A stretch of 64,000 nt of DNA from the NCBI GenBank assembly GCA_907165135.1, contig OU015566.1, positions 13,888,001 to 13,952,000 of the forward strand, read 5' to 3'. Below are positions 1-64,000 of this stretch, in pieces. Position 1 is the first letter of the stretch. Each line of letters starts with the position of its first letter. Position numbers and translations under genes: made by a program. Below the pieces are notes generated by a model. That model saw nothing but the letters and a program-made list of their open reading frames with translations, was not told the DNA's origin and searched no databases. The stretch is from Oikopleura dioica. Its lineage: Eukaryota; Animalia; Chordata.

Positions 1-1956
1 ATATAAGACCAGCCCGAGGTCTTGAATTTGAACCATCTTTAGCTGATCCCCATTTTTTGTTATCATTTTGAAAATGATAAGAAATCATAAATGATATGTT
101 GCGACTTTTTGACTAAAAAAAGGGGCCCTATCCAAGATTTTCGACTAGAAATCGAATTTTGCGCTCAAGATTGTCATTCAAAAGTGGCGCGCCGCGCTCT
201 GATTGGTCGAAAATCCGTCAAATACCCGAAAATCGACAATCTTGGGCCCGATTCTGGGGGTTTCAAAGACAATCTTGGAAATCTTGGAATTTTCATTCGC
301 CACATATCGCGTCTTTCAATAGTCAAAAAAATCACGTGACAGTACTGCTGACTGTAAAGTTGTAGCGTCACCGCTGATACCCCACAGGAATCGCCGAAGT
401 TCAATAAACCCGCTCCTTCCAGTCGATCTGCCAAGCTCAACAAGCTGCTGGTCGAATTCGCTTGAGATGAAATATCGAAGAAAGAGCCTTATTTGTACAT
501 CTCTCGCTATCTAACTTATTTATTATCAGAATAAAAACAACTGTACAGAATTTAAAATCTAAGATATGCATCATTTGCGCACACATATCCCGCTTAGACT
601 TATCTGATAAGAAGAGCTTATTCAAGAGCTGCACTTTCGAGGTGCAATTATAGAGTTTTACGAAAAGAGTCTGCTCGCCACTCATGAATAAATCCTCCAG
701 GAGCAGACACTTACGCATTTCCCTGTAAAATTTGCAGAGAAAAAGTTTTAGAAAAAAAAAAGGATTGATGAAGTAAAAACAGGCCGAAAAAGCGAACAGG
801 GAGGAGAACTAAAACTTTAACTAAAAACATAAATATACAGTGACCTCGGATTCGCGGCGCCTTTCTGTCTTTTTCTTCTTTTGACACAGTAATTACTGAA
901 TAACGCAGCTGCGGTAAAAGGAATTTTAATAGCATGCTATCAGAATTTCAAACAGACATTTTTTGCTTCATAACTCTTCATTTTTTTATCGCGACTTTTT
1001 TCTTGAAAAGCATATTTATCGATAAAAACATCGGTAATTATTACGTGGTTATTAATTAGCAACCGCTTGGAATGCAAACAACAGTTGCGAAAGAACGAGA
1101 TTGCATTACGTGGTCTGGGTTTTGGGACAATCGCTAATTCCCGAGAAAGAAACAAAGAAACGTAAAAAATGGATGGTGGCGCGCGCGCGGTGCTCGTTGG
1201 TGGTGCTGCTCCGTGTACGTTACCCTGTGGCATTGGAGTTCCAGAGCTGTAACCCACGCGCTTTTTACTTTCGCTAGTGCTACTAGTGCGCTAAGTACCG
1301 CAGCATTACTTCTCCAAAACCGATGATTGTTGCTTTGTTATCGAAATGACGAGGCGGGAGTAAACGAAAAATTTTTAAATTCAACATCGAGACAAAAATA
1401 CAAGAAAAAAAGAAGGCTCAGAAAGTTTATTACAAAAAATAACACACAAAGAAAAATTAAAAGAAAAAAAACGATAAAAAGAGATAATTTTAAGAAGAAA
1501 AATGAAGACTTTTATGCTTGCTGGACTCGCAGCTGCGCAAAATTCAGGTTAATTAATTGATTTTAGTGCTAATTTTCGCTCTTATAAGATGACAAAATCT
1601 TTTCCACGACCCAGACTCAGGTTTTTACGCAAGTTTCGCAGCCTAGTTTTGATCTCATGTATTGACGACATTTATTTTATAAAAGAGAATAAATTCTTGC
1701 CTTCTTCGCCCCATCTCTTCAATTTAGTAATTAAAAATAATCCCTCCCTCGAAAAGTTAAACCCCCAAAACCGCGAAACTGTTTACCAAAATGCCCGTAA
1801 CGTAAAATCCAATCCCCCAATATCTCCAAGTACAGTAGCTAGAAATCTTTAATCCTTGAGTCAGCTAGTCTTCTCCGAAGAAAATAACCTTTATCCGTAA
1901 AATTAAGAATATTCCGTACTGGGCTCGGCAACATGAATAGAAAACCTCAGCTCCTG

Positions 1957-2117
1957 GAAGAGCTAAAATGAAAAGCCGCGCAGCGGCTTTTTTAAAAACG
2001 AAGCCGCGAAGCGTCTTCGCTAGGAGTTGAAAGAAAATAAATTTGGTTTATTTGCGAAGCCGCTTCGCGGCTTTGTTTTTAAAAAAGCCGCTACGCGGCT
2101 TTTCATTTCAGCTCTTC
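1957..2117. repeat. Foldback (hairpin) element with ~64-bp inverted arms
   Basis: Left arm GAAGAGCTAAAATGAAAAGCCGCGCAGCGGCTTTTTTAAAAACGAAGCCGCGAAGCGTCTTCGC (1957-2020) is nearly the reverse complement of 2054-2117, with a 33-bp AT-rich loop. Confidence 0.85.
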
Positions 2118-2266
2118 AAGGGCATGGCTCAGGTTTTCTACCTAGGTTTCTGAGTCAAGATTCCGTACTTCACCGTAGTTCCAGGATTAGCCATCGAGAA
2201 CAGCTAACATTTGTAGTGGCCCAAGAAAACAATTTCCGCGTTTCTGTTAAATAAATATATTTATAG

Positions 2267-5200
2267 ATTTCCAATTATATCTTCCGCCGGATCGAGCCGG
2301 AGCCTTTGATGGAGCCGAAACCTCATTTTCCTTTCCCCAGCCAAGCCAGAATCTCGCTACTTGTTTGTGGGTGAAGTCGACGTTTCCGGATGGAGGAGAA
2401 GTGCTGAGACTGAGCGACACGGAGAGTGGCGAACTCAACCTTTCCGTTTCCGTGAGAGGAAAGGATTACGATTCCCGTGACAACGGATTAGCGAATTTTT
2501 GGAAAGAAAGAAATTTCGGGCTTAGCTTTTCTTTTCCTCTTAGAAAGAAAATTGCCAAGTAATTAAATTTGTTCAATTAACCACCTTGCGCAAATTGACC
2601 ATTATTTTGGTGTTCATCATTTTGACCTTCATCAATTTCGCTTCGATAAAGCCGCCTGCGGCTTATCTTTAGTTAACCCGATTTCGACTCGCTTGAGTTT
2701 CTTATTGTCGAAGCCATTTATCAACAAATTGGCAATTGAACTAAAAAGGGTTAAATTTTTTTCACTCATTATTTTGGTCCAAAACAAATGAGTTTATTTT
2801 TGATTCGAAAACGCTGCATTAAAATTGTCGTACCAAAAAATTGGTCGACACATCGAAACGGGTTAAAAGCATTACGTAATCCTCAAAAAAAAGACAACAG
2901 CGTTCTTCTATCCAACAAACTCTCCAGCGTCGATTTCTCCTTCTCTCAAATCGACCTTCGCGATTTCCGCTGGCACCAAATCTGCACCGATTGTACCACC
3001 AGCACCTGCACAGTCTACCTCGACGGGAAAGACAGCGAGGTCCAGCCCTTTTCTTTCCCAACTTCGCAGTTTTCTTCCGTCAATGTAAATTTCGGCTTTG
3101 CTTCTGGATTTCAAGGCAAAATTCAAAAGTTCCGAATTTCAAACTCCGAAAATCCGGTCGAAAGCGCGACTGCTTGCGGCGCCCCAGTCAAACAATTATC
3201 AAACGCTCAATCGGTAAATACAAAAGTTAAGAAAGAAAAAGAAATTGATAACGCATTTTAGTGGTCCCCCGCCGAGCTTCTTATCACTCGGCCAGTGCAC
3301 ACGCGCGACTACGAGTCGGTCTGCAACGATTTGCTTTCCGTTGATTGCGGCTTGGACTCAATCACCGTCTCAGTTTCCCACTTGCACTTAGAGACGATTG
3401 GATTACACGAGAAATTCAAGGAACGAGTTTTTTTTTTACTTTTTTCCAAGATCAATCGAACATTTTCGCTTTCAAAAAGCTAAAAGATGAAATTTAATTC
3501 TTAGCCAATCAAAACGTTTGATTTTGCAAATGGACCAATCAGACATCCATACGCAATTTTTCGACCAATCAGAAGCAATTTTCAAACCAATAACCCTACA
3601 GACGCGCAAATTTAATGAATCGACCAATAAGAAGCCTGAATTAAACCTTTCACCCAATCAAAACCCTAACATTAAACGTCATGACCAATCAGTGCCCAAA
3701 ACCTTTTCCCAAAAAATCTGAAGAATTTCTCTTCGAAAGTTTCAAAGCCAATTTGAATAAAAATTCCAAACTCGGTTTTGAGGTATCCCGCCTTTCCGTA
3801 TTAGAGCATTGCGCCAATTTCACCAGCAGCGACTTCACCACGTTCACCATCGCCCCCCTCGACGCGTGCGGAAGCAAAGTCACCATCAGCGAAACAGACA
3901 GGACTGTCAGCAACACTGTCTTGAACTATGCAAACGACGGTACAGGAAACGATCGTCAAATTTTGAATGGAAATTGCCCACAAAAGAGGGCGGGAAAAAT
4001 TCTTTCTCGTTATTATTTATCACATTAATTTCTTGGGGCAAAAAAAATCTTTATCCATCAACTTCTCTTAAAATATTATGGTTTTTTTTTAATATCTTTG
4101 AAATATATATTTTTATAGAGAAGTTCTTCGTTCTTTTGGTCAGAAAAAAATAAGGGTGTCACCTTGTAAAAATCAAAAATAAACGAAAAATTGCCTTTAT
4201 GGACCCCTTTTTGGGGTTGATAAAAATTTGATACTTATAAAATAATCAGGAAGATTTACGCATATTAATTTTTATATAATAGAGAAAAAATTTCTCACGA
4301 GAAAGCGTTTTTCCTATTTTATGGTTTTCATTTATCGTTTTTCTTTCAAATTCTCGATCGTCGAAAACAGTCTTCACCGCGGATTTCCAATGCCAGTATC
4401 CAATCGACGTCACGGCTGTAGAATACGTCGAGCCGGTGAAAGAACAAGACGTGATTTTCCAGCAAAAGATCGTCCCCGTCGGCCTCGTGCGATACGATAG
4501 CAACAGCTTCCAGGAGCAGTCGCGTAACGTGAGTGCTTATTTTATTCTCTTATCGCAGGTTTTTAAACGTGTGCTTAGGCCTTGGAGCTCTCCCGCGGCG
4601 AAATACTCCATCTCGCAGCATTGGCGCCTGATGAGATAGGAAAGGATTTATGAAGCACAAAAATTAAAATTTCGAAAATTTCGACCAATTTTTTTAGTCG
4701 AAAGATTGCCCATAAAACGATGAAAAATTAGGAAGTGGCTTAAGGAACCGACAAAAATTTCGACAAATTTTGTGTTGGCGGCAACTCGGCTACTAATTGG
4801 CCGGTTTTCCGAATCCAGGCTTCTGATTGGTTGAAAATTTTCACGCAAAATTTGTCGAAAATTTTTGTCGGTTCCTGACGCCTCCGCAAAAATAAGCCCT
4901 AGATTGTCGATTGTGAAATTTTGATTCGAAAGTCGACAATTAACGGCTCAAAATCTCAAGTTTATCGACAGTCTAGGACAGAAAATGATAATAGAACGAA
5001 TTCTCTAGAAAACTTTAATCTAGGTCCTTTTTTTTCTTGAATCCTTGAAAAAGACCGTTCAATCCGCGTGCTGGTGAAATCATGCGAAACTGCCAAAGGC
5101 GTGTCTTTACTGTCAGATTTCGGATGTAATTCGGAAGAGGAGACTTCTTACGTTTACACGAATGGGGATTCTCCCGCCGCGCGTTTTTCTCTCGCTGTTC

Positions 5201-5987
5201 CAGAATGGACAGTTGACGTCAGATGCAGCGTAATCCTCTGCGACAAAGGTAAACTCAACGAAAGAGCCTTTGACTGTATTGTTTAGGCGACGAATGCGAA
5301 GTCAAGTGTGGCAAGGGCAAGTCAAGAATTCGCCGCACACCTGAGGGGGATGACCTCACGACGCAGGCGCCCTACATTCCATTGGAAACGACAGCTGCCA
5401 TGGAGATTGAAGAGAACTGGGAAGAAAAGAAAGAGACTTTCGAAGGTATTTTTTCTAGCGTTTTTCTTTTGTCGATGATCTACGTAGATCTTGTCGAAAC
5501 AAAACTGGTCTTTGGACCGCTAGAATGGCCAAGGGAGGTACAAACAACAGCTGTTCCTGAGGCCGATTTTGTGACAGAAATGCCAGAAGAGGATGAAATT
5601 GCGACGACAGAAATGCCAATCGAGGAAATTCTAGAGACGGAAGAGCTCGAAATCATCGAGGAAAAAGTGAAGGAAACGGTGGAAGTTATCGTCGAAGATA
5701 TCAAGTATGTTTTCTTAAGGACTTCTCCTGCGAAAGATGATCCGTTTTTGGGTCGAAATAATGGCCTGGGAGAGCCTTAATTTGATGATTTCGCGGATTT
5801 TTTCGAGAGCTTGATTTTGAGCTTTGTTTTTAGAAAAGTGGTTGTGGAAGTGGAAGATGGTACGATTGCGGGATCAACTGCCATGTGGACGATTATGTTA
5901 TCATCGTGTGGCGCGTTATCCGCCGGCATCGCCATGCTCTTCAAGTTCTATCAAAACAAAAAGCGCGAGAATCTGATCTCCTCCTAA
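2267..5987 (+). CDS. Multi-exon pentraxin/LamG-like + zona pellucida (ZP) domain type I membrane protein; 5' (signal-peptide) exon not located
   Basis: Spliced peptides: ...NLATCLWVKS... and ...RWHQICTDC...TVYLDG...FQGKIQKFRI (pentraxin/LamG-like); VDCGLDSITVSV, FTIAPLDACGS, DFQCQYP (ZP-N); VKSCETAK..LLSDFGC..VRCSVILC (ZP-C). These are followed by furin-type RIRR, VFGPL (EHP-like), an acidic E/T-rich stalk, a TM segment AMWTIMLSSCGALSAGIAMLF and the tail KFYQNKKRENLISS-stop (TAA 5985-5987). AATAAA lies at ~6075. Confidence 0.85.
3505..3692 (+). repeat. Array of 7 same-strand CCAAT boxes in a ZP-gene intron
   Basis: CCAAT starts at 3505, 3535, 3565, 3587, 3624, 3654 and 3685; most are extended as (G/A)CCAATCA. 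Confidence 0.8.
4744..4875. mobile_element. ~135-bp MITE family 1, copy 1 (other copies ~13485-13572 partial, ~30060-30186, 42312-42447, ~46510-46641)
   Basis: TIR GGAACCGACAAAAATTTCGACAAATTTT...AAAATTTGTCGAAAATTTTTGTCGGTTCC around the shared core CGAATCCAGGCTTCTGATTGGTTGAAA. This copy is intronic in the ZP gene. Confidence 0.85.
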
Positions 5988-6465
5988 GCCCGCCCGCAGC
6001 TCCTCCGCCAGTTCAAACATGTTAAGCAGTAAAGACGTCGATTTGTTACTGTACTCCGAGAAATTGTAAATCATAATAAACGCTTCGAGCGGACTTTAAA
6101 ATGATGCCAGACTCAGGCAGCCTGAGAGTGAGACTCAGAAAAGCGCGAACTCAGGGGAATCCATCGGTTGGTCGCAGGATAAGCCTCTTACTTACTAGTG
6201 AAAAGTTTCAAGCTTCTTCTCAAAGTGAAATCAAGGAAGACATTTTTCAAAAATTCTACAAGTAGCAAAAGATTAGATTATTTCTCTGCGGTAAGCTCAT
6301 CGGAGAGCAGTCGAATAAGCCCGTTCCGCGAAATTCCAAATGCAAATACAAAGAAACTGCTCATTCTGTAAATATGATATTCACTGTAATCGCAAATTGA
6401 GAATCTCATCGCCGAGTCACCGTAATCTCCGGTCAGAAGAAAATATACTCGTAAAAATTCTTGAA

Positions 6466-8100
6466 ATGAAAGAAAAAAGTTTTAAAAAGCAAGAGAGTTC
6501 AGAAGATCCTTCATCTTTTCCGTTGAATGTCGTCGTCAACGTCAATCAGCAAATGAGCAGCCAAGCAGAAAAGAAGGAGAAGAAGGATAAAAAGTCGCGC
6601 ATGAATAAACTAAAAGGTCTGTCGCTGGTTTTGAAGATCGTAGTGGCTCTTTTGACAATCCATGGAATCGTTACGCCTTTAATTATTTCGAAAATGAGTC
6701 CTCATTCGGATTCGCAAGACAATTCCACAGCTGCAGCTTCAGGTAACGTTGCTAAAAATCAGAAAAACTGAATACAATTTGTTGGCCAGGAACTGCTTCT
6801 GAAAACGTAGACATTCTCCGGCTTCAACAAGAAAACGACGAGCTTCGAAAAAATAATTCATTGATGAAAGAAAGCCTTAAAGAAGAGCATAAAGAAAAAG
6901 AAAACCTCAATAAACAATTATCATATAGACTAACAGAGATCGACGAACTCAAAGCAGAAAGCGAAAATTGCTTCGGACGGGAGAAGAATTCACTGATGAT
7001 TCTTTCTGGTTTTGAAAACAAGACTGAGCTTCTCAGCTACGTTCTCAAACCAGACGGCAGCCAGAATTCTGTGGAAATCAAAATGCCTTTTTCCGGTCAT
7101 AAATACCACTACCTTAACAGTTCGATTTATGCTTTGATTCGTGGAAAAGTCTACATTTTTGGAGGATATTATAAAGGATATGAGCTCAGAGTAAGTCGCG
7201 GTAAAAAAAAAGAAAATAATCAATCGTTTATTTACATTGAAATTCAGATTGCGATGATAAGTGGCTGTGAAATCAAAGAGCTAGAAAGCAAACTAAATTC
7301 CCATTTTACATATAACTCTGCTGCAGTGACGGCAGCGGATCAACAATCAGGTAAATTTCCTTTCGTAATGAGCTTGGTGTTACCTTGAATTATTTAGAAA
7401 TTATATTTTTAGCCATGATTTGCTTTCCCCGTGATGACGAATGGAGAAGTTGCGAAGAGTTCGACGGAACCGATGTTTCAATAAAGCCGGCGACAAAATA
7501 CTCGCACAAGGGTTCATGCTTGGCGCTTTACAATAACAAACCAGTTACAGTCAGCTCCAGTCTAAGCGACGGCTACAAAAAAGTGGAGAAATTCGATGGA
7601 GTTTCTTGGATAGAACTCGAAGATTTTCCGAGGTAAATCGATTTTATGATTTATTTTTTGATTATTTGAAGTGCAATCTACTTTCACTCCTGCATTGGAG
7701 TCTTCGACGGATATCTTCTCTTCGGAGCGAAATACAAAAACAATGGTAAATATGGCAATTCAAAGGATGTTTATCTACTCCGTGACTCAAAATGGACCGT
7801 GGTTGGCAAACTCAATGAATTTGTAAGGCTTTCTTTGTTTGATAGATCCATAAAATTTTAGCATTCTTACTCTACTGCAACGCGAATCGGAAATACGATT
7901 TATCTTGTGAGCGGCAGAAATCAACGGTCTCATATGTATGTTATTTTAAAAACAAAACAATTATAATTAAACTAAGTTACGCTGTGGAAAAACTAGAATG
8001 GGACGGAGAGAAAATATCCTCGGCAAAAGTCATCAAAAATCACTCAAAAGAATTTATTCGGCCGATAGTATTTCCAGTTGATGAGTTTTACTGTACATAA
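6466..8100 (+). CDS. Cluster A gene 1: type II membrane anchor + coiled coil + kelch-like beta-propeller (spliced; true start may be upstream)
   Basis: TM LSLVLKIVVALLTIHGIVTPLII, coiled coil LQQENDELRKNN..., blades ALIRGKVYIFGG, SCEEFDG, KVEKFDGVSW, GYLLFG, RIGNTIYLVSG, ending RPIVFPVDEFYCT-stop (8098-8100). Short GT-AG introns join the frames. Confidence 0.8.
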
Positions 8101-8294
8101 ATTTTTATAAAAGCATTTGAGTAAATAAAGCCCGAAAATCACTTTACATGTCCATGACAAAATTAAAAATTTATAGTAAAAAGTATCAAATGAGTCAGGG
8201 AGCCTGAGAGCCTTACACACAAAAGCGCGTTATCAGGAGAATCCGCCGGTCGGTCGCAGACTAAGCCTCTCGCTTGTATAAAACAGCTTTTTTA

Positions 8295-10169
8295 ATGAAG
8301 AGAATTCTAAGTATAAGAAAACGGGACCGCCCGGAAGAGCTTAATCTAGACGAGTATTCGCAAATTAACAAGTGAGATTCTGAAAGTCTTATTGATTTTT
8401 TTGTGAGTTTTTTTTTAAAGCGATGATAAAACTGAGAAAAATGAAGAATCTACAGTATCTTCTGGACCAAATCAAGCTTCTCCATCGACCCCTGTATATT
8501 TTTCAATCAACGTCAACAACATGCCAAATACAGTTAATGCCAGCAGTCCAGAAGAAAAATTGCCGGAAAAAACTTGGATTGAGAAACTAAAAGGCGTTTC
8601 GATTATTTTGAAGATTTTGGTTGCTATCTTTACAATCGGAGGAATTGTGACCCCGATAGTCCTTTCAAAAACGAGTACTCATTCGGCTGCCTTGGTCAGT
8701 TCTACGGTCGTTCCAGTCAAAGTGCAATCAACAACGATTTCATCAGAAACGACTCAAAGGGCTTCGCCAACTAAAGCCACAACTAATGATGGTAAGGATT
8801 TATTTCTCATTCGAAGTTTTAACTTTTCAAGTTTTTTTTCAAATTGAAGAAAAAAATGAGACTATGCAAATGAAAAACGAGCATCAACAGGGTGTCATTG
8901 AAGAGTTTGAAAAGAAAATTCAGGTTGATAAAATCAGTGCAACTAATAATTATAATATTTCACTAGCGATTGGAAAATCGTCTTGAAAAAGACAAAGAAG
9001 AAAAAGAAAAACTTCAAAAACAATTATCAGTTGTCTTGACGGAAAATGCAGAACTCAAAATACATCGCTCACTGATGGTGCTTTCTGGCTATGAATCAAA
9101 AACTGAGTATCTCAGCTATTTTCTCAAACCAAACGGATATCAGATTCCTCGGGCAATAAACATGCCTTCTTCTAGTAATGCACATCACTACCTTTACGCA
9201 TCGATTTCTGCTCTGATTTACGGAAATGTCTATATCTTTGGTGGATGGTCAGAATATAAGTTCCGGGTAAGTTGCGCTAAGAAAATCAATAATTGCTTAT
9301 TCATTTAGATTGCGGTTATATCTGGCTGTGAGATCCAAGAGCTAGAAAATAAACTCAATTTTAATTATGACTGGAACTCTGCAGCATTAACGGCAGCGAA
9401 TCAACAATCAGGTTAATTTGAAGCTTTGGTGGGATCTATTCATGGTAAAGAATTTATAAATGCTAAGTATGATTTCTAGCTTTGCTCTGCTTTCCAAACG
9501 ACGAAGAATGGAAAAAATGCGAAGAATTCGACGGAACCTCTATTTCAATGAAACCGGCCACGAAATACTCGCACAAAGCTTCCTGTTTGGCTTTCTTGAA
9601 CGACGAAGTCATTGTTGTCAGCTCCTGGGAATATGACGGCCCCAAAAAGGTGGAAAATTTCAATGGCGTTTCTTGGGCACAGAGAGGAGATTTTCCAAAG
9701 TAAATCCATTTATTCATATTTTTGACTTTTTGAAGGGCAATTTATCTCCACTCCTGTATCGGAGTCCACCATGGATATCTTCTCTTCGGGGGTCAATATG
9801 AAGACCAAGGTGAATATTACCACCCAAAAGATGTTTATTTACTTCGCAAATCCGAATGGACAGTGGTTGGCCAACTAAAAAAAGGGGTAGGCCTCTTTTG
9901 TATAAAGCTATGCTTTTCGCCTTCATTTTTAGCACACTTACTCCTCTGCAACGAAGATTGGAAATACGATTTATCTTGTAAGCGGCAGCAGCAAACCGTA
10001 TGTAAACCCAATAACTATAAGTCATTCATTAATTATTGAACTTAGTTTTGCTGTTGAAAAACTTGAATGGGATGGAGAAAAAATATCATCGGCAAAAGTC
10101 ATCAGCGATCACTCGAGCGAATTTTATCGGCCGATTATTTTTCCTGTCGATAAATTCTACTGTGCATAA
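8295..10169 (+). CDS. Cluster A gene 2: paralog of gene 1 (type II TM + S/T-rich stalk + coiled coil + kelch-like propeller)
   Basis: MKRILSIRKRD... spliced to DDKTEK...; TM VSIILKILVAIFTIGGIVTPIVL; ALIYGNVYIFGG, KCEEFDG, ending RPIIFPVDKFYCA-stop (10167-10169). Propeller intron positions match gene 1. Confidence 0.8.
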
Positions 10170-10195
10170 GTTTTAACAAAAATAAATCAATCAAA

Positions 10196-10343
10196 CTCTT
10201 CAAGTTCTATCAGAACAAAAAGCGCGAGAATTTGATCTCCTCCTAAGCCCGCCCGCAGCATTTGCGCCAATTCAAACATCGATTTGCGAAAGACGTCGAT
10301 TTGTTACTGTACTCCGAGAAATTGTAAATCATAATAAACGCTT
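10196..10343 (+). repeat. Duplicate of the ZP gene 3' end (last codons, stop, 3'UTR, polyA signal; source 5937-6085)
   Basis: CTCTTCAAGTTCTATCA(A/G)AACAAAAAGCGCGAGAAT(C/T)TGATCTCCTCCTAAGCCCGCCCGCAGC...GACGTCGATTTGTTACTGTACTCCGAGAAATTGTAAATCATAATAAACGCTT is present at both loci. Confidence 0.9.
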
Positions 10344-10543
10344 TAACTCCTTTTGATAATTTTCAAGCGGACTTTAAAAAAAATAGTGCATTATCAGGGA
10401 AATCCCGCTAGTTGAGACTCCAATTAAATTTACTCAGAAGGTGACTCACTATTTTTATAGAGTCACCAGCGAGAGCCAGAGTATTAACAAAAGAGAAATG
10501 ATCTATTTTCTTTTACTCTTTACGAAGCTGATTTCAGCGGCAA

Positions 10544-12807
10544 ATGCGCGGGTTTCTTCTTTTTTTCTTTTTTTCAATATTAGATCGCTCATTTTTATTC
10601 GTAAACCCTAAAAAAAGATATGCAGCCTCGAATTTTCATGCCCAGCTTTTTGCAAAAGCAGCAAAGGGCCGGCAAAAGTTGCCAGAAACAGGGCCGCGAA
10701 ATGCAAAAAAGCGGCCGAGGAAGAATTCAAGCGCTGCCTAGGAGAATGCATCTTCGTTGATTGCGTCGATGAATGCCAGAATCAATTTCGGCGTGAGCTG
10801 GAAACATGTCCCTGCTGGCAAAACGACGAGTCTCGAAATCGTTGTACGGAGAGAACGGTCCTTGATCTCGAGCAATATCGGAAAGGTTCAGAAAAAATGG
10901 TTTTGTTATGGCTAAATATTGCTTTTCTTGACTTAAAAAAGTATCATGGTCGACGATCTACAGGAGCATGCGAATGGCCTTGAAAGCGAAAACCAGAAGT
11001 TGAAAGACGAAATTGAAATTCTCAATCAAAAGTCAAAAAGTCTCTCTGAAAACCTATCAAGCATGGAAATTGAGAATGAGAGACTTTCAAGCGAGGAAAA
11101 ACGGTAATTTTACTCGTGAAAATTTTGACGATGAATTTCTGACTCAGACTAAAAACGAGAAATAACAATTTGTGGAGAAAACTTCAAGAAAAAGGTAATT
11201 TTGGAGAGAATCTTTCATCTGGTGTAATAAAATCTAGATGCGGAAATGAACAGGCTTCAAACTGAGAATGCAAATTTGATCGCTGCCAATGAAGAACTAA
11301 AAACATCAAAAACAGATACAGAGGAGGTGCAGACTGCCTTGGCTGAAATCAAGGAAGATTTGGATGAAACAAAAATGGAAAAAAGCGAGATTCAAGAATA
11401 TTTGGACATTGAAAGAGTCAAGTAACGAAAAATCCTTGTTTGCTTTTTTAAAGACTGCGATACTTAGAAATTCTGACCTTCAAAGCGAAATCGAAAATTG
11501 TAGAAATGAAATTCAGGAAGAAAAAGAGCAATGCTTACAGACTACTCAGGTATTTTAATGGTTTTTTAATTGATGCTTATTTTATTAAAATGACAAGGCT
11601 TTGACGATTGATCTCGAGCGAACTGAAGATGAAAAAGAAGCAATAGAGACGCGAATGTCAAATAATGAAAGAGATTTGGAGAAACTCAAGTTCGAAAACG
11701 AAAAGTGCTTCGGACGGGAGAAGAATTCGTTGATGGTTCTTTCTGGCTATAAGTCTCAAACAGAGTTTCTCAGCTACGTTCTCAAACCTGACGGAAGCGA
11801 GAGTCCTCGGACAATCAAGATTCCTTCGTCTAAAAATGGAGATCATTACCTTTTCGCATCAATTTCTGCTTTGATTCGTGGAAAAATCTACATTTTTGGT
11901 GAAGGAAGTAACATAGACTATGGACTGAGGGTAAGAACGCAACTAAAACTAAATCATAGCTTATTAACTTAGATAAGAATGATAAGTTGGTGTGGAATCA
12001 AGGAGTTAGATGTCAAATTAAACAATAATTATTACTTCGGCTCTTCTGTAGTTACGGCGGCTGATCAACAATCAGGTAAAGACTTTGTTGCGATTGAAAA
12101 GGCTTCAGTTGTTTATTTATTTTAGCGTTGATTTGCTTTCCGGATGATGAAAATTTCAAAAAATGCGAAGAATTTGATGGAAGTGCTGTTTCAATAAAAC
12201 CGGCGACGAAATACTCGCATAGAGATTCATGCTTGGCGCTCTACAAAAACCAACCAGTTGCAGTCAGCTCCGAACTTTCTGACGGCTACAAAAAAGTGGA
12301 GAAATTCGATGGCGCTTCTTGGACGGAAATGGAAGATTTTCCAAAGTAAATCGATTTTATATTTATTATTTGATGATTTGAAGGGCAATTTTGGTTCACT
12401 CCTGCATTGGAGTCTTCGACGGATATCTTCTTCTGGGAGGTTCATACCAAGAAAATAATAAATATTACAGTATAAAAGATGTTTATTTACTTCGCAACTC
12501 AAGATGGACCGTGGTTGGCCGGCTCAATGAATATGTAAGGTCTTTATTGAACAAGGCGAAATGAGCTTGAATTTTAGCATTGGTACTCTTCTGCAACACG
12601 AATTGGAAATACGATTTATCTTGTGAGCGGCAAAAAAGAACCGTAAGTTATTCGAAAGAATCAATCAAAAATATTGAACTTAGTTTCGCTGTGGAGAAAC
12701 TTGAATGGGACGGAGAAAAAATATCCTCGGCGAAAGTCGTCAACAACCACTCAAGCAAATTTTATCGCCCGATCATATTCCCTGTCGATGAATTTTACTG
12801 TACCTAA
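10544..12807 (+). CDS. Cluster A gene 3: signal peptide + Cys-rich module + long coiled coil + kelch-like propeller
   Basis: MRGFLLFFFFSIL is joined by a probable 35-bp GA-AG intron (10583-10617) to ICSLEFSCPAFC...CKKAAEEEFKRCLGECIFVDCVDECQNQFRRELETCPC. Several coiled-coil exons follow, then CFGREKNSLMVLSGY, ALIRGKIYIFG and RPIIFPVDEFYCT-stop (12805-12807). Confidence 0.78.
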
Positions 12808-14169
12808 ACTCTTGCACAAAAAAATAAATAAGCTGAAGTCACGACAAATCAACAAAATAACTGACTCTATAGTGTAAGCCTAACTCTTATCGTTTAGAAT
12901 TTGAAATCAAGGAAGAGATTTTTCCAAACAAACCCAAAGTAGCTCTCCGGCTGAGTCAGAAATTTCTACTTATGTCTAAAAATTAATGAACCGTGCCAGT
13001 CAAGCCAATATATCAACGGCGTGAAATGGCACTTTTTGAGTGTTACTGTACTTTTATCGCGCCTTTTGAGAAGGTCGTTTTTAATGAGCTTATCATTTTA
13101 CACCTTTTATAGCTTTCTCTAAAAAGATTTTAAAGTCGTTAATTGGAATTTTTCCGCCGATGAATATTCAGAAGGCGGCTTTTCTAGCGCCCAAGAAAGC
13201 TCGAAGCCGCAGCTACTTTGAATATAAAGTGCAATTGTCATCTTATCGCAATCCATCTCCTGCCAGGGAAAGTGCTTTATGCAAAACGCAGAAAAGAATA
13301 GAATGTGTGTTTTCCTTCCAGATACAAATCTGCTTCAATCAAAAAGCTTACTTCTCCAAAATTGTGATTTACTCCGACATCTCTGACTAAAAACCGGCAT
13401 TTTTTTTGTCCAAGATTGTGAAGAATACTTCGAAAGTGTGGCCCAAGATTGCTTAGTCAAGATTTCCCTGTTTTGATTGGTCAAAAGCGACAAATCTCGC
13501 GTGGGCAGCTAATCGGCTGCTAATTGGCCGGTTTGCCGAATCCAGGCTTCTGATTCGTTGAAATTTTCGCGTTTTTCTTGACAATTTCTTGGTTGAATAA
13601 TTCTAGCGCAGATTCTAGTATTCAATTAACTAGAATGATTCTCAATTATTCCAAAAAGAAACGACCCTTTTCTTCCGGTGCTTTTATGTTCCTAATCAAG
13701 TGCTTTTTTTTCTTTCTTTTCTGCTTGACAAGTCTTTTTCGGAGAAGATGAGGTAAAAACAGTTTTCTAAGTTTCTTGTTTTTGAATTGCAGATTTTATG
13801 CAGCTTCGATCATTTTGACAAGACCGTGTTTAGCCTCGCGTATTTTTCTTTTTCCGAAAACGTGTATTTTTGAAAATGTATTTTTCGGTTTTGAAGAGAA
13901 AGAGCTTGTTCTAAGTACTGTCAGTTGATTTCCCCCGTTGCGTTTATTTTATCGATATCCGCAAGTAAGGGTTTGCAAAAACTAACATGGCAAACATCTG
14001 GCAGATATTTCGGAAGAGCAACAATGCGGTAAATGAACACACGTTCCATTTTTGAATATAAGAAGCAGTAAATCTTTCCTTTTGCAAAATGCAAATAACG
14101 ATACGAAATAGGCAAATAGTAATTTTCTATAAAGATTCCGCTTGCTGCCTTTTTCTCGCTCTAATTTGA

Positions 14170-14745
14170 AAAGAGAAATATCGCGTAGATCAAGTAGCGA
14201 CTCGCATTGTTATAGCGAGTCCTATATAGGAGATTACAGAAGTCTTTCATTGACTGAAGCGTCTGAGAGTCCCGTTGATTATACTCGCGAAAATACTCCT
14301 CGAATACCGGGACGTAAGATATCGAACGATTGAATGAGTATAAAAGTTAATTCAAGAGTCATTATCGCCTGCTGATGTCAAAGCAATGATAGAGGAGCAT
14401 ACAAGGCCATTACATGATATAATTTTCGAAAATCGAACCGATCTATACAGAATGAAAACAGAATTGAGAGAATCGCAGAGTAGTAGAAAGCGAATGGAAG
14501 AAAAAATATCGTACCTTGAAAATTGGAAGAAAACTCAAATGGTGACGATGCTTGAAATGAAAAGACAAACAGACGATATTGTGGTTGATCTCGCTCAGAT
14601 TCAAGTCCAACTAAATGCAAAAATAAAAGAAAACGATGAACAAATTGGTGGATTAAAAATCAAAGTCAAAGACTATGAACAAGAGATCGCAAGCTGTAGG
14701 AAGGAGATCGAACGACAAAAGCTTCTTCTGAAAAGAGTAACATAA
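14170..14745 (+). CDS. Hypothetical coiled-coil protein (3' exons; 5' end uncertain)
   Basis: An S-rich exon (ISRRSSSDSHCYSES...) is followed by a 119-aa ORF (14386-14745) with heptad-like E/K/Q composition and AATAAA at ~14772. Confidence 0.5.
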
Positions 14746-15258
14746 ATTATTGAAAAACATCTCTTTCTTTACAATAAAAGCCTTTACTGTTAATTGCCGT
14801 AACTTGAAGGAAAGAACTCGAAAATCTGCATGAGCAAGTTTTAATTTCCGCCGAAAGTCATTCAGTCCAGTTTCCGGTTCGTCAAAATCGCGGCGACCTC
14901 AATTGAAGAGATGGAGAACCGCACACGTCCGATAATTCAAGATTGTTTGAAACCGGCCGCCCAATTTCCATGAAATGCTAGCCAGCGCTGACGCAAAAAC
15001 TGTCACTCTTATCAAATCCTCTAGTTTCTATTCCTTAGCTTTTGATAAAAAGCGTTCTGGGAAGAAACAAGCCGCGAGTATTTATAGTTACGTCCAGTTG
15101 AGGGCACACTTGAGAGTGGATCCTCTAATAACAGTTTCACTTTGTCCGGGCGAGATGGCTCCCTTCCGTTCTTTTTTAGTTGATTCGGGGAAGAACACGT
15201 TTTTGTAATTTTTTTTCTTTATGATCTGGCTTTCGAAAGAAAAAAAAAATATTTCTGT

Positions 15259-16430
15259 CGCTAAGTGGGGCTGTTTTTATTTTCGGTAATCTGATTGGCT
15301 GATACACTTGATTTTCCAATGATTTATCAAATTTTTTTTATTGCGAATCATATATAATGAATTCAATAAAATTTACTCGCTAGAAGGCGCTGTTTGAATT
15401 TTCTCAATTCTGATTGGCTGAGAAGCTTATATCCCTAGTTTCATTTTCAGTGATAAATGATTACTAATAATAGCTAAACTGTGAATGATTTTTTTCCGCT
15501 GAGTGGCGCTGTTTGTATTAACTCGGTTCTGATTGGCCGGAACAATTTCAAAGAGAAGATTTCGTATTGAAAATGTTACAAAATCACTTACTTTTCCGGC
15601 GCCAATTCAAGTGATTTTCGCGCTTTAGAAATCAAAAGTACTAATCTTCGAAATGAGCCCTTATCTCGGCGGCTTATTTCTGTTCAGCGAGAGCTCGCAA
15701 GTCGATCAAAAGAAGAGATTCGCTAGAATTGACAAGACAAATGGCCACTTCAAGCGCGTTTCAATTGAACGGGGGTTCTGTTAGATTGCTTGTAAAATTG
15801 AAAGCAGAAATTGGTTTATTTTCGAAAATGTGTTGACACGCTTTTTTTGTGTTTTTCGCCAGTTCCGTTGAATTCCGCTTTTGATCATTATTTTTAGACC
15901 TTTTTTATTAAAAAAAAATTTTAAGATTTTACGCCGTCGGATGAAATTATTCGTTATCGAAAGAAGCCGCTGTAGAAAATTTTTATTTCAGAAAAAAAAA
16001 TTTTAAGTAAAAAATTGTCAAATTGATTGAAACTGGTTACTTTGATGCGCCGCACGTTCCATTCGCGATATGAATATTCGCAAATGGAGCCGATATCAGC
16101 TTTGTTTGATCGAAGTTGAGACATTATCGGTCAACATGAGCCGGATTGGCACGTGCCCCGCCAAGTGCCCCTGACGTAAATGGAGGATAAGTGCGCCCAG
16201 CTGATTCCTTCCTTTTTTCCGATTCAGAAAAGTGTCCTCCTACTGTAAACACAACTGTAAAGAGACAAATAAAACAAACATGTGGTTTTAAAAAGCTTCC
16301 TCTGATAGCTCTTTTCTGGCCAATCAGAAGCCAGAAAATCCGGAAACAGCGCCACTTAGCGGAAAATATAGAGATCTTTCGTTTTAGCCAATCAGAAGCA
16401 AGAAAAATCGAAAACAGCGCCGCTCAGCGG
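15259..16430. promoter_or_regulatory. Cluster of bipartite CCAAT-box modules (3 in one orientation, 2 in the opposite) around a CCAAT/E-box/GC-rich core
   Basis: The module CGCT(A/G)AGTGGCGCTGTTT-N~13-(T)TCTGATTGGC starts at 15259, 15378 and 15497; reverse-complement copies are at 16318-16361 and 16386-16430. GATTGGCACGTGCCCCGCC...TGACGT lies at ~16144-16178. A regulatory role is inferred. Confidence 0.5.
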
Positions 16431-17972
16431 AAAATCGAACTTTTCTTTATAAAAAATTATTAGATACTGTAGTTGAAAAAAGAGGAAATTAGACACGTGA
16501 GAAGAGAAAATATAGAGTTTGGGTTTAATACAAAAAACGCGTCAGAATCCAATAAGCCGCGGTCGTTTACTTGATTTAGTAAAATGAAACGCCCGGTCGA
16601 ATCTCTCTTTTGATCAGCCACTTTCTCACGTTATCTACAAACAAAAATACTGTATCTAAAAACAGGAAAACCCGCTAGAATCTCAACTGAAAGATCAAAG
16701 GTCAAAAGGAAAGAAAAAAAGAAGGTATTTCGGAAGAAAAAATCCGGGAAGATAAAAATTCCTGGAGCGTTTTTCAGGGGATGAGCATCTTCCGAGAGCA
16801 TCGAGTGCCAGTAGCGACGAAAGTATTTTTCAAAATATTCCATTCATTCTGCTTCAATTCCGCTTTCTAATGAGCCAAAAGGTCAATCTAAAAAAAACGC
16901 TCACATCATCTCTTGAAGCCCTTTTTTTCATCATCAAAGCCGAAAAATTACAAAACGATGAGAATCTTACCGGCTTTTTAAAAAAGCGAGGGAGAATCAC
17001 TTTCTAAATTTAAAGAGCTGAGAATCGCCTGACGCTCTCATTAGCGGAAGGAGGCCAGTTTCTAACGAGCAGTTGGGAGATTTTTCTCGCGAGTTTCAAC
17101 AGCGACTAAATGCCACCATTAACAAACGTGTGATGCTCCATGACCACGTGATTTTCGCTCGCGAAAGATTTTCTTTGCGAAAAATTCGAAATCGCCCGCG
17201 TCAAATCAAAATTAACAATAAAAAGTATCTTATTTTGAAGCAGTCTGTTTTGATCATTTTTTGTCTTTCTGACGAGTCTATCTTTTTGAACTGTTGTCCG
17301 GCTGAGGTCTTCAACTTCCGAGTCAATATTTCCCTTTGGCGGCTGGAGCTTCTGTTTGTCTACCGGTGAGTTGCGTTACTGTTGCGGTCCTGGACTTCTG
17401 AGACAACGAATCTGATCGAAAACACAGATCTTCCAAGAAAAAATCGGCGATTTTGAAAAGAGGATTTTTGGTTTTGCATTCTTTCCGGGCTGATCATTTT
17501 TTTTGAAAATAGAAATGATTACGGCAGACTTTATTTCTTGTAAATTTGAGCAAAAATTTCAAAGAGAAAAGATTTTTTGTGATGCTTATTCGTGTTGATG
17601 TTCCTCGAATGTCATCATTCTTAATCGATGAAGTCGCGCTTTCGTTCATCCCGTTTTCATCCCAAGAAAGCCAGTGGCCATACCAATCGTTTTGGTCGTT
17701 TTGTCACATTTTAAAATTGAATATTTTTTCTCAGTTTGCTGAGCGAATCTCTATTACGGTTAGGGTTAGGGTTGCTAGCTAGAAGCGGAGTTTCTTTCCG
17801 GTCTAAATTTCTATCCCAACAATTTGAGTGGTCCGCTTACTGTCTATTTTTTCATCTCGCTTTGAAGGTAGAAGCGCTTAGACCGGAAATTAACTCCCAC
17901 TTTAGTTCGCTTAAAAGCAGCCGTCAAGAGATCTCTTCATCAGACTGAGAAAAAAAAGAATTGATTTTTAAA

Positions 17973-18191
17973 ATGGGACAAAACGACCAAGACGACTGCA
18001 TCACCAATCCGTTTCATTGGAAAGACGAAAATGATGGATATGCTTACGGATACGATGAGTTACCTCGCGACTTCATTGACTCCCTCAGTGCTGAACAAAA
18101 AGCAAAGCTCCAGGAACTCAAGGAAAAGAACAAGGAGTTCGCTGCTACGCTCACCAAGGATCAACAGGCACAGAGTCAGACCTTTTCTTGA
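17973..18191 (+). CDS. Small single-exon hypothetical protein (72 aa)
   Basis: MGQNDQDDCITNPFHWKDENDGYAYGYDELPRDFIDSLSAEQKAKLQELKEKNKEFAATLTKDQQAQSQTFS. Codon composition is coding-like; a possible acceptor TTCATCAG is at ~17943 and AATAAA at ~18328. No family recognised. Confidence 0.5.
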   Translation: MGQNDQDDCITNPFHWKDENDGYAYGYDELPRDFIDSLSAEQKAKLQELKEKNKEFAATLTKDQQAQSQTFS

Positions 18192-19463
18192 ACCATTCTT
18201 TACGTTATAAGATAACTCTGAACAGGATCTTATGCGAAGATGAAGAAATTCAACATCTGAAAAAAATCATTTCTCTCCTTAAAAATTTTCTCATATGAAT
18301 TTCAAATTTCTGCTCAAATTTTCGATAAATAAAGTCCCTCGTAAGCATCCTTTGGACAGTAACGCAACTCACAGGGGTGAATTTTTGATAAGTTTTCACG
18401 CGTCATCCTCGTGTTGTGAAAATAACTTTCATTTCGGCAGGATCAAGCACCTGAAACATTATTGACGCGAACAAGCGTTGTTTCACAAATCCAAAAAAAG
18501 AACGAAAAAACTCTCGACTTTGCATAAACTAGAAACGCGCACAATTGGACTTGTAACATCGTGTTTTTTGTTACGAATACTTTGATCGGCATTTGCATTA
18601 TTCTGAAAGCCCTAGAAACCGTCACTTTTCGGTCAAATTCAGCATCTTTTTGTGCAAAAAGATTCAGGATCATCCGACTTTTCGGAGCGAGATCTTATCA
18701 CCTCCTGTTTTTGGCTTTCTTATCACTCCCTGTTTTAGTTTTAGTGATGTAATCTTTGTCCAGTATTTATGAATTGAGAAATATATCTTCAGAGCGCTGA
18801 GAAAAAGGCTGTTTAGAAATCAAATTGCCGGGCAAAATCTCTCATATTTTTCGTTTATGGTACACCCAGCTTATGTTTTTTGATAACAGGTGGGTCAGAC
18901 TCGGGGTGAAGAGCATGACACAATCGTTTTTTTTTATGAAACGAAATTTACTTTTGATATTTTTTTGTTAAAATCAATTAAATTATTTTTTTTTTTGAAT
19001 TTCGCGCCAAAAAAATATTTTTGAATTTCCCGCAGTTTTTGAATAATTTTAGGTATTTTTATTAATTTACCGGACATTTTTTTTCTGAAAATCTAAAAGA
19101 AAAATCGCGGAAATGCAATTCGCGCCGGGGCGTGCGCGTCAATTAGCGCTTCGGTCATTTTTGGCGCGCGATTCAAAAGGGCTGACTTTGGCGGTGTAGC
19201 GGGTGTCACCAATTAGGCGCATGTTTAGCCGATTAACCGCGTGGAGGAGGCGCTTGTTGGGAAGTAGCCAACTGCTGACCCCAAGAAACATGGATCAGTG
19301 GGTGTTGAAAGACTTGTAAGGATCAGTTGCCAAAATAAAGAAGCTCTTTTACGAACGCTTTGATGGCCGCTGCGGATTAGTGTATCAGAGTCATAGCTAG
19401 AAAACTTAGGTCCCAGAGGGTGGTCTTAAAATACCGAATTCTCATCAAAAATCGGTAAAAGAT

Positions 19464-19534
19464 TGCAACGTCCGGGAATCGAACCCGGGCCTCCCGCGTG
19501 GCAGGCGAGAATTCTACCACTGAACCAACGTTGC
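19464..19534 (-). tRNA. tRNA-Gly-GCC: tRNA-Gly (GCC)
   Basis: Reverse complement is GCAACGTTGGTTCAGTGGTAGAATTCTCGCCTGCCACGCGGGAGGCCCGGGTTCGATTCCCGGACGTTGCA. Full cloverleaf, anticodon loop CT-GCC-AC, T-loop GTTCGATTC. Confidence 0.95.
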
Positions 19535-19628
19535 CTGAGGGGCGTGCTCAAATAAGCAGTACTGATTCCTTCTGACAGGGGATGAGGGTTTATTTAATCT
19601 GTAGTGGCTAATTAGAGCCGTTCATCAA

Positions 19629-19699
19629 GCAACGTTGGTTCAGTGGTAGAATTCTCGCCTGCCACGCGGGAGGCCCGGGTTCGATTCCCGGACGTTGCA
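19629..19699 (+). tRNA. tRNA-Gly-GCC: tRNA-Gly (GCC), identical divergent copy
   Basis: The same 71-nt sequence on the + strand, followed by a TTTTT Pol III terminator-like run. Confidence 0.95.
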
Positions 19700-19905
19700 A
19701 GCTTTTTCCCATTTTTTCGTGAGTTTAACAGATCTCATACATTTTAAGACCACCCTAAGACCACTAAATAGGCAAAACGACCTTATTTTGTCAAAAAGAA
19801 AGCTTTTTTCATCCAAATGCGAATTTCTGCTAAAATATGTCGGAAAAGATCAGTGTAGCGATAAGTTTTATTTCCGTCACTACAGTACGAGAAAAACAGT
19901 TTTCC

Positions 19906-20687
19906 CTAAAATTCTGTGTTCGCCAAATGTGCCATCTGGTTCTTGCGAAGTCGAGTGTTCAAGTCCCAGCCGTGCGGGTCGGCGATGATCGCGTACGATC
20001 GATCGGTGATCTGAAAGTATTTTTTTAGCTTTTGAGCATTTTCGTCAACCCTTTCTTACCAGATCGGGCAAGTCTTGGTAGCAATTGAAGCACTTTTCGG
20101 GAAAGATGCGCTTCGGGTTCTCGGGTCGGTGAGTATCCACGTTTTCGTCGGAGAAGTAGTCCGGGTCGATCGTGAAATGCGCTGTTGGCACTAGAAAAAG
20201 AGGTTCAAAATTGGGTCGCTAAACTATAAAACGCTTACCGGGCTTGGCTTTCTTCAACTTTTCCTCCAAGAAATCGACATTTTTTCGAAGAGACTTGTTG
20301 CTTTGTCGAAGCCCCTTGTTTTTCGGCTCGAAAAGCTGCGTTAAAAACCTGAGTCAGGGGAGGGCCGGCACCTGACTCAGGTTTTGGCACAGGTTTTCGA
20401 GCCGAGCCTTATTTTCTTCTCGGAGAACTTTGACTTGTCTTTCCAGCAATTCTTGGACAGTTTCGCTGTTTTCCACTAAAAAACGCGAAACATCCCTTTT
20501 TGAATTAAAGTTTAAAACTTACATTGATGTTTTACCATGGATTCGTTCAATTTAGCCAGCTTCTTCTGCAATTTCTCGTCCTCTTTTCGCATTTCGGCGA
20601 CGAACTCTCGCTCCTTCTCTTCCTCCGACTTTCGCTTTTGTCCCGAAATTCTTGAGCTTTCTCCGACTTTTGTTTCTTCGAAGCCAT
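19906..20687 (-). CDS. Hypothetical coiled-coil protein with a C-terminal CxxC-containing region (5 exons; 5' end has a frame discrepancy)
   Basis: Spliced reading: ...KRKSEEEKEREFVAEMRKEDEKLQKKLAKLNESMVKHQ/LENSETVQELLERQVKVLREENK/GLRQSNKSLRKNVDFLEEKLKKAKP/VPTAHFTIDPDYFSDENVDTHRPENPKRIFPEKCFNCYQDLPDL/ITDRSYAIIADPHGWDLNTRLRKNQMAHLANTEF-stop, with consistent intron phases. Confidence 0.7.
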
Positions 20688-21950
20688 TTTTTCCTTCTTC
20701 GTCTTCTCGTCACTGGTTGGTGATTTTTTGAAAAATGAGCTTCACGTGGCGACGCAGCGAGTTTTTATACTCTCCCTTCGGCTCGAAAAAATGATTTCAG
20801 GAAAAAATGACTTCAGCGCTGAGAGCTACTTTTTCGAGTGTCTCGCAGACTGCCCAGATTTCTAATGAAGTTGAAAGCCTGATAAAACTCAATTTTTCGA
20901 TTCAAAATTTAAGGGGATAGACCTCGAAAAGCGCCAGAATTTCGGCGATCCCTAGAATCGAAATTTTTCTGAAGCTGTTCCATGAATAGCCATTCCCGTG
21001 CGGCCGAGTACCTTCATTATCGTCCCAAGTGTCCATTATTAAACCGCAAGGCCGCTTACGTTTTCGCCCATCTTTATTCAACCCTTTTCGTAAAATTTTC
21101 GAAAACGTAAAAATGACTAATAAATTCAAATTTATTCGTCTTCAACTTTTTTCAACGAAAATTTGATTCTGCAAAAAATACATTTTCGACTCAAAATTTT
21201 CAATTTTTCGACTCAAAAATGAACTTTGAGAACTTTTCTTTTTTCCCAAAGTTCTAATTTTTGAGTCGAAAAAGCTCGGTATTTTTTACAAAAAGAAATT
21301 CCACCGCAAGATCTCTCCAAATGCCGGGCGAGTTGTAATCGAGGTAGCGGTGCTTTGTCGATTTTCGAAGACAGAAAAAGAGAAAGGGAGGAGTTCGAGT
21401 TACAAACGTGAAGAATGCAAAATCACGAAATCACAGATCGCGAGGAGGACCGTCTGACCGCCGTCTTGGTCACCCACGTGTCCATCGTTTTTGCATTTTT
21501 ACGATTTTTAATAAGACAGAAGTTTTCGCTAAAAGTTCTTATTTCTTTTATTTTTCTATTTTGCAAGGGATTCTTGAAGGGAAAATGCATTGAGAACCTA
21601 AAAATTTTGCTGCATTTCAGAAATGAAATAAAAGAAAAAATAATTTATACAAAAATATAGCCAGATGAATCTTCTTATCGTTTTTTTCTATCAAAAGCTG
21701 GAGACATTGCATAACAGGCATTTTGCTTCACTTTAAAAATTGGAAAAAATTAATGCTTGCGCTGCATCACTTCTTTCAGATGAATCAGTTTTCATTTTAT
21801 TTACTTGCTGAAATTTTGAAGAGTCCGTATTTACAACCGAAAATGGGCGCCATCTGCTGATTAGATCTAGAACTGGAGCATGACGGTAGATGACTTGAGA
21901 AGATTAAATTTTCACGTAGAATGGTCTCAAAATTCGGCCACCCTAATTTG

Positions 21951-22075
21951 AGGTTAGTGTTAGGGGGGTTCCAAGGGGGGGAGCCCCCTAGGTTAGGTCT
22001 TAGGGTTAGGAACTGCGTACTTTTACCCACGGGGGGTCCCGGGGGCGAAGCCCCCAGGTTTGGAGTAGGGTTAGG
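21951..22075. repeat. GC-hairpin repeat (GGGGGCGAAGCCCCC-type) with TTAGGG-like linkers
   Basis: Two related units, GGGGGTTCCAAGGGGGGGAGCCCCCTAGG and GGGGGTCCCGGGGGCGAAGCCCCCAGG, separated and followed by TTAGGGTTAGG-like tracts. Confidence 0.6.
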
Positions 22076-24265
22076 AAAAATATAAAAATCAAATTATACT
22101 TGGCCGAATTTTGAGGTCATACTACCATCTCTGAAAATTTTCAGAGATTGATCCATCCGCTGTTCAGAAAAGATCTTCTAGGTCCTGACCCAGGTTTTCT
22201 TCACCAGCTAGACAAATTAAAATCAGTTTATTTTTCAGGAAAACATAAAAATTTCTAAAATATTTTCTATTATAAGAGCATTAGAAGCTCAGGTACTTAT
22301 GGCATAGTAATCAGGTTGATTCATTTTAAAATTTCAAATAAAAAACAACAGCGATTGATGCAATATCGATATAGCTCATCAGAAAATGCGTTCATTTTGT
22401 AACTTTTCTTCGTATTTTTCAGCGCATGGAAAAATGGAGTAATAAACCTAATGATTCATTTTAGCGCACTTATTGCCGGAGTCAATGTCAGTTCTCTTGT
22501 GTTCATTTTATTGGTGTGCTTGAAATCTGGATTTCGACTTTTTATCAAGAAAAAATGCGCCATCTAGACGAGCACATCTGGGGAACGCCTTGCTGGAAAA
22601 TATGGAAGTTGATAATTTTTAAAGATAAGAGCCTGCCTAAGATTGATTGAGTCGGTTGATTGACACACTTGTTCGTTTTTTTATTTGGGCTGAAATCGGA
22701 ACATTTTACGAGAGATTAATTAACGATATTTTTTTCGTAAAAATCTAAAAAATTGGAACAATTGAAGTTTTTCAATATTTTTATTTCGCATTTATTCAGG
22801 TGTAAATTGTCTTAGACAGTCAAGAAATATAAAGCAGAAAGTTTCATTTTATTCTCACTAAATTTTTACAAATCATCTGAATAATTTGAGAAACTGAACA
22901 AAAATCTATCGATTCTATTTTGCTAGAAGAAATCATAGAAATTCGAGATAATCTTGATTCAGTTTGGTACTTAAAAATCGCCGTTTTCCGTTTTATAAGG
23001 ATTCATAAAGCGCCATCTATCGATCAACATCTCGAAAAAATAGAGCGTGACGGTCGATAATTTCAAAAGATGGAACCTTCGCTCTGAGATTAATCCATTC
23101 TTTTCAAAACAAACGATTATTTTCTTCTTGTCTTGAATCTATTATTTTATGATATTATTTTTTGAAACGTGAATCTCAGCAATTCCACTTCAAATAATCC
23201 CTAATTCCTTTGATAAGAAAATCGCTCAGTCGCGATTTTTTAAAAATCCTTTCTACTCACGTTGAAATTTTCAAGGAGGGTATTTTTGCGCGTTGAGCGA
23301 ATTCACCTGTAATGATTATTTGAACGAGACTGATTACACTAGGGCCGAGAGCCGGGCGCTCTTCCGATAGGCACTGTGCGAAAAACGTAACTGTAAAATC
23401 TCGGTTTACGGCAAATCTAAGGTACCTAAGGCGCCTCCCAGGGCGGCCTTATCGATAAAAAACAGCAGCTTGAGGGGACATAAAGAGAGCTGACAGCCAG
23501 AATTCCAGTTCATTCGAAATGAAACTTTTTCATCTTTTATGAAACTAAAATGAATCATAATAGTATGGTGGAACGAGAGCTTAAAAAGCACTGCTACACA
23601 AACGAAAATTAGAAATTTTACTTTTTGATTTTATAAAATGACGCGAAATTTTAAATAACATGTATGTTTAACCATTTCTTCAACATTTCCCTGGTTAGTC
23701 TATTAACTTTCTTGAATAAAATTGACAATTCGTCTTCTTCCTTTACTATCGATAAAGATGACTCCGCCTTGTTGAATACTTTTCTGCGAATGTTACGAAA
23801 GAAGTAATAAATCTGATTATGTGAAACACTAGTTGAAAATTTGTGATTCCGAAAAACACGAACTAAGGTGAGAAACGAGCCTGACCTACATGTGTACTGT
23901 CTCACCCAGAATACGAAAACTGGCCAACCGAATAAGCCCGAAAAACATGACTTAGGACGATTTTGCTCATCTTAATTAACCTAACTGTAATTCTAGCACT
24001 CCTGGAAACAAGAAAAAGAGAAAGACAAAGATTATTTTTTGTAATTTTGAGTCGAAATTTATTCATTTTTTCTTTCGGCAGTTTTTAAAATTAAACAAAC
24101 TCGACTTTTTAAAAATAAAATTGAATGTACAGTAAGTTACAGAAGCTCTTTATTGAGGTATCTTCTTCTTCGTAAGACTTCTTTGTTTTCAAATTTCGTT
24201 TTAAATAATTCTTTTTTTTTACAGTGAAATTTTTTTTACAGTGGCTGAAAAAAGAAAGAAACAAT

Positions 24266-27200
24266 TTAGACATGAGAAACAGATCTGGCGCGGTTCATTT
24301 TGCTTTGCAGAGCCGCCGTATGAGCACGGATTTGGCTCGGGTTGTAAGAACCGGTCGAGTCGTCCCAGATCACGCAGATTTTCGAGCTCTTGTCGGAGTT
24401 GGGAACTGCTCCGGCGGCGCTGGAGAGGGAGGCGACGTGGACTTCGTAGTCGGAGTTCGACTCGGACGCGTCGGACATCTGAAATAGTGAGGTTACAAGG
24501 GGAAGAAAAATGTTGGTTAATTGAGGTCACATGACCGGAGAGGTCGATTTTTAGAGGATATGACCTCGAAGTTCAAAAACAATTTAAGCAATCACGTGAC
24601 CTCAAATGACCTCTACAATGAGTTAAGACAAACAGGGTCATTTGAGCTCACGTGACCTCGAATATTAAATTCCGGGGCATTTTGACCCCAAATGACCTTT
24701 TTGAAACAAAAAATTCAAAGAATTCAGGTCATTTGAGGTCACCTGACCTCAAACTTCCATTTGTGTTGGAAATGTGACCTCAAATGACCTTTCAAAATAA
24801 GATCATTTGAGGTCACATGACCTTGAAAATCAGTTTTTTTTTACTTACAGTATTAACTTTTTGATTAGATCCAGATTCCGTTCCATAGCCATCATCATGA
24901 TGAGATCTTTCGGTCGAAGCTGTGTCTGCGTTTATTCCGAGGCTGTTTCCAAGTCGCACTAGAATTATTTGCTTATTGGATGTTGGCTTGAAGGCGTTTT
25001 TAGAAAAGCGCGTTACGTGCAAATCCAAATATTATAATTTTGGATTTGTGAATCTGTTCAAAAACGTGTGGCGCAGATGGTCTAAATGGGCTGAGGCGAG
25101 AGCGACTCGCGGCAACAGGTGCGGCTAATTCGCTCATCCGACTTTTAGTTATGTAAAGTCAGAAAAAGCCAAAAAATGGTTTTCCTGTTTTTCTGATTTT
25201 TCTGAAATCTTACCGTGGCGGGAGGATTGAGTTTCGTCGGCCAAGAAAACTTCGTCCGAGCTCGAGTGGATTTTGAGCGGGTTCTGAGCGGAGCGGACTT
25301 GAGCGGAACTCAATGATGGGTTGTAGCCGCGGACGGGGTCGTAGTTGAACTGGCGCTCGGAGCGGGAGTCGAAATCGTTGTCCTGGGAGTTTGGGTTAGG
25401 GTTTGGAAAGAAAGAAGAGTCATATTATATCATATAATTTATATGACTTATTTAATTGGATCAATGAATAATTATGAGTCATAAAATATGACTCATTTTA
25501 AAAATCGGATAGTATGAGTCACATCATATGAGTCATCTTGTATGACTCATATGACTCATAGAAACATTACTTATGAGTCATAAGTTATGACTCATCAGTT
25601 ATGAGCTAATGAGTCATAAGCCAAATGAATCATCAAAAAGTGAAACTTACGTTGAGGTTGATCTTGAGCTGCTGCTCACGTGGGAACCATCTGAGTTTGA
25701 CGCAGAGAGCGAGGCAGAAAATCAGCCCGAATCCCAAAATGCCAAAGACGATGCCAAATTTCGCCTGCGCGGTAATACCTTAAATATCATAATTAACAAA
25801 AAAGTTCAATTTTATCGTCGAAAAATTTTAGTTGTAATCAGTATTTTGACTCGAACGGTTTTAGACTCGAAACTAAAGTAAAAGTAACTAAAACGCCTAA
25901 TCGAATTACAGTTAGAGCGATAAGGAACTACTCCGTTGGTCTTAATTAACTCTTTCTGCGTGTTTTTTCTAGCGCTGTGACCTTAAGGCTCTCCCTTTCA
26001 TGTGGCGCTCCAGCGAGGAAAAAAGGAGCCAAGCGCTAATTGGATCGTCGTGGAAGGTTTAGAACTTTTTCCCCCAGCGTCAAAATATTCGTCCATTTTT
26101 CGCAATTATCCTCATCCCGTCGGATCATTTTTTCTAGTGTCATAATCGGGCTTACGTAATCCCCTGTAAATTTTAACGAGATTTACTGGCGCTCAACTTG
26201 TTTTTACAGCTTTTGATCGAAGAAAAATCATTCTAGCGCTTCTTAGAGCGCCTTATTCATCAAAAAATCTTAAGGGTATCCCTTCGTTAAAATAACTTTC
26301 GCTCTATTTCATTGAAAATCTTAAGGGTATACCTTGTACAATTCAATTTTGATGAACTAGGGGCAATAAAAGAGTATCTTTCTATTATGCCTTTTTAAGG
26401 GTATCCTCGTGGTTTTGTGTTAGAGCTCCCTGCTCTTCATAATCAAGAGCGCGTGTACTCAAACGAGCCCCCGCTGTGCCCTTATCACTATTTTCCATCT
26501 CCCTCGTGGCAATTCACAAAACTCTAAACACCCTACATTACAATTACAAAAACGATGAACTTTTTCTGAAACCCGAAAACGCTCTAAAGAACGATAAGGG
26601 TAGTCCTCCCTCTAAAAAGTTTCCAAGAAAGAAGCTTTATTTGGACAAGCACTTGGTCAAAAATGCGGCTCTGAATTGGCCATTCCACTGCCGATGGGCT
26701 GGAATCTCCGACAAAAGAGCTCTTGTCTCATAGTTTACGAACTTTTTTTGTGTTACTTATCCACGTGTTACAGAAAGGGCTCATTTTAAGACCACCCCAA
26801 AAATGAGCAAAACGAATTTTCGACTCAAAAATTAAAAATAAAGAAGGAAGTTTTGAGTCGAAAATTCACCTCTTGAACCAGGCGACTATTCGACACAAAA
26901 ATGATCAATCTACTTTTGAGTCGAAACTCGCTGATCTTTATTGGGGTGGTCTTAAATTGAGCTCTATCTGTAAAAACCTGGATAAGAATCTGTTAAATTA
27001 GGGGTCGATAGAGCGGTTGAATTTAACCATTTTGAGTATTCTGAAATGTGCTTAAATGGGCACTGCGGGAAACCGCAGAGCTTCCGCAAAAATCCTACAG
27101 CCACGTGACGGCCAGACCATTTTTTTCGAGCCAAAAGTTATTAGAGGAAGAGTTAGGGTCAGAAAGTTATTTTAAAAGCTCAATCTAAAATGGGGGACCG

Positions 27201-30200
27201 GGGTTACCTTCAGGCTGGAGTCTGATGATGCTGGTGGAAGTTCCAAGCTCGTTCTCGACCAAGCACTCAAATTGGCCGATGCCGACATTAATCTTCACGT
27301 TTTGAACAGCGTCTCCGAAGAGTTCGTGGATGATCCCTTCATCCTCCGCTTTGCCAAGGTCAACGATTCTGACGTGGTTCGGCTTCGGCTCTGAAACGAA
27401 CGCGCATTCAAGCTCCATGCCAAATTGCTCTTTTCCAGAAAGAATGCTCGGTGGCCCCTTAATCGCAACTTGAACTGTTGCTTCGGCGTTTCCAAGGGGG
27501 CTTTCAGCGATGCAGCGGTAGTTGCCGGCGTGCTTGGAGTTGACACGCTCGATGCTGAGAATTCTAGAGCTGGTTGTGTGCACGGTGACGTCATCCTTGA
27601 TCCAGGTGTATTCGGGCTCCGGATTGGCGGAAATCGGACATTCGATTTCGACAGAACGGCCGGGCTGATCAGCGATTGTTCGCCGGAGGGGTTCTCCGAC
27701 GATCACGGGAGCGACTGAAAATGCAATATAAGAGAGGGGATACCCTTAAGAAATCCATAAGAAAGGGTCTTTTTCAAACAACAGGTGATAGTAGTGGAAT
27801 ATCTTGTTATTTCAGGCTAAATCCGTGATCGCAAATCAAAGCCCTCTTTTCACAGCAAAAAGTGCTATTATTCGCCCAAATCGGCGACCGAGTAATCCTC
27901 CCTTGTTCGTCTAAGCTCCTCAATACACAACGCTACGATTGACAAAATGCGCCAAGCGTAGCTAAGCGCTGTTTACTACAAACAACGAATTCTATATTTT
28001 GTTGTTGTATCACCTGATCATCCCTTTTATTGTCGGCCCAGGTTTTCAAAGGGCAGAGCTCGACAAAGGGCTCTTTTTATGTAATTATGGTCATAAAAGA
28101 GGGTGGGGTAGCACCTTAATCTCTGGGAAAGAATGTCACACCTTTTCTGTTGTAAGAAATAAGGGAGTGGGGGTCGAAAAACCGAGTTATTTTTCGAGGA
28201 AAAATAACTTCATGTTCTACAATAATTTACAAATCGCATCCTCCCTCGACGTAGGGAAAATTCTAGCGCCACTTGAAAGAGTTCCGCCGCGCCAGATTAA
28301 AATTAACGTTGATTCGTCAACAAATTACATTGGAAAACATCTTCCCATGGCACATGCGATGTCAAATTTTCAACCAAACGAACGACTTTCTCTCAATTTT
28401 AATTACTGTAACTGTTATTAGTTTAGAGAGAGCCACCCTTAAGCCATGTGATCAAAGAAGAAAGTTAACCCGAAAACTTGTGTTCTGGAGTGCGAAAAGG
28501 CAAATTTCACACGCGCGGTTTCGAAAATGTACATTTTCCAATTCTGCGGTCGAACGGGTTAAGGGAGTTTCCCTGAGATGTTTCCAGCTGTGGAAAGTCG
28601 GCGGAAACGTGACAGGAAACACACCTGTGCGTGGGGCAATAAGTACATCAGCTCAAATTTTGGGAAAAAGTGAATACATAATAATCCACGGTTAAAAGAA
28701 AGAAGCCGCCTTTTTCAAAGAAAAATTACGAAAAATACGGTGCAGTTCTATTTTTATATTTTAAGATGACCATTTTTAGAAAAAAGTTTAAAAGAAAAAG
28801 AACCCAAAATAGAAAGAAAAATGGGGCAGAACCAAGAAAAGGAAGTGATTTTCCGGACCTGAGTTTTGATTGGCCGGTAGGCCAAATACAGCAATCTTAT
28901 TGGCTATTCAAAAATTACTTCCTTTTCTTGGTTTGTCCCGAAAAGTGGCTGTTTTAGCTTCTGTACTTACATAAAACGCTGATGCTTGCAGCAGTAGATC
29001 CAGATCCAATGGCATTTCTGGCTGTGCACTCAATTCTTCGCGTGTGAAACGACCAGTCCACATTTGGAATTGTCAAACTGGCCACGGAGTCGTCGGAATC
29101 CAATACGACTCCATCTAGAGACCAGGAAAATGATGTGGCGGGTGGGTTGCTTTCGCTAAGGCATTGGACGGTGAGGGAAGATCCTTCAGGTACAGGCTCA
29201 TCTGGAAGAACGACCGTGACCTCTGGCAGAGCTAGGAAAGAAAGAGGGTTAGTTTTTTGGCTCATTTTAGGAGTGATGATTCATCACTGATGAAGTCATA
29301 TTTTCAAAATGAGTCATATGATGAGTCAAAAATAAATGAGTCAAATTTTGATGAGTCATATTGATGAGTCATATGATGACTCAAGTGAGTCATATGATGT
29401 CCTAGTTTCAAAAGTGAGGGGATACGGTAATACTCTGCTCAATCATTTGATACATTAATTCTACCGCCGTCTTAGCAATAATCGTTAGAACTGGTCCTCT
29501 AACTCTCTTCTTATGAATAAAAATTTATTTCTCGGCCAAACCGGCGTTATCCGATACTTCCGCCTTTTTAATATACTTCCGCCTTTTTACCTTTCTACCG
29601 GCGGTTTTTAGCTTGCGCAATTTTGTACCCCAATTCATCCTCAAAAGAAAGCCAAAATACTGTATTTCGCGTCGAAAAGGTTAAACTTTAGACTTTTTCG
29701 CGCGTCTAAAAATTCAATTCACGGCGATTAGGAAAAAACGTGCGAGAAAATGTCTGTTTGGAAGTTTCGAAAAAAAAATCTGTTGATGATTTCCAAGGTG
29801 CGACCTTTTTGATAATCAGAGGACTGACAGATCGCAGACACTATCTCACAAAAGCAGTTCCACTAACGGGCCACGCTCGTGAATATCGTAAATAACTCGC
29901 GAGCCCTCGACTTAGGGGGAAGCAGCTTATTGAGCTTCAAATCTCTTTTCGGAGCTCTGTGCGAAAAACGACCGGAGACAGGGGCATTTCTAGTGCTTTA
30001 GAAACGACTTGGGAGCAAAATGAAGAATGCGCCAAAAGGGGAATTTTAAGGGGATACCTACAAAAAAATTTCGACAAAAAATTTTGCATGGGCGGCTACT
30101 CGGCTGGTTTGCCGAATTCAGGCTTCTGATTGGTTGAAAATTTCCACGTAAAATTTGTCGAAATTTTTTTGTCGGTTCCAGACACCTTCCATTTTAAGGG

Positions 30201-33200
30201 GGTACAGGGGGTTTTCAGAAGTTCTATTTAAAAGCGAGTAAGACGGTGACACCCTTATTTAACATATTCTAGTACTACCACGTAAGAATATTCTAAAAGA
30301 ATGAGCTCCAACTTGGTTGGAGAGAGGGCTGCTACTTACTTTGTACATCAAGCTGAACAAGAACACGAGTAGGCGTGGCGCCAAGTGCCGGATTCTCAGC
30401 AAGACAGCTCAATTGCTTGCCATTATCGCTCTTGCTCGGGACGATGGTCACTTCGGAAAAGGTGGTGAGCAGCAAATCGCCGGAAACGGAAGCTGTTGAT
30501 TCTACTTCGTCATCTGAAAATTGGGTTTTTAGAGAAGAGAAGGCCTTAATCTGATTTCATCCAGCAAGGGCCAGTGGGGAAAGCAAACAGCTTTTCTATT
30601 ATGATTTCTTACTGTATTGAAGCTGAGTATATCTAGCTTGAATAATGCATCAATCAGTCAAGAGTTCAATTAGACACCCGACCCCTTTTAATTAATTTAT
30701 ATTTATAGAGAGGCCGAGAGGCCCCGAGGGGTGAGCCAGGGAGCTCGATCACCTGTCGAATACTTTTGTGGCCAATTAGGCACCGCAAAAGGCCTTTTTT
30801 CACCGTTCAACTGAAATGAAGAATCTTGTGTTTTTTGCCAAAAAAATTAAGATCAAAAGAAAAATATGGTCGATTAAGAGCTCCTAATTAAAAAATAAAA
30901 TAAACAGTGCTCAAACAATCGCATTTTTTTAATACGATTTGACAGCTAGATTTGGCGCGGGCCCAGGTGTACACCCTTAAATTTGAGAAACAACAGAAAT
31001 TGTTTGAAATAAAACAATTCGCGAAAATCTTATTCCTGATTTGAGTTGATTATTTAAGGGTATCGAGTTCCATTTAGCAAATTGTCATTTTTAAGAAAAT
31101 TGGATTTCCGGAATCAAATTGGGGGGGCCGAGGTTTTTTGCCGCGGTCGAAAGCAAAAGTTAAAACTTATTTAAAAGTGGAGAAAATCTGGTCTTACCTC
31201 CAAGAGTCCATTGGAGGTTCGTTTGCGGCTTTGAATCAGTGGCGATGCAGCGGACTTTCGTTGGTCGACCTTCGACGACTTTGATCATTTCGACGTTGCC
31301 GGTTTTGATGCTTTCGAATTCGCCAGAGACGGGGAGATGTCGACGGTCTTTGGTGGGACGAGGACGGAGAGTTTTGCAACCTGAAATTTCGTTATTTTTA
31401 CAAGCAATTTTTAACCCATTCGCGCGGGGCGGACAAAAATTGGTCTGATAGCTCTTTAGTTCAATATTTCAGCTTCATTTTGATCGGAAAAAGAGAAAAT
31501 TTTAAGGAGGATGCATAAGATATTGCTGCTCGAAAATAGGCCTTATTATTGATGGAGCCCTTATTTTCCTGAAATTCCGGAAAGCTTCATTAGAAAGTTT
31601 TCCGTTCAACCCGGAGATCATCAAAATTTCACGTCGCTGTAAATTCAATGCCCGTAAACTTAGTAAACGAATTCATTACGAAAAACCGGAGACTGTAAAT
31701 TTGAAATTTTGCAGAACGTGAATTTTGCTGATCAATAATTTTGCTTATTTTTCGATTCTTTCGCTAATCGCTTTTTGCCGCGCTCAGATTAAACCTTTCA
31801 CGTGATAGGGGTTAGCGTTAAGGGTCCATCTGCTGATTGTTCATGTTGCTGGATTAAGGGTATCTCTTCTAATAGCGACTACTTTGCACTTTTTGAATGA
31901 AAAATTTTATATGACCAAAGAATTGGTTTTTGACCGTTTTTGGGTTAAAATTTGGGCGATTTACTTAAGGGTGTATGGAGCGGTAAGGGAGAGGAAATTA
32001 AGGTGACCCGAGTTGAACTTCTAAAAAAGTTATCTGCCCCTGCTCACGATAAGTTTTTGAGTTCTGTCGCTTATCGTTTTTTTCTGTATATTAATTCATG
32101 ATCGAGTTTTATTTAATTGCGCAGCTGCAGCCGAATTCTAGCGCTGTTCGATTTTGAAATTTACCTTTGAGCGTAGCCCGGCAGGAGTAATCTGACACTC
32201 GAACTGGTCTTCGTCGGACAACTGGACGTTATCGATGGTCAACGAGTAGTCAGAAGCGCCGATTGCTGCGGAGTAGCGGGATTTCAGAAGGGGAGGAAAT
32301 CCAAGTCCCAATCCAGCTAGAAATAATAATTAGAAAAGGGAAAGAAAAAAATTTTGAAGGAAAACAATGAAAATCCGGGTAATCCATCCTAGATTATTAT
32401 TTTTAAGGGTATCAACAGCAATTAAATTTTCAGCGCTAAAGCTTAATTTGTCCTGTTGATACCCTTAATATGAAGATGATTCCTTTTCAAAAGGATTTTT
32501 AAGGGTATCAACAGGCTTTTTGAGCAAGATCGCAGTGCTGTTGATACCCTTAAGACCAAGATCATTCCCTTCATCAAGATCATAAGGGTATCAACAGCAA
32601 TCCCGACGCATAATTCAACAAAATCGTATTGCTGTTGATACCCTTAAGATTTTTTAACGCTTTTATGGCGCCAAGTCCAAAAACATAATTTTACGTTCAT
32701 CCGGCTTTGCGTCCTTCCTTAATTCCGTCCACTATCTTTTTGACTAGTGCTGTTAAAAAAATCTTGTCGCCCTGCCAGAAGAGTGGGAGAAGTTGAGTCT
32801 TAACCCTAAACCGGAAGAAGCCCAATTTGGCGCAATAGATGCCTTTCTTGGCATTGATACATTTTTCGGGATCTGTGGAATCCGGCGAGCGTCGAAAGTT
32901 ATGAATTCCAAATCATTCTCTTTTTCCCGATGAATTTACAAGGTCATCTGGCCCGGAACTTGATCATTTTTCAATTCATTTTTCATTTTCAAGTTGACGG
33001 TTTCCCAATCAAACATGAATAGAATGGCTTTTGGTGCGGAAATGGGTTAGACTTGTTAACTTGTTGTAGATAAATTTACGCATTTTTTGAGGTTTTGAGT
33101 CGAAAATACAAAGAATTGAGTCATTTCTAGTCAGTTCATTTTCGAGCCGAAAAAGTCTTTTTTGACTCGAAATTTTTAATAGTGCGAAAATTGTGTTTTT

Positions 33201-33509
33201 GAGCTTGGCGCCAAAAAACTAATCGTTTTAATTCGCCCTTCAAAAAACTATCGTTTTTTATTCGTTTTTGAACTTGCTAGTTATTTTGTTTCGTGAATAC
33301 AAAAGACGGTTCCGGTTGGGGCTGCGGTTTGAATGAGGGTTTTATGTTCGCCATTGTTGCGGCTGTGGATCCTTAATCGTTACCTTTGAGCCATTGAACC
33401 ATGTAGCGATCTTCTTTCTCGTTCCCATCGACGCGGCATTGGAGTGTTACTTTTTCGCCGATGATCGCTTGTACTGCTTCTGGTTCCGCGCCGAAGCTCA
33501 ATGTTGAGC
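24266..33509 (-). CDS. KIRREL: KIRREL/NEPH (Kirre/Roughest/SYG-1 family) five-Ig-domain cell-adhesion receptor; signal-peptide exon not located; one 1-nt frameshift at ~31331-31334
   Basis: Exons give Ig1 (EKVTLQCRV...VQWLKAGLGLG...YSLTIDNVQLSDEDQFECQI...RSKVAKLSVLVPP), Ig2 (KVRCIATDSKPQTNLQW...DNGKQLSCLAENPAL), Ig3 (SLTVQCLSESNPPATSFSW), Ig4 and Ig5 (27185-27716 region). Then come TM FGIVFGILGFGLIFCLALCV, cytoplasmic exons and a C-terminal PDZ-type SHV-stop, matching the family's THV end. All intron phases are consistent. Confidence 0.85.
24523..24825. repeat. Intronic array of AGGTCA/TGACCT half-sites (GAGGTCACGTGACCTC-type palindromes)
   Basis: More than 10 half-sites, e.g. CAGGTCATTTGAGGTCACCTGACCTC (24725-24750) and TCACGTGACCTCAAATGACCTC. 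Confidence 0.8.
25415..25620. repeat. Intronic array of ATGAGTCAT/ATGACTCAT units
   Basis: About 9 TGA(G/C)TCA heptamers in ~200 bp of AT-rich sequence. Confidence 0.85.
26790..26951. mobile_element. 162-bp TTAA-flanked MITE (TIR GACCACCCC...GGGGTGGTC)
   Basis: TTAA at 26786-26789 and 26952-26955; internal inverted TTTTCGACTCAAAA/TTTTGAGTCGAAAA motifs. Confidence 0.75.
29271..29398. repeat. Second intronic ATGAGTCAT array
   Basis: 7 TGA(G/C)TCA heptamers in ~90 bp. Confidence 0.85.
32403..32647. repeat. Three tandem mini-hairpins with conserved 16-bp arms (TTAAGGGTATCAACAG...CTGTTGATACCCTTAA) and unique loops
   Basis: Units at 32403-32468, 32499-32553 and 32582-32647; loops of 34, 23 and 34 nt; linkers of ~28-30 nt. 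Confidence 0.9.
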
Positions 33510-33599
33510 CTAAAGTTTATCGTTAGATCATGTAAGACAAAACAAAAAAAATGATGACATAAAAGATTTCCAACAGAAAAAAGAAGTCTCCATTTTTAA

Positions 33600-33753
33600 C
33601 CCATTCGCGCGGGGCGGGCAATAATCGTGCACGAAAATTAACCTGTTTACTCTTTAGACCAATTTTTTGGCATCAATCTTGGGCGAAAGACTTGACCAAA
33701 AAATTGGTAAAACGGCTAAACAGGTTAATTTACCTACTCCCCGCGCGAGTGGG
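33600..33753. mobile_element. 154-bp piggyBac-like MITE (TTAA-CCCATTCGCGCGGGG...CCCCGCGCGAGTGGG-TTAA); truncated copy at ~31415-31445
   Basis: TTAA on both flanks, termini CCC/GGG, and additional internal inverted repeats. Confidence 0.8.
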
Positions 33754-34343
33754 TTAAATTGAAAAAGACTCGATTAAAATTAAGGAAGCGCCTAAAATCC
33801 GAGTTCTAGCGTGCCAGATAACGGCGGTGGAACATTTTTCGATAAGGCGAGTAATCGAAAACGTTAAGGGAGCGATAAGAGAAAGAAATTGGTTATTCTC
33901 AATACACTGAAAAATCTCGAACAACCCTTTGAACCGCAAATAAACGCGTCGAGAGCGCGCTAGAATTATGATTTTATAACATGTTGGATCCAAAATTAGA
34001 AACTTGACAGTTTTACAGACTCGTTTTTGTATATTCCAAGCGCTGTTTCCCGAAAAAGGAGCAAGAAAGGCGCAAATTAACGGGCCAAGAAATGGAAATG
34101 AAAATAAAGCGGAAAATAAAAAAAATTGAAAGGCGGTGGTATTTTTTGCTTCCGCAGAGTGCCGCAGACCCGGAAATCGAAAAAGATGACTGACGATTTA
34201 AGAAGCTGCTTCTTTTTACGAAGGAAAGGCTTTTGGGAGCATATGCTTATACCCACGCAAGTAGGAGAGGATTAAGGGAGTAGCCAATTTTGGGATAGAA
34301 ACGTCCTCAATTCCGTTAGATCTTTCGGTATATTTGAATTTAA

Positions 34344-34654
34344 GGACCTCCCTGTTGATAATTTTGCTTTGATTTTTGAGCCAAAAGTCTTCGATTCTAG
34401 CGCTTTTTCGGCTCAAAATTGATCATCAAACTTATCGTTAGGGAGACCCTTAAATTTTTGACCCATTCTATTAAGGGTGTCAACGACGAAATCTCGAAAA
34501 CAAAGTTTCATGATTGACCCCCTTAAGAAAATAGCTCAAAAATTTAAGGATCTACCTCTCGATAAATTTGAGAATCAATTTTGACCCAAAAATGGCCTCA
34601 AATGACGATTTCTGGCTCAAAAATCTAGACTTAAAGTTATCGAGAAGGAGGCCC
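34344..34654. mobile_element. TTAA-flanked nested palindromic element
   Basis: The outer arms TTAA-GGACCTCC...GGAGGCCC-TTAA enclose an inner inverted pair TTAAGGGTGTCAA/TTGACCCCCTTAA and GAGCCAAAA/TGGCTCAAAA arms. Confidence 0.6.
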
Positions 34655-34766
34655 TTAAACTTAGTGTTGCCAAGAAACATATAGTTTCCGCTTATTTCGA
34701 ATTGGCGGTTGGTTATCTTGAACTCTCTACCCTTACGATTAGCTGTCTTATGACAGTTGTGCTCAA

Positions 34767-35812
34767 GACGAATTTCAATAAGAATTTTTCGGCCAAAAAT
34801 GGCCCCCTTTTTATGTGCTCATATGAAAGAGCGTAAAAGTTATGCTAGAAAAAATATTTTTTTGCCCGAGGGCATAAATTATGACTCATAGGTCAGTTTG
34901 AAAAATTTTCAAACTCCCCTAAATAGCCTCCGGGCACTTATTTTTCGGGATTTTTGACGTCACTAGAATCCTCAGGACATAAGCTTTTGGTAGACCCCTC
35001 AACCGCGGTAAACCGCCCGGTTAACCGCGTGGTTCACCGCGGTTCATTTCCTTAGTCATAGTACACATACCAATATACATATCAATCGACTTCTTTTTGA
35101 TGCTGGATTAATTTTTGAGCATGAAAACACATGACCGCATGGTCAACCGCCCGGTTAACCGCGTGGTTCACCGCGGTTCATTTCCTTAGGCATAGTACTC
35201 ATACCAATATACATATCAATCGACTTCTTTTTTGATGCTGGATTCATTTTTGAGCATGAAAACACATGACCGCATGGTCAACCGCCCGGTTCGGGATTGC
35301 TGATGAATATTTTTTCAAAAATTGCTTTCAAAACTGAAAATTTTTCAAAGCTGAATAATTTTCAAACCTGCAAAACTTTGAAAACTGAGTAATCTTATGA
35401 ACTAAAAATATTTCAAAACTGAAAATGAACCACTTGGCTAACCGCCCGGTTAACAGCGGTTCAAAGCGATTCACGCTCTGAATAATCACAAAATGTGGAC
35501 ATATGTATATCAGAATGCTTTTCTACTCAATAGGAGTCTTTAAAACAGATATTTGAACCGAACCACTAAGGTAACCGCCCGGTTCAAAGCGGTTCAGAGT
35601 TATTCACGCTCTTAGTATCCACAAAATGCTGAAAATGTTTATCAAAATGCTTGAATCTACTGAAAATTTTTCAAACTGACCTATGAGTCATAATTTATGC
35701 CCTCGGGCAAAAAAAAATATTTTTTTCTAGCATAACTTTTTACGCTCTTTCATATGAGCACATAAAAAGGGGGGCCATTTTTTTGGCCGAAAAACTCTTA
35801 TTGAAATTCGTC
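34767..35812. mobile_element. 1046-bp non-autonomous foldback-type element, ~145-bp TIRs, 3-bp CAA flanking duplication, internal ~146-bp tandem repeat
   Basis: GACGAATTTCAATAAG...GGTCAGTTTGAAAAATTTTCA is mirrored at ~35665-35812. CAA is at 34764-34766 and 35813-35815. AACCGCCCGGTT recurs internally. No ORF. Confidence 0.85.
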
Positions 35813-36677
35813 CAAGTGAGCGAAAATTAAATGTGAGCTTGGCTTAGAAAGTGGCTAATGAGTGGTGTGCTGGTTCGGCCCCTTACTCGCCACAGCTTGC
35901 AGCTCTAAAACTCCTTTCGATAAGGAAGGGGAAAGCAAAACAAAGCGAGCAGAGAACGGACACGGGGATACTTACACAGTTTAGACAAAAATTGAGAGAT
36001 AGTGTTAGAAGCTGAACGGAACAGATGCCAACTTAAGGGTCACCTGGCCACTTTAGACGCTGGCTAAATCGAATGCCAAAAATGCTTTCAAATCTTTTGC
36101 CAGAATTTTTGATGTTGGAGCTTGTTTTCGAGTCGAAAATCATTTTAAAATTGAGTTGCGCAAATTTCATTTTTGAACTTGGCGCCCAAAATAAAGAAAT
36201 ATAATTGGTTAATTTTGAGCTTTTCTGTTTAAATGTTTCTTTTAGAAAAATTTCGCCAGCTTGTTTTTTCAGCGCTAGAATCAGCAGAAAATGGAAAAAA
36301 TACAAAAGTCGGCTTCAACCTTTTTCTTCAGTATTTTATCACCATGTTAACTTTTGTCCACAAACGCTCAGCAAAAAGTTATCTCGAATCGTTTTTTCGA
36401 GAAGCGGCGATTCTGCTGAGAGACGGCCAGGCTCGTAGAAAATGGGATGAAGATACAAACAGGGCGATAACGCCCAAGCAACGCGGCGAGAGAAAATTTT
36501 AATCGCAAACTGTTTAACCCTTGCATGCATAATATTTGGAGCGAGTGTTAGGCGCACTGGCGAAAAAAAAAAGAGACAATCTGATCAGCAATACCGAGTC
36601 CTACCATATTTGTTCCAGTAGGTTCCTTTTATTTTCATCCTTTTCTGATCAATTTTAGTTTTTGGCGCCAAGTTTAA

Positions 36678-37208
36678 CCGCATGGGACAGATCGGGGGAT
36701 AGAGGCGCTCGGACAGAAGGTGTATTCCACTGCACTTAAGAAAACTACTGGTCGGATAAACTTGAAAATTATACCCAATACTAATTTTGGGGTGTAGATT
36801 TCAAATCCGCTATCAAAATTTGCATAGCGCTTTTCCTTATTGCAATAAAAATGCCATTTATCTCAGGGGGGTTTCAAAAATTATCTCTTATTTAGATTTC
36901 TCGAAAAAGTAAATTCAATATTTGAAATCAGCGATATGGAAAACATATAAAACCCCTTTTAGTAGACAAAATTCTTGATATTGGTTCGGTTTCAATGTGC
37001 AAACACTCAGCGGGAGGGCAATTAGGCCGCATATAATCCGGTGCAGAGGGCGGTTGGTAACCGATAATTCCTTGAAACTTATCAGACCTGCTCCAATTAT
37101 ATGAAGGAACAACCATTTTAATTTTTATCTAATTTTGACAATCCGTTCGGAAGTTATTTAGCTGAAAAGTCCTTAAGTGCAGTGGAATACACCTTCTGTC
37201 CCATGCGG
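36678..37208. mobile_element. 531-bp piggyBac-like non-autonomous element
   Basis: TTAA-CCGCATGGGACAGA...AGGTGTATTCCACTGCACTTAAG on the left (with a ~27-bp internal insertion) mirrors CTTAAGTGCAGTGGAATACACCTTCTGTCCCATGCGG-TTAA on the right. Confidence 0.85.
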
Positions 37209-40200
37209 TTAAAAAGGAACTTTGCGCAACTATTTTTTTTTAATTTTCGAGTCGAAAAGCTTCCTATTTTCGCTTTTTTATTGTGGCCCTAAATTATGAT
37301 CCCTTTTGATCCCCGAGCGAAAAACAAATGTGAATGTCAATTTGCCCTTAGTACACTTTTACGATGGGAATCAAGATTTATCGTCGTAATCAATTTCAAA
37401 GGGCGGATAACAGTAAACCCTTGTCAGTCCGAGATGCGCTAAATGAAAACTTGACTTCCGGTTCGTAAGTCTGACACTTCGTAAAAACCCCACTATTTTA
37501 ATGATGTCCGGATGTTCTAAAAAAAGGAGGATTTGCATCAATGGCTCCGAAAAATCGACTAAATGATGATGAAGGAAATACGCATCGTTGAATAAAACAA
37601 CACTTCTCTTTGGGTTAAAAACCGCTTGGTTCTCCAGAATCGGGCGGTTTTCTCCTGAGCTGGCTCTGAGCAAAGTCTGAGCTGCAGAAATTCTATGATT
37701 CTAAAGGGGTTCACGCGAATCGGCACCCACCAATTTCCGTGGTTGCGTAAGTAAACCTCACAGGTGCTACTCGACGAGGGGGACTTAAAATTTTAACCCA
37801 TCGTCGTCCGATCCTTCTCGCGTGCGATAATGCTCACTTCTCGCACAAACAACAAGAAGAGTGAACTGTTCGCAGTTTTCGTAAGTGTTCTACAAAAAAG
37901 GAGCCACAGATGCGGAAAGAGGTTAAAACGGGAAAGCAAAGCGCCGGGGAGTTTGATTATGCCGCCGTGGAGATTAATCAGGACGGGAAGGGGTTAGAAA
38001 AATGCATTTCAGGGTTCATTGAAGAGGTTGCCTAAATCTTTCTTTGATGCAACATTCTGATTTTCATCAAAAAAGGGGCGCTCAGGCCTGGAAAGGGTTA
38101 ATCATTCGTTCAGGAAGATATTTTATATTGACGAAGAAATGATTGTATTACAGTATTACTGTAAAATCGTGGTGGAATCTCAAGAGCCCCGGAAGGAGAA
38201 AATTATTTATACAATGGATTCATTTTCATTCTGGTTGAATAAGAATTTGCATTGCCGAGTGGACGACCCTTCAGATGCAGCTTATTCACACAGGGCGCAA
38301 TCACTGTATTTCAGTCCTAAGAAAACAGCGATAAGGAATCTCAAGAAATCTCCAAGAAATCGAAAATCGAAAAAACGATCGAAATCAGAATTTTCTCAAG
38401 ATTTTTAATCGCCCTGTTCAAATGCCGTGTTCAAACAAATTGACCTCTGTAGGTTATTTCTAGAGTCTCCTGCCATGTTCATTTGTCCATTTTGTCTCCC
38501 ACCAAGATAGTCTCCCGCCGAGCAGGTCTCCTATCAGCCGATTCGGCACCCCGCTGTGACACAGACAAATTTGGCAAGTACCAATTTGAGCGAATTGTCA
38601 ACATGCGAGAATTTTTCATTTTTTCTCATGAAAATTTCAAATTTTTAACCCAATTTCCCGCCCACGAATTTCTTGAAATTAAGGGTCTCCCCGCTTTTTT
38701 GGGTCTTTTGAGAATTTCCACGACAGTTTTATATTCTGCCCGACGCCAGAAATAAACGTAAAAATGGGATAATCCGCTCCTAAGTAGTCCAAATAATATG
38801 CCTGGCAAATTCTAGTGCCTGAGTTGGGAAATTTTGAAAAGCGCATTAGAGGATCAGAATGCGCACAATTTGCGCAAACAAATACGTCAACGCCGGAATA
38901 TACGAAAAATTTAATTTACTAAAGAAGGCTTTTTTACGAAGAGTCATTGGATTCAATATACCGTTTATAATGGTTTTAAGGCTCTACCACTCGATATCCA
39001 GGCAAAAAACTTTTCATACAAAAAACTGTTATTTGAGGATCATACAGTCAATTATACGATAGAAATCCTCTGAAAAAACGAATAAGGAAGAGATACCCTT
39101 AAGAAAAATACCGAAAATAAGGGTGTATCAGTCGAAAAATTGAGATTTTTAACCGTTTTTCATGATTTTTTTCTCACAAATTTGCAATTTCGAATTTGTA
39201 AATATCGGCTGGTAGAACCTTAATTCCACAAAAAAAGCCTCTGAAAACGTGTGGCAAAAGTATTCATGTTTTTTCCCGTGAACCATGTTTACGAATACTT
39301 TGTTGTCTTTATCCTTGTTTTACCAAAAACGGGTCTTGTTTGTTATTCCGCGCATTTTTTCCCGAAAGATGAAAATTACGAATTTTGCGAGTTTCACGAA
39401 TTAGCGGTTTGAAAAGTTGAAGAAAAAGTGCACGGGATAATTTGATTGCATGAAAAACTGAATGCTTTTTCGTCATCGCGAAAATTGAAATTATCATAAA
39501 ACAATGTTTTGCGTTTTTGAGACTGTCATTTTTTCATGTTCTGGTCGGGCGCCAATGTATACTCTTAAATTTTGTTCCCACCTCGAATTATTAAATAAAA
39601 CAAACGAAATCAAAAAATTTCGAATTTAGCAAAGAAAATTTTTTAATAAAACATGATTTTTTTCTTAAGGGTATCACTAAGAAATTGAGCCAAAATGAAA
39701 CCGAGAAAAGAGGGAGATACCCTTATTTTTTTCGCGCGAAAATCGATGCTTTTTGAACTTGAAAACCTGTTATTTGAAAATTAATTAGCAATCAAAGGGT
39801 ACACCCTTAAGGTCAACCCATAAAATTAGTTTTTCTACGCGCTTGATTGATAATTAAAAATTACTCCTGGCAAAGAAAAATCAATCCAATCGCTTCCAAT
39901 CCATCAAATCATCACTCAATCTCCCCAATTTTTCAATTTTCCGAAATCACGAAATTACATGGATACCCTTAATTTTACGAAAATATTCTTCAATTTTTTC
40001 AATGATCTTGAATCTTCAAAAATGAGATTTCATGCTTCCCCATTATCGATTTTTTATTATTCTTTTTTGCCGAGTACATTCATTTCATTAATGATTAAGG
40101 GTGTATCCCGTACCTTTTACGGCATACAAAAGCATGCAAAATAATATCATTTCTTCGTTTTTCGTTTTTCGTTTTTTTTCAGCAAAATCTCTTTTCTTTT

Positions 40201-40673
40201 AGCTCGTTTAGCTCTGTTTTCAAAAAAGAAGAAGGGTTGCTTCGTTAGTAGTAAAAAAAATTAAGGATCCACCTTAGATTGTTGGTGCTTTACAATTGTA
40301 TTTTTTTTCGATCCCGAGAGCGCGCGCGGGGACGGAGCGCGGCGCGGTGGAGCTCAAGCGCGCCAGCTACGAGAGAGTCCGAGCGGCGCGGATTCTGGCG
40401 CTAGCGAGGTGCAACGGAGAAGACAATGGTCTCGGGCTCAGACGAGGCAAGACTTGGTGGAGGGGGGTAGAGAGCTGGGCAGAGAGGGGGAAGATCGAAT
40501 TATATGTTATGGGAATCCAAGATTTAATGCAAATAAATATGATTTGAAAACATGATTTTAAGATTTTGGCTATCAGAATCTATTTCGATATATACGACTC
40601 GAAAAATTATTGCAATACAAATTAGACTAGACTCTGTAGTAAAGTATGCAGTAATATCCACATAAATTTATTA

Positions 40674-41671
40674 TGACGTCAGGGGTTGTCCACTTTGTGT
40701 CGGGGTCAAAACTTCGCACCTGGAAAGAACGGGCAGGATCTCCAGCCGAGCAAATAGGATGCAAGGGTCGGCCGACATGTGCTAACTCCTGCAGAGACTG
40801 CTCTCAGCGCAAAATCGGAGCTGCACTCGGCACGAGATGTGTGAGCCATTGAGTAAATATGATCACAGGGCAGATTGAGCTCAAGATTAGGATCAATCTC
40901 AGCCGCGGATAAGCTTCAAATATGAAAAAATGGAAAACTCAAAAATAAAAATTGGTCAATTCTTGCCTCAAGGGGTAATCAAGGGCGTAGATTCCGATTT
41001 CGGCGTCAAAACTGACTTTAAAAGATCCCCACCACGGTTTTGGACGAAATGGTCCTCGCACGGACCAAAATTGTGAAAACCAGGGTTAAGGGAAGTAAAT
41101 ATTTTTTAATTAATCTTACCCTACCGAATTGTCATTTTTAGCCGACCCGCCAAAACACCTCAGGAACCCTCACCCTAACCCTAACCAAGAGTTTTTAAAA
41201 AATAGCTAAGCGATAGATATCTACAGTTTTTTTTTTTACTTTTTTCAAAACTTCAAGGCATTTCTGCGCGAAAGCTAATTTTTTGACTCTCGTGCCTCAG
41301 GAGGTGTATAATAAGTTATTATTAATAACCTTTCTTTCACCCTTATTTCGCCAATAGTAAGCTAAAAATTAGAAGATTTGTCCAACTTATATTTTTTCGC
41401 ATTATTGTCAATAATTTATTGAGACTTATACGCGGCTGAGCTTGATCCTGATCTTGGACTCAATATGCCCTGTGATCATACACTGTACTTACTCAATGGC
41501 TCACACATCTCGTGCCGAGTGCAGCTCCGATTTTGCGCTGAGAGCAGTCTCTGCAGGAGTTAGCACATGTCGGCCGACCCTTGCATCCTATTTGCTCGGC
41601 TGGAGATCCTGCCCGTTCTTTCCAGGTGCGAAGTTTTGACCCCGACACAAAGTGGAGTGTGCCTGACGTCA
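40674..41671. mobile_element. 998-bp element with ~235-bp near-identical inverted arms, flanked by TA
   Basis: 40674-40907 is the reverse complement of 41431-41671 at high identity; termini TA-TGACGTCAGG...CCTGACGTCA-TA. Confidence 0.85.
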
Positions 41672-44600
41672 TAATTTTGATTCAAAATTAAGGGTGTTTC
41701 TCCTCTATTTCTGAGAAAACTGGAACAAGTCGAAAAACCGTAGCTTGAGAAGAAATACAGTTGGAACATACTGAAACCCGATTAAGGCACCCTTCTTCCG
41801 CTCGATTGCCGATCAAAAAGCCCGTATCTAACGAGAAGCGATAATCAATAAGTTATTGTCATTGTCAATAATATTGACAATAACGCAAAACCTGCAGTTT
41901 TCTTCTTCTTCTTCCCTGCTGCGCAAATTTTTTAATCTTCATCAAGTCTAAAAGAAACATCTTGATCCGGCGGGTGCCGTTTACCAGTGCCCCTCGCTGC
42001 GTGTGCATTTCCGTTTTATTTTTTAACAACAGGAACAGATTGGGAAACAGGCCAATTTCTCTCCAAAAAGGAGGCTACATCCAATTTGCCCGGTTAGAAA
42101 TTTTACATCACGATGGTTTTTGGAAAGGAGGGGATTATGCTTCAACCTTTTGATTTACGAAAAAGGGATGAGCCGAAATCCGGACAGGGGTAAACAGCAA
42201 TCGCTCTCTTCTCTCTTCTCACAAGGATTTGGAGAGCCAAAACATTTTTATTCCTCGTTCCGAATTTTTACGGAATAAAAGTTTCGATTCAAAATTCATC
42301 AAAAAAGGGGTGGTGTCTGGAACCGACAAAAAATTCGACAAATTTTGCGTGGGCTGCTTCTCGGCTGCTGATTCGCCCGTTTGCCGAATCCAGGCTTCTG
42401 ATTGGTTGAAAATTTCCACGCAAAATTTGTCGATTTTTTGTCGGTTCCCCCAAAAGGTCTTTACAGTACATCTTTACGTAGTTTGAGGCGACTGTAACTG
42501 ACTGTAATGGTTTTACTGGCTCTTAGTCGAATCGAGCAGATACAGTTATTGCGGCGAGTGTACCTAAAGACGTGTTTCTAATAAAAGATAAAAGAAGTCC
42601 CGCGCAGGCCAATTCGTTTTTCTGCCAGACAGCTAAATTTATCCGACAGTTTGAAACGGGCGTGACAGGGCTCTTTTGTGGAAGGTGCGATTCTTGAATC
42701 ATTAGCCGGCTTATCAAAGCTCTCAAGGGCCCACAAGTCAGATCGCCGAGTGTTTGCCCATCCCTCTTTTCCGTTCTTTATCCTCTTCAATCACGGCCCG
42801 AGCGGGAAATTTTCGTCATATTTGAACGCTCCGAATTGCAGCTCTTTGAAGAAATATCGAGGACGATGGAAATTTTTGAATGATTTATTGACTTTTACGC
42901 TGATGGCTGGCCAAATTTGTCATAGTACTAAGAAAGCATCAGGGTTAGGACAAGGGTTGAAATCTGATTGGCCTACAGGCAAAAAGCGGAAATTTGATTG
43001 GTCAAAAAGTTTCTCAAAATTTTTGCTAAAATAATTGATCAAAAATTGTCGATTCTTGCCATCTTCCCTTTTTCTGTCTAGTAGACTTTTTCTGTCTAGT
43101 AGACATTTCTCAAAAAATGTCTGCCAGACTTTTTTTCAGACAAAAGAAACTCTTTCGGCAAAAAAGAATTCGTTATTTTTCGCGATAAAAGCCAATTGCC
43201 GCTTTCTACGGAAGAGCTTTTCGTTTGAGCTCTTTTAGAGCAGCATCGATCCTCCCTGCCGCGTTCCCAACAAATTATCCGTTGAGTCGATTGTGCTCTT
43301 TAAAATTCTCAAAATTAGATTTTCAAATTTCCAACTCGATTTCGCCGATAAAAGGCTGCCCACTCTTATCGCCAAAACGAGCGCTGAGGTACTTTTCGCC
43401 ATCTGCTTCAGTAAAAAGAAAGATAAGGGGCAAATAACGCGTAAAATTAAAGATGCGCGGTAGTTAGCCTCACTTTTTATCACGCAAATCGTGTAAAGAG
43501 GGGGACTGATTTTGAGGAAAACAAGAGTAATTGGCAATTATTGGGGATTTTGGAATGATGAACTTTTTTGCCACGTGACTCAGTATCCTTTGAGCTTTTC
43601 ATCAAAAATATTAAGGCTCTTCATTTTATAAGGCTCTCAAATTAGTTTTCAACTGAAAAATAAGGGCGTCACTGTACTAAGATTGAAAAATAACTAAAAA
43701 ACGTTTGCCGTCTGAATTAAGGGAGTCATCATGAATAGCGTTCTTTTTCGAACTTTGACGAGTAGAATTAAGATTGTGACACCCTTATTTTTCTTCTCAA
43801 AATAGAGTTGAGACCCTTATCTTCAAAAAGAACTTATGCCAACCCTCTTCAATCTCATAAAACACCTTCATTTTTTCGAAAATTTATTCAAATTTAATTC
43901 AGCAAAGAAGATTTTCGAAACTAGGTTCACCAACCAAAGGTCAGGGAGCTTCGATTCACCTGGGCCCGTTCTTCAAATCATTTGGCCGTCCTCCAGTGTT
44001 GCGGAATTGACCTGGACGTGTCCTCAATGTGAAATTAATGTCCCTCCTCTTGGAATATTTTTCTTTGTCTGCGAGACATGTTCTTTTCTTTCAATCAAGC
44101 GCATGGATTCCAAGTGGCTTGTGGTTGTTTTTATTCCGAATTTGATAGAACCCACTTTTCAAAAAATAATTAACGAAGCTGGAAAAGAAAGCTTGGAACT
44201 TCCTGCAAGAAAGAAATTACGTGTCTATTTGACTACGTACTCAGGAAAGGCGCCTTTCCTTGTTTGGCTGGACGCGGGAAGCATTTAGGTTGTTCAATGC
44301 AAAATGCATTTTTTCGTTTTAAAAAATGTTGCTTTTTCGTAATTATCTTTTGAGGGCATTTTCGAACAACAATTTTTCGTCTTTTTCAAAGTTTTTGAAA
44401 CCGCTTTTCTTTTTATTTATAAAATACAATTAACCCCACCTGCGCTAGAATTCGCTCCCCGACCGCTACATGCGTGTCAAGGTTAAGGAGGCCTGAAACC
44501 GCAGAGGCTAGAATTTTCTTTTTCGAAAATTTAATTTTTCAAATTTTGCGCGATTTTATTTTTCAAATTTCGCGGTCAGGAGAGGTATTTTATTTCACAC

Positions 44601-44839
44601 GCGTGAAAAAATTGCGCGACTGTTTCCAAGTTTAAAATGGGGCCCTTTGAAGTTTGGACGCACGTGACTCGTGACCGGTTTATTAACCGGCAAATTAGGT
44701 GCTCCACCCTTACCGAAAAAGCGGGGTCTTTTGATGAGCTTATTTCAAATTTTGGTATTTTAATTTGAAAGTATTACCATCCATAATTGCAAGGGCTTTT
44801 TTATCTTCCGAACTTGACCTTTTTTCCTGAGCTGCTTCG

Positions 44840-45149
44840 AAAACCTGAGTCAGGGTCAGGATTAAAAAAGGATGAAATGTTAACTTAGCACTTCATCCTT
44901 TTTTTTAATCCTGACCCTGACTCAGGCTTTCCCTTGGATCGGAAACCTGCGTAGAAATCCTGAGTCAGGGTCTGAAAGATCTTAAATGAAAAGCCTTTTT
45001 CCTAAGCTGTTTTGAAAACCTGAGTCAGGGTCACGATTAAAAAAAGGATGAAATGCCAAGTTACCATTTCATTCCTGACCCTGATTCAGGTTTTCAAAAT
45101 TCAGGAAAAAGGTATTCATTTAAGATCTTTCAAACCCTGACTCAGATTT
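44840..45149. repeat. Two adjacent hairpin elements, the second nested, built on AAAACCTGAGTCAGGGTC arms
   Basis: A simple hairpin at 44840-44930 and a double-nested palindrome at 44955-45149. Confidence 0.85.
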
Positions 45150-47453
45150 TCCAGACAGGTTGCCGAGCCAAGGGACTGTCCCGACCTTCCCTTCTTTCAA
45201 AAAGATACAGTGAAAAAGGGTTGATCGATGAGGGCTACATGTGCAGAATCTAAGCCGTCTTGGACCATCTGTTCTGCCCCTAAAATGGAATGTCTCCTTC
45301 ATTTTCAGCGTTTTAATCAATTATGACACCATCTCTTTCTCCGAATATTATATTTATCGCGATTTCGGTCTTTTATATAAACTCATTTATTTTTAAATTC
45401 AGCATAAATCATCTGCTTTTTTTGAAACCCAAGATTCTGCCCTCTTTTTGGCTTGATCCGTTTACCCAGCTGAATTTGTCAAAAAAGGGCTGGTACTCCC
45501 GAGAAACGGCTGATCTCGCCCAGCCGGTCCCCAACGGGTTAATTTCGCTTCAATCAAGTGAAGTAGCATTTCGAATAAATCCGGGAAGATAAAGGATACT
45601 TTTGGCCGCGCGTTGTTTTACTACGCTCAGCGTGATATAAAAAGGGGATCAGCCGGATTTGAATTAAAAGGGATGCGGATCAGAATAAAATCGAGATAGA
45701 ATCTGAATTAGACAAAATTTAGATTAAGTAGATGCGCAAGTTTAGAAGATCTTGAGTAAGGGTCTACCTAGTTTTATTTTTCCCTACACGGGGCGTCCTC
45801 GATAGTGAATTTTCCATCCGGCTCGCTGATTGGTCGATTTGAAGGCTGTTTTCGATGGACTTATTAACGACTCTATTACCCTTAAAACTTTTCATAAAAA
45901 GCCAATCGCCCATTATTATGGATAACACGAGCTTCAAATTGACCAATCAGATGGCCCGATGAAAAATTCGCTATCGTAAAAGACCTGTGTAAGAAAATAT
46001 TAAAATGTGTATTGATTTTATTTGTCAGACAGATTTCTCCCCTGTCAGCTCTTTTTCCGACTCAAACGGCTTGTTTTGAAAACTGAGTTCCCTGGCTTGC
46101 TAGCCGCTCGAGGTGGCTGAGCATGACTTCTAGCGGGTTTGAAGAGGCGTCGCTGGTTTGATTTTTCACAAATTCCGCGGTCCAGATACAACTAAAAGAA
46201 TGTTTTCTGGGGCGTAGTGTAGCAAAACAGAGAGATGAGATAGAAGGCGGAAATTTTCTGCTCCTTATCGCGCTACTTCTTATCAGCTTTGGAAACAGAC
46301 GAAAAAACGCCGTGGCGGGAGAATGGGGACACGTGACGAGGACTGGAATTGCCCGGAAATTGAAGCACACTGAAGCCCGGATGGGAATAAATGCCTGCAA
46401 AATTCTCCAAAAGGGGTCAAGGGTAGAAATGGGGAAGAAATGGAGATGATAAGGGATGAAATTTCAAAAATATTTTTTTCGATAGGGGCTTGCTTTGAAA
46501 AATTTTTTTCTGTCAAAAAAATCGACAAATTTTGCGTGGGCGGCTCCTCGGCTGCTGACTGGCCGGTTTGCGGAATCCAGGCTTCTGATTGGTTGAAATT
46601 TCCACGCAAAATTTGTCGAAATTTTTGTCGGTTCCAGACACTTCCACAGGCAAAAGAGATGATTGATCAAATCTGTTTGAAAAAAGAAGAGAAAATTGAT
46701 AGTGTTAATTACCATTTGAGATGTTCCACGCTTTTTTAGGCGGAACCGCAGTGGACATATCCGACACGGGTTTCCACCTTGTCTCTAATCGATCCCTCGA
46801 TCCAATAAAGCCATCATTAAATTAATCCGAAAAAGAAGGTCATTTTCTGCTTCTGATTGTAAATGACTATTTCCGAGTTCATAAATCTGAGTTCGAAGAA
46901 CAACTTCTTATAAAATGTATGATTCCACGCATGGCACAACCCAAACATAGATTCGAGCCACTCTAGAGCTGTCAGTAGGGGCTGAGAGTGGGCCCACTCG
47001 TGCTGACCGCATATATTTTGGTAAGAAAAGCAACAAACGCAGAACTTTCTAAAACCAACCGTTCTTTTTTCTCGGCCTTTGTTTTCATTCTTTCGCCACG
47101 TAAAAGGGTTGAAACGAAATTTCAAATCTGAAATTTAATTATAAATTATCATCGAATCGATTTTTAGAAACTCAATTTTTAGCTTGGGTTTTCTTGAAAA
47201 CCCGGGCGCTAGAATTTCTTGAGAAAATTGCAGGAAACGCTGGCTTTTCTAAAAAAGCCATAAAGATAGTGTCTGTTTAGTCGGGTTAATTCCCGAAGTG
47301 ATAAAATTTCACTGAGATTCGCTTATTTCTCGCTGTTTACGCATGAGCAGCTGGGGGACAATAATTTTCGGCTCAAGAAATTAGCATTTTTTTTTCTTCG
47401 AGATGCAAATTCACGGGATAGCCGGAAATACGCCGGTCACACTTGAGATGATA

Positions 47454-47715
47454 CCAAAAGTACCGTTTTGTTTCAAATACGAATTCGAAATGAGCAGCGT
47501 CGAAAAATGGTGAAATCGATGTTGACACCCTTAAGAAAAAATGACAATTTTGAAGCTCTTACGAAGCAATCACAGTATTCTCGACAATAATTACTGTGAT
47601 TGCTTCAGAAAAGCTTCAAATTAGTCATTTTTACTTAAGGGTATCAACATCGATTTCGCCATTTTTCGACGCTGCTCATTTTGAATACGTATTCGAAAGA
47701 AAACAGTACTTTTGG
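47454..47715. repeat. ~260-bp palindrome (arms ~125 bp) containing outward-facing TTAAGGGT(A/G)TCAAC motifs
   Basis: CCAAAAGTAC...GAGCAGCGTCGAAAAATGG...GTTGACACCCTTAAG...CAATCACAGTA is mirrored by TACTGTGATTG...CTTAAGGGTATCAAC...CCATTTTTCGACGCTGCTC...GTACTTTTGG. Confidence 0.85.
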
Positions 47716-50700
47716 GATTTGGGATTTCATTAATTTTACGAAAAAATTCCGGCGCTCGCGAATGTAAAATATTTACATTGTCAAAAATCACGTTGATATG
47801 TACAGTTGGGAAGCGAGGCCAGTCATTTAACGGACATTTCCAACATTTTTTCTATTTGCATTCTTTTCGACGTTTCTTTGGACGCAAAACTGGCTATTTC
47901 GCTTTTTTCGCTTTACAGTAATTTTTCAATGAAAAAGAAGAAATTTCAAATTTTCGCGTTGCATCTTTTTGTTTTGTGAAAATTGAAAAGGGCACTAATC
48001 CAATTTCAAGTTTTTCGAAAATTCAAAATTCAAGGCGTTGTAATTTTTTCTTGTTTTTATCTGATTACGGTTTGTTCAAAGTAAAGCGGCTTGTTGTGCC
48101 CAAAACGGGGGTGAATATTCGCGGATTTTCGACCGGAGACAGAAATCATCCCTTTTTCTGTTGCGCCAACGCCCGAACCGAAAAGGTTGAATTTGGTGCG
48201 ATGACTATTAAAAATTATGTTTTCTTTTTCAAAGCTCAACTTGAAGCTCAACAAAAAAAAGGACAGCGCAGAAAGTAAAAACACTGAGGTTAATACGACA
48301 TGATCGCAGTACCAAAAAACTAGCGCCCAGCCGCAAATTGATAACAAATTATAACGTTTTAATATTTATAGCTAATAACTTTTGACGCGAGCGATTTTTC
48401 ACGAAAAAAAACTTCTGTTTCTCGAATTTCAACCGACCTACTACAGCGCCATTTTTCAATAGTGACATCTTTCTTTTCAGCCTTCTGATTGGTCAATCCA
48501 AATGGGCGTTAGTGAAATGATTCAACTTTTAGATTTATCAAGTAAGATTATCACTAAACAGACTACAGAAGCATCTTGATATAACAAATTATGATTTCGA
48601 GCTTCCTGATTGGTCAATCAAAAGTTTTCGTTATTGGGAGATGCCGCTGTAGAAATTTAAAAACTACAGTTTTCAATGTTAAATCAGGACGCTTCTTTTT
48701 ACAATGCTCGAATTAGATTTTTCAAAAAGCCAATTAAGCACAGTCCATCTTCTATCGAGCTGTCGCCCTTTCATGAGCTGTCACGATTATGCGCCCTCTT
48801 GTGGGAAGCGACGGCACTTATGCAACTTGGTGCCCATTCTAGTGCCCAAAATGCCCATAATCGCCGCATTCAAGTCTCCGACACGTTTGGGAAAAAGTGA
48901 CAGTCAATCCGACACTGACCGATTACGTAATCTTGAATATTCATCCCTTTTTTTATAAAGCAAATTTTTCTTCCCACCCCTTTTTCATCGAAGCTATTAC
49001 TTTTTCGATCCAATATCGATACTCAGGAAATCGCTCCCCAGATTATCATTTTCGCGGCGGAAGTTCCAAACAAGATTTCGTGTCCAAAAAGAAATGATCC
49101 CATTTTGTCCGTTGGATGTTTTCCTCGTCAGAAGCGTTTTCTGAGCCAATTTTGAAAATTTGGAAAATTTCAAGCGACCTTTTTGCGCAGCAGTTTCGGG
49201 AAAATACAAGAAGCGAAATTGAATCTGATCTGGGGATTAACCCGAAAGGTCCCTTGTGTAACATCTTGCGCGGCGGAGGGTTAATATGGGCGCAGATGGG
49301 GAGCCAGGGTTTAATTAATTGTCCGAATAGGTCAAAACAGGCCGTGTTATTACTGACTCAATGAGCAACTACAGGACACGATAACACATAAAATGGGTGC
49401 CCCTTATTTTAGCAATGGACACCCTTAATTTTTTTATTTGAAAACGTCAAAAATTCTGGGCGGCTCTTATCAGAAAGATGCCTCTTTTATCAGCTATTTT
49501 AGACAAGCAATAATCTTGCTCGAACCAAGTTTTGAGTTGAACACGTGATCTTTCCAGATGCTTGAAAATCCTCACTTTGGACAACGTTTCTAACGCCGGA
49601 TTTGGCGCTGGAAAACGCGGCGACTCGGAACTGAGTCTTTTTCAAATCTCGGAGGAAATGCTGATTTTAATCGCATTCACAATTTCAAAGAGATTAAGGC
49701 TTCTTTTTACGCTGAAATCGAATGCGATAACAATAAATCTTCAAAATAAAGGAACATCTGATAATCGTTTTAAAAAAAAAATTCTAGTCTGAAAATCGCC
49801 ACTAAATAAAAAACAGGACTTTTTGGAGCCTGAAAAATGGAAGTTGCCAAAAAGCGATGTTTATATTTTCTCGGAACAATAAAACCGGGGCCAAGTTACT
49901 CACGTGCGTTTCCTATTTATCGGATACATCTGGCTGTCCTCTCAAATGTCACGCAATGTCAAGCTGCCAAGGTCACGCGAGCCATTTCAAGCAGGGGTCA
50001 ATCAAAGTTCCCTATCTCATCTGATAGCCCCTTATGGGCTGCTTTTTATTGTTGGGAAAATTTGCAAAAGACAGTCTCCCGGAAGTTCTGTCGTCATCTT
50101 TCTCGGACAGTAAATATCATAAAAGCCGTGAAAGTTGGATGCCTGTGGCAGCCAAATCACAACCTTCTTCTTGCTTGTTTGCTTCAATGACGGAAATGGC
50201 GATTTAGGGCAGGCGCGAATTAGGGTCATTTTTGCGACGTTTTTGTGGTCACGTGGCTGAGCTGAGAAAAAAATTTTTGAGTCGAAAATGATCACGATTC
50301 ATTGAATATTGCTTTTACTGTTTTTTTTTTATTTGCGAGATTACAGTACTGACTCAATAATACAGTCATTAAAAGAACAACTATGTTTCAGAGAAATTTG
50401 AAATTAAGGGTGGTCTTAAATTGAAGACAGACTGTATAAAACTTGTTTATTGCCCTCTTAAAATTGTGGATGTTTAATTTCCCATTTGTAAATAATTCAC
50501 AAGTGGCGAAAAACAAAGATTGAGTGCGCGAGATGCAAAATTAAAACGATTTGCAAGGTGTTGGAAAACATGCCGCGCGGGATAACTTCCAGACGATCTG
50601 ACTTTCTGGCACTTTCTGCCTCTTTTTCTGGCAGATTCGGATTAAAAATGTAAAAACAACAAAAGCTCAACTCAGAATTGAATATACAGTAGTGGATAAA

Positions 50701-51444
50701 CACGCTTAAAATGATGAAAAACTCGATTTTTTTTCGGAAAATTTCAACTTTTTTTTTCGACAAATTTTGATATTTTTTCGAAAAATTTCTTTTTATGCAT
50801 AAAAAAGTTATGTCTAGTTCGATTCAGGTCACGTGAATCGATTAGTTCCGCGTCGGAATATCTCCAGCTCATCAAAGACACTTTTAAAAGGTTCATTTTT
50901 CTGCACTAACAAGGTTAGACCCCGCCAAGTTCCATCTCAATGATTACCCTGCCCTTTTTCTCCCTCAAAGGGGCCGAAAGTCTTTAAAATTTGTTTCGAA
51001 ATATAATTATTTCTTTGGAAAAAATCCCGTTTTTTGGTTTGATTGAGAGGAGGAGATTTAGCAACCGAGATTGGTTTGAACAATCATTTATCATTTGGCG
51101 GTTCAATTTGGCGTCGGTATCCCCTTAATCCGAGGCCACTTCGAGCCTACTAAATCATTTCTGAGAAGAATTGAACGAATGTCAATTATTAAATTATTCC
51201 CTTTTTGCCTCATCTGAAACCAGTGGTCACAATTGTGGTCAAGTTTGCATCCAACTTCGTGCATTTTTCACTTCTCGTTGTTGATAAGGGTAGTTTTGGA
51301 GGAAAGACAAGTCTTTAGAGAAAGTCAAAAGATTACAAAAATCGTTCATTTTAAAAATATTCCAATTATTTTCTTCCTTTTTTGAGAATTTGCCATCTGT
51401 TTCAGAAGTCGCCATTAATTTGGCTTATTTGAAGTATTCAAAAG

Positions 51445-53463
51445 ATGGATCTTTCTGTTTCTGTTTTCAACGATTTTTCAACAAGAGATCTTCTCCTAGA
51501 GCCGATTTCTAGGCTTAACGAGACTTGCACGGACCTTGATCTTGGCGAGATCTGCACGACTAACTGTGCGGATGCGACTTCAAACTGCTTGAGCAACTGT
51601 TTTTCCGGTGATGCTTCCTGCGAGAACATTTGCATTCGAGAAGGATTCGCTTGTATTGATGGCTGTCCTTGCCATATCGACTGCCCTGGGGGATGTGAAG
51701 GATGTTCAAACGACATTTGCAATGCCTGTTTGGAGCCGGAAAGCAACGAGGATCACGTGACGTGTCTTGAAGATTATGAAAAAGTTCTATTTGACTGTTT
51801 CCAAGATTGCGCCGGGAATACTCTTTGTATCGACCAATGTACTCTCGAGTTTTCTGAAAACATTGAAAATTGCCCTTGCGAGAGGGGGTGCCCAAATGGC
51901 TGTCCTTGTCCAAACTACGAATGCGGAGGAAATGATTCTTATCAGCTGGGAGCTGTTCTAGTGATGAGAAGACATCGCGTTCCAGCTCTACCATTGCTTG
52001 TGAACTTCAAAAGCTTCACAACTGATCTTGAGGTAATTTTTATTATTTTTTTGTCTCGACAATTTTTGAAGGTTTCATGGTTCAATAATGGTCCCGATAA
52101 TCTCGTGTTTGATTCAAAGAAAGGATGTTCTATTTTATACAAAGGGACACACTATCTGTTCGGAGGATTCACAACTGATGAATATGGCAATTTCTTAGAA
52201 TACGGTCCTCATATTCTTGATGGCTGTGATATCGTTAATGCTGAAGGTGTGTCCTTTATGTTCGATTGCTACTACGGAGCAGTTGGTTATCTACCGACTG
52301 AGGACGAAAAGGAAGCTTACATCATGCTTTATCATGTTCATGATTATTGGTATTCAAACAGAGTCGAAGGGTAAAATTATTACAATCAATAATTGTTCAT
52401 TCAGTAAACGTTAAGATATGATGGATCAAAAATACTGACAACGGAAATTCCGAGATCAAATAATACACATGGCTTCACTGGGGGACAAATACCCACATAT
52501 AAAGGAAATCCGATTCTCATAAGTGGCGCAGGCTATGAAAGGAAGATTGCAATTATTCTGGAGATCATCCCCTGGATACGCTTTTGAAATTAATCATGAA
52601 GATTGTCCATGTATGGGACGATTCTAAAGATCAATAACTAAAGGGTATCCGGTGATGGCTCCCAGAATGATTTCATAATTTCGAGAGTACTTCTTCAGTC
52701 GAGCGTTTCAGGTGGAATATATAAATTTCATTATTATTCTTTATTATTTCAATTCACTTTTCTTTTATATTTTAAAGTTTAACTAATGGTTGGACAGAAT
52801 ACGAAGATCTGGTTTTTCCAGATGAGTATATTGAAGCCTACACGTCCGTCTGGGGCGATTTTGGAGTTGTGGTTTTTCCTGGAAACTCTGGGTAAGCAAA
52901 ATAAACACAGAAAATTGTAACGCCAGCTTGCTAAAATTTTTTTCACTATTTTCCTAAAACGTTATAATCAAATGAGTGAGCCCTACTAGCGAGAAAAAAA
53001 CCATTTTTTGATTTTTATTTCTGACCAAATTGTGCAAAACTGAGGCTGGAAATTGGGGTACAAAATTTGAACCCACGAATCGTGGGCCAAGATATCAATT
53101 ACACTTTTGTACCGATGCCACCCGCCACCATATTTAGGTCTAACCAAAAAATATGGCGACTTTATGATGACAAATGGACGAACATTGGGAAATTACCAAC
53201 TGCTGACTTTGAAGTGACAAGAAGATTTCCTAAAGCCGTTCTTTTCCCAAACAATGAGGTCTCTAGTTAAGATGAATATGTCATTAGATATAATTGTTGA
53301 GGTCATGATGATTGGTGGTCACCAAAACCATAAATTTGTAAAATACACTTTCAACGATGATTTTACTTCGATCGAAGGAGATATTCTCCAAGATCTTCCT
53401 CTTCTTGTCGAGTATGATGGTCCTTATGCCATTTTTGTGGAAAACAATTACTGTTCCGTCTAG
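51445..53463 (+). CDS. Cluster B gene 1: two Cys-rich modules + kelch-like propeller
   Basis: ORF 51445-52374 (with an in-frame 39-bp intron) has 2x C-x10-C-x3-C-x5/6-C-x3-C-x10-CPC-x3-C modules, then GCSILYKGTHYLFGG, YGAVGYLPTEDE, GGQIPTYKGNPILI, SVWGDFGVVVFPG, ending PYAIFVENNYCSV-stop. Confidence 0.82.
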
Positions 53464-55526
53464 ACACCCTGTCTGACCAAATAAAGGAAATAAAAACATT
53501 AAAGCAATTCGCCTGAGGCCGATCCATCTTCGCCTCAATTCGTTTAAAAGTCCTATCGATCCCAAAAAAGGGCACGCCTTATGAAATTTTCGCCAATCAG
53601 TCAATTATCCTTGGCGGCAAGCAGATTTCGGTCAATTCCCCGACAAACCTACTTATCAAAAACTCAAACAGCAATCGACCTTCTCGCTTAAACCAAAATT
53701 GGGAAAATCAACATTCATGAAAACGCGTAGAAAGTTTAGTGGTCGTCTGAGCACTCTTTGAGCTCACTTGAGTCGCGAAATTGGAACTTCCAAGACTTCG
53801 AAAATTTCGCAATTCGCGATTTTCAAATCTTCATTTTGCATAATTGCTTGGAAGCTGTCTTCCGGTATTAATCCACGGCTAATCGGTTATTTCGACTCTC
53901 CTCCGCGAAGTTGCTTGTTTTGAGGATTAAGGACGTACCCACGTATTCCAGTCACCTGCTTTCCTAACAACACTAATCGCCGGGCCTTATCACCTTATCT
54001 TCTAAAAAGGTGAGGCCTCTCCGTTTCTTTCGAGAAAAAAGCCATCCGGACAGCGCAAACTTCTCAGGAAGAGAGACTCGAAAAACGGCAAACTTAGAAG
54101 CCGGGGCAGTCGACTCGAGATGCGGTAATAGAGGATTAACGAGTTTTTTTATCATTTTTTAGCTGGAAAAGGTTGAAGACAATCTAATCAGCGACGAGCG
54201 ACGTCAGAGCGATATTTTTGCCGCGGAAGGGGATTTTCACAAGTGATCACATTCTAGAGCCGGTTTTTTCGACGAAAATACTACATAACAATAAAATCCT
54301 TTTCCCAATATTGTCAATATAACTTTCCAAATCAGGCCCAAGATTGTCGATTTTTAAATAAAAATAGCGCAAAATAAGCCAATGAGAAAGAAGCGCGCTC
54401 GTTTCAAAGTCAAAAATCAACAATGGTCGGAAAAAATATAAATTTTCAATTTTGACAAAAATTCTAACTTGGGGATAAATCATTATCTTGACCGTTTTTG
54501 TCATCGTCTAAACTCTAGAAAACACCTGAAAAAAACTTTTTTTCATAGCCTGGGGCGATTCTGAGGCCATTTTCATGAATTTTCTACGAACTGCCATATC
54601 TCACGTGACAGATGATGAAATCACGTGATTGATATATTTTTAGAAAGCTCAGCTTCTGAGGATTGGGGGAAAGAAAAGAAATTTGAAAAAAATCGACTCT
54701 GAATAGCGAAAATTAATATTTTAATTTTTTGGCCAATCAGCAAAAACCGATTTTTCGGAAAAATTTTTGCTTTCCCCCAATCCTCAGAATCTGAGCTTTC
54801 CATTGATACTTGGATCATCTGGTTTCAAAGAGTATCACGTGAGTTATGGCTGTTCGAAGGCCGAAAATTTATATTTTTTCCGGCCAATCTTTGGCTCTTT
54901 TACAAAAGTCTTACTGACAATCTTCGACCTAGAAAGGAGCTGTCTGGCAGACACTCTTGAGACATTTTTTTGAAAGAAAATTGTTTATTTTTCTTTGTAA
55001 AATTTCTTCGACAAGCTTGACCTTTCTTGAAATCCCGTTTTTCCCCCTCTAAAACCGCGATTTCCGCCTTTTGCACCTTGTTTCCGTGGGAAAGAATAAA
55101 TTTTCTGCCAAATTAGAAAAAAAAATTGAAACTTGGAAATTGAAAATCTCGAAAATTGAAATTCGAGATGCTCTTAATTTGAAGAAACGGCAATTCAGTT
55201 CTATTCGATTTTAAAAGGTTGACCGAGCGGTGAGCAGCTGATTTCACACTCTGTTATTTTTGCTTGTGCGGCGCTGGGCACTTAATTCGGCACCTGTCAG
55301 AGCAATTCAGCGCCGCGTAAGACTACTTCACATCAATTAACCAAAACGTTCAACAAATTCCAAACCACAAAAAGGTCAAGAACCATTGATCAACTTAAAA
55401 ATTGGCAAATTTCCGAGTTTATCAGTTTTCAAAAGTTCAAATTCATAATAATTTTACTCTGAGAATCGATCATCTGTTTGCCAGCCAAGAAATAAAGTTC
55501 GCAAAAGAAAAAAGAGTTTGTCAAAA

Positions 55527-57130
55527 ATGAATCTGTCAATTTTCGACCATTTTTCAAGAGAATCACTTTCGTTCGCGAGTGAGAGAAAAAATGAAACATG
55601 CACGGACCTTGATCTTGGAGAGATCTGCTCTGGAGAGTGTGAAAGCAGCCTTCTGTCTTGCCTGAGCAACTGTAGCTCTAATGATGCTTCCTGCGAGAGT
55701 GGTTGCGTCAGGGAGGGGTTCGACTGTATTGACGGATGTCCTTGCCACACTGACTGTATTCTCGGCTGTGAGAATTGTTCTGCCGACATTTGTAATGCCT
55801 GCGCGTTTCCTGAAGAAAATGAGGATCATGTAAAATGCCTAGCTGAGTTTGAAAGAGAACTGATCGAATGCATACAAAACTGCGGCGGGAATTCAAGCTG
55901 CGTTAGTCTCTGCACAGTTCAGTACTCACAGGACATTTTGAATTGCCCTTGCGAAGAAGGCTGTCCTGATGGCTGCCCCTGCCCGAATTTTGATTGTGGA
56001 GATAATGCAGAAGAAGCCAACTCGGTCCTGATCATGCATTACTCACAGAAAAATCTTTCGCTTGTGAATTTCAACAGTTACACAGAAGACTTGAAAGTCT
56101 GGCATTTTTTCAGTGAAAAATTTTTACTCTGATTTTAGATTTCAAAATTTAACAATGGCCCAGATGATCGACGATTTGACAGCGATGAGGGATGTTCAGT
56201 GCTTTACAAAGGGAAAAACTATTTATTCGGAGGATGGTTTGTGAACTATGACGATGGCGACGATCATGGACCACATGTCCTTGAAGGCTGCGAAATTCTC
56301 AAGGCAGAAGGGGCTTCTTTTTCTTTTTATTGCTATTATGGAGCAGTGGGGTACTTGCCGAGCGAGGAAGATCCGCAAGCTAACATCCTGCTTTATAATG
56401 GGAAAAGGGATGGAAATGTTCAGGGGTAATCTTTTTCTCGTCATTTTTATGTTAGAAAAATCAAGCTATGACGGCTCAAAAATCTTGGAAAGAGACTTTC
56501 CAAGGCCAGCGGTTTATCATCAATATATCGGCGGACAAATTCCGGTGTATAAAGATTATCCGATTCTTATTGGTGGAAAGACCGAGCATGGGTCGGCCAC
56601 GAATTTCGTCGAACGATACAGGTACTTTTTTCCGTATCCTTTTGCTTTTTGTAATTCTTAGTCCATCAGATGGCTGGATATTGGACCAAAAAATTGCGTT
56701 TCCAGAGGCGGAGACTTATTGCTATTCCGCTGTGTGGGGGGACTTCGGAGTTGTTATTTTCCCCGGATTTTCATCGTATGCTCAAATTTAAAATAATAAC
56801 TTAACTTCTTTCTTGAGATCAAAAAACAAAATTTGGCGACTTTATGACGATGAATGGACTAACATTGGAATAACTAAATGGAATGATAGACCTTATGCGC
56901 GAGCTGTTCTTCTGTCAAATTATGAGGTTTAGATTCGATAGGTTTATTAGCTCTACAATTATTTTCAGGTTCTGGTTCTTGGCGGAGAAGACCGTCAAAA
57001 GTTCACGAAATTCTCGTTCAATGAAAATTTTACTTCGATCGAGGGCGAAGATCTCGACAATTTACCGTCGCTTTCGAGCTGGGATGATCCTTATGCAATT
57101 CTTGTGCCTAACGGCTACTGTATGCTTTAA
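55527..57130 (+). CDS. Cluster B gene 2: two Cys-rich modules + kelch-like propeller
   Basis: MNLSIFDHFSRES...ETCTDLDLGEIC...; GCSVLYKGKNYLFGG, AVWGDFGVVIFPG, ending DPYAILVPNGYCML-stop (57128-57130). Confidence 0.82.
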
Positions 57131-58156
57131 TTATTAAAAAGAATACATGATAAGGAGACTTCCGCCTTCAATTAGCAATCTTCCAAATTTGCAAAACCCT
57201 CCGCAAAAACGCAAAATCGCTGCTTTGATAATTCTCGACTCCCGCAGCGGGCTGAATCGATACGAGTACAGAGCGCGTTTGTAGCCTTCCGTCAAATATT
57301 TATCGCCTGTCCCTGCGCTGCTAATGGGATGAGTCCGACACCTTTTCAAGCCCCGCCGCGGCCAACATCCAAAGCACGAGATAAATTAATCCAGCTCAGT
57401 TTGTAAACAGAAACCGTACGCAGCAAATTTCCCGCAATACACAACGAGAAACAAAAAAGGGATGAAAAAAATTTTCTTCAAATTTTCAAAATACGAAATC
57501 AAAGAAAAAAGAAGAAGCGCTCGTGTTCCAAAACACTTTTTTGGATCTTTTGGCTCTTTTTGTTGTTCGTTTAGGAAATCCAGTCGGACAAGGCCGCCGG
57601 GCGGATGCCGACCGGATTCCGCCGCTCTTTAGAAAATATCGCCTTGCGCATGCATTTCCGCTATTTTAGCCGAAATTAATTTTCAGCCAACAAAATCTGC
57701 TTCCGAATTTCACGATTTTTTTTTCTTGAAAAAATGATCTTTCAAACTAAATTTAAATTGAACTAATGCTTCCGCAAAATCGGCGATAACAAGTCCATTT
57801 TGGTCACCGGAAAAGTTTCATTAGCGATTTCCTAAAATTTCCAAAAAGAATCTCGGTTGCGAAGTTCCAATGAATGTAAATTTATTGGAATTTATTGCCA
57901 GCGAAAGAAAATCTTCAAAGAAAGATCACTCCTTGTACTTTTCTGTTTAGAACAAGAGCCTAGTTCCAGCCGACTGAGCTCCCGTTCCTCAGCTTATCAA
58001 AGCTCATCTCTCTCTTTTTTGACCTTTTCGTGTTTGGCGGCTCGGGCGTTTTGAAACAAACTGTGTAAAAAATTCGCAAAGGAGTAAACTTTGAGAATTT
58101 CTCAGCTGCTGCTATAATTGAAACGTCAAATCTCAACAATGAGCTAGAAATTCAAA

Positions 58157-59580
58157 ATGAGTTTATCGCTTATTGAAAGTTTCTCAAGAGAATCTTTTCT
58201 TCTTGAAACATGCCCGTAAGAAAATTGAAAAAAAAATTTGACTCAAAACTTTTTTTTAACAAAGGGACAAGGAGCTACAGTCGAAGTGCAATGATGGTTG
58301 CAGAGTTGAATACACTAGATGTCGATTACTCTGTGAAAATGAGTACTGTCAAGCGATTTGCGACAGAGAATATGAAAGTGAGTTCTTTCCAAAGAGAAAG
58401 GGTCCAAATGATAATTGAGGTTGCTTGGCCGACTGTCCATGTGGCGAAAAATGCCAAGGAGGATGCGCGAACTGCGACCACCCACTTTGCGAAGATGGAA
58501 AAGAGCTGAGTTCTGTGTTGATTATGCATGGCGGAAGTCGTGATTTGCCAGCGCTCGTCAATTTTGAAAGCTTCAACCAAGATTTAAAAGTACTATTTTT
58601 TAACTATTTTTGAATTATCATTCAATCAAGATCTCTTGGCACAACAACGGCCCAGATAATCAGGAATTTTTCGCTGCTGAAGGCTGTTCAGTTTTATACA
58701 AAGGCACAAATTATTTATTCGGGGGTTGGTTTGAAAATCAAGACGGAGAGAAAACTTACGGACCTCATGTTCTCGATGTTTGTGAGATTCTAAAAGCCCC
58801 AGGCGCTTCTTTTCAATTCGATTGTTTCGATGGATCAGTCGGCTACTTGCCCAGTGAAGAAGATCAAGAAGATTATATTATGCTTTATGATGGTTTTAAT
58901 AGCGTTCAAGGGTAATCTCAATAAGGACTAAATTTTCATCATGATTTCTATATTTAAGTTATGACGGCTCAAATATCCTTGAGATAGATTTCGCACCACC
59001 AGTTGACTTTCATCGTGAAATCGGCGGACAAATTCCTCTGTATGAAAATCACCCGATTCTGATCGCTGGATACCGGACTGCTTCTGTCGAACGGTACAGT
59101 CCCTTCAATGGCTGGGTGAAAGATGACAACATCGCATTTCCGGAAAAGAATCTTTATTCCTACTCTGCTGTTTGGGGCGACTTTGGTGTTGTTGTTTTTC
59201 CCGGAAATACGTATGTCAACAGTTAATGCATGAAAAATGCATTTTTTTTTTTCAGTGAAACTGGTGAAATTTGGCGACTAAGCGACGATGAATGGACCAG
59301 TATTGGAACTCTTCCATGGTTTGAAAGAAGAGCGGTTTTTTCGCAAAAAAATATTTTCAGGAAATCAATACTCAGGTTTTCAAGAGCTGTGTTGCTTTCG
59401 AATTTTGAGGCGATGGTTTTTGGTGGAAACGAAAATCAAAAGTTCACAAAATTCACTTTCAACGACCACTTTTCTTCTATTGAGAGCGAGTATCTGTCAA
59501 ATTTGCCCTCACTCAACTACTGGGGTGATCCTTTTGCCATTCTTGTACCTGATAATTACTGCTTGCTTTCATTCATATAA
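58157..59580 (+). CDS. Cluster B gene 3: single Cys-rich module + kelch-like propeller
   Basis: MSLSLIESFSRESFLLETC/..KCNDGCRVEYTRCRLLCENEYCQAICDREYESCLADCPCGEKC..; GCSVLYKGTNYLFGG; ending DPFAILVPDNYCLLSFI-stop. Confidence 0.8.
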
Positions 59581-59694
59581 CAGCAAATAAAAAAAAAACA
59601 GGTCAACTGGTGAACTTCCTGCATGAGAATTTACTCTGAGAAAAATTCATCTGTTGCTCTTTTCAGCGATGAAAATCGAAAGAGAATTTTTAAA

Positions 59695-61245
59695 ATGGAT
59701 TTATCGTCTCTTCAAAATTTTTCAAGAGAACCCTTCTCAAGTCATCTTCCGAGAACATGCCCGTGAGATAAAAAATGTGTTTATAAGAAGTAAATCTGAT
59801 TAAAAGGGACGCAGAGTTACAGTCGGAATGCAATGATGCTTGTAGGATCGACTACAGCAGATGTCGACTTCTCTGCGAAACTGAGTATTGTCTCTCAATC
59901 TGCGATCGGGAATACGAAAGTAAGAGGTTCTAGCTTTTAGATGACTCGAAAACGATTGTAGATTGCCGAGCCAACTGTCCATGCGGAGAAAACTGCAAGG
60001 AAGGATGTTTGAATTGCGAGCACCCTCTTTGCGAAAACGCGAATGAGCTCAGCTCTGTTTTGATTATTTTCGCTGAGGGTTCGGAGCAGCCTGCGCTTGC
60101 CAATTTTCAAAGCTTCACCCAAGATTTAAAAGTAACACTTTTTTTTCATGATCTTTTATCAAAATATTCCAGATTTCTTTGAACAACAATGGTCCTGATA
60201 ATGAGGATTTTCACTCTTCTTCTGGATGTTCAGTTTGAGTTCTCGATCATAAAAAAATTAAAAAACTGATCTGATGATAGTTCTGAACTCCTATTTTAGT
60301 TTTATACAAAGGCCAAAATTACTTGTTCGGGGGTTGGTTGGGCGACGATTATCGCAATTATGGACCTCATATTCTTGATGGCTGCGATATTCTGAAAGCT
60401 TCAGGAGCGGCGTTTGATTTCAGCTGCTGGTACGGAGCGGTTGGATACTTGCCGACTGAGGACGATCCACAGGCGTACATAATGCTTTACCACGGATACG
60501 AGAACATCGTTCAAGGGTACTTTTTAATTGAAACAGCGGGGTAGCATGCATTCTTTTTAAATTCAGCTATGACGGCTCGACAATCCTTGAGACAAACTAT
60601 CCATCACCAGCGGATGCTCACTATTTCACCGGTGGACATGTTCCTGTTTATGACAAGAACCCAATCCTCATAGCTGGAGACAGAACTAACTCTGTTGAAC
60701 GCTACAGGTCGTATGACAGTTACTTTTTTTTAGCGATTTTTATTTTAGCCCGACTAGTTCTAGCTGGATAAAAGATGAAGGCCTTGAATTTCCTGAATAC
60801 GAAGCCTACTTTTATACCGCTGTTTGGGGAGACTTCGGAGTGGTCATCTTTCCCGGCCACACGTAAGTGAAGAACTAGTCCCTTAAAATTATCATCGACA
60901 GTGAGAGTACAAAAGTATGGCGACTTAACAACGACGAGTGGACTCACATTGGAGACGTTCCATGGGATCCATACATTGAAGGCAAAAGTGTCGCTTATGG
61001 CCGATATTCTGCTCGATCCGTGATGCTTTCAAATAATGAGGTTTGATTTGTATCTCATGTATCCTCTTTTATAACCAAAAAAGGCGATGGTTCTTGGCGG
61101 TAGATTTTACTGGAAATTTACAAAATTTACCTTCAACGAAGATTTCACTTCAATCGAAGGCGAGGATCTCGACAACTTACCTTCACTCGAATACTGGGAC
61201 GATCCCTTTGCCATTCTCGTTCCTGACGGCTACTGTATGCTTTGA
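59695..61245 (+). CDS. Cluster B gene 4: single Cys-rich module + kelch-like propeller
   Basis: MDLSSLQNFSRE...; ECNDACRIDYSRCRLLCETEYCLSICDREYE..ANCPCGENC; YKGQNYLFGG; ending DPFAILVPDGYCML-stop (61243-61245). Confidence 0.8.
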
Positions 61246-62598
61246 ATAATAAAAGTAGCTCAACTTCTTCGTCTTCTCTCTTTTTTTGACCTTTTCTTGT
61301 TTGGCGGCTCGGGTGTTTTGAAACAAACTGTTCAAAAAATGCGCAAAACAGAGTTTTAGAAAAGCTGAAGTGAAAATGTTATCGCCAAACAGAAAAACAC
61401 CGAGTGTATACAAAAATGGCTATTATTCATCAAGGTCAGGAAATAGGGCGGCTTTGAGGTGGATCAAGGCTGTTTTTTGTGGACTCTGGAAAAGTTTCAA
61501 AACGAATTTTTAAGGGAGTCGATTTTTGTTAAAATTGCTAAGAGAAACCCTTTATTTATCTCTGTTTACCCCTTATCATTGTTCAAAACGATGGATCTTA
61601 ATTCTGAATTGAAAAATTAAGGGTATTACTTCTTTAATTCTAAAGCTTGAAAAAAGTTATTTTCTTTAATCATCAAATATGGGTATCACCCTGAAATCAG
61701 CTTGTAAGCTGTAATAAATTGTTTCTATAAAATAAGGGTGTCACTCTGTAAGTCTCATAATTCATTCCGAAAAAATGAAATTTCATCTTTCTGACTCAAA
61801 TCTGAGCAGCTTTTTAATACCTTTCACCTTTCTGAATTTCAGTTGACATCATTTTCTAAATGTCTGAACCCCTCACCCTTTCACCCTTTGCCCGACCTAC
61901 CCAGGCATATGCTGGCAGTTGACCACACTAAGAAGTTGTAACTCGCTGATTTGGATTTTGTATTTTTGCGCGAACCTCAAAATATGTTCGGCGCAAGTTT
62001 TAAAACCGCTTTGACAACTCCTCCAGCCCCAAATTCCAAGATCTCGAGCTGTTTTAACATCATCATTTTTTAATTACTTTTCTTGCTTCAAGTTGAAAAT
62101 TTCCCGAAAAAGAGGGGGCGGCTGATAAGAGAGCGAATCTCCCGCCGAGATATAATTTTCTCTCGCTAAAACAATAAAGCCGCCTTATTTTAATGAACAC
62201 TCGTGTTGCAAATTCTAGCGCGGCGTTTTTCGAAAAACACTTGCCCAACTTGACAAGAGCTTTTCTTTGCTGTTTTCTTTGTCGATTTGTACGTATGAGC
62301 CTCTCTTTCTTCTTATCGCTGGAGGTTCGAGTTATGACTGGGAGGGCCTTAATTATTACGGACAGCGCTGTTTTCTTGGCAGGATTTATGAGAAGCGAAG
62401 GAAAAAAGAAGGGACGATTTCGGAATTTCGCGGCGAAGCAATTTGCATTTTGAGGAATGTTAATCGCCACAGGAGCTGTCCAAATCATCCCTTCCACAAC
62501 GAGATATAAACATTACCAAATCGAATTTTAGCGCCGCCATCGAATTTTTCTTGGCATTTCTTTACTAGCTAAGTATTTTTTATTACTTGTGCAGAGTA

Positions 62599-64000
62599 TT
62601 AATTAACAGTATAAATGAGATTTTTGACGAGAAAAGATGTTCCTGCGTCAAAGAAGAAGGTCACATCCTGATAGGAATATTGGAATGGAGTGCTGGCATA
62701 AAAATACAAAGGGCCAGAAGAATATGCACCCGATACGTCGTAAGATCCATCCAACACGACCGTCGCATCCATCTTCAATGAATACTGAAGCACATTACTG
62801 TCAGCAGTAGGCTTCATAAGAGGTGGGCTAAGAGAACTGTGCAAAAAATCCTGAGTCGGGGAATGAAAAATCTTTGATAAAAGCCGCCTCAATTAATATA
62901 CTAGCTCTTTTTAAGCCTATCAAATAAGCTAAGCAGCTTTTCAATAAAGATCTTTTAAAAGGTGATTTTGGTTTTTTGCACAGGTTTCTGAGCCCAGGAT
63001 AAGAGTATTTATTATCTGCTGCCGTTCCCCACGGTTACCCATAATCGTCATTTGCCCAAGTTAGGCAGATGACGACTTGGGCAAATGACGACGACTTTTG
63101 TCCGTAGCGCCAGTCAAAACCCGCCTTTTTTGAAATGCAAGCTCTACCCCCTTATTAGCTCGAAAAAATACTCTTGGCTTGAGTTCCAAAGTAAAGATAT
63201 TCCAATCTCCCTGATTACAAGGCTTCTCGATAGAGTGTTGACTGTATTCCAAATTTGGCTGATTAACTGCCAGATGATATTTATAATTTGAAGGGGATCT
63301 CCATATTGTCAATACACGGTTTCCGATATTGCCCGAATCAGCTCCATTTGTGACGTATAAAATGCTTATATAACTCCCCGAAGGCATTGAATCTTCGCAG
63401 AGAACATCAACACTGATTGTGAAGTGCAGTGCAGCAGTTGACGTTCCTATTAGTTGACCGAATTGGGGCGCAACCGGAGAAGAATCAATAAACTTCCAGT
63501 AAATCTGCTTCCAATTTATAGAGCACTACCAAAATAATTTTAAATGACATCATAATAAAGTACCTCAATATCAAAAGATGAGGCGACATCAACGCGATTA
63601 GAAACTCTTCTAAATCGAAACTGAGTTGGAGAGATCAATTCTCCTCCTAGTTTCAATCCATCGTTTGTTATTCCCAGAGTTGCAAATTTTGTGAGCTAGC
63701 TGAGCTGAGCTGAGCTGAGCTGTAGCTCAGCTAGCTCAGCTCAGCTCAGCTCAGCTCAATAGTTTTTCGAAAAGAGCCAGCTCAGCTCAGCTAGCTCAAT
63801 TTTAACCTCAGCTCAGCTCAAAAATTTTCAAATATGCCCCAGCTCAGCTCAGCTCATCTCAATTTTTTTGAAAAAATTCAGCTCAGCTCAGCTCAGCTCA
63901 GCTCAATTTCGACCTCAGCTCAGCTAGCTCAGCTCAGAAAAAATTTTCAAAAATTTGCAACTCTGGTTATTCCAGAGTTTTCAAGGATCTCTATCGTCAA
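62599..64000 (-). CDS. ConA/LamG-like beta-sandwich protein, 5'-truncated by the window edge; one exon interrupted by a MITE
   Basis: Spliced reading: LTIEILENSGIT[insertion]NDGLKLGG...SSFDIE/CSINWKQIYWKF...FTISVDVLC..SILYVTNG..GNRVLTIW..GDWNIFTLELK/..YSLKMDATVV..LYFYASTPF..LVKNLIYTVN-stop. The fold call is from pattern only, and one donor is not resolved. Confidence 0.65.
63045..63091. repeat. Perfect 17-bp stem hairpin in an intron
   Basis: TCGTCATTTGCCCAAGT-13 nt-ACTTGGGCAAATGACGA. Confidence 0.85.
63674..63966. mobile_element. 293-bp MITE with 17-bp TIRs, 6-bp TSD and an (AGCTC)n interior
   Basis: TTATTC-CCAGAGTTGCAAATTTT...AAAATTTGCAACTCTGG-TTATTC; the interior is a (GAGCT)n/(AGCTC)n pentamer satellite. 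Confidence 0.92.

Follow-up and report, generated by a model that had tools for sequence, protein, structure and literature searches.

New spliceosomal introns arise by routes that have long been debated; among animals, introns turn over fastest in larvaceans. We examined a locus of Oikopleura dioica at which a short transposable element interrupts a minus-strand reading frame, and for which an earlier note had proposed that the birth of an intron is caught in the act. The question raised by this locus is whether the element is spliced from the mRNA of its host gene or disrupts that gene. A dated transposon, flanked by a target-site duplication (TSD) and lying in a coding exon, would be a clean test case for whether an insertion is spliced from its first day and via which sites, and both public RNA-seq and several population assemblies exist for O. 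dioica, which is kept in the laboratory. Throughout, the window is the whole 64-kb stretch of DNA that was analysed, and positions are counted from its first nucleotide.

Boundaries and structure of the element

The element is 291 bp long (window positions 63675-63965) and ends in 16-nt perfect terminal inverted repeats (TIRs) when the terminus is set at CAGAG. It lies at chr1:13,951,675-13,951,965, on the long arm of autosome chr 1 of O. dioica OKI2018_I69. The earlier note had described 17-nt TIR arms (63674-63690 and 63950-63966) bordered by a 6-bp TSD, TTATTC. We found these arms to be 100% complementary with TTATTC outside both, but the 6-bp duplication proved to be a mis-parse. Since the first base of the 17-nt TIR differs between copies of the family, and since a terminus at CAGAG yields exact 8-bp duplications, the actual TSD is 8 bp long, GTTATTCC. 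The product of excision is identical under the 6-bp and the 8-bp parse. The parts of the insertion are as follows:

63667-63674, no strand: left copy of the TSD, GTTATTCC, same as 63966-63973
63675-63965, plus strand: non-autonomous hAT-type element (MITE) with no ORF, end A on the left and end B on the right
63675-63690, plus strand: left TIR, CAGAGTTGCAAATTTT (end A, then GTGAGCTAGC), 100% complementary to 63950-63965
63692-63937, no strand: pentamer arrays, subterminal and internal (Tandem Repeats Finder and repeat finder)
63950-63965, plus strand: right TIR (end B), the 5' end of the insert in gene orientation
63966-63973, no strand: right copy of the TSD, GTTATTCC, same as 63667-63674

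On the plus strand the pentamer is GAGCT on the left of the element and AGCTC on the rest, with A/T-rich spacers between the runs. The (AGCTC)n/(GAGCT)n interior is thus as originally reported, but the label of a satellite given to it does not hold: it is the normal subterminal pentamer array of the family, present in every copy examined. Of the two end types of the family, A (…AAATTTTGTGAGCTAGC) forms the left end of this copy and B (…AAATTTTTGAAAATTTT) its right end; the copy is non-coding, with stops in all frames. It is the only copy of the CAGAG-TIR family in the 64-kb window, in which no other was found.

The element interrupts a coding exon

The host gene, read on a locus (L001) that reaches beyond the window, starts on the minus strand with an ATG near 64582, followed by a signal peptide and then a 41-nt GT-AG intron. 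Its second exon, which carries the insertion, spans 64447-63564 and amounts to 585 nt (195 codons) without the element. The features on which the following analysis relies are these:

63974-64000, minus strand, and on to 64447 beyond the window (L001 position 2948): upstream part of host exon 2
63947-63949, minus strand: TGA stop on read-through, 5 codons into the element (…GITRVANF, then the stop)
63564-63666, minus strand: downstream part of host exon 2 (…NDGLKLGGELISPTQFRFRRVSNRVDVASSFDIE), 66% identity to P0001 residues 93-130
63526-63563, minus strand: host intron 2, 38 nt, GTACTT…GGTAG, read from the sequence
63150-63525, minus strand: host exon 3, 3' boundary approximate, 154-codon open frame, about P0001 residues 131-250
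62602-62806, minus strand: host last exon, 5' boundary approximate, with the stop codon; …GAYSSGP… matches the C-terminal part of P0001

A 167-codon open frame from the upstream part of exon 2 runs into the element. Beyond intron 2 the frame runs on into exon 3 (CSINWKQ…), matching P0001, and an intron of about 340 nt separates exon 3 from the last exon, which ends at 62602 with an AATAAA about 20 nt further downstream. Apart from the insertion the host gene is intact, having a signal peptide, two short GT-AG introns, open exons and the AATAAA. We could reproduce the central observation of the earlier note, namely that removing the element plus one TSD restores a continuous minus-strand frame (...LTIEILENSGITNDGLKLGG... 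/ ...LTIEILENSGITNDGLKLGGELISPTQFRF...).

The best relative of the host protein in an exhaustive HMMER protein search is P0001, which is 62% identical and comes from another larvacean contig, L049. P0001 residues 1-90 correspond to the upstream half of exon 2 (61% identity), and the match to the downstream half begins at residue 93; once the element is excised, ENSGIT·NDG pairs with ENNTIT·NNG of P0001 with no gap and no extra residues. L049 is genomic, as it has its own frame-shifting intron where the host exon is continuous, and at the insertion point it is uninterrupted, carrying neither intron nor element. A pre-existing intron in orthologs, which had been named as the case against an intron birth, is accordingly not what we observe: P0001/L049, a relative at 62% identity and not a same-species empty allele, reads straight through. 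Because the two exon halves abut on P0001, and because L049 is genomic and uninterrupted there, this comparison at the sequence level shows that the element was inserted into a genuine coding exon. The frame spanning the site is 203 codons long; its length alone is not decisive for an exon, since the median at random positions is already 80 codons in a genome as compact as this.

The host is a lineage-specific gene for a secreted protein. No Pfam family was matched in the host exons, in P0001 or in P0002, and the only lead on the identity of the gene is that its exon-2 region distantly resembles Calx-beta repeats, via the bacterial protein P0003. The exhaustive HMMER search with the host gene returned only distant relatives, word-indexed searches with exon 2 and exon 3 returned no match, and exact look-ups of the ATG-started ORFs expected from a gene caller gave no match. 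Exact scans of the metagenome collection gave 0 matches to the empty-site junction and 0 matches to the spliced junction.

The element belongs to a recently active hAT-type family

A search of the genome (64.28 Mb, 19 contigs) for the TIR 17-mer with at most one mismatch, which the earlier note had suggested, gave at least 278 matches compared to 0 for the reversed control, a signal far beyond chance that corresponds to roughly 140 elements or more. With the terminus at CAGAG, an exact 8-bp TSD was found in 21 of the first 27 paired copies and then in 33 of 44, this copy included. The termini, CAGAG TTGCAAATTT, fit the YARNG terminus of hAT elements. Among the 32 distinct TSDs, T occupies position 2 in 18 and A occupies position 7 in 13, so that the set agrees with the target preference nTnnnnAn (T2 and A7 each at 0.48 after symmetrising), a moderate signal from a small sample.

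Copies range from 160 bp to 1.5 kb. The same pentamers fill every one of them, and their orientation switches between one half of the copy and the other; GAGCT/AGCTC makes up 23-46% of each small family copy examined. Elements of the hAT type, Ac/Ds among them, are characterised by an 8-bp TSD, YARNG termini, subterminal short repeats and the target preference seen here (PMC3260210). The first note had called the family distinct and possibly undescribed; given its 8-bp TSD, CAGAG termini, target preference and subterminal short repeats it is better described as a non-autonomous family of hAT type. By analogy with the hexamers of Ac (PMC3260210), the GAGCT/AGCTC arrays are probably transposase-binding sites.

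With only 27 occurrences genome-wide, end B (…AAATTTTT) marks out a subfamily. Its members of about 1 kb share 92-99% identity, and the TIRs and TSDs of almost all of them are perfect, so that the family was active recently. Both end types, A and B, are common to this copy and to the 1-kb subfamily. We considered this copy as a simple recent deletion derivative of the 1-kb element and rejected it, the alignments being gappy and 75-82% identical with a differing number of repeats.

No mobilising transposase or autonomous partner for the CAGAG-TIR family was found in large TIR-bounded stretches or at repeats with the hAT dimerisation domain PF05699. This domain is present in the genome in 7 near-identical copies plus 2 weaker matches, and the family TIR was not found within 10-kb stretches around three of these repeats; between TIR pairs 2-7 kb apart no transposase ORF was found. 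A 5-kb B-B TIR pair was discarded as an autonomous partner: its flanks do not match and its interior is a tandem repeat.

A sister copy interrupts the eIF5B gene

One of the other copies (L075:1511-2522; chr2:6,416,510-6,417,521) measures 1,012 bp, has a perfect TSD (CCCTCATC) and perfect TIRs, and is located in a coding exon of the eIF5B orthologue, 2 nt upstream of a natural GTAAGT donor. The eIF5B gene is single-copy in the assembly. Both the eIF5B copy and the copy described here have the B-to-A orientation relative to the gene, and in eIF5B the same GT and AG would likewise add 33 nt, in frame and stop-free. The B-to-A footprint consists of the 8-nt TSD, CAGA and 21 nt, making 33 nt; this length is divisible by 3 in every case, and all three frames through the footprint are open. 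Splicing of the eIF5B copy could alternatively start at a GA in TIR positions 3-4 and end at the old acceptor, in which case only one residue would differ. Copies in the exons of important genes such as eIF5B argue that insertions of this kind are tolerated.

Among the 44 sampled copies the exon location is verified in two (this gene and eIF5B), or in four if two unverified candidates are counted (L018 and L013, both in the A-to-B orientation, coding status unverified). We see no orientation bias among the sampled copies, with two verified and two candidate exon copies. Nor is there any visible depletion or enrichment in long frames, as 33% of the first 21 TSD-flanked copies lie in frames of at least 100 codons compared to 32% for random nearby positions. 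The interrupted frames L018, L017 and L013 gave no Pfam or PDB relatives, and a codon-usage score did not separate known exons from chance ORFs. A further copy, in a glycosyltransferase family 2 frame (L012), was rejected as an intact coding target: in-frame stops run through its DxD region and it looks like a pseudogene.

Candidate splice sites

The earlier note had placed a donor in the TIR and an acceptor at the far end of the element, and we find a GT at 63961/63960 and an AG at 63697/63696, with 63695 as the first exon base, exactly as given there:

63960-63961, minus strand: candidate 5' splice site, GT in the TIR (ACC AGA|GTTGCA), last exon base 63962
63696-63697, minus strand: candidate 3' splice site, AG (…CAGCTAG|CTCACA), first exon base 63695

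The putative intron, 63696-63961, would be 266 nt long. Joining the TIR GT to the last AG is indeed in frame and adds 33 nt, or 11 residues (GIT-RLTKFATLGIT-NDG). To see which other solutions keep the frame open, we listed all G*-AG pairs around the element ends. The list contains 23 frame-preserving pairs, and GT63961-AG63696 is the only GT-AG pair near the ends that combines an open frame with a small change; the other GT-AG solution runs from the TIR GT into the exon, to the acceptor before 63620, for a net -42 nt. The element contains about 35 AGs, the last of which is the candidate acceptor; all of the others in this copy lead to a frameshift or a TAG. That some in-frame option exists is unsurprising, as the pentamer array offers an AG every 5 nt.

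Splice sites were scored with a matrix built from 69 inferred introns, which is crude and of low information. By this crude matrix the candidate donor ranks no better than the median GT of the window (50th percentile), and within the inferred introns it reaches the 13th percentile; it reads AGA|GTTGCA, with T at +3, compared to GTAA, GTAC, GTAA and GTAG in the four natural donors read here. The candidate acceptor does worse, by the same crude matrix, than any of the 69 inferred introns and lies at the 14th percentile among AGs overall (-2.1 at 63696, compared to 3.7 for the acceptor before 63620). O. dioica tolerates 11-12% non-canonical introns with non-GT donors.

We also folded the 301-nt element RNA in silico. 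The predicted structure has an energy of -152.9 kcal/mol (z = -12.9 relative to shuffles). The suggestion that the self-complementary interior brings the two splice sites together is borne out in part: in the predicted fold the TIRs pair and the ends come together, but both sites are buried in long stems. RNA stems can be unwound.

Explanations for the insertion

We see an even chance that the insertion allele is recent and either disruptive or, at best, leaky; it would probably still be polymorphic and might be heterozygous. A young non-autonomous hAT-type transposon was cut and pasted into exon 2 of the host gene. Read-through of the mRNA would end at the stop 5 codons inside the element, and the one in-frame rescue available (GT63961 to AG63696, +11 residues) would have to use poor, structure-buried sites in the face of about 35 rival AGs. 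It is the combination of the read-through stop with a rescue through such sites that makes a disruptive or leaky allele the most likely outcome. Recessive disruptive alleles are possible because the examined loci are autosomal in a highly heterozygous individual: the OKI2018_I69 assembly derives from a single male with about 3.6% heterozygosity and has merged haplotypes (PMC8008620). The presence in one haploid assembly of exon copies that include the only eIF5B gene counts against disruption, being easier to understand if the elements are spliced from the mRNA. Also counted on that side are the otherwise intact host gene and the B-to-A footprint of 33 nt that is always open, together with the 11-12% of non-canonical introns in O. 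dioica, the crudeness of the splice-site model and the fact that stems are unwindable.

A rather unlikely, though the next best, explanation is that the element is already an efficiently spliced intron of 266 nt, from the TIR GT to the last AG of the array, so that the protein gains RLTKFATLGIT. It draws on this pair being the only in-frame GT-AG solution of small change near the ends, on a predicted hairpin that brings both sites to the base of one stem, on the intact host gene and on the single-copy eIF5B gene, whose copy of the element has the same in-frame, stop-free +33 nt. There is also precedent: splicing of the hAT element Ds1 from maize Adh1 and wx exons is among the work cited in PMC3260210, and transposon insertion is tabulated as a route of intron gain in Oikopleura (PMC3443670). 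Efficient splicing is hard to reconcile with a donor that, with its T at +3, scores like a random GT, and with an acceptor that is the worst-scoring among many AGs 5 nt apart, the others of which give a frameshift or a stop. In addition, both sites lie in double-stranded RNA in the predicted fold, and the homolog P0001 does not have the 11 residues.

Removal of the element through other sites, giving an in-frame but altered protein and possibly mixed isoforms, appears less probable still. The options would be splicing from the TIR GT to an exonic acceptor of higher score, at 63621/63620 (TCTCCAACTCAG|TTTCGA, net -42 nt), or non-canonical G*-AG pairs. The choice is wide, given the 23 frame-preserving pairs and the 11-12% of non-GT donors used by O. 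dioica; the acceptor before 63620 scores 3.7 compared to -2.1, and the GA donor in the eIF5B copy would alter just one residue. The cost in the host gene is that such splicing deletes or replaces conserved exon residues (…NDGLKLGGELISPTQ…, conserved in P0001).

That the insertion is an assembly or somatic artefact, absent from the germline gene, is very improbable even for an assembly made from long, error-prone reads with merged haplotypes, since assembly errors do not create a TIR and TSD signature and this copy has a perfect 8-bp duplication and the perfect TIRs of a bona fide multi-copy family.

Weighing the evidence available from sequence, we place the case for intron status no better than even, and a recent allele that disrupts its gene or is at best leaky remains our preferred reading. 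The element is most likely raw material from which an intron could arise, not an intron that is already established.

Relation to known systems

The closest parallel is maize Ds1, a non-autonomous hAT element that acts as an intron and is alternatively spliced from exons (Adh1-Fm335 and wx alleles), according to the references given in PMC3260210. By that account Ds1 resembles the Oikopleura element in being a short (about 400 bp), non-coding hAT element with an 8-bp TSD, short TIRs and subterminal repeats. Ds1 in exons is described in the same source as removed imprecisely through sites in or near its own termini; splicing is established for Ds1, whereas it is a candidate here. The two differ in their hosts, a plant and a tunicate, in the TIR (CAGAGTTGC… here compared to C/TAGGGATGAAA in Ds1) and in the subterminal repeats, which are GAGCT pentamers here and AAACGG hexamers in Ac/Ds. 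They differ also in that no autonomous partner was found for the Oikopleura element in TIR-bounded stretches or at PF05699 repeats.

An element family counts as an introner when most of its copies are spliced introns; introners derived from DNA transposons are known from Micromonas/Aureococcus. The family described here shares with them multiple copies with TIRs and TSDs in coding sequence, potential splice sites supplied by the element, and an aquatic host. Unlike introners, it has two of 44 sampled copies in exons (four with the two unverified candidates) with no visible orientation bias, and the proposed removal is imprecise (+33 nt) and not near-exact, through splice sites that are candidates. 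Introner families have been catalogued in an Oikopleura sp. genome, with O. dioica in the supplement of the same survey (Gozashti et al. 2022, PMC9860276).

Larvaceans offer a further comparison in Fritillaria borealis, where the TIRs and TSDs carried by introns indicate descent from MITEs, and where an adapted spliceosome tolerates such introns (Henriet et al. 2019, summarised in PMC11282704). The animal class is the same, as is the involvement of a TIR- and TSD-bearing MITE. Introns of Fritillaria have AG-AC or AG-AT ends and are removed essentially at the element borders, whereas O. dioica has kept AG acceptors with G* donors, and the candidate intron here would be GT-AG, leaving 25 nt of the element and the duplicated TSD in the mRNA. 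Within O. dioica itself, intron gains by transposon insertion were reportedly described by Denoeud et al. in 2010 and are tabulated in PMC3443670. They concern the same species complex and the same proposed route, in which a transposon in an exon becomes an intron; the insertion studied here differs in being very young and in belonging to the Okinawa lineage.

Significance

The idea that a transposon in an exon may become an intron is not new, given the splicing of Ds1, the introners, the MITE introns of Fritillaria and the transposon-insertion introns of Oikopleura. The locus adds a very young example of this kind in a chordate, as a candidate intron. If the insertion only disrupts its gene, the locus instead shows a very compact chordate genome that an active hAT MITE family is mutating at present.

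Alternatively, the CAGAG-TIR hAT family may be a working introner of a chordate, a proposal we regard as doubtful. The GT in the TIR, a stop-poor CAGCT array with an AG every 5 nt, a 33-nt open footprint and a hairpin that juxtaposes the sites would act together, so that exon insertions, the one in eIF5B included, would be neutralised at once. Should this hold, the Okinawa population of O. dioica would contain segregating, datable intron gains.

A second family copy in a coding exon

A copy of the same subfamily as the focal element lies within a coding exon of the eIF5B gene, the only one in the assembly.
G000:C5:6416510-6417521 (L075:1511-2522), family copy in eIF5B, 1,012 bp, perfect TSD (CCCTCATC) and perfect TIRs

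The natural GTAAGT donor of eIF5B lies 2 nt downstream of this element. Judging from the sequence, it is possible that the element is removed in frame using a GT in the TIR together with an AG of its own, which would add 11 residues. Another possible in-frame route would use a GA donor in the TIR and the old acceptor, with one residue changed.

Three further copies lie in reading frames.
L012:688-1516 (G000:C1, near 4844666), 829-bp copy within a glycosyltransferase-family-2-like frame
L018:1502-2519, copy interrupting a candidate 239-codon WD40-like frame, A-to-B orientation
L013:1277-1516, copy interrupting a candidate 163-codon coiled-coil-like frame, A-to-B orientation

The gene hosting the first is probably a pseudogene because in-frame stops run through its DxD region. 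The other two copies are oriented opposite to the focal and eIF5B copies, and the long open frames they interrupt, for which no relatives were found in Pfam or PDB, are candidate coding frames.

Intron 3 and a possible fold of the host protein

Intron 3 of the host gene, which has no counterpart in the homolog encoded at L049, holds two inverted-repeat elements distinct from the focal one.
62806-63150, minus-strand gene, intron 3, about 340 nt
62824-62848 and 62972-62996, inverted repeat with 25-nt arms, 88 % complementary
63045-63091, palindrome with 17-nt arms

The palindrome (63037-63097) corresponds to back-to-back termini of another repeat family, whose 56-nt unit recurs at over 20 genomic sites with 88-94 % identity, often in inverted pairs separated by about 700 bp.

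In the host protein, the region encoded by exon 2 (L001:2474-2951; from 63973 past the window end) matches, at 33 % identity, 12 stretches of the bacterial protein P0003, which contains 15 Calx-beta repeats. These matches suggest that the secreted larvacean protein has a distant Calx-beta-like beta-sandwich; exon 2 had no match in a Pfam search.

A probably separate hAT repeat

Seven near-identical repeat copies (88-98 % pairwise identity; loci L050-L056 and L058-L060) each encode the hAT dimerisation domain PF05699 (39 bits).
G000:C1:636914, 641782, 732634 and 737494
G000:C5:13847453
G000:C4:380299 and 393172

The repeat is at least about 5.5 kb long, with a spacing of about 4.9 kb where it is tandem on C1. 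The TIR CAGAGTTGC was not found in 10-kb stretches around three of the copies. This repeat is probably a hAT element separate from the focal family, and is possibly active.

Target sites

The target site of the focal element resembles its TIR. Directly past the right TSD the exon reads on as AGAGTTTT (63974-63981), so that GTTATTCC followed by AGAGTT on the exon side is a near-exact repeat of GTTATTCC followed by CAGAGTT at the left end of the element (63675-63682). The resemblance may be accidental, or it may hint that targets are chosen by sequence similarity.

Three copies of about 1-1.6 kb have near-identical TSDs and differing flanks.
G000:C1:13768882 (L062), TSD TTTGGGGG
G000:C1:16202891 (L063), TSD TTTGGGGG
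G000:C2:5788489 (L066), TSD TTTGGGAG

Their nearly shared TSD may reflect insertion into a dispersed repeat or, alternatively, a preferred target motif.
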